Below, one piece after another: positions 1-64,000 of a stretch of 64,000 nucleotides of DNA. Both the position numbers and the translations under genes were made by a program. Source of the DNA: Verrucomicrobiota bacterium (GTDB taxonomy: Bacteria > Verrucomicrobiota > Verrucomicrobiia > Limisphaerales > JADLHS01); the NCBI GenBank assembly GCA_013140495.1, contig JABFSR010000061.1:17873-81872 (forward strand), written 5' to 3'. Below the pieces are notes generated by a model. It was not told the DNA's origin. It ran no database searches and saw only the letters and a list, made by a program, of their open reading frames with translations. How positions within the stretch are numbered: the first letter of the stretch is position 1; every line of letters begins with the position of its first letter.

Positions 1-1274
1 AAGGTGTCGCGAATGAGCCGATACTCCTGAGCCTCGATGGGTGTGAGTTGGCGATCTGGTGGCAGGGCATCGGATTCAACTACTGAAGACGCGACGGTTG
101 CCACAGTCTTCACCGAACCACGAGCCAGCCAGTTGGCGTCGAGCGCAAGCCACCTTGCGTCGTCGGATGACTTTAACAGCGATCGTTCGAGCACGTTGCG
201 AAGCTCGCGAACGTTCCCGGGGAAATCGTGGTTGCTCAACGCCTTCAAATCCTCCGGTTTTAGGATCGGTTTTGCGCGTTCATACTTTGTAGCGAGTTGT
301 GAAAGCAGCAATTCCGCAATGCCAGGAATGTCCCCGCGCCTCTTGCGCAATGGCGGCAACTCGACGGCAATAACGTCAAGCCGGTAGAGCAAATCCTCGC
401 GAAATCGCCCGGCCTTCACTTCATCAGCCAGAGATTTGTTTGTGGCCGCGATGAAACGGCCCGTGAAGGATGCGCTTTCTGTGCTGCCCAGCGAACGAAA
501 CTCGCGCGCCTCGATCAATCTCAGAAGTTTTGACTGCAAGGCCAGAGGCACCTCGGCAATCTCATCAAGAAACAGCGTCCCGCCTGCAGCCGCAGCCACA
601 AGACCACCGCGCTTTTTGTCCGCACCAGTGTATGCGCCTCGTTCGGCGCCGAACAATTCCGACTCGAACATCTCGCCCGGCAAAGCCGCGCAGTTTACTG
701 CAATGAAAGGAGTGTTCTTTTCGCCACAGGTAAGCTTGTGAAGCACGCGTGCAGCGAGGTCCTTGCCGGACCCGGTTTCGCCGGTGAAGAGCACAGTGCT
801 GACAGAATGTCTTGCAGCCTGGCGAAGTTCTTTCATCACCTCCTGCATGGCCGGAGATTCGCCAAACCACTCCCCGCTCTCGGCAGTAACGTTTGCCCGC
901 ATGCGCAACTTTGCGCGACCGATACACGCCACAAGCGCATCCGCGCTGACGGGTTTGGTGAGATATTCAAAAAGACCGTTACGGGTAAGCGAAACCGCTT
1001 CGCCGAGATCCGGCACGCCGGTTATCATGATGACCGGCGCGTCAGGATTACGACGGGAAATCTGATCGAAGAAATCGTAACCCTTGCCATCGGGCAGATG
1101 ATTGTCGAGCAGGACGAGATCGAAGTTCTTTGCGGCAACCAATTCCCGGGCTGCCGCTATCGTTGAAGCAATCGTCGTCTCGCCACCTTCATCCCGGATG
1201 ACTTGCGCGGTCATCGCGGAGAATCCGGCATCGTCTTCGACAATGATGCAGGAGAACTTGTCTTTCGGTCTCAT
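1..1274 (-). CDS. sigma-54-dependent response regulator (NtrC/Fis family); C-terminal end runs off the left window edge
   Basis: Not in the ORF track because it is open to the window edge. My translation of the minus strand from ATG 1274-1272 gives MRPKDKFSCIIVEDD... It has a receiver domain (DLVLLDNHLPDGKG), AAA+ Walker A GETGSGKD, ESELFGAERGAYTGA (a GAFTGA-type loop) and NVRELRN. Confidence 0.9.
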   Translation of the reverse strand, partial: MRPKDKFSCIIVEDDAGFSAMTAQVIRDEGGETTIASTIAAARELVAAKNFDLVLLDNHLPDGKGYDFFDQISRRNPDAPVIMITGVPDLGEAVSLTRNGLFEYLTKPVSADALVACIGRAKLRMRANVTAESGEWFGESPAMQEVMKELRQAARHSVSTVLFTGETGSGKDLAARVLHKLTCGEKNTPFIAVNCAALPGEMFESELFGAERGAYTGADKKRGGLVAAAAGGTLFLDEIAEVPLALQSKLLRLIEAREFRSLGSTESASFTGRFIAATNKSLADEVKAGRFREDLLYRLDVIAVELPPLRKRRGDIPGIAELLLSQLATKYERAKPILKPEDLKALSNHDFPGNVRELRNVLERSLLKSSDDARWLALDANWLARGSVKTVATVASSVVESDALPPDRQLTPIEAQEYRLIRDT

Positions 1275-1418
1275 CTTTACAGGAGTTTATTTAAGGCAGG
1301 CTTGAAAACCAAGCCCCAAGCCTGCTGCAATTCTTGGGGTATTTCGGCATGTAATCATGCTTCCCTTAAAAAACGCAATGGACAATGCCCGAATGGCCGA
1401 TACAATCTGCCGACCAAT

Positions 1419-1706
1419 ATGAAGAGTAATACGATCTTGACCTACATCCTTGGCGCAAGCCTGGTGTTGGGAGTCTGGTTTTTTTGGAAACAACTCCAAC
1501 ACGAGCGCGAACTCGGCAACCTCGCACCGCAGTTGGCTCCTGCAAATCAATACCACGCCACGGTACAGTCGTTGATCATGGAATGCGCGGAATACGGCAA
1601 GAAAAGCCCCGATATCAATCGAATCCTTCAACCGATACTCAACCCCGGAAGCAACACCGCCGCTGCACCAACCGCACCCGCCACGGCAAAACCCGCAGGA
1701 AAATAA
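1419..1706 (+). CDS. small single-pass membrane protein, hypothetical
   Basis: Track ORF 1203..1706, with the start moved to the internal ATG at 1419 (MKSNTILTYILGASLVLGVWFFW, one TM helix). Ala/Pro-rich tail. No family recognised. Confidence 0.5.
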   Translation: MKSNTILTYILGASLVLGVWFFWKQLQHERELGNLAPQLAPANQYHATVQSLIMECAEYGKKSPDINRILQPILNPGSNTAAAPTAPATAKPAGK

Positions 1707-1724
1707 TTTTCCAAACCAGACATT

Positions 1725-2105
1725 ATGAACGAGACGGAAAACAATCCCATTTCATCACCTGCCTCTCCCAGCGGAAACGAAGACCGCATTGAATCGCTTG
1801 AGAAACTCGTAAGCAAACTGTTGCTTGCCCTCACGATCCTCAGCATCACCTTCAGCGTGCTGCTCTGGAGACAGGCCCGAAACGCATCCAGGAATCTTGA
1901 GAATGCCAAGCAGATGCTGGCTGTGGTCAACAACATGAAGCCCGTGGTCAACCAGTTATTGGGGCAGCTTGCCGAATACGGGAAAACCCATCCTGATTTC
2001 AAACCGATTTCTGACAAATACGGAATCAAAGAGGCAGTGACAGCACCTGCTGCTGCACCAAAACCGACTCCGAGTGCCGCACCAGCGGCTGCCCCAAAGA
2101 AGTAA
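1725..2105 (+). CDS. small single-pass membrane protein, paralog of 1419..1706
   Basis: Track ORF with one TM helix (LLLALTILSITFSVLLW). It shares the motif (C/L)AEYGK(K/T).PD and the Ala/Pro-rich tail with the upstream ORF. Confidence 0.55.
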   Translation: MNETENNPISSPASPSGNEDRIESLEKLVSKLLLALTILSITFSVLLWRQARNASRNLENAKQMLAVVNNMKPVVNQLLGQLAEYGKTHPDFKPISDKYGIKEAVTAPAAAPKPTPSAAPAAAPKK

Positions 2106-2107
2106 CT

Positions 2108-2515
2108 TCAGGCCCGGGCAGGCTCTTTGACGACCAGTTTCACGCCGCAGGAGAAACAATAATTCGACTGCGGCGGACACGACTTCCCACAACCCGGGCA
2201 ATCCGTATGCGCTTGCTTGTGCCTACGGTGGATGATGAGGTTCCGGATGTAAGGAATCCAGTTGAAGGCGTTGGCAAAGATAAACACGGAGTTTTTGGCT
2301 GAGAAAATAGCGTAGCTCAAAAGCAGCCACGATCCTGCCAGACTAAGCCACCAGAAAGCAGACGGCACTACGACCTGCTTCTTCTTTTCCGTGGCATGCC
2401 ATTGAACGAGGAAGCGCGCAGTAAAGGCGGCGTTGCCCGCCCACCCGATCACCTTCCAGAAATGCCATTCAATTCCGAAAAACTTGCCGTCGTGCCAGAA
2501 GATGTTGGAATCCAT
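2108..2515 (-). CDS. lipid-A-disaccharide synthase N-terminal (LAB_N) domain membrane protein with C-terminal zinc-ribbon
   Basis: Track ORF with an ATG start. ARFLVQWHATEKKKQVVVPSAFWWLSLAGSWLLLSYAI...IPYIRNL matches my recollection of the LAB_N family pattern. C-terminal CPGCGKSCPPQSNYCFSCG. Confidence 0.75.
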   Translation of the reverse strand: MDSNIFWHDGKFFGIEWHFWKVIGWAGNAAFTARFLVQWHATEKKKQVVVPSAFWWLSLAGSWLLLSYAIFSAKNSVFIFANAFNWIPYIRNLIIHRRHKQAHTDCPGCGKSCPPQSNYCFSCGVKLVVKEPARA

Positions 2516-2569
2516 AACAGGTGCAGGTTAAACCAGTCGCACGCAGCATCGGAAGTGTAAACTCGCAAC

Positions 2570-2655
2570 CTACTCCCACTCAATCGTCCCGGGCGGCTTG
2601 GTGATCTCCGAAACACAACTGTTCAGGCTTTTCAACCAGTCTGTAAAGATCATCA
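2570..2655 (-). pseudogene. orphan, decayed copy of the guaA 3' end
   Basis: The minus-strand reading gives ...[18 protein letters not shown], against the real guaA end ...[19 protein letters not shown]. The first 12 nt from the stop (ctactcccactc) are identical to 3479-3490. There is a 3-nt indel, and the upstream part is out of frame with no start codon. Confidence 0.7.
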
Positions 2656-2660
2656 ACGGT

Positions 2661-3488
2661 TCAGGCTTTTGACAAGACGTTCACGATCTCGTGTAGCTCT
2701 TGCATGGTGAAGTCTGTTTTCTGAAGGGCGTGCAGTCCGTTACCTACAGCATCTCTCAAATGAGAAAATCGCATCTTTGGTGCTGCTTTGCTCATCGCTT
2801 TGGATCGCTTGCGCTTTTCAGCTTTCTCCAGCGTCGGCATGATTTCATAGTAGCTCACGGTAGCACTCAAGAAATCGGCTTCGGCTTTTACTAACGCGTT
2901 CTCATCATTCTGAAGTTTCGAGATGCAGGCCTTGGCTCCCGTCAGAATTTCGATCTCAGGAAGCGGAAAGTGAACACAGCACTCATCCAACACACCCAGC
3001 ACCGACCATCTGACAACAAAATCCATCTCCTCAACCAGGCGACTCGGCAACGACCAGTCTTTCCAAAGTGATCGCCACATTTGGACACGAATCACATGCG
3101 GCAATAACAACGGATCGTTCTTTTCCAAAAAGGTTAAAGCATCCGCCAATTCTGCCGCTGGCCACCAAATCTCTTCGAACATCCTCAACCTAGAAACCGC
3201 CGTTCTTCGGATCACATAATTTCGCGCAAAGACGGCCCGTTGATATGCCGCTGGTATACCCGCCACGACCATGTTTGCTTTGAACTCTGCGTTGTTTCGC
3301 CCGGCTCTCATCCAAACATCGGCGATAAACCAATCCACTCTTGCGACATCGTCGCAATCAGAACTGCCAAGAAGTTCAACGAGCACTTTGAACAGATCAG
3401 ACAAAGGCACTTCGTCGAGGATGCATACTAAATAATTGATGTCCTCAATTCGATCCAGATAACCTTTGACTCGTTCTGCTACTCCCAC
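2661..3488 (-). CDS. hypothetical protein (helical, no family recognised)
   Basis: Track ORF of 275 aa. Its GTG start overlaps the guaA stop by 10 nt. It is visibly more AT-rich than its neighbours and lies between the two guaA 3'-end copies. Confidence 0.55.
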
Positions 3489-5020
3489 TCGATTGTTCCC
3501 GGCGGCTTGCTGGTGATGTCGAGAACACAGCGATTCACGCCTTTCACTTCGTTGATGATCCGGCTCGCGAGTTTTTCCAGCAGGTCATACGGCAGCTTCA
3601 CCCAATCGGCTGTCATGCCGTCCTGCGATTCAACGGCGCGAATGGCGATGGTGTAATCGTATGTGCGTTCGTCGCCCATCACTCCCACGCTCCGCACGGG
3701 CAGCAACACGGCAAAGCTCTGCCAGATTTTGTAGTACAATCCGGACGACTTCATTTCCTCAACGACTATGGCGTCGGCATTGCGAAGTATCTCGCAACGC
3801 GATGGTGTGACTTCTCCAAGGATGCGCACGGCAAGTCCCGGCCCCGGGAATGGTTGCCGCCAGACAATTTCCTTGGGCAAGCCGAGTTCGACGCCGAGCA
3901 GACGGACTTCGTCCTTGAATAAACACTTCAAAGGCTCGACGAGCGCGAACTTCATGTTCTTGGGCAGACCACCCACGTTGTGGTGGCTCTTGATGAGAGC
4001 GGCAGGATTGCCCGCGATGGGGACGGATTCAATCACGTCGGGATAAAGAGTACCCTGCGCGAGAAACTTCGCCTTTCCAGCGCGTTTGGTTGCCGCCTGA
4101 AAGACTTCAATGAACGTCTTGCCGATGATTTTGCGTTTGCGTTCGGGATCAGTCACACTTTTGAGCTTGCGCAGAAACAGCGCGGAAGTGTTCTCGTACT
4201 GCAGCTTCAACTTAAAATTGCGGCCAAACACTTCCTGAACGACCTCCGCTTCGCGTGCGCGGAGCAGGCCATTGTTCACGAAAATGCAGGTCAGTTGATC
4301 ACCAACAGCCTTGTGAAGCAACGCGGCGGCAACACTTGAGTCCACGCCGCCACTAAGACCAAGAATAACGCGCTCATCCCCAACCTGCGCGCGAATCTCT
4401 TCAACCGCCTGATCCACGTAGTTGCGCATGGTCCAGCCCTTGCCACATCCGCAGACGCCGTGAACAAAGTTGGAAATGATCTCCTTCCCGCGTGGTGTGT
4501 GAACGACTTCGGGATGAAACTGAAGGCCGAAGAACTTTTTAGCACGGTTTTCGATGGCGGCGTATTCGGAATTTTCGGTTACAGCGACCGCCTTGAAGCC
4601 GGCTGGCATCTTCGTAAGCTTGTCACCATGCGAATTCCAGACCTGCAAACTCGAAGGCAAACTGTCAAATAGTGCGCAGGACTTGTCCTTGATCTTCAGC
4701 GTGCCCTTGCCGTATTCGCGCTTCTGTCCCTTTTCGACTTTTCCGCCGAGGAATTGAGCAAGCAATTGAACGCCAAAACAAATTCCCAATATCGGAAGGC
4801 CCATCTTGAAAATGTTCCCGTCTGGCAAAGGCGCATTCTTTGCGTAAACAGAGGAAGGTCCACCAGAAAGGATTATCCCCCTGGGCTTCATCGCAGCTAT
4901 TTTCGCAGCAGGCGTGTTGAAATGGAGGATGGTGGAATAGACGTTGCACTCACGCACACGTCGGGCGATGACTTGCGTGTATTGTGAACCGAAGTCGAGA
5001 ATGACAATTTGTTCGTTCAT
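3479..5020 (-). CDS. guaA: GMP synthase (glutamine-hydrolysing)
   Basis: Track ORF 3479..5092, with the start moved to [24 protein letters not shown]. GATase domain (GICFGVQLL), ATP-PPase motif SGGVDSSV, C-terminal KPPGTIEWE. Confidence 0.96.
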
Positions 5021-5124
5021 GAAAAAATCGAAGCCGGATTGTTTGCCGTTGTGCAGAAGATTGGCGAGACAAAAAGAACCGGGACAGGCCACATTTTACC
5101 GACCTGTCACTTCAGAATCTGGAC

Positions 5125-5481
5125 TTACTGCTTCACCACCTTCACCGTTCCTGCACTTGCGTCGTATTCAATCTTTGATCCCGCCGGCGGCACTGGCATT
5201 TCAGGAATATATTTCCCAGTCACAAGTTCATTGAGTTCTTTTGGAAAGCGGCCTTCCTGCACATTGAACATTTCTATGGCCTTCTTCAGTGATGTTACAT
5301 CCAAGGTTTTAACTGCAGAATGATGCGCATCGGCCGCAGACTTGAGATAATCAACCGGCGCAGTGAGCACATTACCACCCGCTGGCGCATTGGTGGAACC
5401 AACTGAAGACTTGTTTGACGAATCGCTACAACCAAGGAGCATGGCAGCGAGTGCGACCAAAAGGGCAGGTGAGATTTTCAT
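5125..5481 (-). CDS. hypothetical lipoprotein
   Basis: Track ORF 5125..5523, with the start moved to MKISPALLVALAAMLLGCSDSS (signal peptide plus lipobox LLGC). Confidence 0.55.
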   Translation of the reverse strand: MKISPALLVALAAMLLGCSDSSNKSSVGSTNAPAGGNVLTAPVDYLKSAADAHHSAVKTLDVTSLKKAIEMFNVQEGRFPKELNELVTGKYIPEMPVPPAGSKIEYDASAGTVKVVKQ

Positions 5482-5543
5482 TTTTGAACTCTGAAACTCT
5501 ATGCCATCGGCAACTGAAGCCAAGCGGATTGATAAAAGAAAAA

Positions 5544-5566
5544 AGCCGAAACCATGTGTTTCGGCT
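5544..5566 (-). terminator. rho-independent terminator closing the rrn operon (bidirectional shape)
   Basis: 9-bp stem agccgaaac/gtttcggct with a 5-nt loop. It is flanked by an A-run on one side and a T-run on the other, immediately 3' of the 5S rRNA on the minus strand. Confidence 0.7.
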
Positions 5567-5580
5567 TTTTAGTTAAAGAT

Positions 5581-5690
5581 TGGCGACGACCTACTCTCGC
5601 AGAACCTATAGGACTACTACCATCGGCCCTGCAGTGTTTGACGGCCGAGTTCGGAATGGGATCGGGTCGGACCACTGCGGTATTGTCACC
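5581..5690 (-). rRNA. rrf: 5S rRNA
   Basis: The reverse complement reads ggtgacaataccgcagtgg...ccgaactcggccgtcaaac...gccgatggtagt...gcgagagtaggtcgtcgcca, which contains canonical 5S motifs. Confidence 0.9.
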
Positions 5691-5754
5691 AAAAAATTAT
5701 TAAAGAACATTCCCCGCCTAAGCGGGGCGACCGATCATGGGTTCGGCCATTCTC

Positions 5755-5771
5755 TGAAAACTACACATAGG
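5755..5771 (-). other. 3' arm of the 23S rRNA processing stem (partner 8766..8782)
   Basis: tgaaaactacacatagg is complementary to cctatgtgtagttgtca at 16 of 17 positions. The two arms flank the 23S gene. A second complementary pair is acaattcgt (about 5784) and acgaattgt (about 8738). Confidence 0.7.
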
Positions 5772-5829
5772 AACACTGGAACTACAATTCGTGAGTTAAA
5801 TTCGTAGTTTCTTCACGAGGAAGAAAGTT

Positions 5830-8703
<2,874 letters not shown>

Positions 8704-8776
8704 TATTTGAGAAACCGTCATTGCTGACGGATACTCGACGAATTGTAATTTTTGCCCAATATTTACCTATGTGTAG

Positions 8777-8789
8777 TTGTCAAAGAACG
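8777..8789 (-). promoter_or_regulatory. boxA-like antitermination motif in the spacer before 23S
   Basis: The minus strand reads cgttctttgacaa, against the E. coli boxA TGCTCTTTAACAA (10/13 match). Confidence 0.45.
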
Positions 8790-8858
8790 GGCCGAACCTC
8801 TGCAACAAAGTTGTTTACACCCTGCTGTTTTGCTTCGGTAAAATCGTTATACAGAAAG

Positions 8859-8935
8859 TGGTGGGCGTGACTGGAGTTGAACCAGTGACCCTGCGCTTAT
8901 CAAGCGCATGCTCTAACCAACTGAGCTACACGCCC
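8859..8935 (-). tRNA. tRNA-Ile (anticodon GAU), CCA encoded
   Basis: Reverse complement: gggcgtgtagctcagttggttagagcatgcgcttGATaagcgcagggtcactggttcaactccagtcacgcccacca. The cloverleaf folds by eye. Confidence 0.95.
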
Positions 8936-8943
8936 AACAAGGT

Positions 8944-9019
8944 TGGTGGAGCTGAGGAGAGTCGAACTCCTGACCTATAGCTTGCAAAGCTACCGCTCTA
9001 CCAACTGAGCTACAGCCCC
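8944..9019 (-). tRNA. tRNA-Ala (anticodon UGC), CCA encoded
   Basis: Reverse complement: ggggctgtagctcagttggtagagcggtagctttTGCaagctataggtcaggagttcgactctcctcagctccacca. The G3:U70 identity pair is present. Confidence 0.95.
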
Positions 9020-9024
9020 ATCTT

Positions 9025-9108
9025 GGATTCGAGTTCCGATTTGCGATTTTGGATTTCCAATCCGCAATCAGACATTCGTTGATCCGCAATTAAATCGGAG
9101 TTCGATTC
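9025..9108. repeat. heptad-periodic block in the 16S/tRNA-Ala spacer
   Basis: Six consecutive 7-nt units start with 'at': atttgcg attttgg atttcca atccgca atcagac attcgtt (9039-9080). They are flanked by partially complementary ggattcgagttccgatt and aatcggagttcgattc. Confidence 0.7.
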
Positions 9109-9144
9109 TTTCTACTTTCTGTTCAAAGAGCGTTGTTGCCCTTC

Positions 9145-9166
9145 AAAAACTGAATTGTGCGATAAG
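9145..9166 (-). other. 3' arm of the 16S rRNA processing stem (partner 10901..10922)
   Basis: Positions 9151-9166 are the exact reverse complement of 10901-10916 (cttatcgcacaattca). The two arms flank the 16S gene, as expected for an RNase III-type stem. Confidence 0.75.
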
Positions 9167-9235
9167 GTTTGAGCCAATCCACATCTTGCGATGTGTTCGA
9201 CCTCGGAAGTCTCATTTTTATCTGAGACCCGTGGT

Positions 9236-10797
<1,562 letters not shown>

Positions 10798-10917
10798 AAA
10801 AACGTTAGTTTAATTCCTGCCCGATGATTAATCGGGCGAATTGCAATTTAAAACTCTCCAAACCAAAGCTACTAACAGCCTTAGCTTGAAGGGGCTCTTA
10901 CTTATCGCACAATTCAA

Positions 10918-10930
10918 TTTTCAAAGAGCA
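10918..10930 (-). promoter_or_regulatory. boxA-like antitermination motif in the rrn leader
   Basis: The minus strand reads tgctctttgaaaa, against the boxA TGCTCTTTAACAA (11/13 match). It lies about 120 nt upstream of 16S. Confidence 0.5.
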
Positions 10931-11060
10931 GCAGAGTGTTTCCACTCAAAATTCTTATGCTCAAAGCTCGTTTTAATTTCCCATCTAGGGGACAAAAATC
11001 CGAGTGCCGATTTACTACTTTCCGACTCGGCAGCTCAGGTTTCGAGTTTTAGGAGCGCGG

Positions 11061-11088
11061 AGATTATCTCAACCGCACCGACTGTCAA
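11061..11088 (-). promoter_or_regulatory. candidate sigma-70 rrn promoter
   Basis: The minus strand reads TTGACA, a 16-nt spacer, then TAATCT, preceded by the A-rich segment ctgaaaaacgaaaaccaag. A weaker second candidate (TTGCGG, 16-nt spacer, TAGTTT) lies about 70 nt further upstream. Confidence 0.4.
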
Positions 11089-11337
11089 CTTGGTTTTCGT
11101 TTTTCAGTCTTCCGTCGCCTTACCGGCGAAGGACGAACAAACTATCAGGAGCGAATTTAACCGCAAGAGTTTTTTCAAAAATTTTTAGAGTGTTCTTTTG
11201 CCAATAAAATCAGGGCTTTCATGCAGTCGCAAGGTTTTGACCTGAAAAATAAATCCGAATTTCTCCCCCGAATTTCTGTCTGACCACCCTTTTTCGCCCG
11301 AGCGAACCAGAATTGGAGTCACTTGAAGCCCTGCTCA

Positions 11338-12090
11338 CTATTTCCTTCCGGCGAACCACACCAAACGCAATCCCTCCAGCGTTAAATTCATTTCCACCGC
11401 CGAAATCTCCGGCAGTTTCGCCGCAATTAACTTCGCATAGCCGCCCGTAGCCACCACCGGCAACCGTTTCACTTTCAATTCTCGCTTCAACTCAATGATC
11501 AATTCGCGCACCAAACCCCGATAGCCATGCACCGCGCCGACGAGCATTGCGTGCTCCGTGCTTTTGCCAACGAGTGATTTCATCTCGCGAATCTGGATAC
11601 GCGGCAGCAACGCCGTTTTCTCGTGCAGATAATCCGTCATCGCCGCCAAACCTGGCGCAATAATGCCACCGACATAATTCCCGCGCGCGTCCACCACATC
11701 AAAAGTCACTGCCGTTCCAAAATCCACCACGACCGAAGGCGCACCGAAGCGATGTCGCGCCGCCACCGCATTCGCCAGCCGATCCGGCCCAATCGTGCCC
11801 GGCTTGGGATAATCAATCCCCACACCACGCAAAGTTTTTGGTGTGAGCACAACCGCTTGCAGCTTCCACAAAGCACGAACCGTCATTTGAATTTTCGGCG
11901 TCGCCCTTGGCACCACGCTGCAAATCGCCGCGCCCTCCAATTTCGTTTTGCCAACAAAGCTACACAGTTGTTTTGCTGCCTTGCCTGCCAGCCAAGCCGC
12001 AGTAGGAATATCTGCGTGACGTACGACGCGCTGGCCATTCGCCAAGCCTACATGCGTATTCGTATTGCCGATGTCGAAAAGTAAGATCAT
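11338..12090 (-). CDS. coaX: type III pantothenate kinase
   Basis: Track ORF. MILLFDIGNTNTHVGL..., VVVDFGTAVTFDVV and ATGGYA are CoaX family hallmarks. Confidence 0.9.
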   Translation of the reverse strand: MILLFDIGNTNTHVGLANGQRVVRHADIPTAAWLAGKAAKQLCSFVGKTKLEGAAICSVVPRATPKIQMTVRALWKLQAVVLTPKTLRGVGIDYPKPGTIGPDRLANAVAARHRFGAPSVVVDFGTAVTFDVVDARGNYVGGIIAPGLAAMTDYLHEKTALLPRIQIREMKSLVGKSTEHAMLVGAVHGYRGLVRELIIELKRELKVKRLPVVATGGYAKLIAAKLPEISAVEMNLTLEGLRLVWFAGRK

Positions 12091-13166
12091 TTGTCCAAAG
12101 TCACATCGCCGCCGATGATTCGTTCCAGTCGTCCATGTTCCGTACGCAACAGCAATGCGCCGTCATCATCCAGCGACTCCGCCCGCCCACGCATTCGTCG
12201 TTCCCCGATGCCGACGATCACCTGCTTGCCGATGGTCGAGCAATGTTCTTCCCACTCGTCCGCCAACTCGGAAAATTTACCGGCACAAACGCGCGCGTAA
12301 TCACGATCCAATTCACGCAGAATTTCTGTCGCCAACTCCGCACGCAGAACCGGTTTTCCCAACTCGATACGTAATGATGTCGCGATCTTCCTAAGTCCCG
12401 CAGAAAACTCGTTCGCTTCCAGATTTACGTCCACCCCAACTCCCAACGTAATATGCTTCACTCGATCCACCTCTGCGCTGAGTTCCGTGAGAATGCCTGC
12501 CACCTTTTTGCCACGAATCAAAATGTCATTTGGCCATTTGATTTCCGGTCGCAGATCCGTAACTCGATTGATTGCGCGCCAGATCGCGACAGCAGCAGCA
12601 ACCGTCAGTTGCGTGATTTCTTGAGGCTGCAACTTGGGCCGCAGCAAAACGGAAAACCAAAGCCCTTTGCGCGCAGGTGACATCCAGACGCGACCAAGCC
12701 GCCCCCTGCCCTTCGTCTGTGACTCCGCGAAAACCACCACACCTTCCTTCACCCCATCACGTGCAAGTTTTTCAACAACATCATTCGTGGAAGTTGTCTG
12801 CTCGAAAACCTGGATGTCCCGCCCGATGACTTTTACTTTGCCCAGCCGCGCAATTAGATCCTCCGCGTGTAACAAATCCGGCGAGTCCGTCAGCTTGTAG
12901 CCAAGATGGGGAGACGTTTCGATCTCGTAGCCGAGTCCACGTAAATTCTCGATTCGCGAACACAGTTCAGCCCGCGCGACGCCAAACTTTTCGGCAAAGT
13001 CCGCAGCCGAAACTGATCCACCATCGGCATCTCGCAACGCAGAAAGAATATGTGTATCTGTTGTCACAAAGTCAGTGCCCGCCTTGTAGCCGCCAGCGAC
13101 CGAAGATGCAAGACAAGCCGCTGATAAACTCAACAAACAACAGGAAGAGAGACGACTCAGGATCAC
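12087..13166 (-). CDS. birA: biotin--[acetyl-CoA-carboxylase] ligase / repressor BirA
   Basis: Track ORF with an HTH region (GVARAELCSRIENLRGLGYEI) and the ligase motif QTKGRGRLGRVWMSP. The first 33 codons look signal-like and may not be translated; an alternative GTG start lies at 13067. Confidence 0.85.
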   Translation of the reverse strand: MILSRLSSCCLLSLSAACLASSVAGGYKAGTDFVTTDTHILSALRDADGGSVSAADFAEKFGVARAELCSRIENLRGLGYEIETSPHLGYKLTDSPDLLHAEDLIARLGKVKVIGRDIQVFEQTTSTNDVVEKLARDGVKEGVVVFAESQTKGRGRLGRVWMSPARKGLWFSVLLRPKLQPQEITQLTVAAAVAIWRAINRVTDLRPEIKWPNDILIRGKKVAGILTELSAEVDRVKHITLGVGVDVNLEANEFSAGLRKIATSLRIELGKPVLRAELATEILRELDRDYARVCAGKFSELADEWEEHCSTIGKQVIVGIGERRMRGRAESLDDDGALLLRTEHGRLERIIGGDVTLDK

Positions 13167-16051
13167 TCACGCCGCTTCTGTGCACGCTTCTTCGCCTCAA
13201 GCAACCGACTTGTCGTTCGTGGCTCATCTTCTTTGATCTCATCAGTTTTTTTCGCCTGAGGAGCAACCGCCGACTCAGGTGATGACCTTACCGTGGGAGT
13301 TTGACTCTCGCTTCCAGGTAATTCAATCGGGGCTGCTGGCTGCGTGGGCTGAAACAACTCCGGACGAGCCTCACCAGCCGCTGTTTTTGTTGAGCGCACA
13401 TGACCACGCTTGGCAAGCAAAGCTCCGAGTGATTCCTCCTGCTCTGAGGTTCGCGGCCTGACTTTGCCGAACAACAATACGCGCCGCGCTGCCGCCAGTA
13501 CCTTGTCCCATTCCTCACGTTCGATCTGCACACGCCGAACCCCCACGTCCAATACGAACAGAATCACTGCCAGTTTCAACAGCCATTCCCAAAGGTCAAC
13601 TGGCTGGAAAGTCTTCTTGCGATCGTGCGTGAACGGATTCTCCGCCGGGTTCTCAGGATCAAGCACCTTGCCACCTCCACTCTCAGCAATACGTCTTAGC
13701 AAATTCAAATTTGGCTCCGGCGCGGCGTACTCAGGAGAAAAATTCACACTTGTGCCCACCACCTGCGAGCCTACTGCCTTGCCGTTTTCCATCTGCATCA
13801 GGTTCACGAGATACGCACCCACTTCCTTCGTCGGGAACTTCGCTTCATAATGTCCCGGTCCGCTCTGCTCCAGACGCACATTCACACGCTCTCCCTTGGG
13901 GCTCACCACTGTCGTTTGCAAATCGAGAAAGTTCCGGTAATTCCCCCTTTCATCCAAAGCCTCTACACTGATTGTTCCAATCCCATTTTCCACATTCACT
14001 TCCGTACTGAAATCTGAATTCTCCAATCGCCTCAAACTCCATTGCGCGATTTGCGACCAAAATTGCTTGTAGCGTTCCCAACCCAGCCAGGTTTTTGCCC
14101 ACTTCGGTCGCGCATCCGAGGTAAACGCCACCGCACGGCCCAGTCCATATTGCCAATGCGCGAGCAGCGGATCGCCCTTGGGCGTGAACAGTGGCGTTTC
14201 GGCGCGAGGCTTGACCGTTGTCGCCACGTAGCCGAGCAAGTTCGGATATTCCTCCGCACCGATGCCGCGAATCACCTCGGACGACGAACGCAATTGCGGC
14301 TTGAAAGGCTCTTCGTAAATAGCCGACTTCAAAATCACCGCCGTCTCCTTGATGAAAATCTGAGGCAACATCGCCGACGAAGTCACATTGTAGAACCGAC
14401 CTTTGCCTTGCTCGGCGATTGAAACCATCGTGTCCGGCCCGGAGTGCCCCGCAATCAGAACAGTGCTTACCGTGATTCGATCCGAAACCATCTGCTGCAT
14501 GAGCGCCGTTGAAGGCGGACCCGGATCACCGTCGCTGAAAACAATCATGTGTTTCAGATTCGCCGTGGATTTCTTCAAAGCCTCGTAGCCTTTCTCCATC
14601 GGCCCTTGGAATGCCGGCATGTCACCCTGGTTCATTCCCGCGATGGCACGTCCAGCCTCGCGCTTGTCACCCACCTTCAATAGTGGCAGCAACCACCGCT
14701 CCGTCCCGTCCCACAAAACCACGCCCATCTCATCGTCCGGCCCGAGTGCCTGCAAACAACCGAGGGCACAATCCCGCGCCACCTGATTCCCGTTCGCAAA
14801 TTCCATCCCGTGCATGACCAACACCACTGCGCCACGCGGCAAAACTTTCTTGCTGTCCAATTCCATGCTCACAGGCAGCGTCGTTTCGAGCGGCGTACTG
14901 CGATAACCACCCGCCGCATACGCCTGATCACCTCCCACGCAAACCAACCCCACACCAAAATCCCTCACCGCGCTCTCAAGCAGATGCATCGTGTCGCGCC
15001 CCAGATCACCCGCCGCAATGTTGCTCAGAAAGATGGCGTCATAACTATCCATCTCTGCGAGTGTATTCGGAATTTTCTCCACTCCACCAAGCCGCACATC
15101 AAGCCGTGCCGTCTGCAATGCCGCCGCCAGTTGTTTATCCTGCTCCACATCCGACGAGATAATCAGCACGCGCGGATCACCCTTCACGCCCGCAAAACCC
15201 GCCGCGCGATTGTTTTGCGGCAGCGGATCGCTTTTTGCGTCCACGCGCACGTCGTAACTGTAAAATCCGGCATCCGGCAGTGTCTGGGGAAAGCTGAAAA
15301 GATTCTTCCCGGCTGAAAGCTCCACCTTTTGTTCGCCGAGAAATTGTTCGTTGCGATACAACCGCACCATCGCCGGAGTCGCCACATCCGACTGGACGAA
15401 TATTTTCACCTCAAATGGTTGCCCCTTTTTCAACTTCGACGGCACATTGACCTTCTGCACGAACACATCACCGCCACGCGAAACCCCGAGCGGCAACACA
15501 TCCACCGTCACACCAAGCGCACGACCTGAGAGCACTGCGCCCATTGCATCTCCCATGTTCTCATTCCCGTCGGACATCAACACCAACCGCTTCTGCCCCG
15601 TTTCAGCAAACGCCGCCGTTCCGAGCCTTAACGCTGAAGCGATGTCCGACCGTTGCGTATCCACCACCGCTTCCACTTTTTCGAGATCAATCGCCGCGTT
15701 TGGCATCCGATCAATACTCGCATCCGTCCCGAATACGATCACTCCCGCCCGATCCTGCTTGCTCTTCTGATCGGACATCTTGTTCACGAGTTTCTTTGCC
15801 GCGTCCTGCTGCTCCGACGGCACGCTGTCAGAACGATCCAGCACAAAGAATACATTCATCCCGTCCACACGCCGCTTCCACTGCAATCCCGCAAGCGCAA
15901 AAACAACAAGCAACGTCACAACCACGCGAATCGTCAGCGCCAGCCACTTCCGCCATGGACTCAACTGCGCCTCCGTTCGCCAGCCCAGCCAGAAAATCCA
16001 AGCCAGCGCCGGCAACAGCGCGAACAGCCAATATGGATGGGTGAATTGCAT
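13163..16051 (-). CDS. large membrane protein with a BatA-type N-terminal double-TM domain plus VWA domain(s)
   Basis: Track ORF of 962 aa. MQFTHPYWLFALLPALAWIFW..., then VFFVLDRSDSV (VWA MIDAS-like), and a second VWA-like segment (MIVFSDGDPG). Confidence 0.8.
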   Translation of the reverse strand: MQFTHPYWLFALLPALAWIFWLGWRTEAQLSPWRKWLALTIRVVVTLLVVFALAGLQWKRRVDGMNVFFVLDRSDSVPSEQQDAAKKLVNKMSDQKSKQDRAGVIVFGTDASIDRMPNAAIDLEKVEAVVDTQRSDIASALRLGTAAFAETGQKRLVLMSDGNENMGDAMGAVLSGRALGVTVDVLPLGVSRGGDVFVQKVNVPSKLKKGQPFEVKIFVQSDVATPAMVRLYRNEQFLGEQKVELSAGKNLFSFPQTLPDAGFYSYDVRVDAKSDPLPQNNRAAGFAGVKGDPRVLIISSDVEQDKQLAAALQTARLDVRLGGVEKIPNTLAEMDSYDAIFLSNIAAGDLGRDTMHLLESAVRDFGVGLVCVGGDQAYAAGGYRSTPLETTLPVSMELDSKKVLPRGAVVLVMHGMEFANGNQVARDCALGCLQALGPDDEMGVVLWDGTERWLLPLLKVGDKREAGRAIAGMNQGDMPAFQGPMEKGYEALKKSTANLKHMIVFSDGDPGPPSTALMQQMVSDRITVSTVLIAGHSGPDTMVSIAEQGKGRFYNVTSSAMLPQIFIKETAVILKSAIYEEPFKPQLRSSSEVIRGIGAEEYPNLLGYVATTVKPRAETPLFTPKGDPLLAHWQYGLGRAVAFTSDARPKWAKTWLGWERYKQFWSQIAQWSLRRLENSDFSTEVNVENGIGTISVEALDERGNYRNFLDLQTTVVSPKGERVNVRLEQSGPGHYEAKFPTKEVGAYLVNLMQMENGKAVGSQVVGTSVNFSPEYAAPEPNLNLLRRIAESGGGKVLDPENPAENPFTHDRKKTFQPVDLWEWLLKLAVILFVLDVGVRRVQIEREEWDKVLAAARRVLLFGKVRPRTSEQEESLGALLAKRGHVRSTKTAAGEARPELFQPTQPAAPIELPGSESQTPTVRSSPESAVAPQAKKTDEIKEDEPRTTSRLLEAKKRAQKRRE

Positions 16052-16053
16052 TT

Positions 16054-18735
16054 CTATTTTGAAGTCCTGAGTCCTGAACTCGCGAGCGCGCTTGGTGACT
16101 GTGGACTCTGGACTCTGGACTCTGGAATTCTCACGAGCTTTTGCACACGATGATTGAGAGCGTCTGCCACGTAAAGATTCTCGTGCGAATCAAAAGCGAT
16201 TCCCCACGGATTGCTGAACTCACCCGGCCCCGCTCCCGCCCTGCCAATGGTTTCGATCGGCTGACAATTTTTGTCGAAAACCTGGATGCGGCTGTTCCCA
16301 AACTCGCAAACGAAAATGTTTCCTGACTTGTCCACCTTGATGTCATACGGGTAACTCAATTCACCCAAACCCGAACCCGCCTTCCCAAACTCGCGAAGAA
16401 ACTTTCCGTCCGCCGAAAAAATCTGAATGCGATGATTGCACGAATCCGCCACATAGATTTTATCCTCGCTGTCCACACAGATGCCTTCCGCACGATTGAA
16501 CTCGCCCGGCCCATTGCCCGGACGACCGATCACCTGCAACACCGTCGCCTCGCGCTGCAGAGCACCGGTCTCCGACCCAGCGTGTTCCTGTGCCTTCGCC
16601 GACAAAGCCGTGTCCACCTTCGCATACGGCCAGTTCTTCTCGCTCGAAACTTCTGGAAGCGCGCCCGAACCCGACGAGCTTTGAACTTGAAACTTTGAAC
16701 TTGAAACTTTGAATCGTTGCACCCGCTCTGCCAGCGTGTATTCCGACACCAAGATTCCCCCGCGCGAATTCTGCGCAACTGATCTCGGCAACAGGAAACA
16801 GCCCTCATTCGTCCCGCGACAACCCCACTGAGCCACCAACTTACCGTCCGGGGTGAAATGGTTCACACGTTGATAATGAGGTTCGATCACGATGATGTTG
16901 CCGTCCCGATCATGCCCCATTCCTTTAGGCTTGCCCAAATCCGTTTGCGGCATTTGCCAGGTGAGCAAAAATTTCCCGTCCATTGAAAACTTTTGCACAC
17001 GCCCCGTCATGTCCACCACGTAAACATTTCCGTTCGTATCACACGCGACGGAGCGCGGCTTGTTGAATTCCCCGATGCCCACGCCGCGCGAACCGATGAC
17101 GATGGCGCGCTCAAAAAACTGACCTTGCAACGCGGCTTCGTGTTTTCCGTCTGATGGCGAACACCCGGGGCAAAAAATCGCAGTTCCAAGCACCAAAATA
17201 CAGAGAAGCACCAATCGCCTCACGCCATTCAACGCATCCGTCCCATAAGTCCCGACATTGGGAAGACAGGAACATTTTCCCCAGATCCATTTTGCCACGT
17301 TCCACGCCACCAACGGGAACACCGCCAACCCCAGCAGCGCCAGGCAAAGCGCATTCACCTGTGCCGCGTAGCCGTAATGCAGCAGATTGAATATTTTCAG
17401 CGCCAAGGTTTCGCCGCCGGGCGGTTGAACAATCACAATGGATTCCACATCCCACAGGCCCAGCAGATAGACCACATACCACGCTGCGAACATCTGCGGT
17501 GCAATCTGTGGCCAGATGACGAAGCGAAACATCTGCCACCGCGCCGCGCCTTCCAACCTGGCGGCGTCGGTTAAATCTTTGTCCACGCCTGCGACTGCGT
17601 GTCGCGCCGCCGTCCAAGCCAGCGCAAAATAGCGAATCACCAGCGCGAGCAGCACAATACCAGCGCTCTGATAAAACGCCGCCAACACGGGGCGATTGAA
17701 AACCTTGATGAGTGCTATACCGATGAGCACGCCCGGAATGAAGAACGGCAACCAAACGAGACTTAAACGCAGAGACGCAGAGAACGCGGAGAGCCACAAA
17801 GGTGAAAGACTTCTCTGCGTTTTCTCTGCGCCCTTTGCGTCTCTGCGTTGGAGGAAGCTTGTCGATAATACAAGCGCCGCCCCAATGACCACCGTCGCCG
17901 CCAGCGCCGCGAACCAAAACGAATTCCAGATCGTGCCGGTGCTGGCATCAATCGCGCCCGGGAGTTCGGCCCATGTTCGTTGCACGAAAACGATCTGCCC
18001 GAGCGGCAAACCGACAGATAGAACGCAAAGCAGTGTTGCCAACACGCCACTGCCGATTCGCCACGTTGAACCTAGTTGGCGACGAAAGACGCTGGCCGCC
18101 ACCGCGCCTTGAATTCGTGGCCACGCCACCGACCGACGCGTCGCCCACGCGAGCAAAAGCACTGGCGCAATCACCAGCGGCACGCTCAAGCGCAGCGCGG
18201 TCAGTGTGTCGAACTTGGTGTTGAACTGAACCCACATCTCGTCCGGCAGAACTTTGGTTTGCAGGATCGCCGGCACGGCAAAATTGTTCAGCGCGAGCAC
18301 GAACGTCAGTACCGCCGCCAGCGCCAGTTCACCTTTGGCGGCGGGAACAAGCAACCAGCGCAACAGAGAGAAGCCCGTCATCGCTGGTTCGCATTCAAGC
18401 TGTGCGGCTTCCAAACGCCGCCATGCCGCGAGTGCTGCGAACGATGTGATCGGCCATAGCAGCAGTGCCAAAATCCAGATCGTTCCGCCGAGCGAATAAA
18501 TCTTCAGCGGCAACCAGGCGCGTAGCACACCGGTTTCGCCCAGCAAACTGATCCAACAATTCGTAACGAGAAACGGCGGCAATGCCAATGCCACGACTGC
18601 CAGCGCGAGGAAAACATTTCGCCAGCGCGCCTCCAGCGTCGCCAGCCACAGCGCCGCCACGAGGCCAAAACCCACCGCCAGCGCCGTGGTCGTTCCGGCG
18701 AGCAGTAGGCTGTTCTGGAGCAACGGCCAGTTCAC
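16054..18735 (-). CDS. two-domain ABC importer permease (iron(III)/FbpB-like) fused in frame to an NHL-repeat beta-propeller
   Basis: Track ORF 16054..18798. The start is moved to GTG 18735, which overlaps the upstream stop (GTGA). It has two EAA-type loops (DAARLEGAARWQMFRFVIWPQIAP). After an internal lipoprotein-like signal (RRLVLLCILVLGTAIFCPGCS) come NHL blades (GEFNKPRSVACDTNGNVYVVD, GEFNRAEGICVDSEDKIYVAD, ...). Confidence 0.8.
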   Translation of the reverse strand: MNWPLLQNSLLLAGTTTALAVGFGLVAALWLATLEARWRNVFLALAVVALALPPFLVTNCWISLLGETGVLRAWLPLKIYSLGGTIWILALLLWPITSFAALAAWRRLEAAQLECEPAMTGFSLLRWLLVPAAKGELALAAVLTFVLALNNFAVPAILQTKVLPDEMWVQFNTKFDTLTALRLSVPLVIAPVLLLAWATRRSVAWPRIQGAVAASVFRRQLGSTWRIGSGVLATLLCVLSVGLPLGQIVFVQRTWAELPGAIDASTGTIWNSFWFAALAATVVIGAALVLSTSFLQRRDAKGAEKTQRSLSPLWLSAFSASLRLSLVWLPFFIPGVLIGIALIKVFNRPVLAAFYQSAGIVLLALVIRYFALAWTAARHAVAGVDKDLTDAARLEGAARWQMFRFVIWPQIAPQMFAAWYVVYLLGLWDVESIVIVQPPGGETLALKIFNLLHYGYAAQVNALCLALLGLAVFPLVAWNVAKWIWGKCSCLPNVGTYGTDALNGVRRLVLLCILVLGTAIFCPGCSPSDGKHEAALQGQFFERAIVIGSRGVGIGEFNKPRSVACDTNGNVYVVDMTGRVQKFSMDGKFLLTWQMPQTDLGKPKGMGHDRDGNIIVIEPHYQRVNHFTPDGKLVAQWGCRGTNEGCFLLPRSVAQNSRGGILVSEYTLAERVQRFKVSSSKFQVQSSSGSGALPEVSSEKNWPYAKVDTALSAKAQEHAGSETGALQREATVLQVIGRPGNGPGEFNRAEGICVDSEDKIYVADSCNHRIQIFSADGKFLREFGKAGSGLGELSYPYDIKVDKSGNIFVCEFGNSRIQVFDKNCQPIETIGRAGAGPGEFSNPWGIAFDSHENLYVADALNHRVQKLVRIPESRVQSPQSPSALASSGLRTSK
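16063..16126. repeat. inverted pair of tandem heptamer blocks
   Basis: (agtcctg)x2 at 16063-16077, then a spacer containing the palindrome ctcgcgag, then gactgtg plus (gactctg)x3 at 16097-16124. The blocks are complementary at 6 of 7 positions per unit. Confidence 0.85.
16560..16714. repeat. composite repeat inside the NHL coding region (R1 half-site plus tandem heptamers)
   Basis: gagcaccggtctccgacccagcgtgtt (16560-16586) matches 22701-22727 at 22 of 27 positions. Five heptamers tttgaac ttgaaac tttgaac ttgaaac tttgaat lie at 16680-16714. Confidence 0.75.
17766..17849. repeat. REP-like palindrome (ACGCAGAGACGCA family) inside the permease coding region
   Basis: aacgcagagacgca at 17766-17779 is the exact reverse complement of 17836-17849. 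The inner arms are imperfect. It is related to acgcaaagacgcaaag at 24725-24759. Confidence 0.8.
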
Positions 18736-19841
18736 CGCAGAAAAATTTCGTTCAATTGTTTGGTGGTCGTTTCCAGATCGCGGAGCAACGCATCCCAATC
18801 GGGTTGTCGGAGGGCGGAGCGCTGCGACGCTCCGGCTTCCGAGGTTGGGCCTCGCAGCGCTCCACCCTCCGAAGATTCCAGCGCTTTGGCTTGAACCAGT
18901 TTTTCTGCCACCTCGCGGCGCTGAAGGTAATCAAACAACTTCTGGGCGTTGGTCGGATGCGGCGCGTTGCGGATCACTCCCACCGTGTTCGGAATCAAAA
19001 GCTGCTCCTCACTGATCGGCAACATCGCCACCGGCGCTCCCTCCCGTTGGCCGGCGAAAATATCATCCGAGTCTGTCAAACCAATCCACGCTTCACCGCG
19101 AGCGACCTGTTTCACGACGACGGAGTTTCCGTCCACAATGAACGGCTTGTTCGCCGCCACGGCGCGACACCAAGCGAGCCAACGCTCCTCGCCCCAGAGT
19201 TGGCGCAGCGCGTGGAAGTGCGTGGCCGTTGTGCCGAATTGCGGGAAGGCCAGCGCGACTTTGCCGCGCCAGATTTCATTCGTGAGTTCGAGTAGGGATG
19301 TTGGAGCGCCGGCCTCCGGCACGGCGCGTTTTGGTAGCGTGGTTTCATCGAGCCGTGCCGGAGGCCGGCGCTCCGAAACCAAGTTCGTGTTGATGACGAT
19401 GCGGCGGCTGCGATAGCCGAAGGCGGCCCAGCCGTTGGTTTCGCGGAAGACGTTTTGCGCGGCGAGTTGGCGCGTGCGCATCTCTTCGTTGCCCCAGAAC
19501 ACGTCGCACTGCGGATGACTTCGCTCGGCGAGTAAACGATTCGCCAGTCCGACAGTCTTCACTGCTTCACTGTCATAAACGGCTTTGACCTTGATGCCGG
19601 TTTCCTTCTCGAACTCGCGCAGAATCGGCTCGGCATAGACTTGGTCTTGCGCGGCGTAAATGACCACCTGTTCGTTCAAAGTTGATTTCCTACAACTGAA
19701 ACCTCCGAGAAGCAGGGCAATCGAAACTGCGACAAGCCCGATGAACAGAAACGGATCGAAGTGCGCCACCATGCGAAAGAATCGCCAGAAGTTTTCCTTG
19801 GGATCGTAACTCTCCTTTCGTTTGTCGTTGGTCTTGCTCAT
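18732..19841 (-). CDS. ABC transporter substrate-binding protein (iron(III)/FbpA-AfuA-like)
   Basis: Track ORF 18732..19871, with the start moved to ATG 19841 (ATGA overlap with the upstream stop). It has an N-terminal TM/signal segment, then VVIYAAQDQVYAEPILREFEKETGIKVKAVYDSEA...DVFWGNEE. Confidence 0.8.
   Translation of the reverse strand: MSKTNDKRKESYDPKENFWRFFRMVAHFDPFLFIGLVAVSIALLLGGFSCRKSTLNEQVVIYAAQDQVYAEPILREFEKETGIKVKAVYDSEAVKTVGLANRLLAERSHPQCDVFWGNEEMRTRQLAAQNVFRETNGWAAFGYRSRRIVINTNLVSERRPPARLDETTLPKRAVPEAGAPTSLLELTNEIWRGKVALAFPQFGTTATHFHALRQLWGEERWLAWCRAVAANKPFIVDGNSVVVKQVARGEAWIGLTDSDDIFAGQREGAPVAMLPISEEQLLIPNTVGVIRNAPHPTNAQKLFDYLQRREVAEKLVQAKALESSEGGALRGPTSEAGASQRSALRQPDWDALLRDLETTTKQLNEIFLR
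18808..18871. repeat. REP-like palindrome inside the SBP coding region
   Basis: The 20-nt arms cggagggcggagcgctgcga and tcgcagcgctccaccctccg are complementary with one mismatch. The spacer is 24 nt. Confidence 0.85.
19303..19374. repeat. REP-like palindrome (GGAGCGCCGG family) inside the SBP coding region
   Basis: Perfect 22-bp inverted repeat: ggagcgccggcctccggcacgg (19303-19324) and ccgtgccggaggccggcgctcc (19353-19374). The spacer is 28 nt, so the element totals 72 nt, or 24 codons. Confidence 0.9.
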
Positions 19842-20848
19842 TTCAGGAAATGCTCGCGAAAGTATCTCCACTCGGGTTCGTCAGTTTCCCAATCACAATA
19901 AACCGCCAAACCTTGGTAATTCGTCGGAAGAGATTGCCGAGACAGCCCACGATGAATGCCAAGGAGAGCATTCCGCAGATTTTCAACGCGTGGATTGTGA
20001 TATTCAACACCTACGTCGCTGTAAGTTGGAACGCCGAGAAGCACCGGCTTGCCTTCGCTCCACGCGAGCACTTCGGTTGTCCAATCCGCCATCAATCGTT
20101 GGTAAAGCTTTGGGACGCGCAACGAAGTGTCGTACATCATCACCGCGAGTTGATCACATCGTTTTGCCACCTGCCGGAAATAATCTTCGCTCCAATGCAC
20201 TTCTTCCGAGGGTTGCCATTGTGTCGGCGGCGGATAGGCTGCAATCGAGAGCAACTTCCCCGGTGGCAAGGCGGCTTTAAGCTCCTCCAGCAGCTTCAAG
20301 AAGTCGGCGTCGCCGCTTGTCAACGGCTCGACGTTCAGGTGAACGCCTGCAAAACGCGGATGGACTTCAAAAAGTTTCCGCACTGAGGTCAGAAAGGTCT
20401 GTCGCCACTTCTCATTTCGATAACGAACTGCTCCGCCGTTTGGTCCACCAATCCACGGCATCACCCGGAAGCCGGCGAACTCGTCTAGGAAACTCTCCAC
20501 TTGATCCGCATCAACCGCCGGGATCGGTCCTTCAATGTCTGCCGGACAAAGATGCGGAAAAACATCCGTGATGTGATGCTCGCGGAATTTCGTCGCGAGC
20601 GCTCGAATTACTTTCCGGCTTCGGTAGTGACTTAGTTCATTCGTTTTCGCGTTTCGGATGAACCACCCATCGTCGCCCAGCCAACCGTGAGAAATCCAAA
20701 TCCCGTTGTGGTTGCGGTCGTGGCGACCATCGCGCACATCAAGTCCCGGCGACCAAGTCCAATAACAGACGGGCACGAGCAAAAGCACGCAAAAGCCCGG
20801 CACTATTGTGCGCCAAGGCGGCTGCTTGAGTTTTGTCCAGAGATTCAT
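19838..20848 (-). CDS. membrane-anchored hypothetical protein, possibly a GH18-like TIM barrel
   Basis: Track ORF 19838..20881, with the start moved to MNLWTKLKQ. It has an N-terminal TM helix. FAGVHLNVEP sits in the position of the GH18 DxxDxDxE strand, and an MMYD motif is present. The family assignment is tentative. Confidence 0.45.
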   Translation of the reverse strand: MNLWTKLKQPPWRTIVPGFCVLLLVPVCYWTWSPGLDVRDGRHDRNHNGIWISHGWLGDDGWFIRNAKTNELSHYRSRKVIRALATKFREHHITDVFPHLCPADIEGPIPAVDADQVESFLDEFAGFRVMPWIGGPNGGAVRYRNEKWRQTFLTSVRKLFEVHPRFAGVHLNVEPLTSGDADFLKLLEELKAALPPGKLLSIAAYPPPTQWQPSEEVHWSEDYFRQVAKRCDQLAVMMYDTSLRVPKLYQRLMADWTTEVLAWSEGKPVLLGVPTYSDVGVEYHNPRVENLRNALLGIHRGLSRQSLPTNYQGLAVYCDWETDEPEWRYFREHFLK

Positions 20849-20850
20849 CC

Positions 20851-22686
20851 CTACACCGTCCTCCTGTGGTACCACCACCACTCGAACAGCAGCACGGCCA
20901 GGCCGATGGCGGCGAGCGTGCGCCAGAGTTCCATGTTCGTGCGTTGCACCGTCGTCGCAGTGACGCGGGTGTATTCGCCGAATTTGAGTTCGTCGCGCGG
21001 ACGGATGTTGCTCTCGGCGGAATCGAGCAGGTCGGCGCAGAAAGTCGTTTCGTTCGTGCCGGCGCGCAGGTGATAGACGCCTTGCTTGGCCGTGTCCCCG
21101 AAGACGATTTCATTCGCGGTCGCGTCCACGGCGATTTGCTTCGTCGAGCCGTCGGGCAATTTCACTTCGGCGCTTTTCACCGATTCGCTCAACGCGAGGC
21201 GGAATGGGTCGCCGGCTTTGATGAGGAGCTGGGAATTCTTCGCGTTGGCGGGATTGAGCCAGTCCACGGCGTTGGCGATGAAGATTGGAAACGACACGCG
21301 CAGCGGCCAGTTGCTCTCTAGCGGATCAAAGCCCACCCACACGATGCGTTGCCGGCCCAGGTCGCCCGCGAGGATGAGCGGCGCTTGCGGCGCTTCGAGG
21401 ATCGAGACGGCCCACGTCGGCGCGCGCGCGGTGAGGCTCTGCACGATCTGTACGTTGTCGAATCCGGCGTAGCGCAACAACGGGTGCGTGGATTTCCAGT
21501 CCACGATCACCGGCGCTTCCACGGCGGCGACGCTCTCGACCCAGTTCGTGTTCACGGTGCGGAACGCGAGCACGTTGCCCTTGGGCCACGAAGTCGGCAC
21601 GATGCCGTCGAGCACGATGAAATCAAAACCCGCGCCCGCGTCGGTCAAATCATTCGCCACGGCCAGTTGCACGTTCGCCACGGCACGCAACGCTTTTTCG
21701 AGCAACCGATTTCCGCGCGTAACGAGCAAAACGTTCACGGACTTGGGCAGCAAACTCACGATGGACGCTTCGTTGTCGGCGGCGAGATCGTCTTTGCCCG
21801 TGAGGCGAACGGTGAACACGCCGTCCTTGGCTTGTGAAGCTTTGAAAACTTGCGGTGCGGTTTGTCCGCCGGGAATCGTGAGCGGGCGTGTTTCGAGTAA
21901 GCTCCCTTGGAACGAGATCTCGAGATCAGCGCTCATGGTGTTCGAGGAAAAATTCGCGACGCTGGCGTAGATGGCGCGTTGCGTGGCGTCCTCGGGATTC
22001 GCCCGGGCGTCGAGGGCGGTGATGCCAAGATTATCCGCGCGCTGACCGACCTTGTGATAGATCAGCGGCAGCGCCTTGTTCTCGAACTCCGTCAAGTCCG
22101 GCACCGCACCGTCGCTGAACAGATGAACCTCCGCGCTGCGGCGATCGCGCACCAGCGACTCGGCCATCTTGAGAGCGGGGACGAGCCGCGTGGGCGAATC
22201 CGATGGCGCGCACGCCTGCAACGCGCGGCGCAAAGCGGCTTTCTCGCTCGTGGCGGATTGTTTGACCTCGGTGTTCGCGCCCGCGAGCAGCACGACCATT
22301 TGATCGGTTGGCTCAAGACTGTCCACCCACTTGAGCGCCTCGGTGCGCGCCCGCTCGAAGCGCGACGGCGATTCGTCCACGGCTTGCATCGAAGCCGAAC
22401 CGTCGAGGATGACGACGCGCAATTGCGCCGGCTTGGCCGTGGTGGCGAAGAACGGTCGCGTGAGCGCCAGCACCGCCAGCGCGAGCAGGAGAATTTGCAG
22501 GTAAAGCAGCCAATTTTTCCGCAACTTCTGAAACGGCGCGCTGGCCTGAGTGTCGGCGAGGAATTTTTGCCACAGGAGAGTGCTGGAGACGAGTTTGACG
22601 ACCCGTTTCCGTTTTAGCAGGTAGAAAACAATGACGACGGGGATGGAGGCTGCGAACGCGAAAGCCAAAGGCGCGAGAAAGTTCAC
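20851..22686 (-). CDS. BatA-like protein (aerotolerance-regulator N-terminal double-TM domain plus VWA)
   Basis: Track ORF of 611 aa. MNFLAPLAFAFAASIPVVIVFYLLKRKR..., then VVILDGSASM (MIDAS-like), and a C-terminal TM helix. Confidence 0.8.
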   Translation of the reverse strand: MNFLAPLAFAFAASIPVVIVFYLLKRKRVVKLVSSTLLWQKFLADTQASAPFQKLRKNWLLYLQILLLALAVLALTRPFFATTAKPAQLRVVILDGSASMQAVDESPSRFERARTEALKWVDSLEPTDQMVVLLAGANTEVKQSATSEKAALRRALQACAPSDSPTRLVPALKMAESLVRDRRSAEVHLFSDGAVPDLTEFENKALPLIYHKVGQRADNLGITALDARANPEDATQRAIYASVANFSSNTMSADLEISFQGSLLETRPLTIPGGQTAPQVFKASQAKDGVFTVRLTGKDDLAADNEASIVSLLPKSVNVLLVTRGNRLLEKALRAVANVQLAVANDLTDAGAGFDFIVLDGIVPTSWPKGNVLAFRTVNTNWVESVAAVEAPVIVDWKSTHPLLRYAGFDNVQIVQSLTARAPTWAVSILEAPQAPLILAGDLGRQRIVWVGFDPLESNWPLRVSFPIFIANAVDWLNPANAKNSQLLIKAGDPFRLALSESVKSAEVKLPDGSTKQIAVDATANEIVFGDTAKQGVYHLRAGTNETTFCADLLDSAESNIRPRDELKFGEYTRVTATTVQRTNMELWRTLAAIGLAVLLFEWWWYHRRTV

Positions 22687-22699
22687 GAGCGGCCTCCTT

Positions 22700-22771
22700 G
22701 GAGCGCCGATCTCTGATCCGGCGTGTTGGCATCTCGCTGCTGCAACGAGCCGGGTCGGAGACCGGCGCTCC
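22700..22771. repeat. REP-like palindrome (GGAGCGCCG family), intergenic
   Basis: The 23-nt arms ggagcgccgatctctgatccggc and gccgggtcggagaccggcgctcc are complementary at 20 of 23 positions, and all three mismatches are transitions. The spacer is 26 nt. Confidence 0.85.
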
Positions 22772-22776
22772 GCCGT

Positions 22777-22852
<76 letters not shown>

Positions 22853-22855
22853 TCC

Positions 22856-23785
22856 TCATCCCCACACCTCCGACTTCCTCAATTGCTTCAGCAGCAAATC
22901 TTGAAGGTCCATGTTCGACGGGGCCATGAAGAAGTTGATGCCACGTTTTGTGGTGAACTCGCGGAGGCGCTGGATGAAATTCTGCACGGTCTGCTGATAT
23001 GCCTTCATCCGGTAGCGACCAAACGTGACTTCCTGCAAACCGCCGCTCTCGGAATCCACGAGGCGTAGATCGCCGAAGGTGGTGGGCGCGAGTTCTTCGG
23101 GCGCGAGAATCTGGACGACGTTTACTTGAAAGCCGCGCCCAACGAGCGCGGTGAGGCCGGACTCGTAGCCGGCGGGATCGAGAAAATCACTCAGCACGAT
23201 GGCGAGACCGGTGTGGCGGGCTTCCAATGCACCACGGCGCAAGGCTTCGTTGAAATCTGCGCCGCCGGCAGCAGTCAGGGCGTTGAGGTTTTGGAAGAAC
23301 TGCATCGAGGATTTTTTGCCGCGCACGCTGCGCAAGGCGCCGCGCGCGGCAAGTTCTTCGGAAGTAAGCGCGCCGGCTTGTCCGCTTTGCGTTCCGTGTT
23401 CCGTGTTCGGAAACGGCACGACGCTCACGCGATCAAATCCGCACAGTGCCACGTAGCCTATGGCGGCGGCGACCTGGCGGGCGAAATCGAATTTGCGTGG
23501 TTCGCCGAAGGTCATGGACTCGCTGGCATCGAGAAAAATGCGCACGGGCAGTTCGCGCTCCTCCTCGTAGAGCTTGAGAAAAAGTTTGTCGAGGCGACCG
23601 AAGAGATTCCAATCGAGGTAGCGGAAATCGTCGCCGGGGACGTAGCTGCGGTGGTCGGCAAACTCGACGGATTGCCCGCGCGCGCGACTGCGGCGCTCGC
23701 CCTTGGCGCTGCTCTTGGCACGCCGCGCGGCGAGCAATTGGAATTGTTCGAGGCGGCGCAGGAGTTCGGGGGTGAGCAAAGACAT
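22856..23785 (-). CDS. DUF58 domain protein (MoxR-operon partner)
   Basis: Track ORF. GERRSRARGQSVEFADHRSYVPGDDFRYLDWN... is the DUF58 signature as I recall it. Confidence 0.9.
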   Translation of the reverse strand: MSLLTPELLRRLEQFQLLAARRAKSSAKGERRSRARGQSVEFADHRSYVPGDDFRYLDWNLFGRLDKLFLKLYEEERELPVRIFLDASESMTFGEPRKFDFARQVAAAIGYVALCGFDRVSVVPFPNTEHGTQSGQAGALTSEELAARGALRSVRGKKSSMQFFQNLNALTAAGGADFNEALRRGALEARHTGLAIVLSDFLDPAGYESGLTALVGRGFQVNVVQILAPEELAPTTFGDLRLVDSESGGLQEVTFGRYRMKAYQQTVQNFIQRLREFTTKRGINFFMAPSNMDLQDLLLKQLRKSEVWG

Positions 23786-23789
23786 AGCG

Positions 23790-24506
23790 TCAGGTTTTTT
23801 TTGCTGCGTGGCGAAGCTGTTCCAATTCAGCTTTCAGTGGCTGCCAATAAATCCGGTCGTGCTCGCGCTCGGCGCGTTCTTCTTCGGCCAAGCCTGATTC
23901 CAGTTCACTTGTCTGGGCCGTGTTAGCGAAACGGAGCAAGAGACGTTTCACCTCAACCTCGCGCGAGAGTTCGGGCGCGGCTTGCGAGACTTCGCGAAGC
24001 AATTCTGGCGTGCGCATTTCCAACAGCCAGAAGCGCTGCCGTTCCGGCGTGGGCGCGGCGCGATGTTGCAGATAGTGCGCTTCAACGAGCCGTTGCAGCA
24101 TCGGCCAGTCTTTGCTGCGCTGGGTTTTCTTGGCTTGCACGAGGTCAGGCAGCGAGAGCAATTCGTAAGTCGTGCCGTCGTTGTCACTGAGTGTGGTGCG
24201 ACGTTCCCAAAGTGCGGGGAATGGGTCAACGCCGCGCAGTTTCGACATCAGGTCCACGCGCATATCGGCGGCGGCGGGATGATGACAACGGAAATGGATA
24301 GCGTGGCCGCGTTCGAGATATTCGGCGGCGAAGGGCGGAACGGCGATGCACTCGGCTTGAAGTTCCTGAAGCGCGGCGGAGAGGCGCTGGAGATTTTCCC
24401 CGTCGGCGAGGATGAGGAGGTCGGTGTCGCGGCTAAACTCCGCTGCGCCGTAGAACACGCAGGCCTGGCCGCCCATCAGCAGGGCACGGACCTGGCGCGC
24501 TGCCAT
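23790..24506 (-). CDS. nucleotidyltransferase-fold protein (minimal NTase / AbiEii-like), tentative
   Basis: Track ORF 23790..24542, with ATG 24506 preferred as the start (MAARQVRALLMGGQ...). GGQACVFYGAAEFSRDTDLLI fits the G[GS]-x(n)-D-x-D NTase motif. The C-terminal half is helical. Confidence 0.5.
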   Translation of the reverse strand: MAARQVRALLMGGQACVFYGAAEFSRDTDLLILADGENLQRLSAALQELQAECIAVPPFAAEYLERGHAIHFRCHHPAAADMRVDLMSKLRGVDPFPALWERRTTLSDNDGTTYELLSLPDLVQAKKTQRSKDWPMLQRLVEAHYLQHRAAPTPERQRFWLLEMRTPELLREVSQAAPELSREVEVKRLLLRFANTAQTSELESGLAEEERAEREHDRIYWQPLKAELEQLRHAAKKT

Positions 24507-24663
24507 CGTAGAAAGGACTTTCCGAATCCGGCTCGGGATCAAGCGAACCTCCTATGGACAGAAAGTGCGCCCACAACTCGCCGCTGGCGTGCCAGCGTTC
24601 GAGCGGGGTCATGGCATACCACTCGGCCCATTCGCCGCCCACGATGTCTTCCGGCTGAACCAT
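24433..24663 (-). CDS. small hypothetical protein upstream of and overlapping the NTase-fold gene
   Basis: Part of track ORF 24433..24741, starting from the internal ATG (MVQPEDIVGGEWAEWYAMTPLERWHASGELWAHFLSIGGSLDPEPDSESPF...). Its last 70-110 nt overlap the NTase ORF in another frame, so the end, or the gene's reality, is uncertain. Confidence 0.3.
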   Translation of the reverse strand: MVQPEDIVGGEWAEWYAMTPLERWHASGELWAHFLSIGGSLDPEPDSESPFYDGSAPGPCPADGRPGLRVLRRSGV

Positions 24664-24724
24664 GCGGAACGATTGTGCAGAAGCGGCGGAAGTGCAAGTG
24701 AACATTCCGTGTGGCGCAGGATGA

Positions 24725-24850
24725 AAAACGCAAAGACGCAAAGGGGCAAAGACGCAAAGTCAGAGGAATGGATGTCAGGGGAATGGGGAGGCAGAATTCT
24801 TCCGGCTTGGTCTTCATTCCTCTGACAATCATTCCCCTGACTTGATTCCC
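24725..24850. repeat. composite REP-like element
   Basis: aaaacgcaaagacgcaaaggggcaaagacgcaaag is followed by an inverted pair of 12-mers: gtcagaggaatg / gtcaggggaatg (24759-24785) against cattcctctgac / cattcccctgac (24815-24841). Confidence 0.85.
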
Positions 24851-24885
24851 TGCTGGATGGTTGGTTGAAACAAAATTTGTGTGAC

Positions 24886-25080
24886 GCTCGCCCTCACCCA
24901 GGCCCTCTCCCCCGGGGAGAGGGAATCGCGAGCGGACGCGTTGGGATGATTCGGAAGTTGGATTGCCTGTCGCTGCTGGTTGGTAGCTCGCGGGAGAAAA
25001 CTGCCGAAGGACGGACGGCTGGCGCTGGCTCAACACGCGGCGAAGGATTCTCCCTCGCCGGGTGGAGAGGGTGGGCGTGG
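24886..25080. repeat. MITE-like unit bounded by inverted copies of a CCCTCTCC..GGAGAGGGAATC motif
   Basis: The left copy ccctctcccccggggagagggaatc (24903 onwards) is itself a hairpin. The right copy gattctccctcgccgggtggagaggg (25046 onwards) is in the opposite orientation. Track ORF 24539..25108 is built from these repeats. Confidence 0.7.
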
Positions 25081-25109
25081 CAATAAATGTTTTGTGAGCT
25101 ATACGCATT

Positions 25110-25832
25110 TCACGGAGAGAGAATCATTGTGGGCGCAGTGTGCAGAAAGGTGTTTAGCCGAGCTTGGTGCTGGTGAAGAAATCCCACGATCCCTGCGTGA
25201 CTTCCAGCGTCGAGTAATGGCGGTTCATGGCCGGTTGTGTCCACTAAACCAGCCAGCGGTGAAAGCCGATCCCGGACAAATTCAAAAGTTGTCAGGGTTG
25301 GTGCTACATCAGATGGAAGGGCATACCTAATCACAACGATCAATTTGACCCGGTTGCACAACCCAAGCACTGAAAGCATGTGCTCAGGACTTTGTGTCTT
25401 GATTACCTCTCCAAGAATTCTTTTCTCATTCTGATTTAGGTGCCTTGCAAACTTCGTAGGGAAGGGATGGACATCTACGTGTGCGGCATTCGTTTGATAG
25501 GAACAACCAAGTGCTGCCAATCCTTGCTCACATACGTCAAACCATTGATGTCGTCGAGTTCTTGGTGAGTCAAAATAGCTAAGTAAGCGATTCGTCAACC
25601 CCACCGCGGTCAGCGAGCCTGATCCGCAACCAATCGGCCATCGTCTTTCAGGAACAAATTCTGGGTGAGCAGGATTAAGCGCAAGCGTGACAACTTCTGC
25701 GCGGCGTATATCGCCAAAGAAAGGAATTGGGTAGAGAGTGTTGTTGTCAGGGAAAAGACTTGGGTGAGCAAGTTGCAGTTCACGAAATGCAGCCATCTCT
25801 TTATCAACCAAAGCCACGATTGGGTTTGGCAT
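25110..25832 (-). CDS. hypothetical protein, possibly uracil-DNA-glycosylase-superfamily fold
   Basis: Track ORF of 240 aa. FFGDIRRAEVVTLALNPAHPE resembles UDG motif A (hhG-x-NP-[GA]), and AHVDVHPFPTKF resembles motif B (HPSP-type). It is more AT-rich than its neighbours. The fold call is tentative. Confidence 0.5.
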   Translation of the reverse strand: MPNPIVALVDKEMAAFRELQLAHPSLFPDNNTLYPIPFFGDIRRAEVVTLALNPAHPEFVPERRWPIGCGSGSLTAVGLTNRLLSYFDSPRTRRHQWFDVCEQGLAALGCSYQTNAAHVDVHPFPTKFARHLNQNEKRILGEVIKTQSPEHMLSVLGLCNRVKLIVVIRYALPSDVAPTLTTFEFVRDRLSPLAGLVDTTGHEPPLLDAGSHAGIVGFLHQHQARLNTFLHTAPTMILSP

Positions 25833-26167
25833 CAGAGTTCCTCCCTGATTTGTCGAAGTGCTTCCACAGTCTGTTTCTGAATTTGTTCCCAGTGATCTTC
25901 CGGCTTTCTCACGATCATTTTTCTGAGGACAAGGCTTTGTGGGTCGTCGTCAATTGCGAGGTCAGGTTTTCCTGCGAAGCCCTCAAAGAACTTTTCCAGC
26001 TTATGTCGGGCGGCGACGGACTTCGCGTATTCAGCGCCAGCGGCGGACCAGAGGGTTAATTCACATGGAACTTCACGGAGTTTTGTCAGAGCTTCAATTG
26101 CTCCGGGCAGGAGTTCGCCTTGCTCATCAATGAGCGTCAAATCCACGTCTATGCAAACATTCAACAT
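25832..26167 (-). CDS. minimal (capless) HAD-superfamily phosphatase-like protein
   Basis: Track ORF of 111 aa. Motif I is DVDLT, motif II is TLWSAAG, and motifs III/IV are GKPDLAIDDD. Its stop overlaps the next start by 1 nt (TGATG). Confidence 0.6.
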   Translation of the reverse strand: MLNVCIDVDLTLIDEQGELLPGAIEALTKLREVPCELTLWSAAGAEYAKSVAARHKLEKFFEGFAGKPDLAIDDDPQSLVLRKMIVRKPEDHWEQIQKQTVEALRQIREEL

Positions 26168-26200
26168 TCCCCTGCGCCTTTGCCTCTTAGCGTCTTTGCG

Positions 26201-27202
26201 TTAAACCCCGACCGCCTCCGCGCTCACCGGCACGTCTTTCAAAATCTGCTCGATGATGTGGTCAGTGGTGATGCCTTCGGCTTCGGCTTCGAAGTTGGGG
26301 ATGAGGCGGTGGCGCAACGCGGGGAGCGCGGCGGATTGGATGTCCTCGAAGCTGACGTTGAAGCGGCCCTGCGCCAGCGCGCGGACTTTGCCGGCGAGGA
26401 TGAGCGTTTGCGCGCCACGCGGGCTGCTGCCGAAACGCAGATACTGGTTCGCAATCGGCGCGGCGGTGTCGGTCTTGGGATGCGTGGCGAGCACGAGGCG
26501 CACAGCGTAATCCTTCACGTGCGATGCGACGGGGACTTCGCGCACAAGTTTCATGAGTTCGCTGAGGGCTTCGCGGGTCAAAACTTTGTTCACCTCGATC
26601 TTTGTGCCGGTGGTGGTGCGATTGATGACTTCGGTCAATTCGTCCGCGTTCGGATAGCCAACGATGATCTTGAAGAAGAAACGATCCAGTTGCGCTTCGG
26701 GCAGCGGATAGGTGCCTTCCTGATCAATCGGGTTCTGCGTGGCCATGACGAAGAAGGGTTCGCCAAGTTTGCGGAGTTCGCCGCCGGCGGTGACTTGTTT
26801 CTCCTGCATGGCTTCGAGCATGGCGGACTGGGTCTTGGGCGTGGCGCGATTGATTTCGTCGGCGAGAATCAGGTGCGCAAAGATCGGGCCGCGTTGGAAC
26901 TCAAAAGCACGTTTGCCCGCGTCGGTGTCCATGACGAGGTTTGTGCCGAGGATGTCGGCGGGCATGAGGTCGGGCGTGAACTGGATGCGATTGAACGGCA
27001 TGTCGAGCACCTCGCCGAGCGTGCGGATGAGGAGCGTTTTGCCGAGGCCAGGTACGCCTTCGAGCAACACGTGTCCGCCGCCGAACAGCGCGATGAGGGT
27101 GCTCTCGACAATGGCGGTGTGGCCGACGATGACTTTGCCGATCTCGGCCTGGAGCGCGGCGTAGGTGTCGCGGAAGGATTGGATTTGGGATTCGGTGCTC
27201 AT
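26201..27202 (-). CDS. moxR: MoxR-family AAA+ ATPase
   Basis: Track ORF. HVLLEGVPGLGKTLL (Walker A), ILADEINRATPKTQSAMLEAMQE (Walker B and sensor region), RFGSSPRG. Confidence 0.95.
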   Translation of the reverse strand: MSTESQIQSFRDTYAALQAEIGKVIVGHTAIVESTLIALFGGGHVLLEGVPGLGKTLLIRTLGEVLDMPFNRIQFTPDLMPADILGTNLVMDTDAGKRAFEFQRGPIFAHLILADEINRATPKTQSAMLEAMQEKQVTAGGELRKLGEPFFVMATQNPIDQEGTYPLPEAQLDRFFFKIIVGYPNADELTEVINRTTTGTKIEVNKVLTREALSELMKLVREVPVASHVKDYAVRLVLATHPKTDTAAPIANQYLRFGSSPRGAQTLILAGKVRALAQGRFNVSFEDIQSAALPALRHRLIPNFEAEAEGITTDHIIEQILKDVPVSAEAVGV

Positions 27203-27210
27203 TGGGGGAA

Positions 27211-27240
27211 TTGCAGGTTGAAAGTTGAAGGTTGCAGGTT
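27211..27240. repeat. heptamer block; left inverted repeat of the four-helix-bundle cassette
   Basis: ttgcagg ttgaaag ttgaagg ttgcagg. Positions 27214-27240 match the reverse complement of 27770-27790, apart from a one-heptamer indel. Confidence 0.85.
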
Positions 27241-27256
27241 TTCCATTTTATCAGCG

Positions 27257-27652
27257 TTACACGGGTTTTCGGACGCGGGAGTTGCTTGGGTATTTTTCCA
27301 GATAACTGATGAATTTGGCGATGCGGCGCGAAAGTGAAAGGGCGGCATCGCGCAGGGCGGTGAATTCCTTTTCCGTCACATATTCCTGATCCAGGGCGAC
27401 ATAAAGTTGCGAGCGGACTTCGCCAGTTGAGCCTTTGGCAATGCTCAGGAACTGGATGAACTCTTTGCGGTAACCGCGCTCGAATCCTTCGGCAATGTTC
27501 GACATCGTCGAGGTTGCAGCCCGGCGGATTTGGTCGCGCAGGCCAAAATCGCGATAGAACGCACGCTGTTTGGATACGGTGTAAATGTCTTTGACCAACG
27601 CCCGCGCGTCCTGCCAGACGTGCAGATCTTCAAATTGTTGTGCCGTTGCCAT
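27257..27652 (-). CDS. four-helix-bundle protein ('23S rRNA intervening-sequence protein' family)
   Basis: Track ORF. FEDLHVWQDARALVKDIY...QIRRAATSTMSNIAEGFERGYRKEFIQFLSIAKGSTGEVRSQL matches my recollection of the family pattern. Confidence 0.85.
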   Translation of the reverse strand: MATAQQFEDLHVWQDARALVKDIYTVSKQRAFYRDFGLRDQIRRAATSTMSNIAEGFERGYRKEFIQFLSIAKGSTGEVRSQLYVALDQEYVTEKEFTALRDAALSLSRRIAKFISYLEKYPSNSRVRKPV

Positions 27653-27724
27653 GCTTTGCTCCTGTTTGGTTCGTTGCTTTCAACCGCGCCTGTTTCTTCT
27701 TGCGTATGCTGCGCACCTCCTGCT

Positions 27725-27804
27725 GTTACAAGTTACAGGTTGCATGAAGTGCGTCAGACGTGCGCGAGCCAACCTGCAACTTTCAACCTGCACCCTGCAA
27801 CCCT
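27725..27804. repeat. heptamer blocks; right inverted repeat of the four-helix-bundle cassette
   Basis: gttacaa gttacag gttgcat lie at 27725-27745, and caacctg caacttt caacctg caccctg caaccct lie at 27770-27804. Confidence 0.85.
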
Positions 27805-29737
27805 ACTTCTTTAGATCGTCGAAATAGTCTTTCACCGCCCCTTGATAGGCGCGCGGGACTTTTTCCTGACTGAGCGCGCTTTGCGCATCCGATTGCGCGG
27901 CGGCGGCGGCTTCTTCGTAGGCGACTTTGCTTGTGCCTTTGATGCTGACGCCTTTCAACGTGATGCTCGGCATCTGACCACCCGGTGAAAACTGGCCTTT
28001 GACTTTGTCTGGCGTGAGTTGATCGCTGAGGGTCTGGTCGCGTTCGGTGATGCCGCGCGCGTCCTGATCAGCGCGTTTGACTCCGGTATTGTCCCAACGA
28101 TCACTCCATTGACCGTCATACCAGGCGTTGTCGTCCGCCCAAGTACCCACGCCGCTGCCGGGTTTGCCGCCGGGCTTTTGTCCCATGCCAGGTTTGTTGC
28201 ACGCGCCCCAACTCTGGCAGTTGCCCACGCACAACGAAGCGGTTTTCAAATTCTGCATCGCTTCCTTCAACGCCTCGGCATCGGCCATCTGCTGCATCAT
28301 CTTGTCAAGTTCCTTGGCGGCGTCGGCGAGAGACTGCGAAGCGCTGGGCTTGTCGCCTTGTTGCATTTGCTTTGCACCCTGCTTCAACAAGTCCTGAACC
28401 TTGCCATATTCCTTGGCCTGCGGAATGGCCTGCGAAACTTCCTCCATGATTTTCTTCATCTGCTCCTGGGAGATCAGGCCGGACTTCAACTGCTCTGCGA
28501 GTTTGTTCAACGTCTGAGCCGCCGCATCGGCCTGCCCGAACTTAAGTTGTTCGGCGAGGTCTTTGCCAAGTTTGTCAGCCTGGGCCTGCATCTGTTGAAG
28601 CTGCTTCGCCATGTCGCGCGTCTTTTCAAGATCGTTCAGGGCTTCATTCAAATCCTTGAGTGCGCGATCCGTCTGGTTGGCGGCGAGTGCGGCAATGGCT
28701 TCGTCCAATTGCGGGAGATTCAATCCCATCTGCTGCGCCTGTTGAGAAAGAGAACTGAGTGATTTCGAAAGCTGCTGTTTGTCGGCTTCGGTGCCGCCGC
28801 CGCCGTTCTTGTCGCCCAGCGCCTTCGCAGCCTCCTGAAGCTTTTCCAGATCCTTTTGCAACTTGTCCATCGCTTCTGGACTGCCGGTCTGGTTGCCGAG
28901 TTTTTTCTGCAACGACTCCATCTGCTTCTGCAAACCCGCCGCCTTCTGCGCATCCTTGCCGCCAGGAGAACGTGCGGCCTGTTCAAGTTTCTGAATGGCC
29001 GGGTCCTTGGCGATCTCCTTGAGCTGGTCCTTGAGTTTCTCCGTGGCGTTAGCGAGGTCTTTCAACGCCTCGCTGCGGGTGAGGTTCGCCTTCGCAAGCT
29101 GGTCGCCGAGTTCGGCGACGGATAGCATGGTTTTCTCGGTGGTTTCAAGCGTGGGCTTGCGCTGTTGAAGTTCGTGACGCGTGAGGTTGGCAAGCTGGCG
29201 ACCCGTATCCTTGATGATCTTTTTGTCAGCTACCTTTTGTTTGTCAGCCTTGGTGCGGTACTCAGGAACAAAACCAAGCCCTACGGCAAGCATCAACACG
29301 AGCAACGCCCAGCGCGTGACCTTGGGTAAAGAAAAACGCACGAGCTTCTGCGGATCAATTTCCTGAACGTGTGAGGCAGCGTCGGCCAAAACGAGTTGCT
29401 CCCACCGGGATGTTTCGCGTTCGTCGGAAAATTCGATCGCGGTGCTGAGACGTTCCTTGAGATTTTGTTTCACATCCACCCAGCGGGCGGTTTCGGCAAG
29501 CGTGAATTTGCGCCAGCCACCGATGATGAACCCGAGCAACGCACATCCGCCAGCGACCAGACCAGACCAGAAAAGGGTTTCTTCCGGAATCGGTCGAAGT
29601 TTGAAAACGCCGAGAGCCAGGAGATAAACTGCGGCGCCGACAAGCAGACCGACCCACAACCCTCGCAACGCGCGATCCCAGCGCCGTCGCCGGGCTGCTC
29701 GTTCGAGCGCACCTTGGATTATCTGGAGTTCGCTCAT
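27803..29737 (-). CDS. membrane protein with a long coiled-coil/low-complexity ectodomain, hypothetical
   Basis: Track ORF 27803..29890, with the start moved to MSELQIIQGALERAARRRRW. It has 3-4 TM helices, then a K/Q/A/L-rich coiled coil, and a C-terminal VPRAYQGAVKDYFDDLKK. Confidence 0.65.
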   Translation of the reverse strand: MSELQIIQGALERAARRRRWDRALRGLWVGLLVGAAVYLLALGVFKLRPIPEETLFWSGLVAGGCALLGFIIGGWRKFTLAETARWVDVKQNLKERLSTAIEFSDERETSRWEQLVLADAASHVQEIDPQKLVRFSLPKVTRWALLVLMLAVGLGFVPEYRTKADKQKVADKKIIKDTGRQLANLTRHELQQRKPTLETTEKTMLSVAELGDQLAKANLTRSEALKDLANATEKLKDQLKEIAKDPAIQKLEQAARSPGGKDAQKAAGLQKQMESLQKKLGNQTGSPEAMDKLQKDLEKLQEAAKALGDKNGGGGTEADKQQLSKSLSSLSQQAQQMGLNLPQLDEAIAALAANQTDRALKDLNEALNDLEKTRDMAKQLQQMQAQADKLGKDLAEQLKFGQADAAAQTLNKLAEQLKSGLISQEQMKKIMEEVSQAIPQAKEYGKVQDLLKQGAKQMQQGDKPSASQSLADAAKELDKMMQQMADAEALKEAMQNLKTASLCVGNCQSWGACNKPGMGQKPGGKPGSGVGTWADDNAWYDGQWSDRWDNTGVKRADQDARGITERDQTLSDQLTPDKVKGQFSPGGQMPSITLKGVSIKGTSKVAYEEAAAAAQSDAQSALSQEKVPRAYQGAVKDYFDDLKK

Positions 29738-29823
29738 GTGTTGATGCCAGTTTGGTTTAGACAGCAAACCTTTGCCAGCAATCAAAATAACTTTTTTAAC
29801 GTGAGCATTCCGCGCGGGCCCGG

Positions 29824-30447
29824 TCAAATTTGATCTTGAGGCCTGGTGTTTTCCTGCGGTTTCGGCCCGGGCCGGAAGGCGGAATACCATTTCTGGATCA
29901 CGCGTACAAAACCGGCATCAAGCCTGCGACTGAACACTTCGAGACAGGAGATTCCCCTGCGTGCTGTGACGCCGAGCACGGCGAATACGAGGAGCACGGC
30001 AATGATCCGGTTCTGCCAGCCGTCCAACTGCCATTGGCCTTTCCACATCCAGACCGGATGCCGCGAAACGGGTTCACCATACAGGATCGGCCAGATGTCT
30101 CCCGGCGTGGGCCCGCGCGACGCAATGAAATCGCACAGCAAATGGAGATGAAACATGGCGAGGCAAAGCAAAGCCGTCCGCCAGCGTTGTCGCGCCAGAC
30201 AAGCAAAGGCGAGCGTGAAGACGATCGCCGCCGGCCAGCCGTGCCCGAGGTAATGATGATAACGCTGGTAATAGAAGAATGTGGTGGGTTCGCCGGTGGC
30301 AATTGACTTCACCACGTCTGCAATCATGCCGAAGCCGTCAATGTCCGGGATGACACCCGCGATGGTGATGAGACGCCGGTCGCGAGGGTTTTCTGTCGTC
30401 GCAACTGCGACGAGCCAGCTTGCCATGAAGTGAATGAGCGGGGACAT
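29824..30447 (-). CDS. membrane-bound metal-dependent hydrolase (YdjM/DUF457-like)
   Basis: Track ORF. It is polytopic with conserved His/Asp residues (IPDIDGFG, HHYLGHG, HLHLLCDF). Confidence 0.65.
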   Translation of the reverse strand: MSPLIHFMASWLVAVATTENPRDRRLITIAGVIPDIDGFGMIADVVKSIATGEPTTFFYYQRYHHYLGHGWPAAIVFTLAFACLARQRWRTALLCLAMFHLHLLCDFIASRGPTPGDIWPILYGEPVSRHPVWMWKGQWQLDGWQNRIIAVLLVFAVLGVTARRGISCLEVFSRRLDAGFVRVIQKWYSAFRPGPKPQENTRPQDQI

Positions 30448-30588
30448 AGCGTCGTTGATTCAAACGGAAGATGGAGAAGTTGAGAAGAGAAAAGCGCACA
30501 TGGAAATCGGGTGGCGATGAGAAGCGCGGGCAGGTGGGCCGTTGAAACTGGAAACATGCGAGCGCCGGCAAGGATCCGGGTGCTCAGA

Positions 30589-32622
30589 TCAGTTCTTTTG
30601 CACCGAGTCCAGAGGCAACGAAATGCGGACGATGCCAGAGTGGCCGGTTTTTGGCGCGACGATTTCCAGTTTGCCATGGTGCGTCTCGATGATTTTTCGG
30701 CAGACCGTGAGACCGAGACCGAGGCCAACGTTGCGCGTGGTGAAAAACGGGGCCGACGCCTTTTGCATGGCCTCCGCAGTAAAACCGCCGCCGTTATCCT
30801 GAACCTCGATCTGCAACCCGCCCGGAGAACTGCCGTTGCCTTCAGCATCAAGCCGGACGCCGACTTTCGGTTCCGTGGGATTGGCCTGAAGCGCGTTGAT
30901 CAAAACTTCCGTGAGCGCGTATTTGAGCGCGGCGCGGTCTCCCGTGACGAACGCAGGCGCGCCTCCGTTGTCGTATTTGAGTTGTGCCGCCTTGGCGGGT
31001 TGATACTTGCGCGCCTCCTGGAAAGCCTCCTCGATCAGCGGTGAAACAGCGAAATGTTCCTGAGTGGTGATCGAGTCACGCGCAAGGAACCGCATCTGGT
31101 TGATGAGGCGTGTGACACGCTTCACGCCGTCGGCCAGCGCGGCATCGAGCGACGCGCGGAATTCCGCATCGCGATACTTCTCGGCGAGCAACTGCTGGTG
31201 CGTGGAGAGCGGCACCATGGCGTTGCCGACCTCGTGAGCAAGACGGTCGGCCATGGATTTGATGAGCCGCAGGTTGGTCGCTTCGAGTTCGAGCCGCTTC
31301 ATCTGCTCGGACTGCGTGAGATCTTCCACGGTGAGCAACGCAGACGCGGGTCGTCCGTTCTGCTGCTGGAACGGAATAGCGCTGACGCCGTAAATGACAC
31401 CGGGGTTCGCGCCTTCCGGCTCGTACCGGAAAGGCGTGACGGCCGCACCGGTACGCAACACCTGGTAAACTTTTGCAGCGATGACCTCCGGCAAATCGCT
31501 GAATTCCATCTCGCCGCCAGAGCGCGAAGAGCCGAAATACTTTCGCGACATTTTGTTCGCGTGAAGAATTTTCAAGTCGTTTCCGACGACGACGCACGCG
31601 CTGCTCAGTTCGCGGAGCACACCGGTCATCATGTCGTTGTTGGCCGCGAGCTGGCCGTGCAACCAGATGTTGCGAATGGCGAGTGCAAGGTGTTCGAGCA
31701 GGTGATAAATCAGTTCCAACTCGGCGTTGACGAGCGCCTCACCCGTGATGCGTCCATCGAAAACAGCCACACCGATGAGGGATTCGCGGTCCATGATTGG
31801 CACGGCCACCTGACCGCCGAGCAGTTCAAACTCGCGTTGCGTGTCGGCGCTGGAACGGGCCTCGTCGCTGTTGCGACGCAGGATACGGCCCAGACGCTGC
31901 AACTGCGCTCCCAGGCCGGATTCGAGTGAAAGCGCACACTGATCGAGCAGTCCCTGTGGAACTCCAATCGAACAGGCGGCCCGCAGACGGCGGCTTTCCT
32001 CGGGCGAGGCCGCGTTGCCAAAAACCCCCTCGGCTGGACGAAGGAAAATGACCGCACGATTGATGCTGACGATCTCGCGCAGTTGTATCAGGAACTGCCG
32101 GAGCAACGCATCGGAGTCGAGCGAGTGGGAAAGAATGGATGAAAAGTTTTTCAGCACGCTGATGGTCTGCGCCGTGCCCGGGGAAACCGTCGCAGCGGAA
32201 GACAAATCAGAAACCGCTTCGGTGCGGGGAGCAAAAGGCGGGCTGGACGACGCAACTGAAGGCACGGCAAAGATGCGATGCAACACGGTTTCGAGAACGC
32301 GCGGACGCACGGGCTTGGTCAGGACGTGATTGACGCCGCGCAGGTACGCCTCCTCCTCCCACTCGGATTGCTTTTCGCCGGTGTAAACGATGAATGGACA
32401 CTTTGCGTTGTGCTTGCGCAACCGCTCGATCATCCAGATGCCTTGAACGCCGGTAAGTTCCACATCCACGATGCAGGCCTGCGCGAGCGAGTGAACAATG
32501 AACGGCTCGGCGTCCTCCGAGTTGACCCGATGAATGACGCGATATTCCGTCGAACCCAAAGCGACGCGGATTGTTTCAGCGATCTCAGGGTGTGGAGAGA
32601 TGACCAATAAGGTTTTCATCAT
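30589..32622 (-). CDS. hybrid sensor histidine kinase (N-terminal receiver-like domain, GAF, PAS, HisKA, HATPase_c)
   Basis: Track ORF 30589..32703, with the start moved to MMKTLLVIS. H-box RLAHEVGNAM, N-box LTEVLINALQA, G-boxes VQDNGGGF and GLGLGLTVCRKIIETHHGKLEI. Confidence 0.85.
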   Translation of the reverse strand: MMKTLLVISPHPEIAETIRVALGSTEYRVIHRVNSEDAEPFIVHSLAQACIVDVELTGVQGIWMIERLRKHNAKCPFIVYTGEKQSEWEEEAYLRGVNHVLTKPVRPRVLETVLHRIFAVPSVASSSPPFAPRTEAVSDLSSAATVSPGTAQTISVLKNFSSILSHSLDSDALLRQFLIQLREIVSINRAVIFLRPAEGVFGNAASPEESRRLRAACSIGVPQGLLDQCALSLESGLGAQLQRLGRILRRNSDEARSSADTQREFELLGGQVAVPIMDRESLIGVAVFDGRITGEALVNAELELIYHLLEHLALAIRNIWLHGQLAANNDMMTGVLRELSSACVVVGNDLKILHANKMSRKYFGSSRSGGEMEFSDLPEVIAAKVYQVLRTGAAVTPFRYEPEGANPGVIYGVSAIPFQQQNGRPASALLTVEDLTQSEQMKRLELEATNLRLIKSMADRLAHEVGNAMVPLSTHQQLLAEKYRDAEFRASLDAALADGVKRVTRLINQMRFLARDSITTQEHFAVSPLIEEAFQEARKYQPAKAAQLKYDNGGAPAFVTGDRAALKYALTEVLINALQANPTEPKVGVRLDAEGNGSSPGGLQIEVQDNGGGFTAEAMQKASAPFFTTRNVGLGLGLTVCRKIIETHHGKLEIVAPKTGHSGIVRISLPLDSVQKN

Positions 32623-32919
32623 CGGGATGCGTCGCGTTTGGTCGTGTCTCCTGCAGGTCGCGGGCAAGATCGGATCGTGAAGCATGTGATGAGATTCCGG
32701 CAACTGACAGTCGTGTGACCATTGCCCGAACTGTTACAACTTTTCACCGGATACATCACAGCACTAGTTAATCCCCATCCTCGCCCGCAGGTCAATCAAT
32801 TCTTGCCGTCATTGGCAGGCACAATAGAACACGAGGCCGGAAGTTTGCACAACCGGGTCCTGGCGGAATCTGCAACCGGGGATTCCAGTGAGAAAAACCT
32901 GCCGGGTGACTCAATGGCC

Positions 32920-33954
32920 TCACCACTCAATCACCGCCGCACCCCAGGTCAGACCGGCACCGAACACGACAAGAAGCACAAGATCACCACGGTGAATACG
33001 ACCGGAACTGACAGCCTCATCCAGCGCAATCGCCACGGACGCCGCGCTGGTGTTGCCATAACGGTCCAGGTTTATGAAAAGCTGGTCGGGGCGTGCGTTG
33101 AGACGATCCCCCACGGCGTCAATGATCCGGCGATTCGCCTGGTGCGGGATGATGCACTTCATGTCGGAGACTTTCAGATCGCAACGCCGCAGCGCTTCGG
33201 TGGCCGCGCTGACCATCGCCTGCACAGCGTGCTTGAAGGTTTCCTTGCCTTCCATGCGGAGAAAATGGAGACGCGCATTGACCGATTGCGTTGTGGCCGG
33301 GCAACGGCTGCCGCCGCCGGGCATGTGCAACAGTTCCGCCTTGCTGCCATCCGCGCCCATCACCGCCGTGAGCAGGCCGTGCGAGTTCGAGCGGCTCTGC
33401 AACACCGCGCAACCGGCACCGTCGCCAAACAACACGCAAGTGTTGCGATCCGTCCAATCCACAACGGACGAAAGTTTTTCTGCACCTATGACGATTACGG
33501 TGTCGTAAGTGCGCGACATGATGAACTGCTGCGCGATTTCGAGCCCGTAGATGAACCCCGAGCACGCGGCTTCAAGGTCGAACGCGGCGGCACGGTTCGC
33601 GCCGATCTTCTGCTGTACGAGGCATGCCGTTGAAGGAAACACCATGTCCGGCGTGATGGTGGCTACGATGATGAGGTCCACCTGGTCGGCAGTGACGCCG
33701 GCGGCTTTCATCGCGCGTTGCGCGGCCCGGGCGGCCATGTCCGACGTGAACTCGTCCTTGGCGGCGATGCGGCGTTCCTTGATGCCGGTGCGCGAGGTGA
33801 TCCACTCGTCCGTGGTGTCCACGATTTTTTCGAGTTCGAAATTCGTCATCGCCTTCGCGGGTACGTAGGCTCCAACGCCGGTGATCGAAACGGTGCGACC
33901 CTTGAAGTCGTGCTTGGCGCGGGGATTTTTGAATTTTGGTCTGGTCGTGCTCAT
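32920..33954 (-). CDS. fabH: 3-oxoacyl-ACP synthase III
   Basis: Track ORF. TSRTGIKERRIA, LEAACSGFIYGL (active-site Cys), IPHQANRRII, GNTSAASV. Confidence 0.95.
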   Translation of the reverse strand: MSTTRPKFKNPRAKHDFKGRTVSITGVGAYVPAKAMTNFELEKIVDTTDEWITSRTGIKERRIAAKDEFTSDMAARAAQRAMKAAGVTADQVDLIIVATITPDMVFPSTACLVQQKIGANRAAAFDLEAACSGFIYGLEIAQQFIMSRTYDTVIVIGAEKLSSVVDWTDRNTCVLFGDGAGCAVLQSRSNSHGLLTAVMGADGSKAELLHMPGGGSRCPATTQSVNARLHFLRMEGKETFKHAVQAMVSAATEALRRCDLKVSDMKCIIPHQANRRIIDAVGDRLNARPDQLFINLDRYGNTSAASVAIALDEAVSSGRIHRGDLVLLVVFGAGLTWGAAVIEW

Positions 33955-34985
33955 GATGTGGTGGTGGCTGCCGTTGCCGCTGCGATGCGCTGATTGGCAT
34001 CGGCGATTTTTTTTGCGATGAGATCGTTGATTCCGTGGCGGACTTCCTCCGTCGCGACGCGGATGGCGCTCATGATGGCGCGTTCTCGCGATGAACCGTG
34101 CGCCTTGATGACATTGCCGTTCAATCCGAGCAACACCGCGCCGCCATAAACCTCCGGGTCCATGCGGCGTTTCAACGCGCGAAAGGCGTTCTGGGAAATC
34201 ATCGCGCCAAGTTTGCGGATGGGTGTCGCCGTAAGTTCGCGCTTGAGCAGATGCATCATCGCGTAGCCGAGGCTTTCGGCGGTTTTCAAAACAATGTTGC
34301 CGACGAAGCCATCCGCCACAACGACATCCACGGCGTCGTCGAATAAATCGAACCCCTCGACATAGCCAATGTAGTTGAGATCAAGCTTCGCGCACAACGC
34401 AGAGGCGGCACGGGTAAGGTCGTTACCCTTGGATTCCTCAGAGCCGTTGCTAAGAACCCCGACGCGCGGTTTGGCAAGACCAAGAATTTCCCGCGCGTAG
34501 ATGTCGCCCATCACGGCAAACTGCGCCAGATGCTGGGGTTCACAAACAGGATTCGCACCTGCATCCAGCAAAACAAAGTCGCCATTGCGGGACGGCATTC
34601 GCGCGGTAATGGCAGGTCGCTCCACGCCTTCTATGCGGCGGAGTTTCATGGAGCCGGCCACAAGTGCGCCGGTGTTGCCGGGAGAAATAACGGCATCCGC
34701 CCTGCCCTCGCGAGCCAGTTCGATGGCACGCACCATCGAGGAATCCTTTTTCCTTCGGATGCCCTCGACGGGGTTGTCTTCCATCGTCAACACCTCGGAA
34801 GCGTGGACTATCTCCACGCGGTCACTCGTTAGACCACATGCTGAGAGAGCGGATTTGATTTCGTCCTCTTTGCCGACAAGCAGAATGCTCGTGATACGAT
34901 CGTCGGCTTCGAGGGCTAGTTTGACACCTTGAGCCACGACCACGCAACCGTGGTCGCCGCCCATGACATCCACTGCGATGCGCAT
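33951..34985 (-). CDS. plsX: phosphate acyltransferase
   Basis: Track ORF. MRIAVDVMGGDHG..., SPGNTGALVAGS. Confidence 0.95.
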   Translation of the reverse strand: MRIAVDVMGGDHGCVVVAQGVKLALEADDRITSILLVGKEDEIKSALSACGLTSDRVEIVHASEVLTMEDNPVEGIRRKKDSSMVRAIELAREGRADAVISPGNTGALVAGSMKLRRIEGVERPAITARMPSRNGDFVLLDAGANPVCEPQHLAQFAVMGDIYAREILGLAKPRVGVLSNGSEESKGNDLTRAASALCAKLDLNYIGYVEGFDLFDDAVDVVVADGFVGNIVLKTAESLGYAMMHLLKRELTATPIRKLGAMISQNAFRALKRRMDPEVYGGAVLLGLNGNVIKAHGSSRERAIMSAIRVATEEVRHGINDLIAKKIADANQRIAAATAATTTS

Positions 34986-35024
34986 AACTGAATAATCAGC
35001 AATGCCGCGCGAAGACGCGCGGAA

Positions 35025-35213
35025 TCAAGCGCCGGCAGTGACAGTCAAAACCTGACGGCCCTTGTAGTAGCCGCAGGCCGGACACACGCGGTGCGGAATG
35101 TAAGGCGCGGCGCACTGCGGGCAGGTGCCGAGTTGCGGAAGTTTAAGGACGCTGTTGTAGGCGCGGCGCATCTTCATGCGGCTCGTGGATGGTTTTCTTT
35201 TGGGAACTCCCAT
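35025..35213 (-). CDS. rpmF: 50S ribosomal protein L32
   Basis: Track ORF. MGVPKRKPSTSRMKMRR...CPQCAAPYIPHRVCPACGYY. Confidence 0.95.
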   Translation of the reverse strand: MGVPKRKPSTSRMKMRRAYNSVLKLPQLGTCPQCAAPYIPHRVCPACGYYKGRQVLTVTAGA

Positions 35214-35217
35214 AAAT

Positions 35218-35733
35218 TCAGTTTTTAGGTTTCAGTTTGTCCAGTTCGGCCCAAGGCGATGGAACTTCGTCCGTGCCGTCTTTGCCGTTCGTTTTCTTCT
35301 TTTCAGTGTCCGGTTTCTTCAATCCGCCGCATCCGGGTTTGCACAACGGGTGTTGCGGAAAGCTGAGGAGAATATCTTCCCGCAAATAAGGCGTCAAGTC
35401 CACGCTATCGCTCACAATGGGTGCTTTGTCGTCACCCTCAAGCGGCACAAGACACGTCCATTCGTCCAATTTAACGGTAAATTCAAAGGGTTTGAGGCAA
35501 CGCACGCACTGGCAGTCCAGAACCAGTCTCAAACTTCCACGCACGAGCAGGCTGTCGTCCAGTTTCTGAACTTCCAGCTTGTGACAGAGCGGTTGGTGCG
35601 CCAAAACCATCTCATCCCGGTCATCAAACTCGAGGTCAACCACAGACAGTTCGCCTTCCAGCTTTTGATCGCGGGTGTCAAGATGACGGAGATTGATGAG
35701 CAGGGGCATGGCGGAAATTATTTCTTTGCCCAC
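35218..35733 (-). CDS. yceD: YceD/DUF177 family protein
   Basis: Track ORF. LDCQCVRCLKPF...DLTPYLREDILLSFPQHPLCKPGCGGL. The start could instead be MPLLINL at 35709. Confidence 0.85.
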   Translation of the reverse strand: MGKEIISAMPLLINLRHLDTRDQKLEGELSVVDLEFDDRDEMVLAHQPLCHKLEVQKLDDSLLVRGSLRLVLDCQCVRCLKPFEFTVKLDEWTCLVPLEGDDKAPIVSDSVDLTPYLREDILLSFPQHPLCKPGCGGLKKPDTEKKKTNGKDGTDEVPSPWAELDKLKPKN

Positions 35734-36200
35734 TTGGCCGCAAGCGCGGTTCTAACGTGTGCAGGCACAAACGCGCTGACGTCGCCGCCAAGATGGGCGA
35801 TTTCCTTCACGATCCGTGAACTCAGAAACGTGTACGTGTCCTTGGGCATCATGAAAATGGTTTCAAAACTGTCGTTGAGCGACCGGTTCATCAATGCGAG
35901 CTGAAACTCAAATTCAAAATCCGACACGGCACGCAGTCCGCGCACTACAGCCTGGGCGGACTGCTTCCTGACATAATCCACAAGCAAGCAGTCGAAGGAG
36001 TCGGCTTCCACGTTCTTCAAGCCACGGACGGTTTCCTTGACCAGGGCAACGCGCTCGCTGATCGAAAACAGAGGATGTTTGGCCTCGCTACTGGCCACGG
36101 CCACGACAACACGGTCGAACAAACGAGACGCCCGCTCCACAATGTCGAGATGACCATTGGTGAAGGGATCGAAACTGCCGGGATAAATCGCGGTTCGCAT
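35718..36200 (-). CDS. coaD: pantetheine-phosphate adenylyltransferase
   Basis: Track ORF. MRTAIYPGSFDPFTNGHLDIVERA... Confidence 0.95.
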   Translation of the reverse strand: MRTAIYPGSFDPFTNGHLDIVERASRLFDRVVVAVASSEAKHPLFSISERVALVKETVRGLKNVEADSFDCLLVDYVRKQSAQAVVRGLRAVSDFEFEFQLALMNRSLNDSFETIFMMPKDTYTFLSSRIVKEIAHLGGDVSAFVPAHVRTALAAKWAKK

Positions 36201-36284
36201 GACATGAATTGTAGTGAATGCGAACGTGAAGACGAGGAAGAAATCCGATACTCGAATGACCAGCAGGTTTGCACCCGTCTGTGA

Positions 36285-38666
36285 TTACCCGAAACTTGGA
36301 ACCTGGAGCTTGGAGTTTTCAGCCTGCTGCCACGGCACTTCAAAGTTCCGCACCGGCTTGTTGAAACCTTTGGGCTTGGTCGGCTCCTGCTCGATGCAAG
36401 TCGCCGCCAGCGCCGGATCATCACGCAACAACGCCTCGTAGGTCGCCTCGCCGATGATGATACGGCCCCGGCCCGAAACGGATTCGAGGCGGCTCGCCAG
36501 GTTCACCTCGCGACCAAATACCGTGTAGCTGCGCTCGTTCTTCTCCGAACCCATGAATCCGGCAACCGCCACGCCAGAGTTGATGCCGCTGCCAAGATAA
36601 AGCACGGGCAGCATAGGGAGCAAAGGTCGTCCGAGCCGGGCATGTTCAATGTTCTCCTGCTCGCGGACTTTGTTTTGCTCAAATCGGCGGAGGTTCAATT
36701 CATGAATGGCGCGTTGAGCGTCAACGGCCGCACGCACGCAATGAAGGGCATGGTGTTCATCAGAAGTGGGCGCGCCCCAGTAGGACATGACACAATCACC
36801 GATGAACTTGTCCAGCGTGCCATCATGCTGCTTCACAACATCGGCCACCAGGGACAGATAAGTATTCACGGTCTCGAGCAACTCGCGCGCGTGCTCGCCA
36901 TATACCGCCTCGGCTTCGTGTCCGGTGAGTTTGCCTTCCACAACGATTTGAGCCGCGCGCTCGTTCGTGGCGTCAGTGAGTTCGGTAAACCCGCGCACGT
37001 CGGCAAAATAAACCGTGATCTCCTTGCGCGAGCCTCCGAGCGAAAGAGATTCCATCTTCAGGACTTCACGCGCCACTTTCGGGGAAACCATTTTCCCAAA
37101 AACGCCAATGACCCGGCGGCGTTCGCGTTGCTCGAACACGACACGGTATGTTTGCACGCAGATGTACTGCATCAACACCGCGCAACCGACCGGTAAAATC
37201 AGAGGCAGCCAGATTCGCTGATTGTTGTAGAGCGCAAATGCCAAAACGGTGTAGCCCACAACCAGCGCAATCACCGCCAGCGCCGCCGTCAAAGCACGCG
37301 ACTGCCACGTCAGCCATGCGGTCAATCCGCCGAGCAGGATGATGAGCAGCAATTCGGCGGCAAGTGGTGCGGTGCGGACGAATCGCCCCGTGATGATCGA
37401 GTTCGCCACGTTCCAATGTTTGCTGACCAGCAGTGTGTCCTTTTCCAGCGGCGTGGCACCATGGTCGGTGAGGTCATTGCCAGTGGCTGACGAGCCAATG
37501 ACGACAAGCTTGTCCTTCCAGACATTCGTCAGACTTTCGCCCAGACCCGTGTTGCGCGCCTGATCCTGAATCAGCAGCCGCTCGAATGCCTCACGGGTCA
37601 ATTGCCGGTCGGTCGGGGAAATTTCCCAGTTGATCAAAAAATAACCCTTCGAATCCACAGGCAACACGCGTTCCACGCCGTTCGTGCTGCGGAGAGTTAT
37701 CCGACCCGCACGCAGGTTCACATCCGCATTGTCAAGGTCGAGATTCAGTTCCCGTGCGGCAAGCACGACGCCCATGTGCCAGACTCGCTCTTCCGTGAAC
37801 GCCTTCGCCTTTCTGTCCATGCCGACGGGAAGTTTCTCGCCGCCAAAATCCGCGAGATCAAAGTTGTTCTCAGCGTCCACAGGGATTTTCACATTGTCGT
37901 CCCCTGCTCTCGGAAAAACGATCTGCCCGGGTTCGAATTGCGCCTTGTGAAGATCAATGTAACCCTCGGCCTCGGCCTGGCGGAATGCCGGATGCCACTT
38001 TCGATAATTTTGAAACGTCCTTGCCCGACGCAACACACCGCCCGGATCAATATCCGCCGAAATGTCCGCCTTGGCGGAAGCGTTGTTGGCAAAAAGCGAA
38101 TTTGGCAGAACACCCTTTTCAGCCGCGACCACCGCCCTGCCGGAACGCCTGAGTTGCCACGCAAAGTACTCATCTGATTCCACGAGGGTGAATTCCTCCC
38201 CGTTCTGCTCGAAGGTGTCCGTTTTTTTTCCAGGATGCAGCCTGGCAAGAAACTCGCGGAGGTCAGGCCATTGTTTCACTGAAACCGGCACGGCTGCGTG
38301 ATCGAACCGCCTGTCGGAAAACATCACGTCATAACAGACGGCTCTCGCGCCCTGCGCCGTCAGCTCCCGGAGCACGCGACCCTGCACATGCCTTGGCCAG
38401 TAAAGACCATAACGGAATCCCAGCGAACCATTCCCTAGGCTCGTGATCGTGTCGTCGCCGATAAAAACGAAACCGAGATTGGTGGCGACCTGAACTGTGT
38501 GGGAGCGCGCGACGCGAACACGTTGGTCGTAGGTCATGTTCTCAAGCCGCTGCACCCAGGAGAGGTCGAGCACGCGCACCAGACAGACGAGCGCGATGAC
38601 GAGAGTGGCAATGAATGCCGGCGCCAGTTTGAGGGGCTTGAGTTTCAACGCTGCAAACAGAAACAA
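36285..38666 (-). CDS. CHASE2-sensor adenylate/guanylate cyclase
   Basis: Track ORF of 793 aa. It has an N-terminal TM helix plus a periplasmic CHASE2-like region, then 3 TM helices, then a class III cyclase core (ITVYFADVRGFTELTD, FIGDCVMSYWGAP, GREVNLASRLES). Confidence 0.85.
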   Translation of the reverse strand: MFLFAALKLKPLKLAPAFIATLVIALVCLVRVLDLSWVQRLENMTYDQRVRVARSHTVQVATNLGFVFIGDDTITSLGNGSLGFRYGLYWPRHVQGRVLRELTAQGARAVCYDVMFSDRRFDHAAVPVSVKQWPDLREFLARLHPGKKTDTFEQNGEEFTLVESDEYFAWQLRRSGRAVVAAEKGVLPNSLFANNASAKADISADIDPGGVLRRARTFQNYRKWHPAFRQAEAEGYIDLHKAQFEPGQIVFPRAGDDNVKIPVDAENNFDLADFGGEKLPVGMDRKAKAFTEERVWHMGVVLAARELNLDLDNADVNLRAGRITLRSTNGVERVLPVDSKGYFLINWEISPTDRQLTREAFERLLIQDQARNTGLGESLTNVWKDKLVVIGSSATGNDLTDHGATPLEKDTLLVSKHWNVANSIITGRFVRTAPLAAELLLIILLGGLTAWLTWQSRALTAALAVIALVVGYTVLAFALYNNQRIWLPLILPVGCAVLMQYICVQTYRVVFEQRERRRVIGVFGKMVSPKVAREVLKMESLSLGGSRKEITVYFADVRGFTELTDATNERAAQIVVEGKLTGHEAEAVYGEHARELLETVNTYLSLVADVVKQHDGTLDKFIGDCVMSYWGAPTSDEHHALHCVRAAVDAQRAIHELNLRRFEQNKVREQENIEHARLGRPLLPMLPVLYLGSGINSGVAVAGFMGSEKNERSYTVFGREVNLASRLESVSGRGRIIIGEATYEALLRDDPALAATCIEQEPTKPKGFNKPVRNFEVPWQQAENSKLQVPSFG

Positions 38667-38873
38667 AAAGCCCGGCGCAACTCAAGAACGCTCTGCTCTG
38701 AGAGCGCGGAAGAAGCGCGGGCGATCCCTCGCCCGCAGCGCTCAGACTCACCGAAAGCGGTCTGAATTATCCAACGCCCTCATCACCCTCCACACGCTGC
38801 GACCGGTGACAGGTCGCGCTCTCACATCAACGCGCACCTTGTCATTCGTCGCTTCGCGGCTATTCTTCCGTCG

Positions 38874-39533
38874 GTGATCGAGCAATTCAAAAAACACGCG
38901 CTACCTGTTGCGCTCATGCTGGTGTTCGCGCTGTCGCGGATTCCTGGAATGTTGCCGCAGAATTTCAGCGTGGCCTACGCCATTGCATTCTGTGCGGGCG
39001 TTTTTTTGAGCGGCGCCATGGCCTGGTGGTTGCCACTCACCACGCTGCTGGTCACGGACATCGCCTTGAATTTTTACTACTGGCTCGGTCTCGGCTACAA
39101 CGTCTGGGACCTGCCCGTGCTGAAGTTTCAACTCTTCAACTACGCCGCCTATGTGGTGTTGATCTGGCTGGGGCGGCGATTCAAACCGAAGTCTTCGTTC
39201 TTTTCGTTGCTGGGCGGCGGCGTGCTCGGCGCGCTGCTTTTTTATCTCATCACCAACACCGCCTCGTGGTTTTTCAATCCTTTTGCCAATCCTGAATACA
39301 CGAAAACCATTCAAGGCTGGATCATCGCGCTCACCAAAGGCACCGCAGGCTGGCCCGAGACATGGACATTCCTCCGCAACACACTTCTGAGCGGCGGCAT
39401 TTTCACCGGACTGTTCGTCGCCGCCATGAAACTCACCGCAGAATCTCCGCAGGAAAAGGAAGCGGGCCAGCGCGCGCCGGAACCTGAAACCGAATCCGAA
39501 CCTGAAGCCAAACCGGAGGAAGCAAAGGCGTGA
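38874..39533 (+). CDS. polytopic membrane protein (DUF6580-like, putative transporter S-component-like), tentative
   Basis: Track ORF with a GTG start. It has about 6 TM helices and an acidic PE-rich tail. The family name is from memory only. Confidence 0.55.
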   Translation: MIEQFKKHALPVALMLVFALSRIPGMLPQNFSVAYAIAFCAGVFLSGAMAWWLPLTTLLVTDIALNFYYWLGLGYNVWDLPVLKFQLFNYAAYVVLIWLGRRFKPKSSFFSLLGGGVLGALLFYLITNTASWFFNPFANPEYTKTIQGWIIALTKGTAGWPETWTFLRNTLLSGGIFTGLFVAAMKLTAESPQEKEAGQRAPEPETESEPEAKPEEAKA

Positions 39534-39551
39534 AAAAGTCCGTGATTTGTG

Positions 39552-39632
39552 TTCAGTAGTCCGTAGCCACTTCAATCAGGCATCAAACCACGAAGCCACT
39601 GACTGCTGACCACCAACTACTGACTCATCTGA
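39552..39632. repeat. heptad-periodic inverted blocks, intergenic
   Basis: actgact gctgacc accaact actgact lie at 39597-39624. tcagtagt (39553-39560) is complementary to actactga (39617-39624). Confidence 0.6.
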
Positions 39633-39633
39633 A

Positions 39634-40098
39634 ATGAAAATCGGCCTCATCTCGGACACGCATGATTATCTGGACCCGCGAGTCGCCAGGCGGTTTTCCG
39701 GAGTGAGCCATATCCTGCATGCCGGCGACATCGGATCACCGGTTATTCTCAGCGAACTGGAACTCATCGCGCCTGTCACCGCCGTCAGCGGCAACACCGA
39801 CGATCCTTGTTTCCGCTACCGCGAAACACAGTCCATAGAACTCGCCGGACGAAAGTTTTTCCTGCAACACATCGTCAACCCACACTCACAGGATGCTGAA
39901 TTGCGGGTAGCCATCGAGCGCCAAAGACCTGACGTAGTTCTGTTCGGCCACACGCACCAACAATTCTCCGAGCGCATCCGCGACGTGCTGTTTCTAAATC
40001 CGGGTTATTCCGGCAAACCGCGTCAGGGATCCCGCCGCAGTGTTGCCGTTCTTCACTGCGACGAAAAAGAAATCCGGGCGGAATTCCTGTCGCTCTGA
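39634..40098 (+). CDS. metallophosphoesterase (YfcE/MJ0936 family)
   Basis: Track ORF. MKIGLISDTHD, HAGDIG, GNTDD, FGHTH. Confidence 0.85.
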   Translation: MKIGLISDTHDYLDPRVARRFSGVSHILHAGDIGSPVILSELELIAPVTAVSGNTDDPCFRYRETQSIELAGRKFFLQHIVNPHSQDAELRVAIERQRPDVVLFGHTHQQFSERIRDVLFLNPGYSGKPRQGSRRSVAVLHCDEKEIRAEFLSL

Positions 40099-40555
40099 AT
40101 CAGGGCTACAAGAGGTCGCGAAGCCCGATTGGCGTTTGATCCTCGAACCGCACAACCTGACTACTCAATGCCGAGCAATTCCACATCGAACACCCGCTTA
40201 TGCCTCCCATCGTTTCCAATCACACGCGAAAGGGTCAGAAAAAACAGCAAAAAAACAATAAAGGCTTAACGCGTCATCTCGCCCAAACAGGCGATACCCA
40301 ACGCTACTGCCTCGTGTTAATGATTTATGCATACGCATTCATTCCCCGGAAAATTTTCATGAGCAACAAACAAAAGTTTATTGACTTTGGGATGAGAAGG
40401 AGGCTTAGTAACAGCGATTCCAGAACCTGATAATAAAACGCTCAAACCAGATGTGGTGTGACACGATTGTAAAGCACGCGTAACAATGCTCTGACAATCG
40501 TTTCAGCATCGTCGGTAGAGAAAAACCAATGCAGTTCTAAAGTTCCAAACGAATA

Positions 40556-41464
40556 ATGAAAATGATCAATTGTTCCAATGCCACCCCGAATACCTGCCCT
40601 GTTCATCCAAAGGAAGCACGAATACGTCGCGTCGCTGTTGGAGCCTTCACATTGATTGAGTTGCTGGTGGTCATTGCCATCATCGCTATTTTGGCGGCGA
40701 TGCTCCTGCCGGCGTTGAGCAAGGCGAAAGACCGGGCAAAGGCGGCTCAATGCCTCAACAACTTGAAGCAAATCATTCTTGCGGGATCAATGTACGCCGA
40801 TGATAACAACAATACTTATTTCCATAATGGTGGCGGTTCTTTGCCAAATCATGGCCAATGGACAGCGAACCCGCGGTCTGATGTACTTCTACCGGTGACC
40901 AGCGGTGAAGCATACTGGGCGATTGGCTACTATCAGTATTACGGCAAAAACAAGAAAATTTTTAGATGCCCAGCTTCTGTCCATCCTGATGAATGGCATG
41001 ACACTGGTCTCTATTACCCATCAGATTTTTGGGAGAATTCTACTTATGGGATGTGCCAATGGCTGCTTAAGACCTCCGGGCGAGATCCCAATGAGGCTGC
41101 AACTATCAAGAAGGTCACCAACTACAAAAGCCCGAGTAAAATGATTTTTTGCCAGGATGCGGCAGAGCAACTAATGGATGAAGGCAATCCTCCAGATAGT
41201 GATAGTATCGGCCTTTTCCCAGGCAAGAATTCAATCCTGACACAATGGATCGGCACAGGCCCTGCAAACGGAGGAGCATACGGAGGGCTTTCTGGTTTGT
41301 ACGGTGGTTATCCATTCGATTTTGAATGGTACCGCCACAGCAAGGGTTGCCAGACCGCTTGGGTGGATGGGCATGTATCTCGCATTCGGTTTACGGGACT
41401 TAAGGTTGGAATTGATTACCGGCACTACACTGGCATTGAGCCGCTAAATCCAGTAAGAGATTAA
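40556..41464 (+). CDS. prepilin-type N-terminal cleavage/methylation domain protein (H-X9-DG / DUF1559-like pseudopilin)
   Basis: Track [33 protein letters not shown], and C-terminal WVDGHVSRI. Confidence 0.8.
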
Positions 41465-41501
41465 TATAGTCCGCTAAGTATTAAAACCAACGTTATTCCT
41501 C

Positions 41502-41885
41502 ATGAACAATACCCATATTCCCAGATTCCTCGGGTTTCTTCTCGTATTAGCATCTTTTTTAACTATCGGCTGTGACAAGACCAGCACGCCACCTCCTTCA
41601 CTCACTGCTGCTGAAATCCCTGCAGCTTTCGAAAAGGCATTTGCCAAATCGAAGCCAGAGGTAAAGGAAGTCGCAACTCAGGTGGTGACAGCGCTTCAGG
41701 CCAAGGATTATCCCAACGCATTCCAAGGCGTTCAAAGCCTCGGTGCACTGCCTTCACTCACCAAGCAGCAGGCCAGTGTGATCTCCAGTGCTCTGGTGAC
41801 TGTGAACGCACTCATGCAGGAAGCGCAGGCTCAAGGCGACGCCAAGGCCGCCCAAGCAATTCAACATTATAAAGCAAATAAATAG
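41502..41885 (+). CDS. hypothetical lipoprotein
   Basis: Track ORF with a signal peptide and lipobox (LASFLTIGCDK). The mature part is helical and Ala/Gln-rich. Confidence 0.55.
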   Translation: MNNTHIPRFLGFLLVLASFLTIGCDKTSTPPPSLTAAEIPAAFEKAFAKSKPEVKEVATQVVTALQAKDYPNAFQGVQSLGALPSLTKQQASVISSALVTVNALMQEAQAQGDAKAAQAIQHYKANK

Positions 41886-41987
41886 AACCGCCTTTGCGCA
41901 CATAAACTTATTCTTTCGAGATCAGTCGCAATTCCATTCCCAATTCCGACAACAGTAAGTAGTACAACAACAAACCTCCCAACTAAA

Positions 41988-44900
41988 ATGAACAAAAAAC
42001 GTATCATGCGCCTTGGCGCAGTAATCGTCGCAAGCCTCATGGGTGTAGCGAACTTATCGGCACAAACCTTCGGTCTGTGGAATTTCGACAGTGGCAACTT
42101 GGTGGCCACAGTCGGAACGGACTTGACCGCGAATGATGGCGAGACCACGGCTGGCACATCGTTTGGCACCACCACCGCGTTCGGTATTTCAACCATCAAC
42201 GGCACGCCCGCCAATGTGATGAAGTTTCCGGGCTCTACAAACGCCACCATGGGATTCACCTTGGCCACTCCGCCTGCCAATGGCAGCGGTGCCAACGTTG
42301 AACTTTACACCATCACGTTTGACGTGCTGTACACGGCAACTGACGATGGAAAAGTCCGGCCATTTCTGCAAACTGACGGTGGTTTCATAACTCCCGCCGC
42401 AGACTTTGCGATCAACGCAAGTGGTCAGATTGGCTCTCCAGGCGTCGGCTTCGGCGGTTCAATCACCACCAACACTTGGTATCGCGTCGGATTTGTCGTA
42501 CGCACCAACGAAGTTCGCACCTATATCGACGGCGCTGAAATTGACGTATTGAACGGTGCCCTCAACCGATATCCCCTCTTCCCGAACTCCACCGCAGAGA
42601 TTCTCGGAAATCGCATCGCCGGGACAGCCGGGGGCGGATACTTTAACAGCATCCAGTTGCGCAACGAAGCTCTCAATGCCCGCCAAATGCGAGCCTTGGG
42701 CAAAGCCAGCGCCACAGGTATCCCCCAGGTGGTTCCACCTGTTCCATCGTTTGTGGACCATTGGATTCCCTCCGCTGCATTTGCCAATCGTTCCACCCCG
42801 CTTGGTGTGGTAATTGACGACGGCGAAACCACGATCAATCTCAGTTCCATTTCCCTGAAGTATGACGGCGCCACTTTGGCGAATGCCGCAATCAGTCAGG
42901 TTGGCGATGTCATCACGGTGCAAACCAATATGGGTACCATTGCGCTGGGTCAGCACACAATGATCCTTACCTACACCGACAGCATTGTGGGCGTGCAGTC
43001 GCTCACAAACACGTTCACCTCCGTACTCTTCTACGAAGACTTTGATGGCATGACACTCGGTCAAAATGTTCAAGAGGCCACCCCTGATGTCATTGCGAAA
43101 GCCTTTACCAAGACACCGCCAGCGGGTTGGGTGCTTGATGACTCGGGCATGCCTGGTCTTGGCAACCCGGACGCGAACGGTGTAGATGAGTGGGCTGGCT
43201 GGAGCTTTGCCTCACGAGCCTTTTGGTTCGCTGCAGACACCCAGAACCGGGAACTTTTCGAAAAAGCCAAGGGCACAGTCATGATTGCTGACCCAGACGA
43301 ATGGGACGACAATGAAGGTCCAGGACCGATTTTTGACCATGCGGTGGGTTACTTCAACTCGTTTGTGAAAACCCCTGCCATTTCCCTCGTCGGTGTTCCC
43401 GCAAACAGCGTATTCATCAAGTTTGACTCCAGTTGGCGCCCGGAAGCTGAAGACGATTGTGGTGGAACAGAATGGCCTGCGTGCCCGGCTACGAACAACC
43501 AGACTGCAACCATCAAGGTATCCTATAACGGTGGGGCATTCGTCCAAAAACTGAAATGGGACTCCGTCGGGGCAAGTCCGACTTTCCATCCAGATTCAGA
43601 GAATGAAACGGTTACGCTGGTTATTGATAATCCAGTCGGCGCCACGAGCGTCGTCATCGAGTTCGGCCTTAGCAACGCTGGAAATGACTGGTGGTGGGCA
43701 GTTGACAACCTTCAGGTCGCGGCCGGCCCGGCTATCACCACACAACCCGTATCAAGCGTTCGCGATGCAGGTGCCAGTGCTTCCATGACCGTGGTCGCGG
43801 CAGGAAGTGGAACAGTTAACTACCAATGGCAGTTCAACGGCGGCTCAGGCTCCGTTTATACCAACGTTCCACTCGCCACGAGTGCAACCTACAACTTCAC
43901 AGCGGAGACAAATACTGCGGGGTCATACCGTGTTGTTGTAACAGACTCCGTCGGCACGACGACCAGCAGCGCGGCCACATTGACTGTGATTGCAACTCCT
44001 TCAATAGTGCTGCAACCAGCCGCTCAGACTGTTAACGCGGGCGCGAGCGTAGTCTTCAGCACCTTGGCCAGAGGCCGGGTGCCGATTAGCTATCAGTGGA
44101 TCAAAGCCGGTGCCCCAATCAGTGGAGCGACCAGCACCGACCACGCCATTCGTAATGTCCAGGCCGCCAATGTTGGACAATACGCGTGTGTGATTTCCAA
44201 CTCGGTTGGAGTCATCACCAGCCGCGTCGTCACCCTGAAGGTGCCTTCCAGCATCACTGACGACCTGGTTGTTCACCTCAAATTCGATGGCGACTACACC
44301 GATTCATCGGGTCGCGGCAACAACGGCACCGCCGTTGGAGCGCCGACGACCGCTCCCGGCAAAATCGGCAGCGCCCTTCTTTACACGGAGCCGCAGGGCC
44401 AGCCTGAAACCAACTACGTAACACTGGGAATTCCAGCAGATCTGCACATGACCACGAACGTTCCGTTCTCCATCTCGTTATGGTACAAGTTGGATCCAGG
44501 CAATCGCGCTGGTGATCCAGCGATTCTTGGCAACAAGGACTGGGATAGTGGTGGAAACCAGGGCTTCGTGCTCTTCAACAGTGGTTCCGGAATGCGTTGG
44601 AATTATCGGGAACTTGACGCGGCACCGGACCTCAACAGTCGTAAAGATTCAGGCGGCACTAGCCCCGGAATCGAGGACGGCAATTGGCACCACTGCGTTG
44701 TAACATTCAACCGAGGCGGCAATGCCGGCATCTACGTAGATGGCCAGTTGCGCAACGTAACCTCGTTGCTCAATGCCAACCCCACGCTGGGAGGAGTCTA
44801 CGCTCCTTCAACCATTGACAATGATCCCTCCACCCCAAGGACTGGGTGGTCAACCGGTGTGTGGAACATCGGAGAGGATGGCAGCGGTGCGTATGGGTTG

Positions 44901-45227
44901 CACGACAACGTCGGCGTCACCAATGCGATGATTGATGATCTTGGCATCTGGCGGCGCACGCTCACACCAGGTGAGGTCCTGGCAATCTACACCGCTGGCA
45001 ATGCCGGCAATTCGCTCGACACGGCTGCACCGGTCACCGACCCGACCCCGTTGGATCCATCAATTGCGATCTTGGGAACAACAATCGAAGTGACCAAAGC
45101 TAACACCATGTTGTTCTCAGCTCCAGCCCTGACGGGACCGTGGACTGAAGTCACAGGTGCTCGTGGCACAAATGTCTTCAAGGAACCCGCAGGCGGTCAG
45201 AAGTTCTACAGAGGTAGCCAGCCGTAA
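41988..45227 (+). CDS. large secreted protein with LamG/concanavalin-like and Ig-like (I-set) domains
   Basis: Track ORF of 1079 aa with a signal peptide (AVIVASLMGVANLSAQ). Two Ig-like repeats end in GSYRVVVTDSVGTTTSSAATLTV and GQYACVISNSVGVITSRVVTLKV. A C-terminal LamG-like segment is present (LVVHLKFDGDYTDSSGRGNNG...GKIGSAL). Confidence 0.75.
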   Translation: MNKKRIMRLGAVIVASLMGVANLSAQTFGLWNFDSGNLVATVGTDLTANDGETTAGTSFGTTTAFGISTINGTPANVMKFPGSTNATMGFTLATPPANGSGANVELYTITFDVLYTATDDGKVRPFLQTDGGFITPAADFAINASGQIGSPGVGFGGSITTNTWYRVGFVVRTNEVRTYIDGAEIDVLNGALNRYPLFPNSTAEILGNRIAGTAGGGYFNSIQLRNEALNARQMRALGKASATGIPQVVPPVPSFVDHWIPSAAFANRSTPLGVVIDDGETTINLSSISLKYDGATLANAAISQVGDVITVQTNMGTIALGQHTMILTYTDSIVGVQSLTNTFTSVLFYEDFDGMTLGQNVQEATPDVIAKAFTKTPPAGWVLDDSGMPGLGNPDANGVDEWAGWSFASRAFWFAADTQNRELFEKAKGTVMIADPDEWDDNEGPGPIFDHAVGYFNSFVKTPAISLVGVPANSVFIKFDSSWRPEAEDDCGGTEWPACPATNNQTATIKVSYNGGAFVQKLKWDSVGASPTFHPDSENETVTLVIDNPVGATSVVIEFGLSNAGNDWWWAVDNLQVAAGPAITTQPVSSVRDAGASASMTVVAAGSGTVNYQWQFNGGSGSVYTNVPLATSATYNFTAETNTAGSYRVVVTDSVGTTTSSAATLTVIATPSIVLQPAAQTVNAGASVVFSTLARGRVPISYQWIKAGAPISGATSTDHAIRNVQAANVGQYACVISNSVGVITSRVVTLKVPSSITDDLVVHLKFDGDYTDSSGRGNNGTAVGAPTTAPGKIGSALLYTEPQGQPETNYVTLGIPADLHMTTNVPFSISLWYKLDPGNRAGDPAILGNKDWDSGGNQGFVLFNSGSGMRWNYRELDAAPDLNSRKDSGGTSPGIEDGNWHHCVVTFNRGGNAGIYVDGQLRNVTSLLNANPTLGGVYAPSTIDNDPSTPRTGWSTGVWNIGEDGSGAYGLHDNVGVTNAMIDDLGIWRRTLTPGEVLAIYTAGNAGNSLDTAAPVTDPTPLDPSIAILGTTIEVTKANTMLFSAPALTGPWTEVTGARGTNVFKEPAGGQKFYRGSQP

Positions 45228-45253
45228 TCGGCTAGGTTAACCAGTCAGATCAA

Positions 45254-45287
45254 AGCGGGCTCTGGTGCGAAAGCGCCAGAGCCCGCT
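45254..45287. terminator. bidirectional hairpin terminator between convergent genes
   Basis: 12-bp perfect stem agcgggctctgg/ccagagcccgct with a 10-nt loop, followed by gtttgt. Confidence 0.6.
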
Positions 45288-45362
45288 GTTTGTACAAAAT
45301 TGAGTGAATGTAAGATAATTTAAATCCCCGGAAATCGGATCCGCCCAACCTCGGCAGCAACT

Positions 45363-45914
45363 TTACTTCCTGGAGGATTTGCTTCGATCGCTCCGATCCA
45401 TCCCATGCTTGGATTTGTTCCCTGCTTGATCTGGATCAACATTCCCATCGTTGTCGCCGTTCCGCCAAAGAACCACGACAACACCACCAACGCCGACAAG
45501 CATGAGCAATGCTCCAACCGGAATCAGGAACACCCCGACTCCGGGATCGCCGCCAAACAACCAGAAGCCACCGAGGAAAAATCCGAGCGGCAGGATCACA
45601 AGTCCGCCCAAAAGCGCTTTCGAAGAGAACCGCAGGACTTTTCCATGGCTGGACGGAAGGAAATTCAGTGAAACCGCAAAGGCGATGTTAACCAGGGCGA
45701 AAAGTGTGCCGTGAGCATGCGCCAGCGTCCACATCAACCGGCGTGTCGTGTCGTGCGGGCCAAGGTATAAATCTGCTTTGATTCCGTGCAGAGTCTCCAG
45801 GATGATTCCGAGAAACAGGTAAGCGAACAGTCCGATCCAACCTGCCAGCAGATGTCGCCTCACAAGGCGTTGTTTGGAGACTGGATCACTATTGTCGTTT
45901 TGTTGAGTGGCCAT
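45363..45914 (-). CDS. hypothetical 4-5 TM membrane protein
   Basis: Track ORF beginning 3 nt after the cytochrome stop. His residues lie within predicted TM segments (LETLHG, TLAHAHGTLF). Confidence 0.6.
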   Translation of the reverse strand: MATQQNDNSDPVSKQRLVRRHLLAGWIGLFAYLFLGIILETLHGIKADLYLGPHDTTRRLMWTLAHAHGTLFALVNIAFAVSLNFLPSSHGKVLRFSSKALLGGLVILPLGFFLGGFWLFGGDPGVGVFLIPVGALLMLVGVGGVVVVLWRNGDNDGNVDPDQAGNKSKHGMDRSDRSKSSRK

Positions 45915-45917
45915 TGG

Positions 45918-47846
45918 TTATTCCATGATGATGACTGTGCGGTCATCGCGTTCCGAGATCAATTGGTGGACTCTTTCCTCCATCACCCTGCCCTTGGCGT
46001 CGAGAAGAACCTCGCCCCCAGTCCTGTTGGTCACCGTGTTGTGAGTTTGCCATTGCACAACCGCCTTGCGAACGCCTTGCTTCAGGTCTGATTCTGATCC
46101 CAGAAAATCATACTGGAAATCGCCGAAGCCCGGCAGAGTACGCAAGCTTCGAGCAGCCACATAACGCACGACGCCGTAGGGATCCGTGAGCAAACGCGCC
46201 TGGAACGGAGCTAGCCAGTTCGTTCCGGAAGCCCTTTGTGCGGGTTGCCATCCCACATGCCAGGCCGTAATCGCCCGTTGGGCTGCGTGCCCCTTAAGAA
46301 GCCACAGCAGGGATGCCGCAGTGCTTTGCTGCTCCTCAGTCAGAGACTGCGATTTTGCCCCGTAATGATCGGAGAGATGCTGCTGGGTCCAGGCCAGGGT
46401 CTTGTCCAGATGACAGAGGTTGCAGGCATTGGGAACGCCAAACTTGGCGCTTCCTGCCGTAGTGGGGGAAGTTATTTGATGGGTGCGGATGGCGCGGAAC
46501 AACGCATAAGTGGTGTGGGGCATGTGGCAATTCAGGCAATCGCTTCCGGCAGAGTCAGCCGCGTGAAACGTGTGTTGCTCCACCCGTGTCGTATACTTTG
46601 ATTCTCCGTGGCATTGGGTACAGGAAGCACTGCCTGTGATATCCATCTTCAGTTGACCCGCAGGGTTGCTCTGATGCATGGAGTGACACGACAGACAGGA
46701 AATCTTGCCCCGGGTGTAACATCCTGAAACCGCCAGCGCCGTGTACTCCCGCCCGCCTGCGAGAATTGTTCCGTCCTCCCACCACCGTTCCGCAAAGAAT
46801 TGTGGATTGCGCCGTAACTCCTCCCATTGTTGCGGCGGCGAGCCCTCCTTAGGGTAATGGATGAAATACCGCGTTTTGTTGAGATCTTCACCCGCCCGGT
46901 AAAGCTCACCTTCGGAAGCAAACTTCATCGCAAATTCGTCGCGCATGACGAATACACCGTGACACTGGCCGCAGACCTGGCTGGAGGCGCGGTGGTCCAG
47001 CTTTGCGGGGTTGACAACAGTTGGGTCAGACTGGCCGGTCAGGTGCAGCGAGTAACGACGCAATGGATTGCTATTGCGCTCAACATGATCTTCCCCAGCC
47101 CCATGGCAGGATTCACACGCAATCCCCAGTTCAGCAACTCGTGTGTCCAGCATTCCTGTTTTTGGATCGAGTCCAGGATTGCCCCCCGTACTGTGGCAGC
47201 GGATGCAATGATGATTCCACTGAGTGATAAATCCAGAACCTTCGTGCGGAGGCCGCATGAAAGCCGCTTCCCTCGGTATCCACCGCTTGTCCTCGATGAG
47301 ATAGACCAGCGGCAGCGTCTGCATCACACGATCGTAACGCGGGCTGGTCACCCAATACGTCTGGTAATGATGTGAGCCAGTGGCCATGACGACTCTCTGC
47401 TCCACACGAGGAATTTGACCCAAGGCAAGTTTCTTGCCTCCTTGCATCACGTACATCATGACGTCTGGATCGGGCATGTCTGCCCAGAACTCATTGTCCT
47501 TGCGATAAACGCGGTAGGAAAGGTTATGAGATTGAACGCTGCTGCCATCAAAATCGCCCACGACGTTCTCAGGGGTCGCCGTCTGGGTCATCGTCCGGTG
47601 AAATGTGCGATGCCAGCTATCATATTGAGAAGGATGGCAGGCTTGACAGCGATCGGATGAAACGTACTCCTTCTGGTTTCCCAAATGCGGCAGCTTGCGC
47701 GCAAGCCGAACCGAGTCGTCCATCGCCTTAAACGAACGCTGGATGGACCACCACTTGACCGCGCCGAAACCCGCCAGTAACGCGAGACAAACAATCGAGA
47801 TCAAGACACCCCACTTTTTGGATTGGGTCGGCTCGAAGGACATCAC
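45918..47846 (-). CDS. membrane-anchored octaheme c-type cytochrome with a C-terminal HEAT-like region
   Basis: Track ORF. I counted eight CXXCH motifs: CQACH, CIRCH, CESCH, CGQCH, CLSCH, CTQCH, CLNCH, CNLCH. It has an N-terminal TM anchor. Confidence 0.85.
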   Translation of the reverse strand: MMSFEPTQSKKWGVLISIVCLALLAGFGAVKWWSIQRSFKAMDDSVRLARKLPHLGNQKEYVSSDRCQACHPSQYDSWHRTFHRTMTQTATPENVVGDFDGSSVQSHNLSYRVYRKDNEFWADMPDPDVMMYVMQGGKKLALGQIPRVEQRVVMATGSHHYQTYWVTSPRYDRVMQTLPLVYLIEDKRWIPREAAFMRPPHEGSGFITQWNHHCIRCHSTGGNPGLDPKTGMLDTRVAELGIACESCHGAGEDHVERNSNPLRRYSLHLTGQSDPTVVNPAKLDHRASSQVCGQCHGVFVMRDEFAMKFASEGELYRAGEDLNKTRYFIHYPKEGSPPQQWEELRRNPQFFAERWWEDGTILAGGREYTALAVSGCYTRGKISCLSCHSMHQSNPAGQLKMDITGSASCTQCHGESKYTTRVEQHTFHAADSAGSDCLNCHMPHTTYALFRAIRTHQITSPTTAGSAKFGVPNACNLCHLDKTLAWTQQHLSDHYGAKSQSLTEEQQSTAASLLWLLKGHAAQRAITAWHVGWQPAQRASGTNWLAPFQARLLTDPYGVVRYVAARSLRTLPGFGDFQYDFLGSESDLKQGVRKAVVQWQTHNTVTNRTGGEVLLDAKGRVMEERVHQLISERDDRTVIIME

Positions 47847-48260
47847 AGTTCAGAGTTAATTGGCACAAGTGTTGGCTGTTATCATGGCGTACAATACCCG
47901 GTTGGAGTGGGTGTGTCTCCCTCTGACTCAAGCGCAATTATTTATTGCATAAAAGCGTTGACCAGATTTGTCAAGTCGCACGGGCGACGATCAGCCATCA
48001 AATCTCGTGAAAATCCTTACAACAAAATGACGAGTTTAGGCTGGATTTTTTTGTGTGTCCCGCCAATCTCGATTGATCTGATCTTGGGGCGGCATCCAGA
48101 GTTCGTGAACAATCGGTATGGTCCACTGGCCTGCCAGTGATTGAAGAAATGGATCACACGCTGGAAATCGCAACCGAATCGGATCGGAAACTATTGCCAA
48201 CCGATTGGCGCGAGTGTTCGCGCCTCCAAAAATGCGACGACAACACTGGAAATCACTCCG

Positions 48261-49172
48261 ATGAAAATGCCTTCACTTCGAATCCAAACTTTGATCACCC
48301 TGTTCGCTCTGGTGATATTAACACCAAACGCTTTCGCCCAGGTCAAATACATGGTCGTGGTAGGCGTGGACGGCTTAAGCCCGGATGGCATCCTCCACGG
48401 CGACGCCCCAAATCTAAAGCGTCTGCGCGAAAAGGGTTCGTGGACCTACCACGCACGCGGCGTCATGCCCACCTCCAGCAGCCCCAACTGGGCTTCGATG
48501 ATCATGGGCGCGGGCCCGGAGCAACACGGCGTTACTTCCAACGATTGGGAGACAAACAAATTTGAAATCGCCCCCACGGTGGTTGGCCCTGGCGGAATCT
48601 TTCCAACCATTTTCAGCGTGCTCCGCGAGCAAAAGCCCGACAGCACACTCGGCGTGTTTCATGACTGGGACGGCTATGGTCGTTTGCTCGAACGCAAAAT
48701 GGTGGACGTGGTTGAGGACCTCGATGGCCCGACCAACACCGTCCGCCGCGCGGTTGAATTCATCAAGAGCCGCAAACCCACATTCACCTTCATTCATCTC
48801 GACCATGTGGACCACGCGGGCCATCACGACGGCCACGGCACGCCCGCGTATTACGCATCCGTCGGCGTCGCGGACAAACTCATCGGGGAAGTGATCGCCG
48901 GGATTCAAGAAGCCAGCATGACTCAAGACACCCTCGTGCTCGTCACGGCTGATCACGGCGGCAAGGACAAAGGCCACGGCGGAGCAACCATGGGCGAAAT
49001 CGAAATTCCCTGGATCATTGCAGGCCCGGGCGTTCGCGTCGGCCACGAAATCAAAGCATCAGTCAACACTTACGACACCGCAGCGACGATTGCATTCGCG
49101 TTCAAACTCAAGCCTCCGCAGGCATGGATCGCACGGCCCGTGCGCGAGGCATTTGAAAAAAGCGACCGCTGA
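48261..49172 (+). CDS. secreted type I phosphodiesterase/nucleotide pyrophosphatase (alkaline-phosphatase superfamily)
   Basis: Track ORF 48141..49172, with the start moved to MKMPSLRIQTLITLFALVILTPNAFAQ (signal peptide). VGVDGLSPD, PTSSSPNWASMIMG, HLDHVDHAGH, TADHGG. Confidence 0.8.
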   Translation: MKMPSLRIQTLITLFALVILTPNAFAQVKYMVVVGVDGLSPDGILHGDAPNLKRLREKGSWTYHARGVMPTSSSPNWASMIMGAGPEQHGVTSNDWETNKFEIAPTVVGPGGIFPTIFSVLREQKPDSTLGVFHDWDGYGRLLERKMVDVVEDLDGPTNTVRRAVEFIKSRKPTFTFIHLDHVDHAGHHDGHGTPAYYASVGVADKLIGEVIAGIQEASMTQDTLVLVTADHGGKDKGHGGATMGEIEIPWIIAGPGVRVGHEIKASVNTYDTAATIAFAFKLKPPQAWIARPVREAFEKSDR

Positions 49173-49182
49173 ACCTCTCCTG

Positions 49183-50565
49183 ATGACATCAAAAACTGAT
49201 CTGGATCTGAAGCTCCTCCGGACTGAGGGCGACATCAATATCTCGCCCAACCGTCAAACATGGCAGGTAGGCCACTTGAGCGCCGAAACAAAACGGATGC
49301 TCGCTGAAGACGCCGAATGCTTCCTCCATCAATCCATGTCCACACCCTGCCTGAACGCAATGAAAGGGGCCAGCGGTGCTTGGATCGAGGACGTCGAAGG
49401 TCGTCGCTATCTCGATTTTCACGGCAACAACGTTCATCAGATCGGTTTCGGTCACCCCCGCGTCACCGGGGCCATCAAATCCTTGCTCGACCAATTTTCG
49501 TTTTGCACACGCCGCTACACAAATGAGCATGCCATCAGGTTCGCCAAAAAGCTGACCACTCTTGCGCCTGGTGATTTGAATCGCGTCCTGTTCGCGCCCG
49601 GTGGAGCATCCGCAATTGGCATCGCTTTGAAACTGGCGCGCACAGCCACGGGCCGCTTCAAGACGATCTCCCTCTGGGATTCGTTTCATGGCGCGTCGCT
49701 GGATGCCATTTCGGTCGGTGGTGAAAGTGTATTTCGGAAAAACGCCGGCCCGCTGCTGCCAGGTTGCGAGCATACGCCGCCCCCTGATCCTTCTCACTGT
49801 CCGTTCCGCTGCGGCACTTCGTGCAGTCTGGCCTGCGCGGACTACATCGAATACATGCTGGAGCGTGAAGGCGACGTGGGAGCGGTCATCGCGGAAACCG
49901 TTCGGAACGTGCCGGTCATTCCGCCACCGGATTACTGGAAACGCATCCGGGCCGCATGCGACAAGCATGGCGCGCTTCTCATCCTGGACGAAATTCCCAT
50001 TGGCCTCGGCCGCACGGGAAAATTCTTTGCCTTTGAACATTTTGACGTTATCCCGGACATCGTCGTGCTGGGCAAGGGTCTCGGAGGAGGAATTTTCCCG
50101 CTCGCAGCAATGATTGCCCGCGAACACCTCAATGTCGCCGGCGAATGTTCACTCGGCCATTATACGCATGAGAAAAATCCCGTCGCCTGTGCCGCAGGAT
50201 TGGCGACACTTGAAGTGATCGAGGAAGAGAAGCTGGTCGAGCGCGCAGCCAAACTCGGTGCCAGCACTGTCGAAGACCTGCGCCGCCGTCTCTCGCCCTA
50301 CCCGTTGGTGCGCGAAGTACGCGGCCTTGGATTCCTGCTCGGCGTGGAGATCGGTGACAACAAAGGAAACGCCGTGGATGCGTCCGAACGAATCATGTAT
50401 TCAGCGCTGCGGCGTGGCTTGAATTTCAAGGTGTCCAAGGGCAACGTCCTCACGTTCGCTCCGCCTCTCAACATCACCGAGAAAGAATTGGACCAGGCAT
50501 GGACGATCGTCGAAGCCGCAATTCAAGAAATACAAAACAGCCCTGTTCCATCGGCAAATTCCTGA
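49183..50565 (+). CDS. class-III (omega) aminotransferase-fold PLP enzyme; candidate PbfA-type enzyme
   Basis: Track ORF 49018..50565, with the start moved to MTSKTDL. LILDEIPIGLGRTGKFFAFEH, and VLGKGLGGG (PLP lysine region). Confidence 0.85.
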   Translation: MTSKTDLDLKLLRTEGDINISPNRQTWQVGHLSAETKRMLAEDAECFLHQSMSTPCLNAMKGASGAWIEDVEGRRYLDFHGNNVHQIGFGHPRVTGAIKSLLDQFSFCTRRYTNEHAIRFAKKLTTLAPGDLNRVLFAPGGASAIGIALKLARTATGRFKTISLWDSFHGASLDAISVGGESVFRKNAGPLLPGCEHTPPPDPSHCPFRCGTSCSLACADYIEYMLEREGDVGAVIAETVRNVPVIPPPDYWKRIRAACDKHGALLILDEIPIGLGRTGKFFAFEHFDVIPDIVVLGKGLGGGIFPLAAMIAREHLNVAGECSLGHYTHEKNPVACAAGLATLEVIEEEKLVERAAKLGASTVEDLRRRLSPYPLVREVRGLGFLLGVEIGDNKGNAVDASERIMYSALRRGLNFKVSKGNVLTFAPPLNITEKELDQAWTIVEAAIQEIQNSPVPSANS

Positions 50566-50566
50566 C

Positions 50567-51724
50567 ATGAAGCCAGACTCAAACCTCCCATCAGCACGCG
50601 ACAAACTCCTCTTCACACCCGGCCCGCTCACCACAAGCCTCAGCGTCAAGCAGGCCATGTTGCACGACGCCGGCTCCTGGCATTTTGAATTCAATGCTCT
50701 TGTCGCCAGCGTCCGCAAGCGTCTGCTCAAGCTCGCAGGCCTTTCGCACGAAGCCGGCTGGGAAGTCGTGCCACTTCAAGGCAGCGGAACATTCGGCGTT
50801 GAGGCGGTATTCCAAAGCTGCGTTCCTCACAACGGCAAGGTCGTCGTGCTGGCAAACGGCGCTTATGGAGAACGCATCGCACAGATGCTGAAACACGCGC
50901 GGATTGATCACACAGTTCTCCGCACGGCGGAGGATACTCCGAGTGATGCTGCGGCGCTCGAAGCCTGCCTCGTTGCTGACAAGGCTGTGACACACGTGGC
51001 CTCGGTGCATTGCGAAACGACAACCGGTATTCTGAACCCGATCGAAAAACTCGGCGCGGTTACAAAGCGCCATGGCAGGGTGTTTGTGGTGGATGCCATG
51101 AGCAGTTTCGGCGGGATGCCGATAGACTTCGAACAGTGCGGAATTGATTTCCTGATCTCTTCCTCGAACAAATGCGTCGAGGGTGTGCCGGGATTCTCAT
51201 TTGTGTTCGCCCGACGCGCACTGTTGCTCGCAAGCGAAGGCTGGGCCCGGAGTCTCAGCCTCGATCTCTTGGGCCAGTTGAAGGGCTTCGAGAAGAACGG
51301 TCAGTTCCGTTACACTCCGCCGACGCACGTGATTCTAGCCTTCGATCAGGCGCTGCGTGAATTGGAGGAGGAAGGCGGAATTCCAGCACGCAGCGAACGC
51401 TACAAGCAAAATCATCAGGCGCTGATGACAGGAATGATCCGGCTCGGCTTCCGATCCTACCTTCCATCCCCCGTCCAGAGCCACATCATCACGAGTTTTC
51501 TCTACCCGGATGCAAAGTTTGATTTCACTGATTTCTATCATCGCGTCGCGGACAAGGGCTTCGTTCTTTATCCGGGCAAGATCAGCCAGTGCGACACCTT
51601 CCGCATCGGCAACATCGGACGACTCACCGAATCAGAAATGAAACAGGTCGTTTACGCCATCGGCGAGGCTGTGGCGGAAATGGGGATCAAAATGGAATCA
51701 GCATCCGCCGCCAAAGCGCAATGA
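50567..51724 (+). CDS. phnW: 2-aminoethylphosphonate--pyruvate transaminase
   Basis: Track ORF. It is collinear with my recollection of enterobacterial PhnW: LLFTPGPLTTS, LQGSGTF, HCETTTGILNP, VDAMSSFGG, SSSNKCVEGVPGFSF, YPGKISQCDTFRIGNIG. Confidence 0.92.
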   Translation: MKPDSNLPSARDKLLFTPGPLTTSLSVKQAMLHDAGSWHFEFNALVASVRKRLLKLAGLSHEAGWEVVPLQGSGTFGVEAVFQSCVPHNGKVVVLANGAYGERIAQMLKHARIDHTVLRTAEDTPSDAAALEACLVADKAVTHVASVHCETTTGILNPIEKLGAVTKRHGRVFVVDAMSSFGGMPIDFEQCGIDFLISSSNKCVEGVPGFSFVFARRALLLASEGWARSLSLDLLGQLKGFEKNGQFRYTPPTHVILAFDQALRELEEEGGIPARSERYKQNHQALMTGMIRLGFRSYLPSPVQSHIITSFLYPDAKFDFTDFYHRVADKGFVLYPGKISQCDTFRIGNIGRLTESEMKQVVYAIGEAVAEMGIKMESASAAKAQ

Positions 51725-52737
51725 GTGATGACCGAGACAAAGCATTCGCAGACCACAGGCGAAAAAGCCTGCGGTCCGGAATTTCAACACGCAATGAAAG
51801 ACGGGAGCAACTTTGGAAAGATCCGTGTTTCTGCAATCCCAATGCGATTCATCCCTCCATTTTCCGAACGACATTGGGGCTTAAGCCGGTCCTGTTGCTG
51901 GTAATGCTCATGACGTTGGCTTTGTTCTCCCCTGCCCTGGCCGCACAACCATTGACCCGCGCACACGCACACAACGATTACGAACACAAACGCCCGTTGC
52001 TCGACGCGCTTGATCAGGCGTTCTGTTCCGTCGAGGCTGACATTTACCTCGTTACGAACCAGCTTCTCGTCGCCCATAACCTCCGCGATGTGAAGCCTGA
52101 ACGCACTCTCGAGAAGCTTTACCTTGATCCGCTCCGCGAACGCGTCCGCGCAAACCGCGGTCATGTTTACACGGAATTCGCAACGAACACCGCGTTGGGC
52201 AGGCCGATGTCAGCGGCAGGAAGCGGAATCGAGTTCACACTCCTCATTGATCTCAAGACCGGCGGGGAGGAAACCTATCGCGCCCTGCGTCCCGTACTCT
52301 CCAAGTATGCGGAGATGCTGACGCGCTTTACGCCGACCAGCACCATCCCTGGCGCGGTCACGGTGATCCTCACCGGCAATCGTCCCGTTCAGATGGTGGC
52401 GGTCGAACCAGAGCGCCTGTGTGCGCTGGATGGGAGGCTCTCTGATCTCGATGCAAACCAGTCAGTCCACCTTTTCCCCCTCGTCAGCGAGAGCTGGAGT
52501 CCGACCTTCAGAAAATTCGAGGCGGACGGGCTTTCCGATGCAGATCGGACGAAACTACGGCAGCTCATCTCAAAAACCCACGGCCAGGGTCGTCGCCTCC
52601 GTTTCTGGGGCGTGCCAGATCAACTTGTCGTGTGGCGCGAATTTTATTCCGAAGGAGTGGACATGTTGAACACGGACGATCTTCCCGGACTGGCGGCATT
52701 TCTGCAATCGCCGCCAAAACCCCAGTCAAAACAATGA
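51721..52737 (+). CDS. secreted/anchored PI-PLC-like (X-domain / GDPD-superfamily) phosphodiesterase
   Basis: Track ORF 51589..52737, with the start at the ATGA overlap with the phnW stop (MSDDRD...). Hydrophobic signal/anchor LLLVMLMTLALFSPALAAQP, then AHAHNDYEHKRPLLDALDQAFCSVEADIYL. The true start is uncertain. Confidence 0.65.
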   Translation: MSDDRDKAFADHRRKSLRSGISTRNERREQLWKDPCFCNPNAIHPSIFRTTLGLKPVLLLVMLMTLALFSPALAAQPLTRAHAHNDYEHKRPLLDALDQAFCSVEADIYLVTNQLLVAHNLRDVKPERTLEKLYLDPLRERVRANRGHVYTEFATNTALGRPMSAAGSGIEFTLLIDLKTGGEETYRALRPVLSKYAEMLTRFTPTSTIPGAVTVILTGNRPVQMVAVEPERLCALDGRLSDLDANQSVHLFPLVSESWSPTFRKFEADGLSDADRTKLRQLISKTHGQGRRLRFWGVPDQLVVWREFYSEGVDMLNTDDLPGLAAFLQSPPKPQSKQ

Positions 52738-53975
52738 ACTCATTCACAATCAACAATCGCACCTATCTTTTGCCGGCTTGTCCCTTGGTCGGCATCTGCG
52801 TTGACGGCTCGGCGGATGAATACTTCGACGCCGCCATCGCCCGCAGGCTGATGCCGAATCTCCAGCGCATCAGCGTACGAGGATACCGGGGAATGGCACG
52901 GGGACAGATGCCCAGCTTCACCAACGTCAACAACGCATCCATCGTCACCGGCGTTCCACCCAGCGTCCACGGCATCGGCGGCAACTTCTTCTACGACAAG
53001 ACGAGTGGCGAAGAGGTCATGACCAATTCCTCAAAGTTTCTGCGCGTGCAAACCATGTTTCCGTCTGCTCAAAAAGCAGGACGCAAGGTCGCGGTGATTA
53101 CCGCCAAGGACAAACTCCGTGACATCTTTGGATCAGGATTGATCGAACTGGGCGGCATCGCATTCTCCTCAGAGAAGGCCAATCAAGTCACCAAGGCGGT
53201 TCATGGCATCGAAGATGTCGAAGCGCTGGCCGGCCCGACGCCTCCCATCTACAGCGGTGAGGCTTCACTGTATGTCCTGAAGGCGGGCGTGAAGCTCATT
53301 GAACATGGGCGCGCGGATTTTCTTTACCTGAGCACGACGGATTTCATGCAGCACAAATATGCGCCGGAAGCACCCGAGGCACTCGACTTTTACGCAGGCA
53401 TTGATGAACAGATCGGTCGCCTGCTTCAACTGGGCGCGCGCGTCGGCGTTACCGCAGACCACGGCATGAACGCCAAACAGAAAGCCGATGGATCACCGAA
53501 CGTGACTTATCTCGAATCCACTTTGGAAACCAAATTCGGGCCTGGCTTCCGCGTCATCCTGCCAATCACAGACCCGTACGTTGTCCATCACGGAGCATTG
53601 GGTTCGTTCGCTCAGGTGCATCTTCCACCTGGCCGGGAGGCTTTGCTGTCCGAAGTCATCAATTTCATCCGCGCATTGCCGGGCATCACCGAGGTGCTGG
53701 ACCAGGCCACCGCCGCGCGGTTGATGCAGTTGCCGCCGGACCGCATGGGCGATCTGGTGGTGTGCTCCGGTCGCGACGCGGTCATTGGCCGCACCCCTGC
53801 ATGGCACGACCTGAAGGTTCTCGAGGGCGGGCTGCGCTCACACGGCGGACGATACGAGGAAATGGTGCCGTTCATCCTCAGCGAACCGTTGAATTCTGAA
53901 TATGCGGGCAAGGCGAAAGCCGACCCGCGCAACTTTGATCTCTTTGACTTTATCTGTAACGGAGCACAATCATGA
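52734..53975 (+). CDS. phnA: phosphonoacetate hydrolase
   Basis: Track ORF 52632..53975, with the start at the ATGA overlap (MNSFTINNRTY). PSFTNVNNASIVTGVPPSVHGIGGNFF matches the PhnA signature I recall, and TADHGMN is present. Confidence 0.8.
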   Translation: MNSFTINNRTYLLPACPLVGICVDGSADEYFDAAIARRLMPNLQRISVRGYRGMARGQMPSFTNVNNASIVTGVPPSVHGIGGNFFYDKTSGEEVMTNSSKFLRVQTMFPSAQKAGRKVAVITAKDKLRDIFGSGLIELGGIAFSSEKANQVTKAVHGIEDVEALAGPTPPIYSGEASLYVLKAGVKLIEHGRADFLYLSTTDFMQHKYAPEAPEALDFYAGIDEQIGRLLQLGARVGVTADHGMNAKQKADGSPNVTYLESTLETKFGPGFRVILPITDPYVVHHGALGSFAQVHLPPGREALLSEVINFIRALPGITEVLDQATAARLMQLPPDRMGDLVVCSGRDAVIGRTPAWHDLKVLEGGLRSHGGRYEEMVPFILSEPLNSEYAGKAKADPRNFDLFDFICNGAQS

Positions 53976-55384
53976 AACTGACCAGCCTCATTGCCGGAAA
54001 ACCTGTGAGCGGAAACGGCACGCTCAGTGTGCGCAATCCCTACAATGGTGACGAAGTCGGCACGGTGATCACTGCTTCACGAAACGACGTGGATGCCGCC
54101 GTAGCTGCGGCCTGTGGCTTCCGCGATACACCCAGCCGTTATCAACGCTCGGAGATTCTGGAAAAAACCCGCGCGGCGCTCGAAACCCGGCGCGAGGAAT
54201 TCGCACGCACGATTTCCTCCGAGGCCGGCCTGGCACTGCGCGAGGGCAGATACGAAGTGGGGCGCACTCTCGACGTGTTACGGTTCGCAGCCATGGAAGC
54301 ACTGCGGGACGACGGCCAGATCTTTTCTGCTGACATCTCGCCGCAGGGCAAGGCGCGCAAAATCTTCACCACACGCGAACCGCTGCGTTGCGCCGCCGCA
54401 ATCACTCCGTTCAACCACCCGCTGAACCAGGTCGCCCACAAGGTCGGCCCTGCCATTGCGGCCGGAACGCCACTGGTGTTGAAACCTTCAGAAAAAACCC
54501 CGCTCACAGCGCTCAAACTCGCCGAACTGTTGTACGCCGCAGGTCTGCCTGGCCCGATGTTGAGTGTGTTGTTGGGAAAGACCAGCGAGGTGGCAGAACC
54601 GCTTGTTCAACACCCGGACGTGGAAGTGCTCGCCTTCACCGGCAGCGTTGCCATTGGCAAGCGCATCTCCGTCACCGCCGGTTACAAGAAGCTCGTCCTG
54701 GAGCTTGGCGGCAATGATCCCTTGATCGTCCTCAACGACGCTGATCTGGACCTGGCTGTGACGCTCGCGGCGGAAGGAAGCTTTCGCAACTCGGGTCAGC
54801 GCTGCACGGCAGTGAAGCGCATTCTGGTCGAGGACGGCATCGCGGCGAAGTTCACGGCTCTTCTGGTCGAGAAAACGAAGGAATATGTCTGCGGCGATCC
54901 TATGGACGAGGCGACTCGCGTAGGCACGGTGATTGACGAACACGCGGCAATTCAGCTCGAAGAAGTCCTCAAGGAAGCGGTGGCTGCCGGCGCAAAAGTG
55001 TTGATTGGCGGCACACGGCGCGGCGCTCAGTTGCAACCGACGGTGATCGCGGAAGTCCCACGGAATTGTCGCATGGTTGTCAGCGAAAGTTTCGGCCCGC
55101 TTGCGCCGATCCTCACCGTGCGCAACCTCGACGATGCCCTGACGTTGGCCAACTCCACGGCCTATGGGCTCAGTTCCGGCGTCGTGACTACAAGCCTGCC
55201 CAGCGCGCTCAAAGCCATCAAGACCCTGCGCTGTGGAACGGTCAACATTAACGAAGTCCCCGGCTTCCGCGTGGAGAATAGTCCGTTCGGCGGAATCAAA
55301 GACAGCGGAATGGGCGTCAAGGAAGGCGTGATCGAAGCGATGAAGGCTTACAGCTTCGTGAAAACCTTCAGCCTGCCGTGGTGA
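53972..55384 (+). CDS. phnY: aldehyde dehydrogenase; phosphonoacetaldehyde dehydrogenase by context
   Basis: Track ORF with an ATGA overlap to phnA. ALDH motifs are present: ITPFNHPLNQ, LELGGNDP, and SGQRCTAVKR (catalytic Cys). Confidence 0.8.
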   Translation: MKLTSLIAGKPVSGNGTLSVRNPYNGDEVGTVITASRNDVDAAVAAACGFRDTPSRYQRSEILEKTRAALETRREEFARTISSEAGLALREGRYEVGRTLDVLRFAAMEALRDDGQIFSADISPQGKARKIFTTREPLRCAAAITPFNHPLNQVAHKVGPAIAAGTPLVLKPSEKTPLTALKLAELLYAAGLPGPMLSVLLGKTSEVAEPLVQHPDVEVLAFTGSVAIGKRISVTAGYKKLVLELGGNDPLIVLNDADLDLAVTLAAEGSFRNSGQRCTAVKRILVEDGIAAKFTALLVEKTKEYVCGDPMDEATRVGTVIDEHAAIQLEEVLKEAVAAGAKVLIGGTRRGAQLQPTVIAEVPRNCRMVVSESFGPLAPILTVRNLDDALTLANSTAYGLSSGVVTTSLPSALKAIKTLRCGTVNINEVPGFRVENSPFGGIKDSGMGVKEGVIEAMKAYSFVKTFSLPW

Positions 55385-55412
55385 TACAAAGACACGAACC
55401 AGCGTGCCTTCC

Positions 55413-56300
55413 TTAGGGCTTCGCTGAACTGCGCTCCTGCATCCAAGTTACGTCCTGATTGACTGGATTGAAAGTCTGCGCGCTATAGCTGCTTCCTTTG
55501 ATTATGGTCCGTCCATCTTTCCACATTCGAATTTCCGAATGTCCATCTGCAAACGCCAGACCACAGGCACCGCCATGGTAACTTGCAGGACCGTCCAAAA
55601 ACGTGCTTGAAACCATGGTGATGGCAAAACCTGCGTCGTTGATGCTGCGGTAATCTTCGTCAATCAACACCCAGAGACCAGCGGGGGAGGGCCTGATAAT
55701 GTCCGACATTTTCCCATACACGAACCATGGTTTATTCGCAACATGGCCGTGGGTGCCGTCCAACCACGGACCATTCACAGGCCTCAAACTGGAAACTTGA
55801 GAACCAACGCCTTGGTTCATGGCAAAGCTTCGAACCCGCTGCATGAGCCGGTTAAAAACGAGTGACGGCACATTGTCGCCCGGACATTTATAGATCGCAT
55901 AGTTTTTGGCGGTATAAGGAGCCAAGAGCGCCTTGTTTGGGTCAATCAGATTTAGTATGTTGGTCAGATCAACATCTCCACTATCCCAAGTCATTTTCCC
56001 TCGTACCCAACCTTTCGTAGCGCCGGTGCTGTCTTCATTCGGCGGAAACCATTCGCGATTATCTCCAGTGTACATGTGCAGAGCCACCATCATCTGCTTC
56101 CCGTTGTTCATGCACAGAATTCCCTGTGCCTTGAGTTTTGCCCGACCCAACGCTGGCAATAACATCGCGGCCAGGATCGCGATAATGGCAATGACTACCA
56201 GGAGTTCGATCAATGTAAATGCAGCGATGAAGCGGCTTGGTAACCGATACCTGTGGTTTGAAGATCGGTTCTTGGTTACAAGGTTGGCGGTGATTTTCAT
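55413..56300 (-). CDS. prepilin-type N-terminal cleavage/methylation domain protein (DUF1559-like)
   Basis: Track ORF 55413..56375, with the start moved to [37 protein letters not shown], and [11 protein letters not shown]. Confidence 0.8.
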
Positions 56301-56371
56301 GGCAGAAATCTGCGTCAGGCCACGCTTTCCGTCAAGCCTGATGCAAGACCCGGCAGGACAAACGGTGACGC

Positions 56372-57196
56372 TCAATAATAATACCTTGTGTCAGAACTGG
56401 GTCCGCCAATCGCGCGCACCCGGATCTGAGATTTCGGACGGACGATCACGCTCCCGTCAGCCTGCCCTACCAGCTGGTCCGCCGTGACCGCCCAGCTCCA
56501 GAGCGGTTTGGTTTGAGAGCCACCATCGAATTTGCCCAGATGTCCGAGATCCCAAAGTTTGGTGCCCGGCGTATCGCTGACGCGATGGGTGATGAACGCG
56601 CGGCGGCTGTCCAGTTCGGAACTTTTCTTCGGCCACTCGGGTTCGTTCTCGGCAGGATTGGCGTTGACCGCGCCTTGGGCGTCAACAAATTTCATGGCTG
56701 GCGCGGCGGTGAAATTGGCAAGCCACATGTAGGGCGTGAAGACATTCGCTGCGGTCGTATCCCAACCGCCATAATCCGGGCCAGCGAGACTTGCTTGGTC
56801 GGCGTAGTTCAGCCACGTCCTTCCCACGCCATTGGCTGTGATCGGACAGATAAGAATCTTGGTGTTCCTGAGATACGTTCCTCTCATCGCGTTTACGATG
56901 CTTCGCTGGCCGGTGGTGGTGGTGCGGTGATAGTCGGGGCTGCCATCGTCATGGAACTGGAACTTTCCGCCAAAATCATCTGCATACATGATCTGACTCA
57001 GGTATTGCTGCTTGAGATTGCTGAGGCAGACAGCGCGCTGACCGCTGTATTTGGCCTTGCCCAACGCCGGCAGCAGCATCGCAGCGAGAATGGCAATGAT
57101 GGCGATCACCACCAATAACTCGATCAGAGTGAATCCGTCGCCGGGCGGGCCGGAGTCCACACGCGAACGGCAAGCCGTAGTTTGGTCTGGCTTCAT
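56372..57196 (-). CDS. prepilin-type N-terminal cleavage/methylation domain protein
   Basis: Track ORF 56372..57229, with the start moved to [36 protein letters not shown]. Confidence 0.8.
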
Positions 57197-57409
57197 ACGA
57201 TTTGGGAATTCCGAAGCACGATAACTCAATTTTTATCCGACCCCACCGTTGATAATCGGACCCGTTGCGCCCAGGAGCAATATCCTGGCGAATCTTCCAA
57301 GTCATCATGGGGACGATGTGTCAATTCATACTCGGCTTCGCTCCGGAGTCCAGCAGAATTCTCAGGCAATGACCGGCAGATAGGCAGGTTAATTTCTGCG
57401 CACGAAATT

Positions 57410-58879
57410 CTATGCCAAAACGTTCTTGATCACGTGCCCCTCCACATTGGTCAGCCTGCGCTGCACGCCGTTGTGCTCAAAGGTGAGTCGTTCGTGGTCG
57501 AGGCCGAGCAGGTGCAGGATGGTTGCGTTGAGGTCGTAGAGGGGATGAATGTCCTGGATCGCTTTCTGGCCGAGATCGTCAGTGACCCCATGGCTGACAC
57601 CGGGCTTCACGCCGGCACCGGTCAACCAGCAGGTGAAGCCATCGGGATTGTGGTCGCGGCCTTGCACGCCTTTTTGGAAGAAGGGCATGCGGCCAAATTC
57701 AGTGCACCAGACGACGAGCGTATCTTCCAGCAAACCGCGCTGGCGCAGATCGCGGATCAGTGCGGCGGCGGGCTGGTCGAGGATGGCGGCGTGTTTGTCG
57801 TATTGCTCCTTGAGCTTGTTGTGGCCGTCCCAGTTCAACTCGCCGCCACTGGCATAGGCCCCGTTGAAAAGCTGCACGAAGCGCACGCCCTTCTCGATGA
57901 GCCGGCGAGCAAGAATGCAGTTGCGGGCAAAGCCGGCCTTGATGGGATTCAACGTGTCGTCCGCACCGTAGCTTTTCAAAATGTGCGCTGGCTCGGTGGA
58001 GAGATCGCTGATCTCAGGCACACTGAGTTGCATGCGCGCGGCGAGTTCGTAGCTGGCAATGCGCGCCGCCAGCCTGCCATCGCCAGGATGTTGCTCGAGA
58101 TGGCGTGAATTCATGCGCTGCAAGAGTGAGCGGGCCGCAAGGTCGGCATCGGGCGGAACACCGGGCGCGGCCAGATGGCGCACGGGATCCTTGGCGCTGA
58201 AGGTTGTGCCCTGGAACGCGGCGGGCAGAAAGCCCGGCCCCCAGTTGTTGGAGCCGTTCTGCGGCACACCGCGCGGATCGAGAATGGAAACAAACGCCGG
58301 CAAATCCTGGTTCTCGCTTCCAAGCGCGTAACTCACCCACGAGCCGAGGCTCGGGAATCCATCCAGCACGAAACCGGTCGAAAGGAAATTCTCTGCGGGG
58401 CCGTGGGTGTTACTCTTGCTGGTGAGCGAGTGGATGAATGCGATTTCGTCGGTGAGTTCCGCCAGATGCGGTATCAGGTCGGAGACCATCTTCCCGGTCT
58501 GTCCGCGCGGCCTGAAATCATACTGAGGCCGCGCGAGATTGCCAGCCGGACCCTGAAATGTCACCGCGGGTCCGCCCCGCAACGGTTTGTTGTCCCACTT
58601 GATCAGCTCCGGCTTGTAGTCCCACGTCTCAAGCTGGCTCACCGCTCCGGCGCAAAAGATGACGATGACGTTCTTCGCCCTGGCGGGAAAGTGCGGTTGC
58701 CGCGGCGCATACGGACGCGCGGGATCAATAATGGTACCCGGCGCAGCGAGCAATCCATCGAGTCCCAGCAGTTTGGTCAGCGCAATGGATCCAAGCGCCG
58801 TGGCCGTGCCGGACAGGAAACTGCGACGATCCAAAAAGTGGCACCCGTGGCTGGATATGTGTTCGGCGTGGTGATTCAT
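57410..58879 (-). CDS. DUF1501 (sulfatase-like) protein with a Tat signal
   Basis: Track [21 protein letters not shown]..., and the C-terminal [19 protein letters not shown] pattern. Confidence 0.9.
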
Positions 58880-60180
58880 CTGTCTGGCCTCCGCTTCCTG
58901 GTTCTCGTCGCACCTCTCCGCTCCACAACTTTCCTGGTGTTCGGCGACGCAGTCATAAGGCTCTCAATCCGGGCGCGGTCTTTTTCGAGGAACGTGCGCA
59001 GTTGCTCGGCAGAAGGCAGGGCGACAAGGTAACGGGAAACAAAGAGCTTGTTGCTCAGTCCTGCCGTCGCAAACTCGACGCCCACGCGGTCTCGCTCACT
59101 GCACAAAATGATGCCAATGGGCGGAAGGTCGCCGTCTTCAACAGCATTCGTCTTCCACCAGTTGAGGTAAAAATTCATCTGCCCCGCGTCGCCATGCTGG
59201 AAGGCGCGGATTTTCAAATCAATCAGCACATGGCAGCGCAGTCGCCGGTGGTAGAATACGAGGTCAATGTAGTCGTGTTTGCCGCCGACGGTGATGCGCC
59301 GCTGGCGTGCCTCGAAGCAAAAACCTTCGCCGAGTTCGAGGAGGAAGTTCTGGAGATGATCGAGCAACGCGCGTTCAAGTTCGGATTCGCGATACTCCGG
59401 ACGCTCCGCGAGACCGGTGAACTCCAGTACATACGGATCGCGGATCAGGTCGCTGATGGTCTCCCGAGTTTCCTGAGAGCGGGCACGCTGGATGACGGCG
59501 GCCTTGTTTTTCGACAACCCGGTGCGTTCGTAAAGCAGCGAGCCAATCTGCCGCTGAAGCTGGCGCACCGACCAGTTCCCCTTGAGACATTCGTTTTCGT
59601 AGAAGGCGCGCTTCCACGGATCATCGAGGCGGGTGAGTTCCTGAAGTTTGCTCCACGAAAACTGAAGCAGGACTTGCGGCGAGAACGGCGTCGGCAATTC
59701 GGGGGACACTGTCCCCCGAATTGGGAAGAGGGTTGCGGTCCGTGCAGATTCGACAGACGGCGTCCGTCGAATTGGAGGCAGGGCCAACGCGCTGGCAGAT
59801 TTGCGGGACGCTGTACCGCGAATCCCGGAGGTGAATTTCGTCATCAGGGTTGACGGAATTGAAGGCAACTTGAGTCGCGCGGCAAATTCGGGGGACAGTG
59901 TCCCCCGAATTTGCGGGTAGAGGAAATAAATGGCACGGCAGTCACGCAGTGTCCGTAAATCCAACCCCTTTGCCTTGCGCGCGGCCAGGTCTTCCGCCAC
60001 CCGCTCCAGCAGGCGGTCGCCATACCTCGCCCGGTCCTTTCCGTGTTGCTCGAACTCGACGAGGTAAGCGCCGACCAGCCAGTTTCGGACGACCAGTGAT
60101 TGATTCACCGCCGCCGCCGCCCGCCCTTGAAGCTGGGCGGTCGCGCTGTTGATCGCTTTGATGAGGTGTGCGTAATTCAT
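58876..60180 (-). CDS. YhcG/DUF1016-family PD-(D/E)XK nuclease domain protein
   Basis: Track [13 protein letters not shown]...[63 protein letters not shown] (D...D/E-x-K core). ATGA overlaps at both ends. Confidence 0.85.
59696..59722. repeat. 27-nt perfect hairpin inside the DUF1016 CDS
   Basis: aattcgggggac-act-gtcccccgaatt, a 12-bp stem with a 3-nt loop. It encodes [10 protein letters not shown]. Confidence 0.9.
59885..59911. repeat. second copy of the 27-nt hairpin inside the DUF1016 CDS
   Basis: aattcgggggac-agt-gtcccccgaatt, the exact reverse complement of 59696-59722. It encodes [10 protein letters not shown]. Confidence 0.9.
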
Positions 60181-63100
60181 GGCAGGAACAGGAACTCGTT
60201 GCTGTTGAAAAGCGCGCGGCCAAGCGTGGGCAGGCCATGCGCACGCACAATCGGTGCTGCGTCCACAAGCTCGGCAGAGCTGGGATTACGATTGAGGGCA
60301 AGCTGGTAGGCGCGATGGATCTGTTTAGTCAAATCGTCACCAACATCAGACTTCACCCGGGCGGCGAAGGCATCGGCTTGTTCGAGAGTGAAGCGGCTGT
60401 TGAACAGGTTCAGCGCTTGGATCGGTGTGGTTGATTCACGGCGGCGGGCGGTGCTCTGCCCGGCGTCCGGACAATCGAACGCGCCGAACACCGCCTCCCG
60501 TTCCCGGCGGACCTTGTGCGCGTAAATCATCCGGCGCAATCCTTCGCCTTTGAAGGACTCAACAGGATTGAAGCCGCTCAACCCGCCGCGGTTGTTGAAC
60601 AGATCGAAGCCACGGCCGCCCATCTTCAGATTCAACTGACCGCTGACCGCGAGCATGGCGTCGCGGATTGGTTCGGATTCGAGCCGGCGTGAAGGAAAGC
60701 GCCACAAGAAACGCACATCAGCGTCCTTGGCAGCGGCGACCGGATTGATCCGGGAGGATTGACGATACGTGGCCGAGAGTACGATGAGACGGTGCATTTG
60801 TTTCACAGACCAACCGGAGCGGACGAATTCTGACGCAAGCCAGTCGAGCAACTCAGGATGGGAAGGCTTCGTCCCGTTGCGGCCAAAGTCACTCGGCGTT
60901 TCCACAAGGCCGGTGCCGAAATGCCCCTGCCAGATGCGGTTTACCATCACGCGCGCTGTGAGCGGGTTTTCCGGTCTCGCGATCCAACCAGCCAGCGTCA
61001 AGCGTCGCTGTTGTTCCTCGGCGTCCTTCGGTAGTTGCAGGTTGCCCAGCACACTCAACACTGCGGGCGCGACTTCTTCCTTCGGCTGTTCAGGATCGCC
61101 GCGATAGAGCAGGCTGATTTTGTCGGGCTTTCGGAAGGTGCCCGCAAAAGCCATCTGCCCCGCTGCAGCGGCGGCGATTTTTGACTCCAGCGCTTTCCGT
61201 TTGGCGAGCAAGACACCAACATTCTTGACCTCATCCGCGCGGAGACCGGCCGTGGAGAAAACAGCGGGCTTGGCTTTGTTCTCGCCGGGCACGTAAGCCC
61301 GCCGATCAGTCGAATCAGCCACGGGCCGCCATTCACCTACGGTGTCAGCAACTTCAATGACATAGTTTGTCGCCAGACGATCACTAAACTTCCCTTCGCG
61401 ATCCCGCCCCCAGACCAGTCTTTCGATCACGTGCTCCTCCGGAAACTCCAGCATCACCCAGCCTTTGCCTTTCTCATTGGACATCCAACTGCGTGAATTG
61501 CCGTAGTGACCGTCATTGATCTGCCGCAACTCATGGCGATCTGCGACCACGGTATCGCCGGATGAGGTGGCTTTGGTACCGGCGCTCGCCAGTGCAACGT
61601 TTCGCGCTTGCGTGTCGAAAACTTCCAACTCGTCAATGCACGGCTCCAGACTGTTCGTCTCCTTGATGGTAAATCGGACGCGTCTGGTTTTCACCGGCGC
61701 AAAACGATCCGTATTCATGGTGGCATTTAACACCGGACGCGGCGGGAGCACGGAAACCAGCGGCGTCATCGCATCCAATGACGGTCCCGCTTCCAGAGTG
61801 TAGGCCGTGGCGAGCCGGTCGGTGAAGTTTCCTTCGCGATCACGGCCCCAGTTGATTTTTCCTATGCGCACCACCTCGGGCAGTTCGAACATTACCCAGC
61901 CCCGGCCTGCCTCGTCCGCCATCCAACTGTGGCTGTTGCCATACTTGCCGTCGTTTATGTGTTCCAGCCGGTGAATGTCGGAGGTGCGACTGCCCGAGGC
62001 CGTGACCTTCGTGCCGTGGCTGGCCAGCGCGACATTGCGCGGCGTAGCTTCGTCCGAGAAAATCTCCAGTTCATCCACGCACGGCTCGATGAGGCCGAGC
62101 GTTGGATGCAAATTCGCATCGTGAATGGTGAACCGGATAAACTTCGCGGCCAGCGGCGGAAAAATTTCTTCATTCAGCCGGGGATTGGTCGTTTTAGGCA
62201 AGGTTGAGCCAACCCTCGCCAGTGGTTCAAATTGCGCCAGCTCCCGCTCAACTTCTGCGACACCTTGCTTCAGCGTCTCGGCCTCCTTGCGTCGCGCCAG
62301 CGCTTCCGGCGTGCGCAGCTCGCGATCCTCGTATTCGACGCCAGCGAAGAATGCCTGCATCGAGTAGTAATCTCGCGCACTGATCGGATCGAACTTGTGA
62401 TCGTGGCAACGCGCGCAACCCACGCTCAAACCGAGAAAGGTCTGGCCCGTGTTCACGACGATCTCATCCAGCGAATCCTGCCGCGCAAGACGCTTGGAAA
62501 CGTCATCCGCGCCAATCTGCCCCGATAGCAGCACCGACGCCGTGACGAGAAATCCCGTAGCCGCGTCCTTGTCCAACGCATCGCCGGCAATCTGTTCGCG
62601 GATGAAGCGGTCGTATGGTGTGTCGTGATTGAACGCCTCGATCAAATAGTCCCGGTACGGCCATGCATTCGGCCGCTCGGTATTCACCTCGAAGCCGTGC
62701 GTGTCCGCATAGCGCACCACATCCAGCCAGTGTTGCGCCCAGCGCTCGCCGTAACGCGGCGATGCGAGCAACTCATCCACGACACGCTCGAACGCATCCA
62801 GTCGCCGATCCTTGACGAAGGCAGCCACCTGCTCCGGCGTCGGCGGCAGACCTGTGAGATCAAAAGACACCCTCCGCAGCCATGTCACGCGATCCGCCTC
62901 GGGCGCAGGCTTCCATCCTTCCCGCTCCAGCCGCGCGAGAACGAAACGATCAACATCGTTGCGCGGCCAACGCCGGCTCTTCACCTTCGGGGGCGAAGGG
63001 AGCGTCACGGGCTTGAATGACCAGTGATCACGTTTGTCCGCCAACTGAACTACATCCACACCCTCCGGCCACAGCGCGCCTTCATCAATCCAGCGGGACA

Positions 63101-63434
63101 GCGTTGCAATCTCCGACTCCGACAAGCCCTCACCCTTTGGGGGCATTCGCTGATCGTTATCCTTGCTCGTGATGAACCGGATGAGCGGACTTTCCCTGGC
63201 CTTCCCCGCGATGATGTTCGGCGCATGCTCGTCGCCGCCTTTGAGCGCCGCAGCCTTAAGATCGAGCCTCAGCCCCGACTTCTGCTTCTTCTCCCCGTGG
63301 CACTCGTAGCAGTGCTGCTTGAAAATGGGCCGCACTTCGCGCACGAAATCCACCGGTGCGGAAAAGCCGTTGAGGCTCACGAGCAACAGGATCGTGATGC
63401 AGTATCTCGTTGGTGATTTCGGCGGGAATTGCAT
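60177..63434 (-). CDS. PSCyt (planctomycete cytochrome c) / DUF1549 / 2x discoidin-like / DUF1553 protein
   Basis: Track ORF of 1085 aa. FKQHCYECHGEKKQKSGLRLD (PSCyt1), CARCHDHKFDPI (DUF1549). Two internal repeats contain INDG(K/H)YGNS(H/R)SWM. The C-terminal region is DUF1553-like. Confidence 0.9.
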   Translation of the reverse strand: MQFPPKSPTRYCITILLLVSLNGFSAPVDFVREVRPIFKQHCYECHGEKKQKSGLRLDLKAAALKGGDEHAPNIIAGKARESPLIRFITSKDNDQRMPPKGEGLSESEIATLSRWIDEGALWPEGVDVVQLADKRDHWSFKPVTLPSPPKVKSRRWPRNDVDRFVLARLEREGWKPAPEADRVTWLRRVSFDLTGLPPTPEQVAAFVKDRRLDAFERVVDELLASPRYGERWAQHWLDVVRYADTHGFEVNTERPNAWPYRDYLIEAFNHDTPYDRFIREQIAGDALDKDAATGFLVTASVLLSGQIGADDVSKRLARQDSLDEIVVNTGQTFLGLSVGCARCHDHKFDPISARDYYSMQAFFAGVEYEDRELRTPEALARRKEAETLKQGVAEVERELAQFEPLARVGSTLPKTTNPRLNEEIFPPLAAKFIRFTIHDANLHPTLGLIEPCVDELEIFSDEATPRNVALASHGTKVTASGSRTSDIHRLEHINDGKYGNSHSWMADEAGRGWVMFELPEVVRIGKINWGRDREGNFTDRLATAYTLEAGPSLDAMTPLVSVLPPRPVLNATMNTDRFAPVKTRRVRFTIKETNSLEPCIDELEVFDTQARNVALASAGTKATSSGDTVVADRHELRQINDGHYGNSRSWMSNEKGKGWVMLEFPEEHVIERLVWGRDREGKFSDRLATNYVIEVADTVGEWRPVADSTDRRAYVPGENKAKPAVFSTAGLRADEVKNVGVLLAKRKALESKIAAAAAGQMAFAGTFRKPDKISLLYRGDPEQPKEEVAPAVLSVLGNLQLPKDAEEQQRRLTLAGWIARPENPLTARVMVNRIWQGHFGTGLVETPSDFGRNGTKPSHPELLDWLASEFVRSGWSVKQMHRLIVLSATYRQSSRINPVAAAKDADVRFLWRFPSRRLESEPIRDAMLAVSGQLNLKMGGRGFDLFNNRGGLSGFNPVESFKGEGLRRMIYAHKVRREREAVFGAFDCPDAGQSTARRRESTTPIQALNLFNSRFTLEQADAFAARVKSDVGDDLTKQIHRAYQLALNRNPSSAELVDAAPIVRAHGLPTLGRALFNSNEFLFLP

Positions 63435-63437
63435 GCG

Positions 63438-63692
63438 TCAATCCATCACCACCTGGACAACAGGTTGACGTCGGGGTTGCCGGAGAAATATGACGCTGAT
63501 GCCGCCGGACAAGCCACGTTGACCACCCACATCAACTGTGAAAATGTTCCGGCTTGAGTCAAACCTTCTGACATACGATTCGTGATTCAAGGGGACGATT
63601 GCCAATTTCATACCCTGCTTTGGCCGTGGAGTCCACACGGATTCCCCGAACTTGTCCGGATCACCCACTTTCAATTCGACGCCATAAGTCAC
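63438..63692 (-). CDS. small hypothetical protein
   Basis: Track ORF with a GTG start. It ends 3 nt before the PSCyt gene start. No family recognised. Confidence 0.3.
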   Translation of the reverse strand: MTYGVELKVGDPDKFGESVWTPRPKQGMKLAIVPLNHESYVRRFDSSRNIFTVDVGGQRGLSGGISVIFLRQPRRQPVVQVVMD

Positions 63693-63750
63693 AGATAACT
63701 TTGAGCTGTCTCAGACTTGCCGATTCAACGCTTCCTCGCAACACTCCCAC

Positions 63751-64000
63751 ATGATTTCTCAACTGTTGCACAAGCCTTCACTCCGCCTGCGGATACTGCC
63801 CGCGCTTTTCGCAAGCCTGAGCCTCGCGGCACAGTCGCCGGGCCAGACCATTGTTACATTGACCGGCGACTGGCAGGTTCAAGTCAGCGCGCAAGACCAG
63901 AAGGGTAAACCAATCACGGCCACACTGAAAATAGCACCGGTAGCTTTGACCACTGTGACAGCGGAGAAGTTCGCCGGCTTGCCGATGTTCAATCCAAAGG
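63751..64000 (+). CDS. hypothetical secreted protein; N-terminal part, runs off the right edge
   Basis: Not in the track because it is open to the window edge. ATG 63751 gives MISQLLHKPSLRLRILPALFASLSLAAQSPGQTIVTL... (signal peptide). Confidence 0.45.
   Translation, partial: MISQLLHKPSLRLRILPALFASLSLAAQSPGQTIVTLTGDWQVQVSAQDQKGKPITATLKIAPVALTTVTAEKFAGLPMFNPK

What the first reader, a model, noticed from the sequence alone, without database searches (positions are those of the whole stretch)
18808..19374. Two REP-like palindromes inside the substrate-binding-protein gene, one a perfect 22-bp inverted repeat spanning exactly 24 codons
The element at 19303-19374 has perfect 22-bp arms and a 28-nt spacer. 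It encodes ...RRPPARLDETTLPKRAVPEAGAPTS..., which sits between the conserved NTNLV and LLELTNEIWRGKVA segments. As far as I recall the family, that linker is roughly 10 residues, so ~20 residues here look inserted.

The element at 18808-18871 has 20-nt arms with one mismatch. It encodes ...SSEGGALRGPTSEAGASQRSALRQ... near the C-terminus.

Together with the three elements in the adjacent permease-NHL gene, five repeat-derived segments lie in frame in one two-gene transporter unit. This is an unusual density of apparently tolerated or exapted insertions. The perfect arms suggest the insertions are recent or that the RNA or DNA hairpin is maintained by selection.
Basis: partly seen in the sequence, partly recalled or inferred. 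Interest (0 to 1): 0.6.

Follow-up and report, generated by a model that had tools for sequence, protein, structure and literature searches.

The report
In-frame REP palindromes in a transporter gene
Two short, very stable DNA palindromes of the bacterial "REP" repeat type sit in frame inside a working nutrient-binding-protein gene of a soil or freshwater verrucomicrobium, where they add two extra surface loops; this kind of insertion is already documented, but here the same few codons carry at least ten different repeat families in related genomes.

Summary
Both palindromes are real. One is at 19303-19374, with perfect 22-nt arms and an RNA fold of -61 kcal/mol (z -9.4). The other is at 18807-18872, with 24-nt arms, one mismatch and -55.9 kcal/mol. 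Both lie in frame in the minus-strand FbpA/AfuA-type binding-protein gene 18732-19841.

They are derived insertions. About 200 more distant orthologues have short linkers at both sites. The gene is under strong purifying selection (dN/dS 0.04-0.13). A confident AlphaFold model (pLDDT 91.5) shows both inserts as lower-confidence loops.

The site-1 element is a doublet of inverted REP units from a low-copy dispersed family, with another copy at 22700-22771. In orthologues the same 3-codon window holds at least 10 other palindromic families, and site 2 holds three.

The site-1 element does not look recent. Across 15-17 orthologous copies the loop has drifted like synonymous sites (54% vs 64.5% identity). 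The stem stays 93% paired, with compensatory changes and 97%-identical ends.

In-frame REP dimers encoding 20-30 residues are already described for another verrucomicrobium, Opitutus terrae, and for Rickettsia. This is therefore a new member of a known kind, with an unusually clear hot spot.

The parts
18732..19841 (-). Host gene: membrane-anchored or lipoprotein-type FbpA/AfuA-family substrate-binding protein, 369 aa, identical to NCBI NOS69520.1 from a Verrucomicrobia MAG.
   Evidence: Pfam SBP_bac_11, E 3e-14. Exact database match. AlphaFold model pLDDT 91.5. Foldseek hits to FbpA, HitA and AfuA with TM 0.71-0.77. dN/dS 0.04-0.13.
19303..19374 (-). Site-1 element (family A): a doublet of two inverted 26-nt REP-like units with a 20-nt spacer. 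It is translated as S-ERRPPARLDETTLPKRAVPEAGA-P, between a beta strand and the SLLEL helix.
   Evidence: for the structure. for presence or absence in orthologues. for stem covariation and conservation. Model pLDDT is 71-88 here against 96-97 in the flanks.
18807..18872 (-). Site-2 palindrome (type S2a): 66 nt, exactly 22 codons, SEGGALRGPTSEAGASQRSALR. It replaces the ancestral ATxxTDATTLK linker, starting 73 nt upstream of the first base of the stop codon.
   Evidence: Model pLDDT 56-78. No further copy in 1.42 Mb.
16054..18735 (-). Downstream gene: a fusion of an ABC permease with two transmembrane modules and an NHL beta-propeller. Its likely GTG start overlaps the binding-protein stop codon (GTGA).
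   Evidence: Pfam BPD_transp_1 and NHL. Sequence reading. The orthologue in L119 starts MNWPLL at the same point.
17766..17849 (-). Palindromic element (AACGCAGAGACGCAGAG family) lying in frame in the linker between the two permease halves.
   Evidence: -50.6 kcal/mol. The same family sits at the same site in L001, L007 and L012. In orthologues this linker ranges from 8 to 129 residues and holds many other repeat families.
16540..16615 (-). Degenerate family-A-like remnant (HAGSETGALQREA) in a linker of the NHL region.
   Evidence: Weak nhmmer hit, E 0.0035. L146 carries a full family-A-like element in frame in the corresponding linker.
22700..22771 (.). Intergenic copy of family A: 72 nt with the same termini, GGAGCGCCG...CGGCGCTCC. 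Its mid-stem and loop differ. It lies between two genes transcribed in the same direction (DUF58 and BatA-like).
   Evidence: 74.6 bits; -55.6 kcal/mol.

Best explanation
The two palindromes are REP-type repeat elements that were inserted into two short surface linkers of a functional FbpA/AfuA-type binding-protein gene. They are read through by the ribosome as extra loops.

**Element 1.** It is a doublet of two inverted 26-nt REP units (REPIN-like). Each unit has its own small internal stem. The family is dispersed but low in copy number.

**Why the elements persist.** They lie in loops that do not disturb the fold. They are GC-rich and stop-free in most frames, and the net length change is a multiple of three.

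**Hot spots.** The same positions are hot spots in the whole clade. Many unrelated REP families occupy the same 2-3 codons in orthologues, and homologous recombination between lineages shuffles these alleles.

**Age of element 1.** It is old, not new. Its orthologous copies have kept the stem through conserved ends and compensated changes in the middle, while the loop drifted neutrally. Something acting on the nucleic-acid hairpin preserves it. Candidates are selection on the DNA or RNA structure, a protein that recognises its ends, or hairpin-templated repair.

**Shown.** The structure, the frame, the derived state, the conservation pattern, the hot spots, the recombination and the intact fold.

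**Inferred.** The insertion mechanism (probably a RAYT-type Y1 transposase acting on single-stranded hairpins), actual translation of the inserts, and the cause of stem maintenance.
For: **Structure and frame.**

**Derived state.**
- 86 of 143 loci are empty at site 1 and 128 of 138 at site 2.
- All the more distant homologues are empty.

**Functional host gene.**
- dN/dS is 0.04-0.13 at dS 0.66-0.99.
- None of 143 loci has a stop or frameshift at site 1.
- The AlphaFold model has pLDDT 91.5, with the inserts as lower-confidence loops.
- The fold matches FbpA-type proteins.

**Dispersed family.** Covariance-model hits outside site 1 fall at three places:
- window 22700-22771, intergenic;
- L119 2231-2313, in the spacer between the binding-protein and permease genes;
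- L146 2802-2871, in frame in the NHL linker.

**Hot spot.**
- At least 10 peptide or DNA families lie between the S-L and A-P codons.
- Three families occur at site 2.
- The permease linker behaves the same way.

**Stem maintenance.**
- 92.8% of cells are paired, and 8 pairs have changes on both sides.
- For percent of cells paired, cells changed on both sides and the covariation score, 0 of 500 shuffles reached the observed value; for the count of pairs changed on both sides it was 1 of 500.
- Identity by segment: outer 9 bp 97.0%, inner 7 bp 89.5%, middle 10 bp 67.2%, loop 54.3%, against 64.5% at flanking four-fold sites.
- Third codon positions in the arms are 94.5% identical within subfamilies.
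- Site-1 loops share ATGA...CAGAAA, unlike the loops of non-orthologous copies.

**Recombination.**
- L154 and L155 are about 70% identical at the 5' end and about 100% over the last 440 nt.
- L070 is a chimera of left and right arms.
- dS between the query and L156 is 0.38 on one side of site 1 and 0.71 on the other.

**Precedent.** Intragenic REP dimers encoding 20-30 residues are described, most numerous in Opitutus terrae (PMC3733652). RPEs are covered in PMC10969869.
Against: - Family A is rare: 3 extra copies in 1.42 Mb. No whole-genome census was possible, so mobility is inferred rather than seen.
- Element 2 has no other copy in the sampled DNA. Its orthologues have decayed stems. It may therefore not be a mobile repeat, and no force need be maintaining it.
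- Subfamily arms are discrete types. The compensatory pattern could come from replacement by different family members rather than from stepwise change in place.
- No transposase was found in the window.
- Translation of the inserts rests on frame conservation, not on protein data.
- The closest relative with DNA is still at dS 0.4-0.7. No within-species presence/absence polymorphism was seen.
Confidence: 0.75

Rival explanations
1. The elements are young insertions. Element 1 has perfect arms simply because it arrived recently and has not yet mutated. The similar elements in orthologues would be independent, targeted insertions of still-active subfamilies.
For: - The 22-nt arms are perfect.
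- The closest relatives carry other families at site 1: P0044 at 95% backbone identity, P0242/L156 at about 92% nt identity.
- Arm types are discrete.
Against: - Site-1 copies share the same boundaries and a homologous loop. That loop has diverged as much as synonymous sites.
- The family is too rare for repeated chance hits on one nucleotide.
- Copies elsewhere have unrelated loops.
Confidence: 0.15
2. The hairpins have been taken over for a function in the operon. Possible roles are barriers to 3'-to-5' mRNA decay that raise binding-protein output relative to the permease (as with the malE-malF REP of E. coli), or ribosome pause sites at the boundary between the two lobes. Selection for that function would keep the stems.
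For: - The stem is conserved at the nucleotide level, beyond what the protein requires.
- The folds are extremely stable.
- Element 2 lies 73-138 nt before the stop codon and the coupled permease start.
- L119 has a family-A element exactly in the spacer between the binding-protein and permease genes.
- Nearly every allele of the NTNFV class carries some palindrome at site 1.
Against: - The element is absent from most orthologues, which manage without it.
- Element 2 stems decay in relatives.
- Single-REP remnants and empty alleles exist.
- There are no expression data.
- The malE-malF comparison rests on general knowledge and was not tested here.
Confidence: 0.15
3. Element 2, and possibly element 1, arose locally rather than by insertion of a mobile repeat. 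Template switching on a quasi-palindrome could have made an inverted duplication of nearby sequence, which later conversion perfected.
For: - No other S2a or S2c copy occurs in 1.42 Mb.
- S2a and S2c share the outer termini TCGGAGGG...CCCTCCGA but have different interiors.
- The ancestral linker was replaced, not simply split.
- The query's left arm differs from its orthologues at exactly the positions that restore pairing.
Against: - Neither arm is recognisably derived from the ancestral linker or the flanks (inspection).
- Element 1 clearly belongs to a dispersed family.
- Other families at site 2, such as the RRRGDESQ...PHVVSY type, resemble GTAG REP dimers found elsewhere.
Confidence: 0.12
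4. The gene is a decaying pseudogene or a mis-annotated open frame, and the palindromes simply lie in dead sequence.
For: One close relative, L156, has an in-frame TAG inside its site-1 element and a fragmented operon.
Against: - dN/dS is 0.04-0.13.
- More than 240 intact homologues were found.
- The fold model is confident.
- None of 143 loci is disrupted at site 1.
- The many frameshifts across the L156 contig look like assembly error.
Confidence: 0.03

Closest known systems
Intragenic REP singletons and dimers (GTAG/CGTC REP superfamilies; Di Nocera, De Gregorio and Rocco 2013, PMC3733652), especially those of the verrucomicrobium Opitutus terrae
   Same: - Short GC-rich palindromic units are paired in inverted orientation with 20-100 nt spacers.
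- They lie in frame inside genes for known proteins.
- Dimers encode 20-30 residues (for example, 24-residue inserts in Oter_0490 and Oter_2037).
- They are argued to sit in flexible linkers or loops.
- The host phylum is the same.
- Families E, B and C at the same site in orthologues carry GTAG...CTAC ends.
   Different: - The two elements in the window do not carry the defining GTAG or CGTC end tag. Their ends are (TC)GGAG...CTCC(GA).
- Copy number is low.
- The 2013 survey did not report one codon window occupied by many families across orthologues, nor nucleotide-level stem conservation inside a gene.
Rickettsia palindromic elements (RPE; Ogata et al. 2000, 2002, as summarised in PMC10969869 and PMC3733652)
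   Same: Palindromic repeats inserted in frame in many unrelated functional genes. They are translated, compatible with the protein fold, and shared at the same site by orthologues.
   Different: RPE-1 is about 100-150 bp and confined to Rickettsia. There is no sequence relationship. RPEs are described as one family per site, not as a multi-family hot spot.
REPINs mobilised by RAYT transposases (REP doublets forming hairpins; cited through PMC3733652)
   Same: Two inverted REPs form one long hairpin. The family is dispersed. A Y1_Tnp (IS200-like) domain exists in a related genome, L018.
   Different: No RAYT was found next to these elements or anywhere in the window. REPINs are typically extragenic and more abundant.
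The malE-malF intercistronic REP of E. coli (mRNA stabiliser in a binding-protein/permease operon; general knowledge, not tested here)
   Same: A stable hairpin lies at the 3' side of the binding-protein cistron of an ABC operon. L119 has a family-A copy in exactly that spacer.
   Different: Here the hairpins are inside the coding sequence, where translation would melt them. No expression evidence exists.

Membership tests
REP / REP doublet (REPIN-like) | Short imperfect palindrome unit (20-40 nt) able to form a stem-loop, often paired with an inverted partner 20-100 nt away. | tested here: met
   Element 1 has two 26-nt arms and a 20-nt spacer. The arms contain an internal small stem, for example CCGATC-TCCT-GATCGG in L002 and L003, and CCGGCC-TCC-GGC(A)CGG in the query (sequence reading). 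Single-unit remnants of another family, such as AAGRMPAAT, sit at the same site.
REP / REP doublet (REPIN-like) | Dispersed in multiple copies at unrelated loci of the genome. | tested here: inconclusive
   Element 1: three non-orthologous copies in 1.42 Mb, one of them in the window. It is therefore dispersed but rare. Element 2: no other copy. A whole-genome census was not possible.
GTAG- or CGTC-tagged REP superfamilies (PMC3733652) | A GTAG or CGTC tetranucleotide at one end of the unit. | tested here: not met
   The window elements end in (TC)GGAGCGCC...GGCGCTCC and TCGGAGGG...CCCTCCGA. Families B, C and E at the same site in orthologues do start GGTAG... and end ...CTAC(C).
RAYT-mobilised REP (REPtron association) | A Y1 (IS200-like) transposase gene flanked by the same REP in the same genome. 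| not testable with these tools
   Only 64 kb of this genome is available. A tblastn search with a RayT sequence recalled from memory found nothing in the window. A Y1_Tnp domain exists in the related L018, but with other flanking repeats.
MITE | Terminal inverted repeats plus a direct target-site duplication. | tested here: not met
   The flanks of element 1 are GTTTC|G...CC|AACA, and of element 2 GAATCT|...|CAACCC. No direct repeat flanks either. The whole element is one hairpin, not TIRs around a core.
Rickettsia palindromic elements | In-frame palindromic insert in a functional gene, at a position compatible with the fold. | tested here: met
   This shows the window elements work like RPEs. 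Membership fails on host taxon, length (66-72 nt against about 100-150) and the lack of any sequence relationship.
FbpA/AfuA-type (cluster D) substrate-binding protein, the host gene | Two-lobe class II periplasmic binding-protein fold with sequence similarity to Fe3+/sugar-phosphate binding proteins. | tested here: met
   Pfam SBP_bac_11, SBP_bac_8, SBP_bac_6 and SBP_bac_1. PDB profile hit to 7w3w, E 3e-13. Foldseek TM 0.71-0.77 to FbpA, HitA, FutA and AfuA. The ligand was not determined.

The most novel reading that the evidence does not exclude
Site 1 may be a maintained 'hairpin slot'. One possibility is that the cell benefits from having some very stable hairpin at the boundary between the two lobes of this transcript or gene, so that any REP family can fill the slot and its stem is then kept by selection. 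The other is that REP elements home to resident hairpins, so that one family succeeds another at a fixed codon while the protein merely tolerates the changing loop. Either would make this gene a natural system for studying REP target choice and hairpin selection inside coding sequence.
Probability: 0.15. Interest if true: 0.7.

Novelty: new member of a known kind. Interest (0 to 1): 0.42.

Why it matters
This case adds well-resolved evidence that short palindromic repeats can live inside essential-looking genes by occupying permissive protein loops. The orthologue series, more than 250 sequences with at least 10 families at one 3-codon window, works as a natural insertion-tolerance map for FbpA-type binding proteins.

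The contrast between a neutrally drifting loop and a compensated, end-conserved stem inside a translated region is the most useful part. It separates constraint on the nucleic acid from constraint on the protein. It also makes a question testable: what preserves REP hairpins, whether a binding protein, RNA function or templated repair.

On the practical side, these elements break MAG assemblies and inflate 'hypothetical' peptide motifs in verrucomicrobial annotations.

Tried and rejected
1. **Shallow AlphaFold run.** The first run used 60 close homologues and gave pLDDT 45, so it was unusable. It was redone with 116 more diverse sequences.
2. **Multiples of three.** Hairpins inside open frames show no bias to lengths divisible by three: 33:24:23, P = 0.32.
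3. **Stop-free frames.** The elements are only modestly richer in open frames than shuffles, 3.3 against 2.5 of 6.
4. **Insert family against gene phylogeny.** There is no correlation: 0.868 vs 0.870 amino-acid identity, and 0.810 vs 0.813 nucleotide identity in the flanks. I first read this as very fast turnover. I then attributed it at least partly to mosaic recombination and to the large divergence of all available relatives (dS 0.4-1.0).
5. **TTTGTT as part of the elements or a shared target.** This idea was rejected. Eighteen family-E copies elsewhere have unrelated flanks, and empty alleles of the LV class exist.
6. **nhmmer searches with each family.** They found few extra copies, except for family E (18) and family D (6).
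7. **Rfam.** No family matches the hairpins.
8. **Target-site duplications.** None were seen.
9. **DNA of the nearest backbone relative, P0044.** It is not available.
10. **Ogata 2002.** The paper is not held in the library.
11. **Within-subfamily arm conservation.** This measure is partly circular, because subfamilies were defined by their arms. I therefore repeated it over all pairs.
Full report
**1. Observation**

The minus-strand ORF 18732-19841 encodes a 369-residue protein. It has an N-terminal membrane anchor or lipobox-like signal. Its domain matches SBP_bac_11, SBP_bac_8, SBP_bac_6 and SBP_bac_1. The sequence is identical to NOS69520.1, 'extracellular solute-binding protein', from a Verrucomicrobia MAG contig of 87 kb.

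Two inverted repeats lie inside it.
- **19303-19374.** Perfect 22-nt arms, extending to 26 nt at 96% complementarity.
- **18807-18872.** 24-nt arms at 92% complementarity.

As RNA they fold at -61 and -55.9 kcal/mol, with z -9.4 and -6.9.

The first element is 72 nt long but one base out of codon register. The second is exactly 22 codons.

The next gene on the same strand is a permease-NHL fusion. Its probable GTG start overlaps the binding-protein stop codon. It carries another strong palindrome at 17766-17849 and weaker, degenerate ones.

**2. The segments are derived insertions in a working gene**

I collected 240 homologous proteins and 156 loci with DNA, all from Pedosphaerales/Limisphaerales-type Verrucomicrobiota.

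- At site 1, the more distant homologues uniformly read NTN-[RK]LSLA[SD]AP[RKH]-SLLELTN.
- At site 2, they read ALEG-xSxxEVxxPTLK-xDW.
- In a set extracted with flanking anchors and blind to gene calls, 86 of 143 loci are empty at site 1 and 128 of 138 at site 2.
- None of the 143 has a stop or a frameshift at site 1.
- The query has gained a net 19 residues at site 1. Ancestral L-A-D was lost, and the A-P codons coincide with the element's right end.
- It has gained a net 11-12 residues at site 2, where the ancestral linker is largely replaced.
- Backbone dN/dS against eight relatives is 0.04-0.13 at dS 0.66-0.99.

An AlphaFold model built on a diverse alignment has pLDDT 91.5 and pTM 0.88.
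- Insert 1 (model residues 106-130) scores 71-88.
- Insert 2 (model residues 274-295) scores 56-78.
- Flanking segments score 96-97.

The fold matches FbpA, HitA, FutA and AfuA structures with TM 0.71-0.77 (sequence-profile hit to 7w3w). Insert 1 lies between the long strand ending in VINTN and the SLLEL helix.

**3. What the elements are**

*Element 1* has conserved ends, GGAGCGCCG...CGGCGCTCC. Each 26-nt arm contains its own small stem. Element 1 is therefore a doublet of inverted REP-like units.

A covariance model built on it finds three copies at unrelated places in 1.42 Mb:
- an intergenic one in the window, at 22700-22771;
- one in the spacer between the binding-protein and permease genes of L119;
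- one in frame in the NHL linker of L146.

A faint remnant also lies at window 16540-16615. The family is thus dispersed but rare.

*Element 2* (S2a) shares its outer ends, TCGGAGGG...CCCTCCGA, with a second type (S2c) found at the same site in other genomes. Neither type was seen anywhere else.

No Rfam family matches either element.

**4. Hot spots**

Orthologues carry many other palindromic families at site 1, between the S-L and A-P codons. They are recognisable as peptides and, where DNA is available, as hairpins with distinct ends:

| Family | Peptide | DNA ends |
|---|---|---|
| B | GRAELPLGQDAQQRVPT | GGTAGGG... |
| C | VGTRSTASQ...NPSLP | GGTAGGGACGCG... |
| D | AGILPAVE...AGRMPAAT | doublet of GCGGCAGGCA-AGA-TGCCTGCCGC units; single-unit remnants also occur |
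| E | GSRRGNEADQ...PPHVGGY | GGTAGCCGCCGA...TCGGCGGCTAC |
| F | GSAPASGAVSRAPRE... | GGGGAGCGCGCCC... |
| G | PSPGLRPPSPR... | not examined (no DNA) |
| H | EPTPSPSQE...GQGWV | AACCCACCCC... |

Several further types occur.

- Family E is a bona fide GTAG-ended dispersed REP dimer, with 18 copies in 1.03 Mb and unrelated flanks.
- Site 2 holds three types.
- The cytoplasmic linker between the two permease halves ranges from 8 to 129 residues and is likewise filled with different repeat families.
- Of 181 strong hairpins in 1.03 Mb of these genomes, 80 lie within open frames of at least 250 codons.
- Several MAG contigs end inside the site-1 element: L060, L062, L063 and L066.

**5. Age and maintenance of element 1**

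I analysed 17 orthologous site-1 copies.
- 92.8% of stem cells are paired.
- Eight pairs show changes on both sides.
- No shuffle of 500 reached the observed percent of cells paired, number of cells changed on both sides, or covariation score. One shuffle of 500 reached the count of pairs changed on both sides (9-sequence version).

Over all pairs among 15 of these copies, identity by segment is as follows:

| Segment | Identity |
|---|---|
| Outer 9 bp of each arm | 97.0% |
| Inner 7 bp | 89.5% |
| Middle 10 bp | 67.2% |
| Loop | 54.3% |
| Four-fold-degenerate sites in the 60 flanking codons on each side | 64.5% |

Third codon positions within the arms are as conserved as first and second positions: 94.5% against 96.1% within subfamilies. 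Protein-level selection therefore cannot explain the pattern.

The loops of the site-1 copies are recognisably homologous to each other (ATGA...CAGAAA) and unlike the loops of copies elsewhere.

The simplest reading is a single old insertion, or a few. Its loop has drifted neutrally while its stem has been preserved. The perfect arms in the window are therefore not evidence of youth.

The arm variants fall into discrete types. Replacement or conversion by other family members cannot be excluded without whole genomes.

Element 2 behaves differently. Its orthologous copies have 4-6 stem mismatches, and only the query copy is nearly perfect.

**6. Why insert type does not follow the gene tree**

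Insert family is uncorrelated with backbone similarity. The nearest relatives carry other families:
- P0044, at 95% backbone identity, has family B and an empty site 2.
- P0242/L156, at about 92% nucleotide identity, has family D and an empty site 2.

Part of the explanation is recombination.
- L154 and L155 carry two different family-A subtypes. They are about 70% identical at the 5' end, about 93% in the middle, and essentially identical over the last 440 nt.
- L070 has a left arm of one subtype and a right arm of another.
- dS between the query and L156 is 0.38 upstream and 0.71 downstream of site 1.

All relatives with DNA are at dS of roughly 0.4 or more. The turnover rate therefore cannot be called fast.

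Alleles with B, C, E, F, G and H retain the ancestral S-L and A-P on either side. They look like separate insertions into an empty site, not replacements of A.

One observation remains unexplained: no empty allele of the NTNFV class was sampled among the close homologues.

**7. Comparison with what is known**

In-frame palindromic repeats in functional genes were first described as RPEs in Rickettsia (summarised in PMC10969869).

Di Nocera et al. 2013 (PMC3733652) surveyed REPs across prokaryotes.
- They noted that more than half of the inserts are dimers encoding 20-30 residues.
- They suggested that the inserts sit in flexible linkers or loops.

The present case fits that description. The two window elements lack the GTAG or CGTC tag, although families at the same site in orthologues have it.

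I did not find three things described elsewhere:
- the concentration of many families on one 3-codon window across orthologues;
- the evidence that alleles are shuffled by recombination;
- the quantitative contrast between a neutral loop and a compensated stem inside a coding region.

**8. Mechanism: shown and inferred**

*Shown:* the elements are hairpin-forming, in frame, derived and located in loops of an intact fold. Element 1 belongs to a dispersed family, and its stem is conserved at the nucleotide level.

*Inferred:*
- Insertion occurred by a REP/REPIN-type process. A Y1 transposase domain exists in a related genome, but none was found in the window.
- The segments are translated.
- Purifying selection elsewhere in the protein confines surviving insertions to these loops.
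- The stem is kept by selection on the DNA or RNA hairpin, by recognition of its conserved ends, or by templated repair.

A regulatory role in the operon is possible but untested. The hairpin lies close to the end of the binding-protein cistron, and L119 has a copy in the intercistronic spacer.

**9. Verdict**

- The finding is a new member of a known kind.
- It is of moderate interest, because it offers an unusually rich natural series for studying where REPs can live inside proteins and what preserves their hairpins.

Noticed in passing
L018 14417-18973 (-), MAG Verrucomicrobiia TGS_VER2: A 1518-residue DnaE (DNA polymerase III alpha) ORF carries, in frame between its finger and helix-hairpin-helix domains, an IS200-like Y1 transposase (RAYT-like) domain at residues 1056-1129. 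The domain is flanked by repeat-like peptides. A second repeat-derived segment lies near residues 345-415. A whole transposase unit appears to be read through inside an essential gene.
   Followed up: partly
L154 1014-2081 versus L155 331-1395: Two orthologous binding-protein genes are mosaic: about 70% identical over the first 200 nt, about 93% in the middle, and nearly 100% over the last 440 nt. This is clear recent homologous recombination between lineages that carry different subtypes of the site-1 element.
   Followed up: yes
window 17761-17850 and the corresponding linker in 68 loci: The cytoplasmic linker between the two halves of the permease ranges from 8 to 129 residues among orthologues. 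It is filled with many different repeat-derived peptides, such as RDAENAEKTQRS...SASLRL, RRKEAE...LLTSAAT and SDFGLRISDF. It is a second multi-family hot spot.
   Followed up: partly
L060, L062, L063 (contig starts) and L066 (contig end): MAG contigs break exactly inside the site-1 repeat. In one MAG (GL140_2_metabat_307_sub) the gene is split between two contigs there. These elements therefore fragment short-read assemblies.
   Followed up: no
L119 2231-2313: A family-A-type doublet (GGAGCGCCGACATTCTTG...CAAGAATGTCGGCGCTCC) lies in the spacer between the binding-protein stop and the permease start. This is the classical position of the malE-malF REP.
   Followed up: no
L156 2350-3750: The closest relative with DNA (about 92% nt identity) has a family-D doublet at site 1 with an in-frame TAG in its loop. 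It also has a 1-nt frameshift at site 2, and the whole operon is cut into short ORFs. This is either a poor assembly or a decaying operon.
   Followed up: partly
window 59695-59914: Two near-perfect 14-16-bp palindromes (AATTCGGGGGACA.TGTCCCCCGAATT) lie about 190 nt apart, each with a one-base centre. Together they form a 27-nt-arm inverted repeat, inside a 469-codon open frame on the minus strand.
   Followed up: no
window 24759-24841: Two interleaved hairpins of a GTCAGRGGAATGG...CCATTCCYCTGAC repeat family. Related copies occur in L003 and L066.
   Followed up: no
window 5578-10798 (-): A complete rRNA operon (16S, two tRNAs, 23S, 5S), with a terminator-like hairpin at 5540-5570.
   Followed up: no
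L003, L004, L006, L007, L035 and other loci (for example L006 6213-6239): A 27-nt perfect palindrome, CCCTCTCCCC-NTCCGAN-GGGGAGAGGG, recurs 13 times. It often lies inside long open frames, including a second site in the binding-protein gene and in the NHL region. A 195-nt MITE-like relative (CGCCCTCACCCCGGCCCTCTCCCC...) sits just downstream of the binding-protein gene in several loci.
   Followed up: no

What the first reader, a model, noticed from the sequence alone, without database searches (positions are those of the whole stretch)
25110..26167. Translationally coupled mini-HAD phosphatase plus UDG-like protein pair
The 111-aa protein keeps all four HAD motifs (DVDLT, TLWSAAG, GKPD, IDDD) but has no cap domain.

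The next ORF overlaps its stop (TGATG). It carries FFGDIRRAEVVTLALNPAHPE and HVDVHPFPTKF. In order and spacing these resemble motif A (hhGxNP[GA]) and motif B (HPSP-type) of the uracil-DNA glycosylase superfamily.

A glycosylase-fold protein coupled to a tiny phosphatase is not a pairing I recognise. Possible roles are modified-base DNA surveillance or defence, or nucleotide-pool sanitation. Glycosylase-fold proteins acting against phage DNA have been reported, but I cannot link this ORF to them from sequence alone.
Basis: inference. Interest (0 to 1): 0.6.

Follow-up and report, generated by a model that had tools for sequence, protein, structure and literature searches.

The report
Phage-defence-type DNA glycosylase with mini-phosphatase partner
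Two overlapping genes in a Verrucomicrobia genome encode a very small phosphatase and an unannotated enzyme of the uracil-DNA-glycosylase fold that resembles recently found anti-phage "Brig" glycosylases; the two are fused into one protein in other bacteria, and the glycosylase differs sharply between near-identical strains, so this is probably a new two-enzyme variant of glycosylase-based phage defence.

Summary
On the minus strand, a 111-aa capless HAD phosphatase (25832-26167) overlaps by TGATG a 240-aa protein (25110-25832).

The 240-aa protein matches no Pfam, PADLOC or PHROG model. Its AlphaFold model (pLDDT 93.7) finds only uracil-DNA-glycosylase (UDG) superfamily structures as top hits. 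Its invariant residues (FFG, NP[S/A]xxE, WF, HxD) follow the order of the catalytic-pocket residues published for the anti-phage glycosylase Brig3. A profile comparison with the Brig1 family is weakly positive.

HVDVHP lies on the second core strand. The true motif-B and wedge-loop region is present in long relatives (FFCSxSPS) and deleted here.

The HAD link is real. The gene sits directly upstream, with start/stop overlap, in about 18 distinct loci. It is fused N-terminally in at least 10 protein clusters, all of the loop-less form.

In strains with 98-99% identical flanking MoxR, the glycosylase is only 34-44% identical, while HAD is 77-99%. GC drops to 0.48 against 0.60 in the flanks. Neighbours include toxin-antitoxin genes, a prophage integrase and a recombinase.

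Best reading: a new HAD-assisted variant of Brig-type defence glycosylases. The phosphatase's substrate is unknown.

The parts
25832..26167 (-). Mini-HAD phosphatase, 111 aa, capless (C0). Motif I is D7-V-D9-L-T11, motif II is LWS41, motif III is K67-P-D, motif IV is D73-D74-D75. A long C-terminal helix (93-110) becomes the linker in fused homologues.
   Evidence: catalytic residues invariant; pLDDT 93.2; Foldseek: baculovirus 38K, BT_0820/2obb, MDP-1, Scp, HisB-N, T4 PNKP, phage AfhF; profile against PDB: 38K E=2.8e-5, 2obb E=3e-4.
25110..25832 (-). UDG-fold, Brig-like putative DNA glycosylase, 240 aa, short form. The extended motif A is YPIPFFGD...VVTLALN53-P54-A-H-P-E58. Pocket residues are H95-x-W97-F98 and H118-x-D120. 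It lacks the hairpin and SPS loop of long-form relatives.
   Evidence: pLDDT 93.7; hhalign against the Brig1 family: E 2-4e-4, probability 36-44%; published Brig3 pocket residues.
25830..25845 (-). Translational-coupling junction: the GGGAGGA ribosome-binding site (25839-25845) lies inside the HAD 3' end, followed by the TGATG stop/start overlap (25830-25834).
   Evidence: sequence; the same junction in L003, L006, L012, L015, L048; TAATG in L034; ATGA overlap in L008, L014, L016.
26173..26202 (.). Upstream arm of a 30-nt inverted repeat built from the 8-nt unit GCAAAGAC. It lies between the MoxR stop codon and the HAD start codon.
   Evidence: 90% complementary to 24727-24756; the same element lies after MoxR and before DUF58 in L003: 5631-5663 and 7224-7256.
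24727..24756 (.). Downstream arm of the inverted repeat. The two arms bracket a 1.48-kb cassette made of the HAD gene, the glycosylase gene and about 350 nt of non-coding DNA.
24757..25109 (.). Non-coding tail of the cassette, containing GC-rich hairpin repeats. Homology to related strains resumes here after the divergent part of the glycosylase gene.
   Evidence: window versus L012: homology is lost between 25634 and 25079 and resumes at 25079-24738.

Best explanation
This is a two-enzyme module of the glycosylase type of phage defence.

The 240-aa protein is a base-excision enzyme of the UDG superfamily, from a previously unannotated family. Its catalytic pocket repeats the pocket described for the anti-phage glycosylases Brig1 and Brig3: an Asn-Pro loop after strand 1, a Glu five residues later, a Trp-Phe pair, and His-x-Asp on strand 2. 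It most likely flips out and excises a modified pyrimidine, possibly a 5-hydroxymethyl type, from invading DNA. The resulting abasic sites would block phage replication.

The window protein belongs to a short form that has lost the loop which, in Brig3, wedges into the duplex (N225).

Only this short form is joined to the 111-aa capless HAD phosphatase, either by translational coupling or by fusion. The two therefore very probably form one complex. Capless HADs act on large substrates or on substrates presented by a partner. The phosphatase probably acts on a phosphate carried by the DNA substrate or product. That could be a phosphate-masked base such as 5-phosphomethyl-pyrimidine, or a 3'/5' sugar-phosphate end at the excision site.

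Shown here: the fold, the conserved catalytic residues of both proteins, the coupling and fusion, the restriction of HAD to the loop-less form, and the extreme allelic divergence.

Inferred: glycosylase activity, the defence role, and above all the HAD substrate.
For: Fold: the top 33 Foldseek PDB hits are all UDG superfamily, and the BFVD hits are phage UDGs.

Active site:
- G40, P54, E58, F87, F98, H118 and D120 are invariant in 122 diverse sequences. P35, F38, F39, N53, W65, R82, Y86, H95 and W97 are at least 90% conserved.
- The Brig3 crystal-structure pocket is F31, N50-P51-S52, E55, Y97, W100-F101 and H125/D127. The N50A, E55A and W100A mutants lose defence. This family has the same residues in the same order with similar spacing.

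Sequence link to Brig1:
- NCBIfam Brig1 is the only non-HAD model matched repeatedly (4 of 122 members, best E 0.0046).
- BLASTP of the motif-A region gives E 0.002.
- hhalign against a 38-sequence Brig1 family alignment gives E 2.4e-4 to 3.8e-4 and probability 36-44%, collinear over 211 columns.

HAD link:
- The HAD gene is adjacent, with start/stop overlap, in about 18 distinct loci.
- There are at least 10 HAD-N-terminal fusions, all in the short form (Fisher p = 1.7e-4).
- HAD homologues at 60% identity or more whose genomic context was examined (9 of about 46 clusters) were next to this glycosylase, apart from one degraded locus (L050).

Precedent: the brig3-bapA operon has two overlapping genes, in which the accessory hydrolase unmasks the glycosylase's substrate.

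Defence-like evolution:
- L012: MoxR 99%, HAD 99%, glycosylase 44%. L048: MoxR 98%, BatA 93%, glycosylase 34%.
- Identity falls from 100% to 82% to 6-20% along the HAD-glycosylase pair.
- GC is 0.47-0.50 against about 0.60 in the flanks.

Context and fusions:
- The pair lies inside a prophage next to the integrase and JetD (L008).
- A relative lies next to a serine recombinase (L019).
- Neighbours include ParDE, PIN, Phd-PIN, a Y1 transposase and an AbiEii-like gene.
- Long-form relatives are fused to a DCD (modified-base reader) domain and to DUF1643.
Against: - No biochemical or phage-challenge data exist for any member of this family.
- The fold match is marginal in numbers (Foldseek E about 4e-3, TM 0.4-0.55). 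No sequence profile reaches significance against PDB UDGs. The Pfam UDG model does not match.
- The Brig1 model scores 11 bits against a cut-off of 230.
- PADLOC finds nothing. The family is absent from isolate phages, plasmids and IMG/VR.
- Many loci sit among housekeeping genes rather than in classical defence islands.
- The wedge loop that is essential in Brig3 (N225A loses defence) is missing here.
- About half of family loci, including some short-form loci (L001, L010, L017, L018, L031), have no HAD, so the phosphatase is not obligatory.
- The Brig3 sequence itself could not be obtained. The residue match rests on published residue numbers only.
Confidence: 0.5

Rival explanations
1. Nucleotide-pool enzyme pair. 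The loop-less UDG-fold protein binds free modified deoxynucleotides, such as hydroxymethyl-dUMP or -dCMP, rather than DNA, and cleaves the N-glycosidic bond as DNPH1 does. The HAD removes the 5'-phosphate, either from the nucleotide or from the deoxyribose-5-phosphate product. The glycosylase domain would act as the missing HAD cap. The outcome could be pool sanitation, or starving a phage of its modified precursor.
For: - The duplex-wedging loop is deleted exactly in the HAD-linked form.
- Capless HADs need a partner to define small-molecule specificity. Structural neighbours include sugar-bisphosphate phosphatases (HisB-N, GmhB, phage AfhF).
- HAD is far more conserved than its partner, as expected if it acts on an invariant sugar-phosphate.
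Against: - To my knowledge, no UDG-superfamily member acts on free nucleotides.
- Long-form relatives keep the DNA-type loop and are fused to nucleic-acid reader domains.
- The closest HAD relatives by sequence are the macromolecule-acting 38K and BT_0820.
- HAD-less short forms exist.
Confidence: 0.15
2. Housekeeping base-excision repair mini-pathway. A lineage-specific repair glycosylase is paired with a 3'-phosphatase that cleans the ends left after elimination at the abasic site, in the way NEIL glycosylases work with the HAD domain of PNKP.
For: - The pair keeps a stable position inside a conserved operon (MoxR-pair-DUF58) across genomes with 75-99% MoxR identity.
- No promoter-like site was found, which suggests co-transcription with housekeeping genes.
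- T4 PNKP is among the structural neighbours.
Against: - The glycosylase is 34-44% identical between strains whose flanking genes are 98-99% identical, with mosaic breakpoints inside the gene. Repair enzymes do not behave like this.
- GC is low.
- The family is rare: 46 clusters among 5.8 billion sequences.
- The pair also occurs in a prophage.
- The pair, or the HAD alone, is missing in sister genomes (L001, L010, L018).
Confidence: 0.12
3. The HAD is a protein phosphatase, like baculovirus 38K, which dephosphorylates a DNA-binding core protein. It would regulate the glycosylase, or act on a phage or host DNA-bound phosphoprotein, rather than touching DNA.
For: The best sequence and structure matches are 38K (profile E = 2.8e-5; Foldseek rank 1-2). 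They are followed by MDP-1 and the Scp CTD phosphatases, which are all protein phosphatases.
Against: - Similarity is limited to the generic HAD core (59 aligned residues).
- No kinase is linked to the locus.
- A fusion to a DNA enzyme points more simply to a shared nucleic-acid substrate.
Confidence: 0.08
4. Selfish toxin-antitoxin-like addiction module, with a DNA-damaging glycosylase as toxin and the small upstream HAD as enzymatic antitoxin.
For: - The architecture is a small upstream gene overlapping a larger downstream gene.
- The pair lies in a hotspot shared with ParDE, PIN, Phd-PIN and an AbiEii-like gene.
- One relative is fused to a Phd/YefM-like domain.
Against: - Many family members, including short forms, occur with no HAD, so the glycosylase is not intrinsically lethal.
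- A covalent fusion of toxin and antitoxin in at least 10 clusters would be unusual.
- The supposed antitoxin is much more conserved than the supposed toxin.
Confidence: 0.05

Closest known systems
Brig3-BapA (5hmC DNA glycosylase plus accessory glucosyl hydrolase; bioRxiv 10.64898/2026.02.25.707755)
   Same: - A two-gene overlapping operon in which a UDG-superfamily defence glycosylase is paired with a small accessory hydrolase.
- The published Brig3 pocket residues (F31, N50-P51-S52, E55, W100-F101, H125-x-D127) recur here in the same order as F38/39, N53-P54-A/S55, E58, W97-F98 and H118-x-D120.
- Long-form relatives have a loop carrying a conserved Asn (SPSxxN) where Brig3 has the wedge residue N225.
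   Different: - The partner is a HAD phosphatase encoded upstream, not an ASCH-like glucosidase encoded downstream.
- The window protein lacks the N225-type wedge loop.
- The spacings differ: N to W is 39-48 residues against 50, and W to H is 21 against 25.
Brig1 (alpha-glucosyl-hmC DNA glycosylase; PMC11078745; NCBIfam NF047634)
   Same: - UDG-superfamily fold.
- The extended motif A is alike: YPDPWVGDL...VVLGLNPG in Brig1 against YPIPFFGDI...VVTLALNPA here.
- Brig1 N-F-E-L-Y-P-W-H-S corresponds to H-V-D-V-H-P-F-P-T.
- hhalign gives E 2.4e-4 with a collinear alignment.
   Different: - Identity is below 20%, and the match scores 11 bits against a model cut-off of 230.
- The two homologue sets do not overlap.
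- Brig1 works as a single gene with no HAD.
Family 2/3 UDGs (E. coli Mug, TDG, SMUG1)
   Same: - The catalytic Asn-Pro lies in the loop after strand 1 (GINPG or GMNPG against LNPA or VNPS); hhalign places the two motifs on each other.
- SMUG1 and TDG are among the Foldseek hits.
- SMUG1 excises 5-hydroxymethyluracil (general knowledge).
   Different: - There is no significant sequence similarity (probability 0.3%).
- Motif B is absent in the window protein.
- These are conserved repair enzymes, not hypervariable accessory genes.
Capless (C0) HAD phosphatases: baculovirus 38K, BT_0820 family (PDB 2obb), MDP-1, T4/mammalian PNKP phosphatase domain
   Same: - All four HAD motifs are present and there is no cap.
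- The LWS motif II is shared with 38K and BT_0820.
- BT_0820 and phage AfhF are similarly small, at about 120-140 aa.
   Different: - At 111 aa the core ends right after motif IV, and a long helix replaces the last strands.
- It is always tied to a UDG-fold partner.
- Its substrate is unknown.

Membership tests
HAD (haloacid dehalogenase-like) phosphatase superfamily | Motif I DxDx[TV] at the end of strand 1, providing the nucleophile and the acid/base Asp | tested here: met
   D7-V-D9-L-T11; D7, D9 and T11 are invariant in 27 sequences.
HAD (haloacid dehalogenase-like) phosphatase superfamily | Motif II Ser/Thr, motif III Lys and motif IV acidic pair, in that order | tested here: met
   S41 (LWS), K67 (KPD) and D73-D74 are all invariant.
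HAD (haloacid dehalogenase-like) phosphatase superfamily | Rossmannoid fold recognised by structure and profile comparison | tested here: met
   Foldseek top hits are all HADs, with probabilities up to 1.00. The profile against PDB gives 38K E = 2.8e-5 and 2obb E = 3e-4. Pfam and NCBIfam HAD models match only below their cut-offs.
HAD (haloacid dehalogenase-like) phosphatase superfamily | Cap class C0 (no cap insert) | tested here: met
   The model's secondary structure shows only a short flap between residues 9 and 19 and no insert between motifs II and III; the whole protein is 111 aa.
HAD (haloacid dehalogenase-like) phosphatase superfamily | Mg-dependent phosphomonoesterase activity | not testable with these tools
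   This needs an enzyme assay.
Uracil-DNA glycosylase (UDG) superfamily | Three-layer alpha/beta fold with a central parallel four-stranded sheet | tested here: met
Uracil-DNA glycosylase (UDG) superfamily | Motif A: catalytic loop directly after strand 1 (GQDPY, GINPG, GEAPG) | tested here: met
   Strand 47-51 is followed by L-N53-P54-A. P54 is invariant and N53 is at least 90% conserved. hhalign aligns this segment to Mug GINPG and Brig1 GLNPG.
Uracil-DNA glycosylase (UDG) superfamily | Motif B (HPSPLS, NPSGLS) with the DNA-intercalating loop after the last core strand | tested here: not met
It is deleted in the window protein and in all short-form members. Long-form relatives have lPvFFCSxSPS plus a hairpin at this position.
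Uracil-DNA glycosylase (UDG) superfamily | Significant match to a curated UDG sequence model (Pfam PF03167 or relatives) | tested here: not met
   No Pfam hit for the window protein or for 43 or 28 family members. No PDB UDG was found by profile search.
Brig-type anti-phage DNA glycosylases (Brig1/Brig3) | Membership of the curated Brig1 model (NF047634, cut-off 230 bits) | tested here: not met
   11.4 bits, E = 0.16, residues 32-57 only; 4 of 122 relatives match, best E 0.0046.
Brig-type anti-phage DNA glycosylases (Brig1/Brig3) | Profile-level homology to the Brig1 family | tested here: inconclusive
   hhalign gives E 3.8e-4 and probability 36% over 26 columns. With cleaned alignments it gives E 2.4e-4 and probability 44% over 211 collinear columns.
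Brig-type anti-phage DNA glycosylases (Brig1/Brig3) | Brig3 pocket residues (N50, E55, W100, H125/D127) that are essential for defence | tested here: inconclusive
   The same residues occur in the same order and are invariant or nearly so: N53, E58, W97, H118/D120. The comparison uses published residue numbers, not an alignment or a superposition.
Brig-type anti-phage DNA glycosylases (Brig1/Brig3) | Intercalating Asn loop (Brig3 N225) | tested here: not met
   The loop region is absent in the window protein. A candidate SPSxxN loop exists only in long-form relatives.
Brig-type anti-phage DNA glycosylases (Brig1/Brig3) | Excision of a modified base and protection against phage | not testable with these tools
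   This needs glycosylase assays and phage challenge.
Known defence systems (PADLOC) | Match to a catalogued defence-system protein model | tested here: not met
   No PADLOC hit for either protein.
Type II toxin-antitoxin module | The toxin always occurs with its cognate antitoxin | tested here: not met
   About half of the loci with enough upstream sequence lack the HAD, and at least 10 clusters are covalent fusions.

The most novel reading that the evidence does not exclude
The HAD may be the phosphate counterpart of BapA. On this reading it removes the phosphate from 5-phosphomethyl-pyrimidines in phage DNA. These are the kinase-activated intermediates (5-PmdU) through which many phages build thymidine hypermodifications (PMC5889632, PMC8989533, PMC11472151). 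Removing the phosphate would regenerate the 5-hydroxymethyl base. The Brig3-like pocket, with its invariant Glu at the position that reads the CH2OH group in Brig3, would then excise that base. The module would therefore intercept a phage DNA-modification pathway at its activated intermediate. It would both block the protective modification and turn the site into an abasic lesion. This would be the first phosphatase shown to act on a DNA nucleobase adduct.
Probability: 0.12. Interest if true: 0.85.

Novelty: new variant of a known kind. Interest (0 to 1): 0.62.

Why it matters
Glycosylase-based phage defence was first described only in 2024, with three UDG-fold enzymes (Brig1-3) and the separate Dag family characterised so far.

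This locus points to a separate and entirely unannotated UDG-fold family. It has about 865 clusters at 50% identity, every one of the ten looked up is labelled hypothetical, and none of the roughly 70 members scanned matches a Pfam UDG model. The catalytic pocket is Brig-like.

Within that family there is a sub-form that has lost the DNA wedge loop and has recruited a minimal HAD phosphatase, by translational coupling or by fusion.

If the module is a defence system, it adds a new accessory chemistry, dephosphorylation, to base-excision immunity. It also supplies a natural set of highly divergent alleles at one chromosomal site for studying specificity or inhibitor escape.

If instead it acts on nucleotides, it would be the first UDG-fold enzyme with a non-DNA substrate.

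Either way, the fusions make the phosphatase-glycosylase link directly testable.

Tried and rejected
- Direct family searches on the 240-aa protein gave nothing: Pfam, PADLOC, PHROGs and PDB sequence searches with the single protein and two profiles.
- tblastn of the window protein and of a long-form member (P0120) against isolate phages and plasmids found no match.
- IMG/VR scans with both alignments found no relatives.
With A1 the genome scan gave only 5 loci.
- A weak Pfam DUF488-N3a hit among members could not be reproduced for P0015, and the literature search was uninformative. I dropped it.
- I considered an Fpg/Nei-like N-terminal proline nucleophile because the protein starts MPNP. I rejected it because position 2 varies (P/K/R/S/C) in the alignment.
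- Pfam scans of neighbours in L034 and L045 were uninformative, partly because my greedy ORF picking chose wrong-strand ORFs in high-GC DNA.
- Rfam and promoter/terminator scans of the region showed nothing meaningful.
- The Brig3 sequence could not be obtained, as no supplement is held.
Full report
**1. What is there**

Two ORFs lie on the minus strand. One encodes 111 aa (25832..26167) and the other 240 aa (25110..25832).
- The stop codon of the first and the start codon of the second share one base (TGATG).
- A GGGAGGA ribosome-binding site lies inside the end of the first gene.
- The pair begins 33 nt after the stop codon of a MoxR AAA+ ATPase gene (26201..27202).
- Further downstream are a DUF58 gene (22856..23785) and a BatA gene. 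In most related genomes MoxR and DUF58 are separated only by this pair.
- GC falls from about 0.60 to 0.47-0.50 across the pair.
- No promoter-like site was found, so the pair is probably read through from moxR.
- The 240-aa protein is identical to a hypothetical protein of a Verrucomicrobia MAG.

**2. The small protein is a capless HAD phosphatase**

- The residues D7, D9, T11, S41, K67, D73 and D74 are invariant in 27 homologues.
- The AlphaFold model (pLDDT 93.2) has a short flap and no cap insert. It ends soon after motif IV in a long helix.
- The Foldseek neighbours are all HADs. The leaders are baculovirus 38K, the 121-residue BT_0820 protein (2obb), MDP-1, HisB-N, the Scp CTD phosphatases, T4 PNKP and phage AfhF.
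- A profile search of PDB sequences gives 38K at E = 2.8e-5 and 2obb at E = 3e-4, with a shared LWS motif II.

**3. The 240-aa protein has the UDG fold and a Brig-like pocket**

It matches no Pfam, PADLOC or PHROG model and no PDB sequence.

Fold evidence:
- With a 43-sequence alignment, AlphaFold gives pLDDT 93.7 and pTM 0.91.
- The 33 best Foldseek PDB hits are all UDG-superfamily enzymes: BdiUNG, UdgX, families 4 and 5, SMUG1 and TDG. E-values start at 4e-3, probabilities reach 0.99, and TM-scores are 0.4-0.55.
- The viral structure library returns phage UDGs and the UDG-like domains of phage PolA.

Motif and sequence evidence:
- Strand 47-51 is followed by L-N53-P54-A, which is the position of UDG motif A.
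- hhalign places this segment on E. coli Mug GINPG. That match is statistically insignificant.
- It also places it on Brig1 GLNPG.
- I took the Brig1 sequence from the supplement of PMC11078745 and collected 54 Brig1 homologues.
- The profile-profile comparison gives E = 3.8e-4 and probability 36% over the motif-A region.
- With cleaned alignments it gives E = 2.4e-4 and probability 44% over 211 collinear columns.
- The NCBIfam Brig1 model is the only non-HAD model matched repeatedly by family members. It matches 4 of 122, with a best E of 0.0046.

Comparison with Brig3:
- The Brig3 preprint reports the pocket residues F31, N50-P51-S52, E55, Y97, W100-F101 and H125/D127, and the wedge residue N225. 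The N50A, E55A, W100A and N225A mutants lose defence.
- In the present family G40, P54, E58, F87, F98, H118 and D120 are invariant, and F38/F39, N53, H95 and W97 are at least 90% conserved, over 122 diverse sequences.
- They occur in the same order as in Brig3 with similar spacing.
- This comparison rests on published residue numbers. I could not obtain the Brig3 sequence.

**4.

- HVDVHPFPT lies on the second core strand (116-120). It corresponds to the Brig3 H125/D127 and Brig1 N145/E147 site, not to the C-terminal UDG motif B.
- An exhaustive profile search found 865 clusters at E ≤ 1e-3. All ten members looked up are labelled "hypothetical".
- These fall into two forms.
- A long form (68 of 122) carries an extra hairpin and the motif lPvFFCSxSPS, often followed by a conserved Asn. 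This sits where UDGs have motif B and where Brig3 has its wedge loop.
- A short form (54 of 122) has this region deleted. The window protein is a short form.

**5. The HAD link is real and specific**

- In loci fetched from genomes and metagenomes, the HAD gene lies immediately upstream in about 18 distinct loci. About 19 loci with enough upstream sequence lack it.
- Wherever the two genes are separate, the start and stop codons overlap.
- At least 10 clusters encode an N-terminal-HAD/C-terminal-glycosylase fusion. All of them are short form (10 of 10, against 44 of 112 non-fusions; Fisher p = 1.7e-4).
- The close HAD homologues (60% identity or more) whose contigs were examined, 9 of about 46 clusters, sit next to this glycosylase. 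The one exception is a degraded locus (L050).
- A 46%-identical HAD sits after purQ with no glycosylase.
- The phosphatase is therefore an accessory recruited by the loop-less clade. It is not obligatory: L001, L010, L017, L018 and L031 have lost it or never had it.

**6. Evolutionary behaviour**

The same operon in closely related strains carries very different glycosylase alleles:

| Locus | MoxR | Other flank | HAD | Glycosylase |
|---|---|---|---|---|
| L012 | 99% | DUF58 92% | 99% | 44% |
| L048 | 98% | BatA 93% | 77% | 34% |
| L014 | 99% | not listed | 73% | 51% |

- Along the concatenated pair, identity to L012 runs 96-100% through the HAD, 82% around motif A, and 6-20% in the C-terminal half.
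- At the DNA level, homology to L012 stops at window 25634 and resumes at 25079, just past the stop codon.
- This is allele replacement by recombination within conserved flanks.
- All alleles keep the invariant pocket residues, so they are not pseudogenes.

**7. Context**

- A 30-nt inverted repeat of the 8-nt unit GCAAAGAC brackets the pair plus its non-coding tail (26173-26202 and 24727-24756). The same element lies after MoxR and before DUF58 in L003.
- The MoxR-DUF58 gap also holds other cargo in relatives: a PIN gene with a duplicated MoxR 3' end (L001), a Y1 transposase (L006/7) and ParDE (L014).
- In the window itself, a 250-aa protein next door weakly resembles AbiEii/AbiGii nucleotidyltransferase toxins.
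- Elsewhere the pair lies inside a prophage, between the integrase and the rest of the phage and next to JetD (L008/9).
- A long-form gene lies next to a large serine recombinase in a Terriglobia genome (L019).
- Two divergent fusions both sit right after argH. The longer locus (L054) continues with a Phd-PIN pair.
- Other loci are among ordinary metabolic genes.
- Long-form relatives are fused to a DCD domain (E = 7e-13), DUF1643 (E = 1.6e-38), a Phd/YefM-like segment, GNAT and DUF4145.
- By general knowledge, not tested here, DCD belongs to the EVE/PUA-like readers of modified bases.

**8. Interpretation**

- The published operon of Brig3 with its accessory hydrolase BapA is a direct precedent. 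It has two overlapping genes, and the accessory enzyme strips glucose so that the glycosylase can excise 5hmC.
- The present pair fits the same logic with a phosphatase.
- I therefore favour a defence module directed at invading DNA with modified bases (confidence about 0.5).
- The HAD substrate is open. Because the HAD stays nearly constant while its partner diverges, it probably acts on an invariant phosphate group. Candidates are a sugar-phosphate end at the lesion or a phosphate-masked hydroxymethyl base.
- 5-phosphomethyl-dU in DNA is an established intermediate of phage thymidine hypermodification (PMC5889632, PMC8989533, PMC11472151).
- Loss of the wedge loop only in the HAD-linked form suggests one of three things. 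The HAD may replace the wedge structurally, the complex may work on single-stranded DNA, or the substrate may be a free nucleotide. The last of these is the main rival.
- The other rivals are housekeeping repair, a protein-phosphatase role for the HAD, and a toxin-antitoxin module. They are less consistent with the hypervariability, the fusions and the HAD-less members.

**9. Verdict**

- The thing is a new variant of a known kind: a UDG-fold defence-type glycosylase.
- It is new in its family, in its loop-less form, in its dedicated mini-HAD partner, and in the strong allelic diversification at a fixed chromosomal site.
- No function has been shown experimentally.

Noticed in passing
window 23790-24542 (-) and 24433-24741 (-): A 250-aa protein directly downstream of the cassette weakly resembles AbiEii/AbiGii nucleotidyltransferase toxins (PDB 8an4, E = 0.089, aligned over residues 2-155 including the GG...RDxD motif). 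A small ORF overlaps its start. Together they may form an AbiE-like toxin-antitoxin or abortive-infection pair. An 80%-identical copy lies before DUF58 in L006/L007, but none is present in L003, L012, L014 or L048.
   Followed up: partly
window 24727-24756 and 26173-26202: A 30-nt inverted repeat, 90% complementary, built from tandem 8-nt units (GCAAAGAC). It brackets the HAD-glycosylase cassette. The same element flanks the insertion in L003 (5631-5663 and 7224-7256). It may mark a cassette boundary or a recombination site. No empty site was available for comparison.
   Followed up: partly
window about 24870-24930 and 25039-25079: GC-rich hairpin repeats (CCTCTCCCCGGGGGAGAGGG type) in the non-coding tail. 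They are present in many copies and in both orientations in related loci, for example L003 at 6753-6796, 6914-6960, 7069-7126, 8231-8269 and 9173-9291. They look like REP/MITE-like elements. The Rfam 'mir-627' hit at 24753-24845 (E = 0.0013, well below the gathering score) lies in the same non-coding tail, next to the 8-nt repeat array, and probably reflects a separate hairpin there.
   Followed up: no
L001 5143-5954: In a strain with 97% identical MoxR, a PIN-domain gene and a 70-aa gene sit after MoxR. They are followed by a duplicated copy of the last 38 codons of MoxR (5841-5954), and then by the glycosylase with no HAD. This looks like an insertion with target duplication that displaced the HAD gene.
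   Followed up: partly
window 27257-27652 (-): A gene for a 23S rRNA-intervening-sequence protein (four-helix bundle, Pfam E = 1e-35) lies just upstream of MoxR. It is present in L003 and L048 but absent in L001 and L006, so it is another variable small insert in this operon.
   Followed up: no
L011 2639-3634 and L054 8001-9041: Two divergent HAD-glycosylase fusions (in different 50% clusters) both sit 12-15 nt after an argininosuccinate lyase gene. In L054 a Phd-PIN pair follows. This is a second conserved 'hitch-hiking' position behind a housekeeping gene.
   Followed up: partly
proteins P0145, P0172, P0180, P0209, P0236 (long-form relatives): Fusions of the glycosylase domain to other domains: DCD (Pfam E = 7e-13), a C-terminal DUF1643 (E = 1.6e-38), a Phd/YefM-like segment, GNAT, and DUF4145/HepT-like. 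P0138 and P0153 carry an unrecognised N-terminal domain of about 200 aa, and P0015 and P0017 carry one of about 118 aa.
   Followed up: partly
L016 (contig CAYWMD010000080.1): The contig is labelled as an uncultured Bifidobacteriaceae MAG. It carries a MoxR fragment 88% identical to the Verrucomicrobia one, and the pair itself (HAD 75%, glycosylase 57%). The contig is probably mis-binned. Here the pair lies about 3.6 kb upstream of MoxR, between Band7/NfeD genes and an epimerase gene, rather than in the MoxR-DUF58 gap.
   Followed up: no
L051-L053 (protein P0095): A 108-aa HAD, 46% identical to the window HAD, sits directly after purS-purQ and has no glycosylase downstream. It is a possible free-standing relative of this mini-HAD clade, of unknown role.
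   Followed up: no
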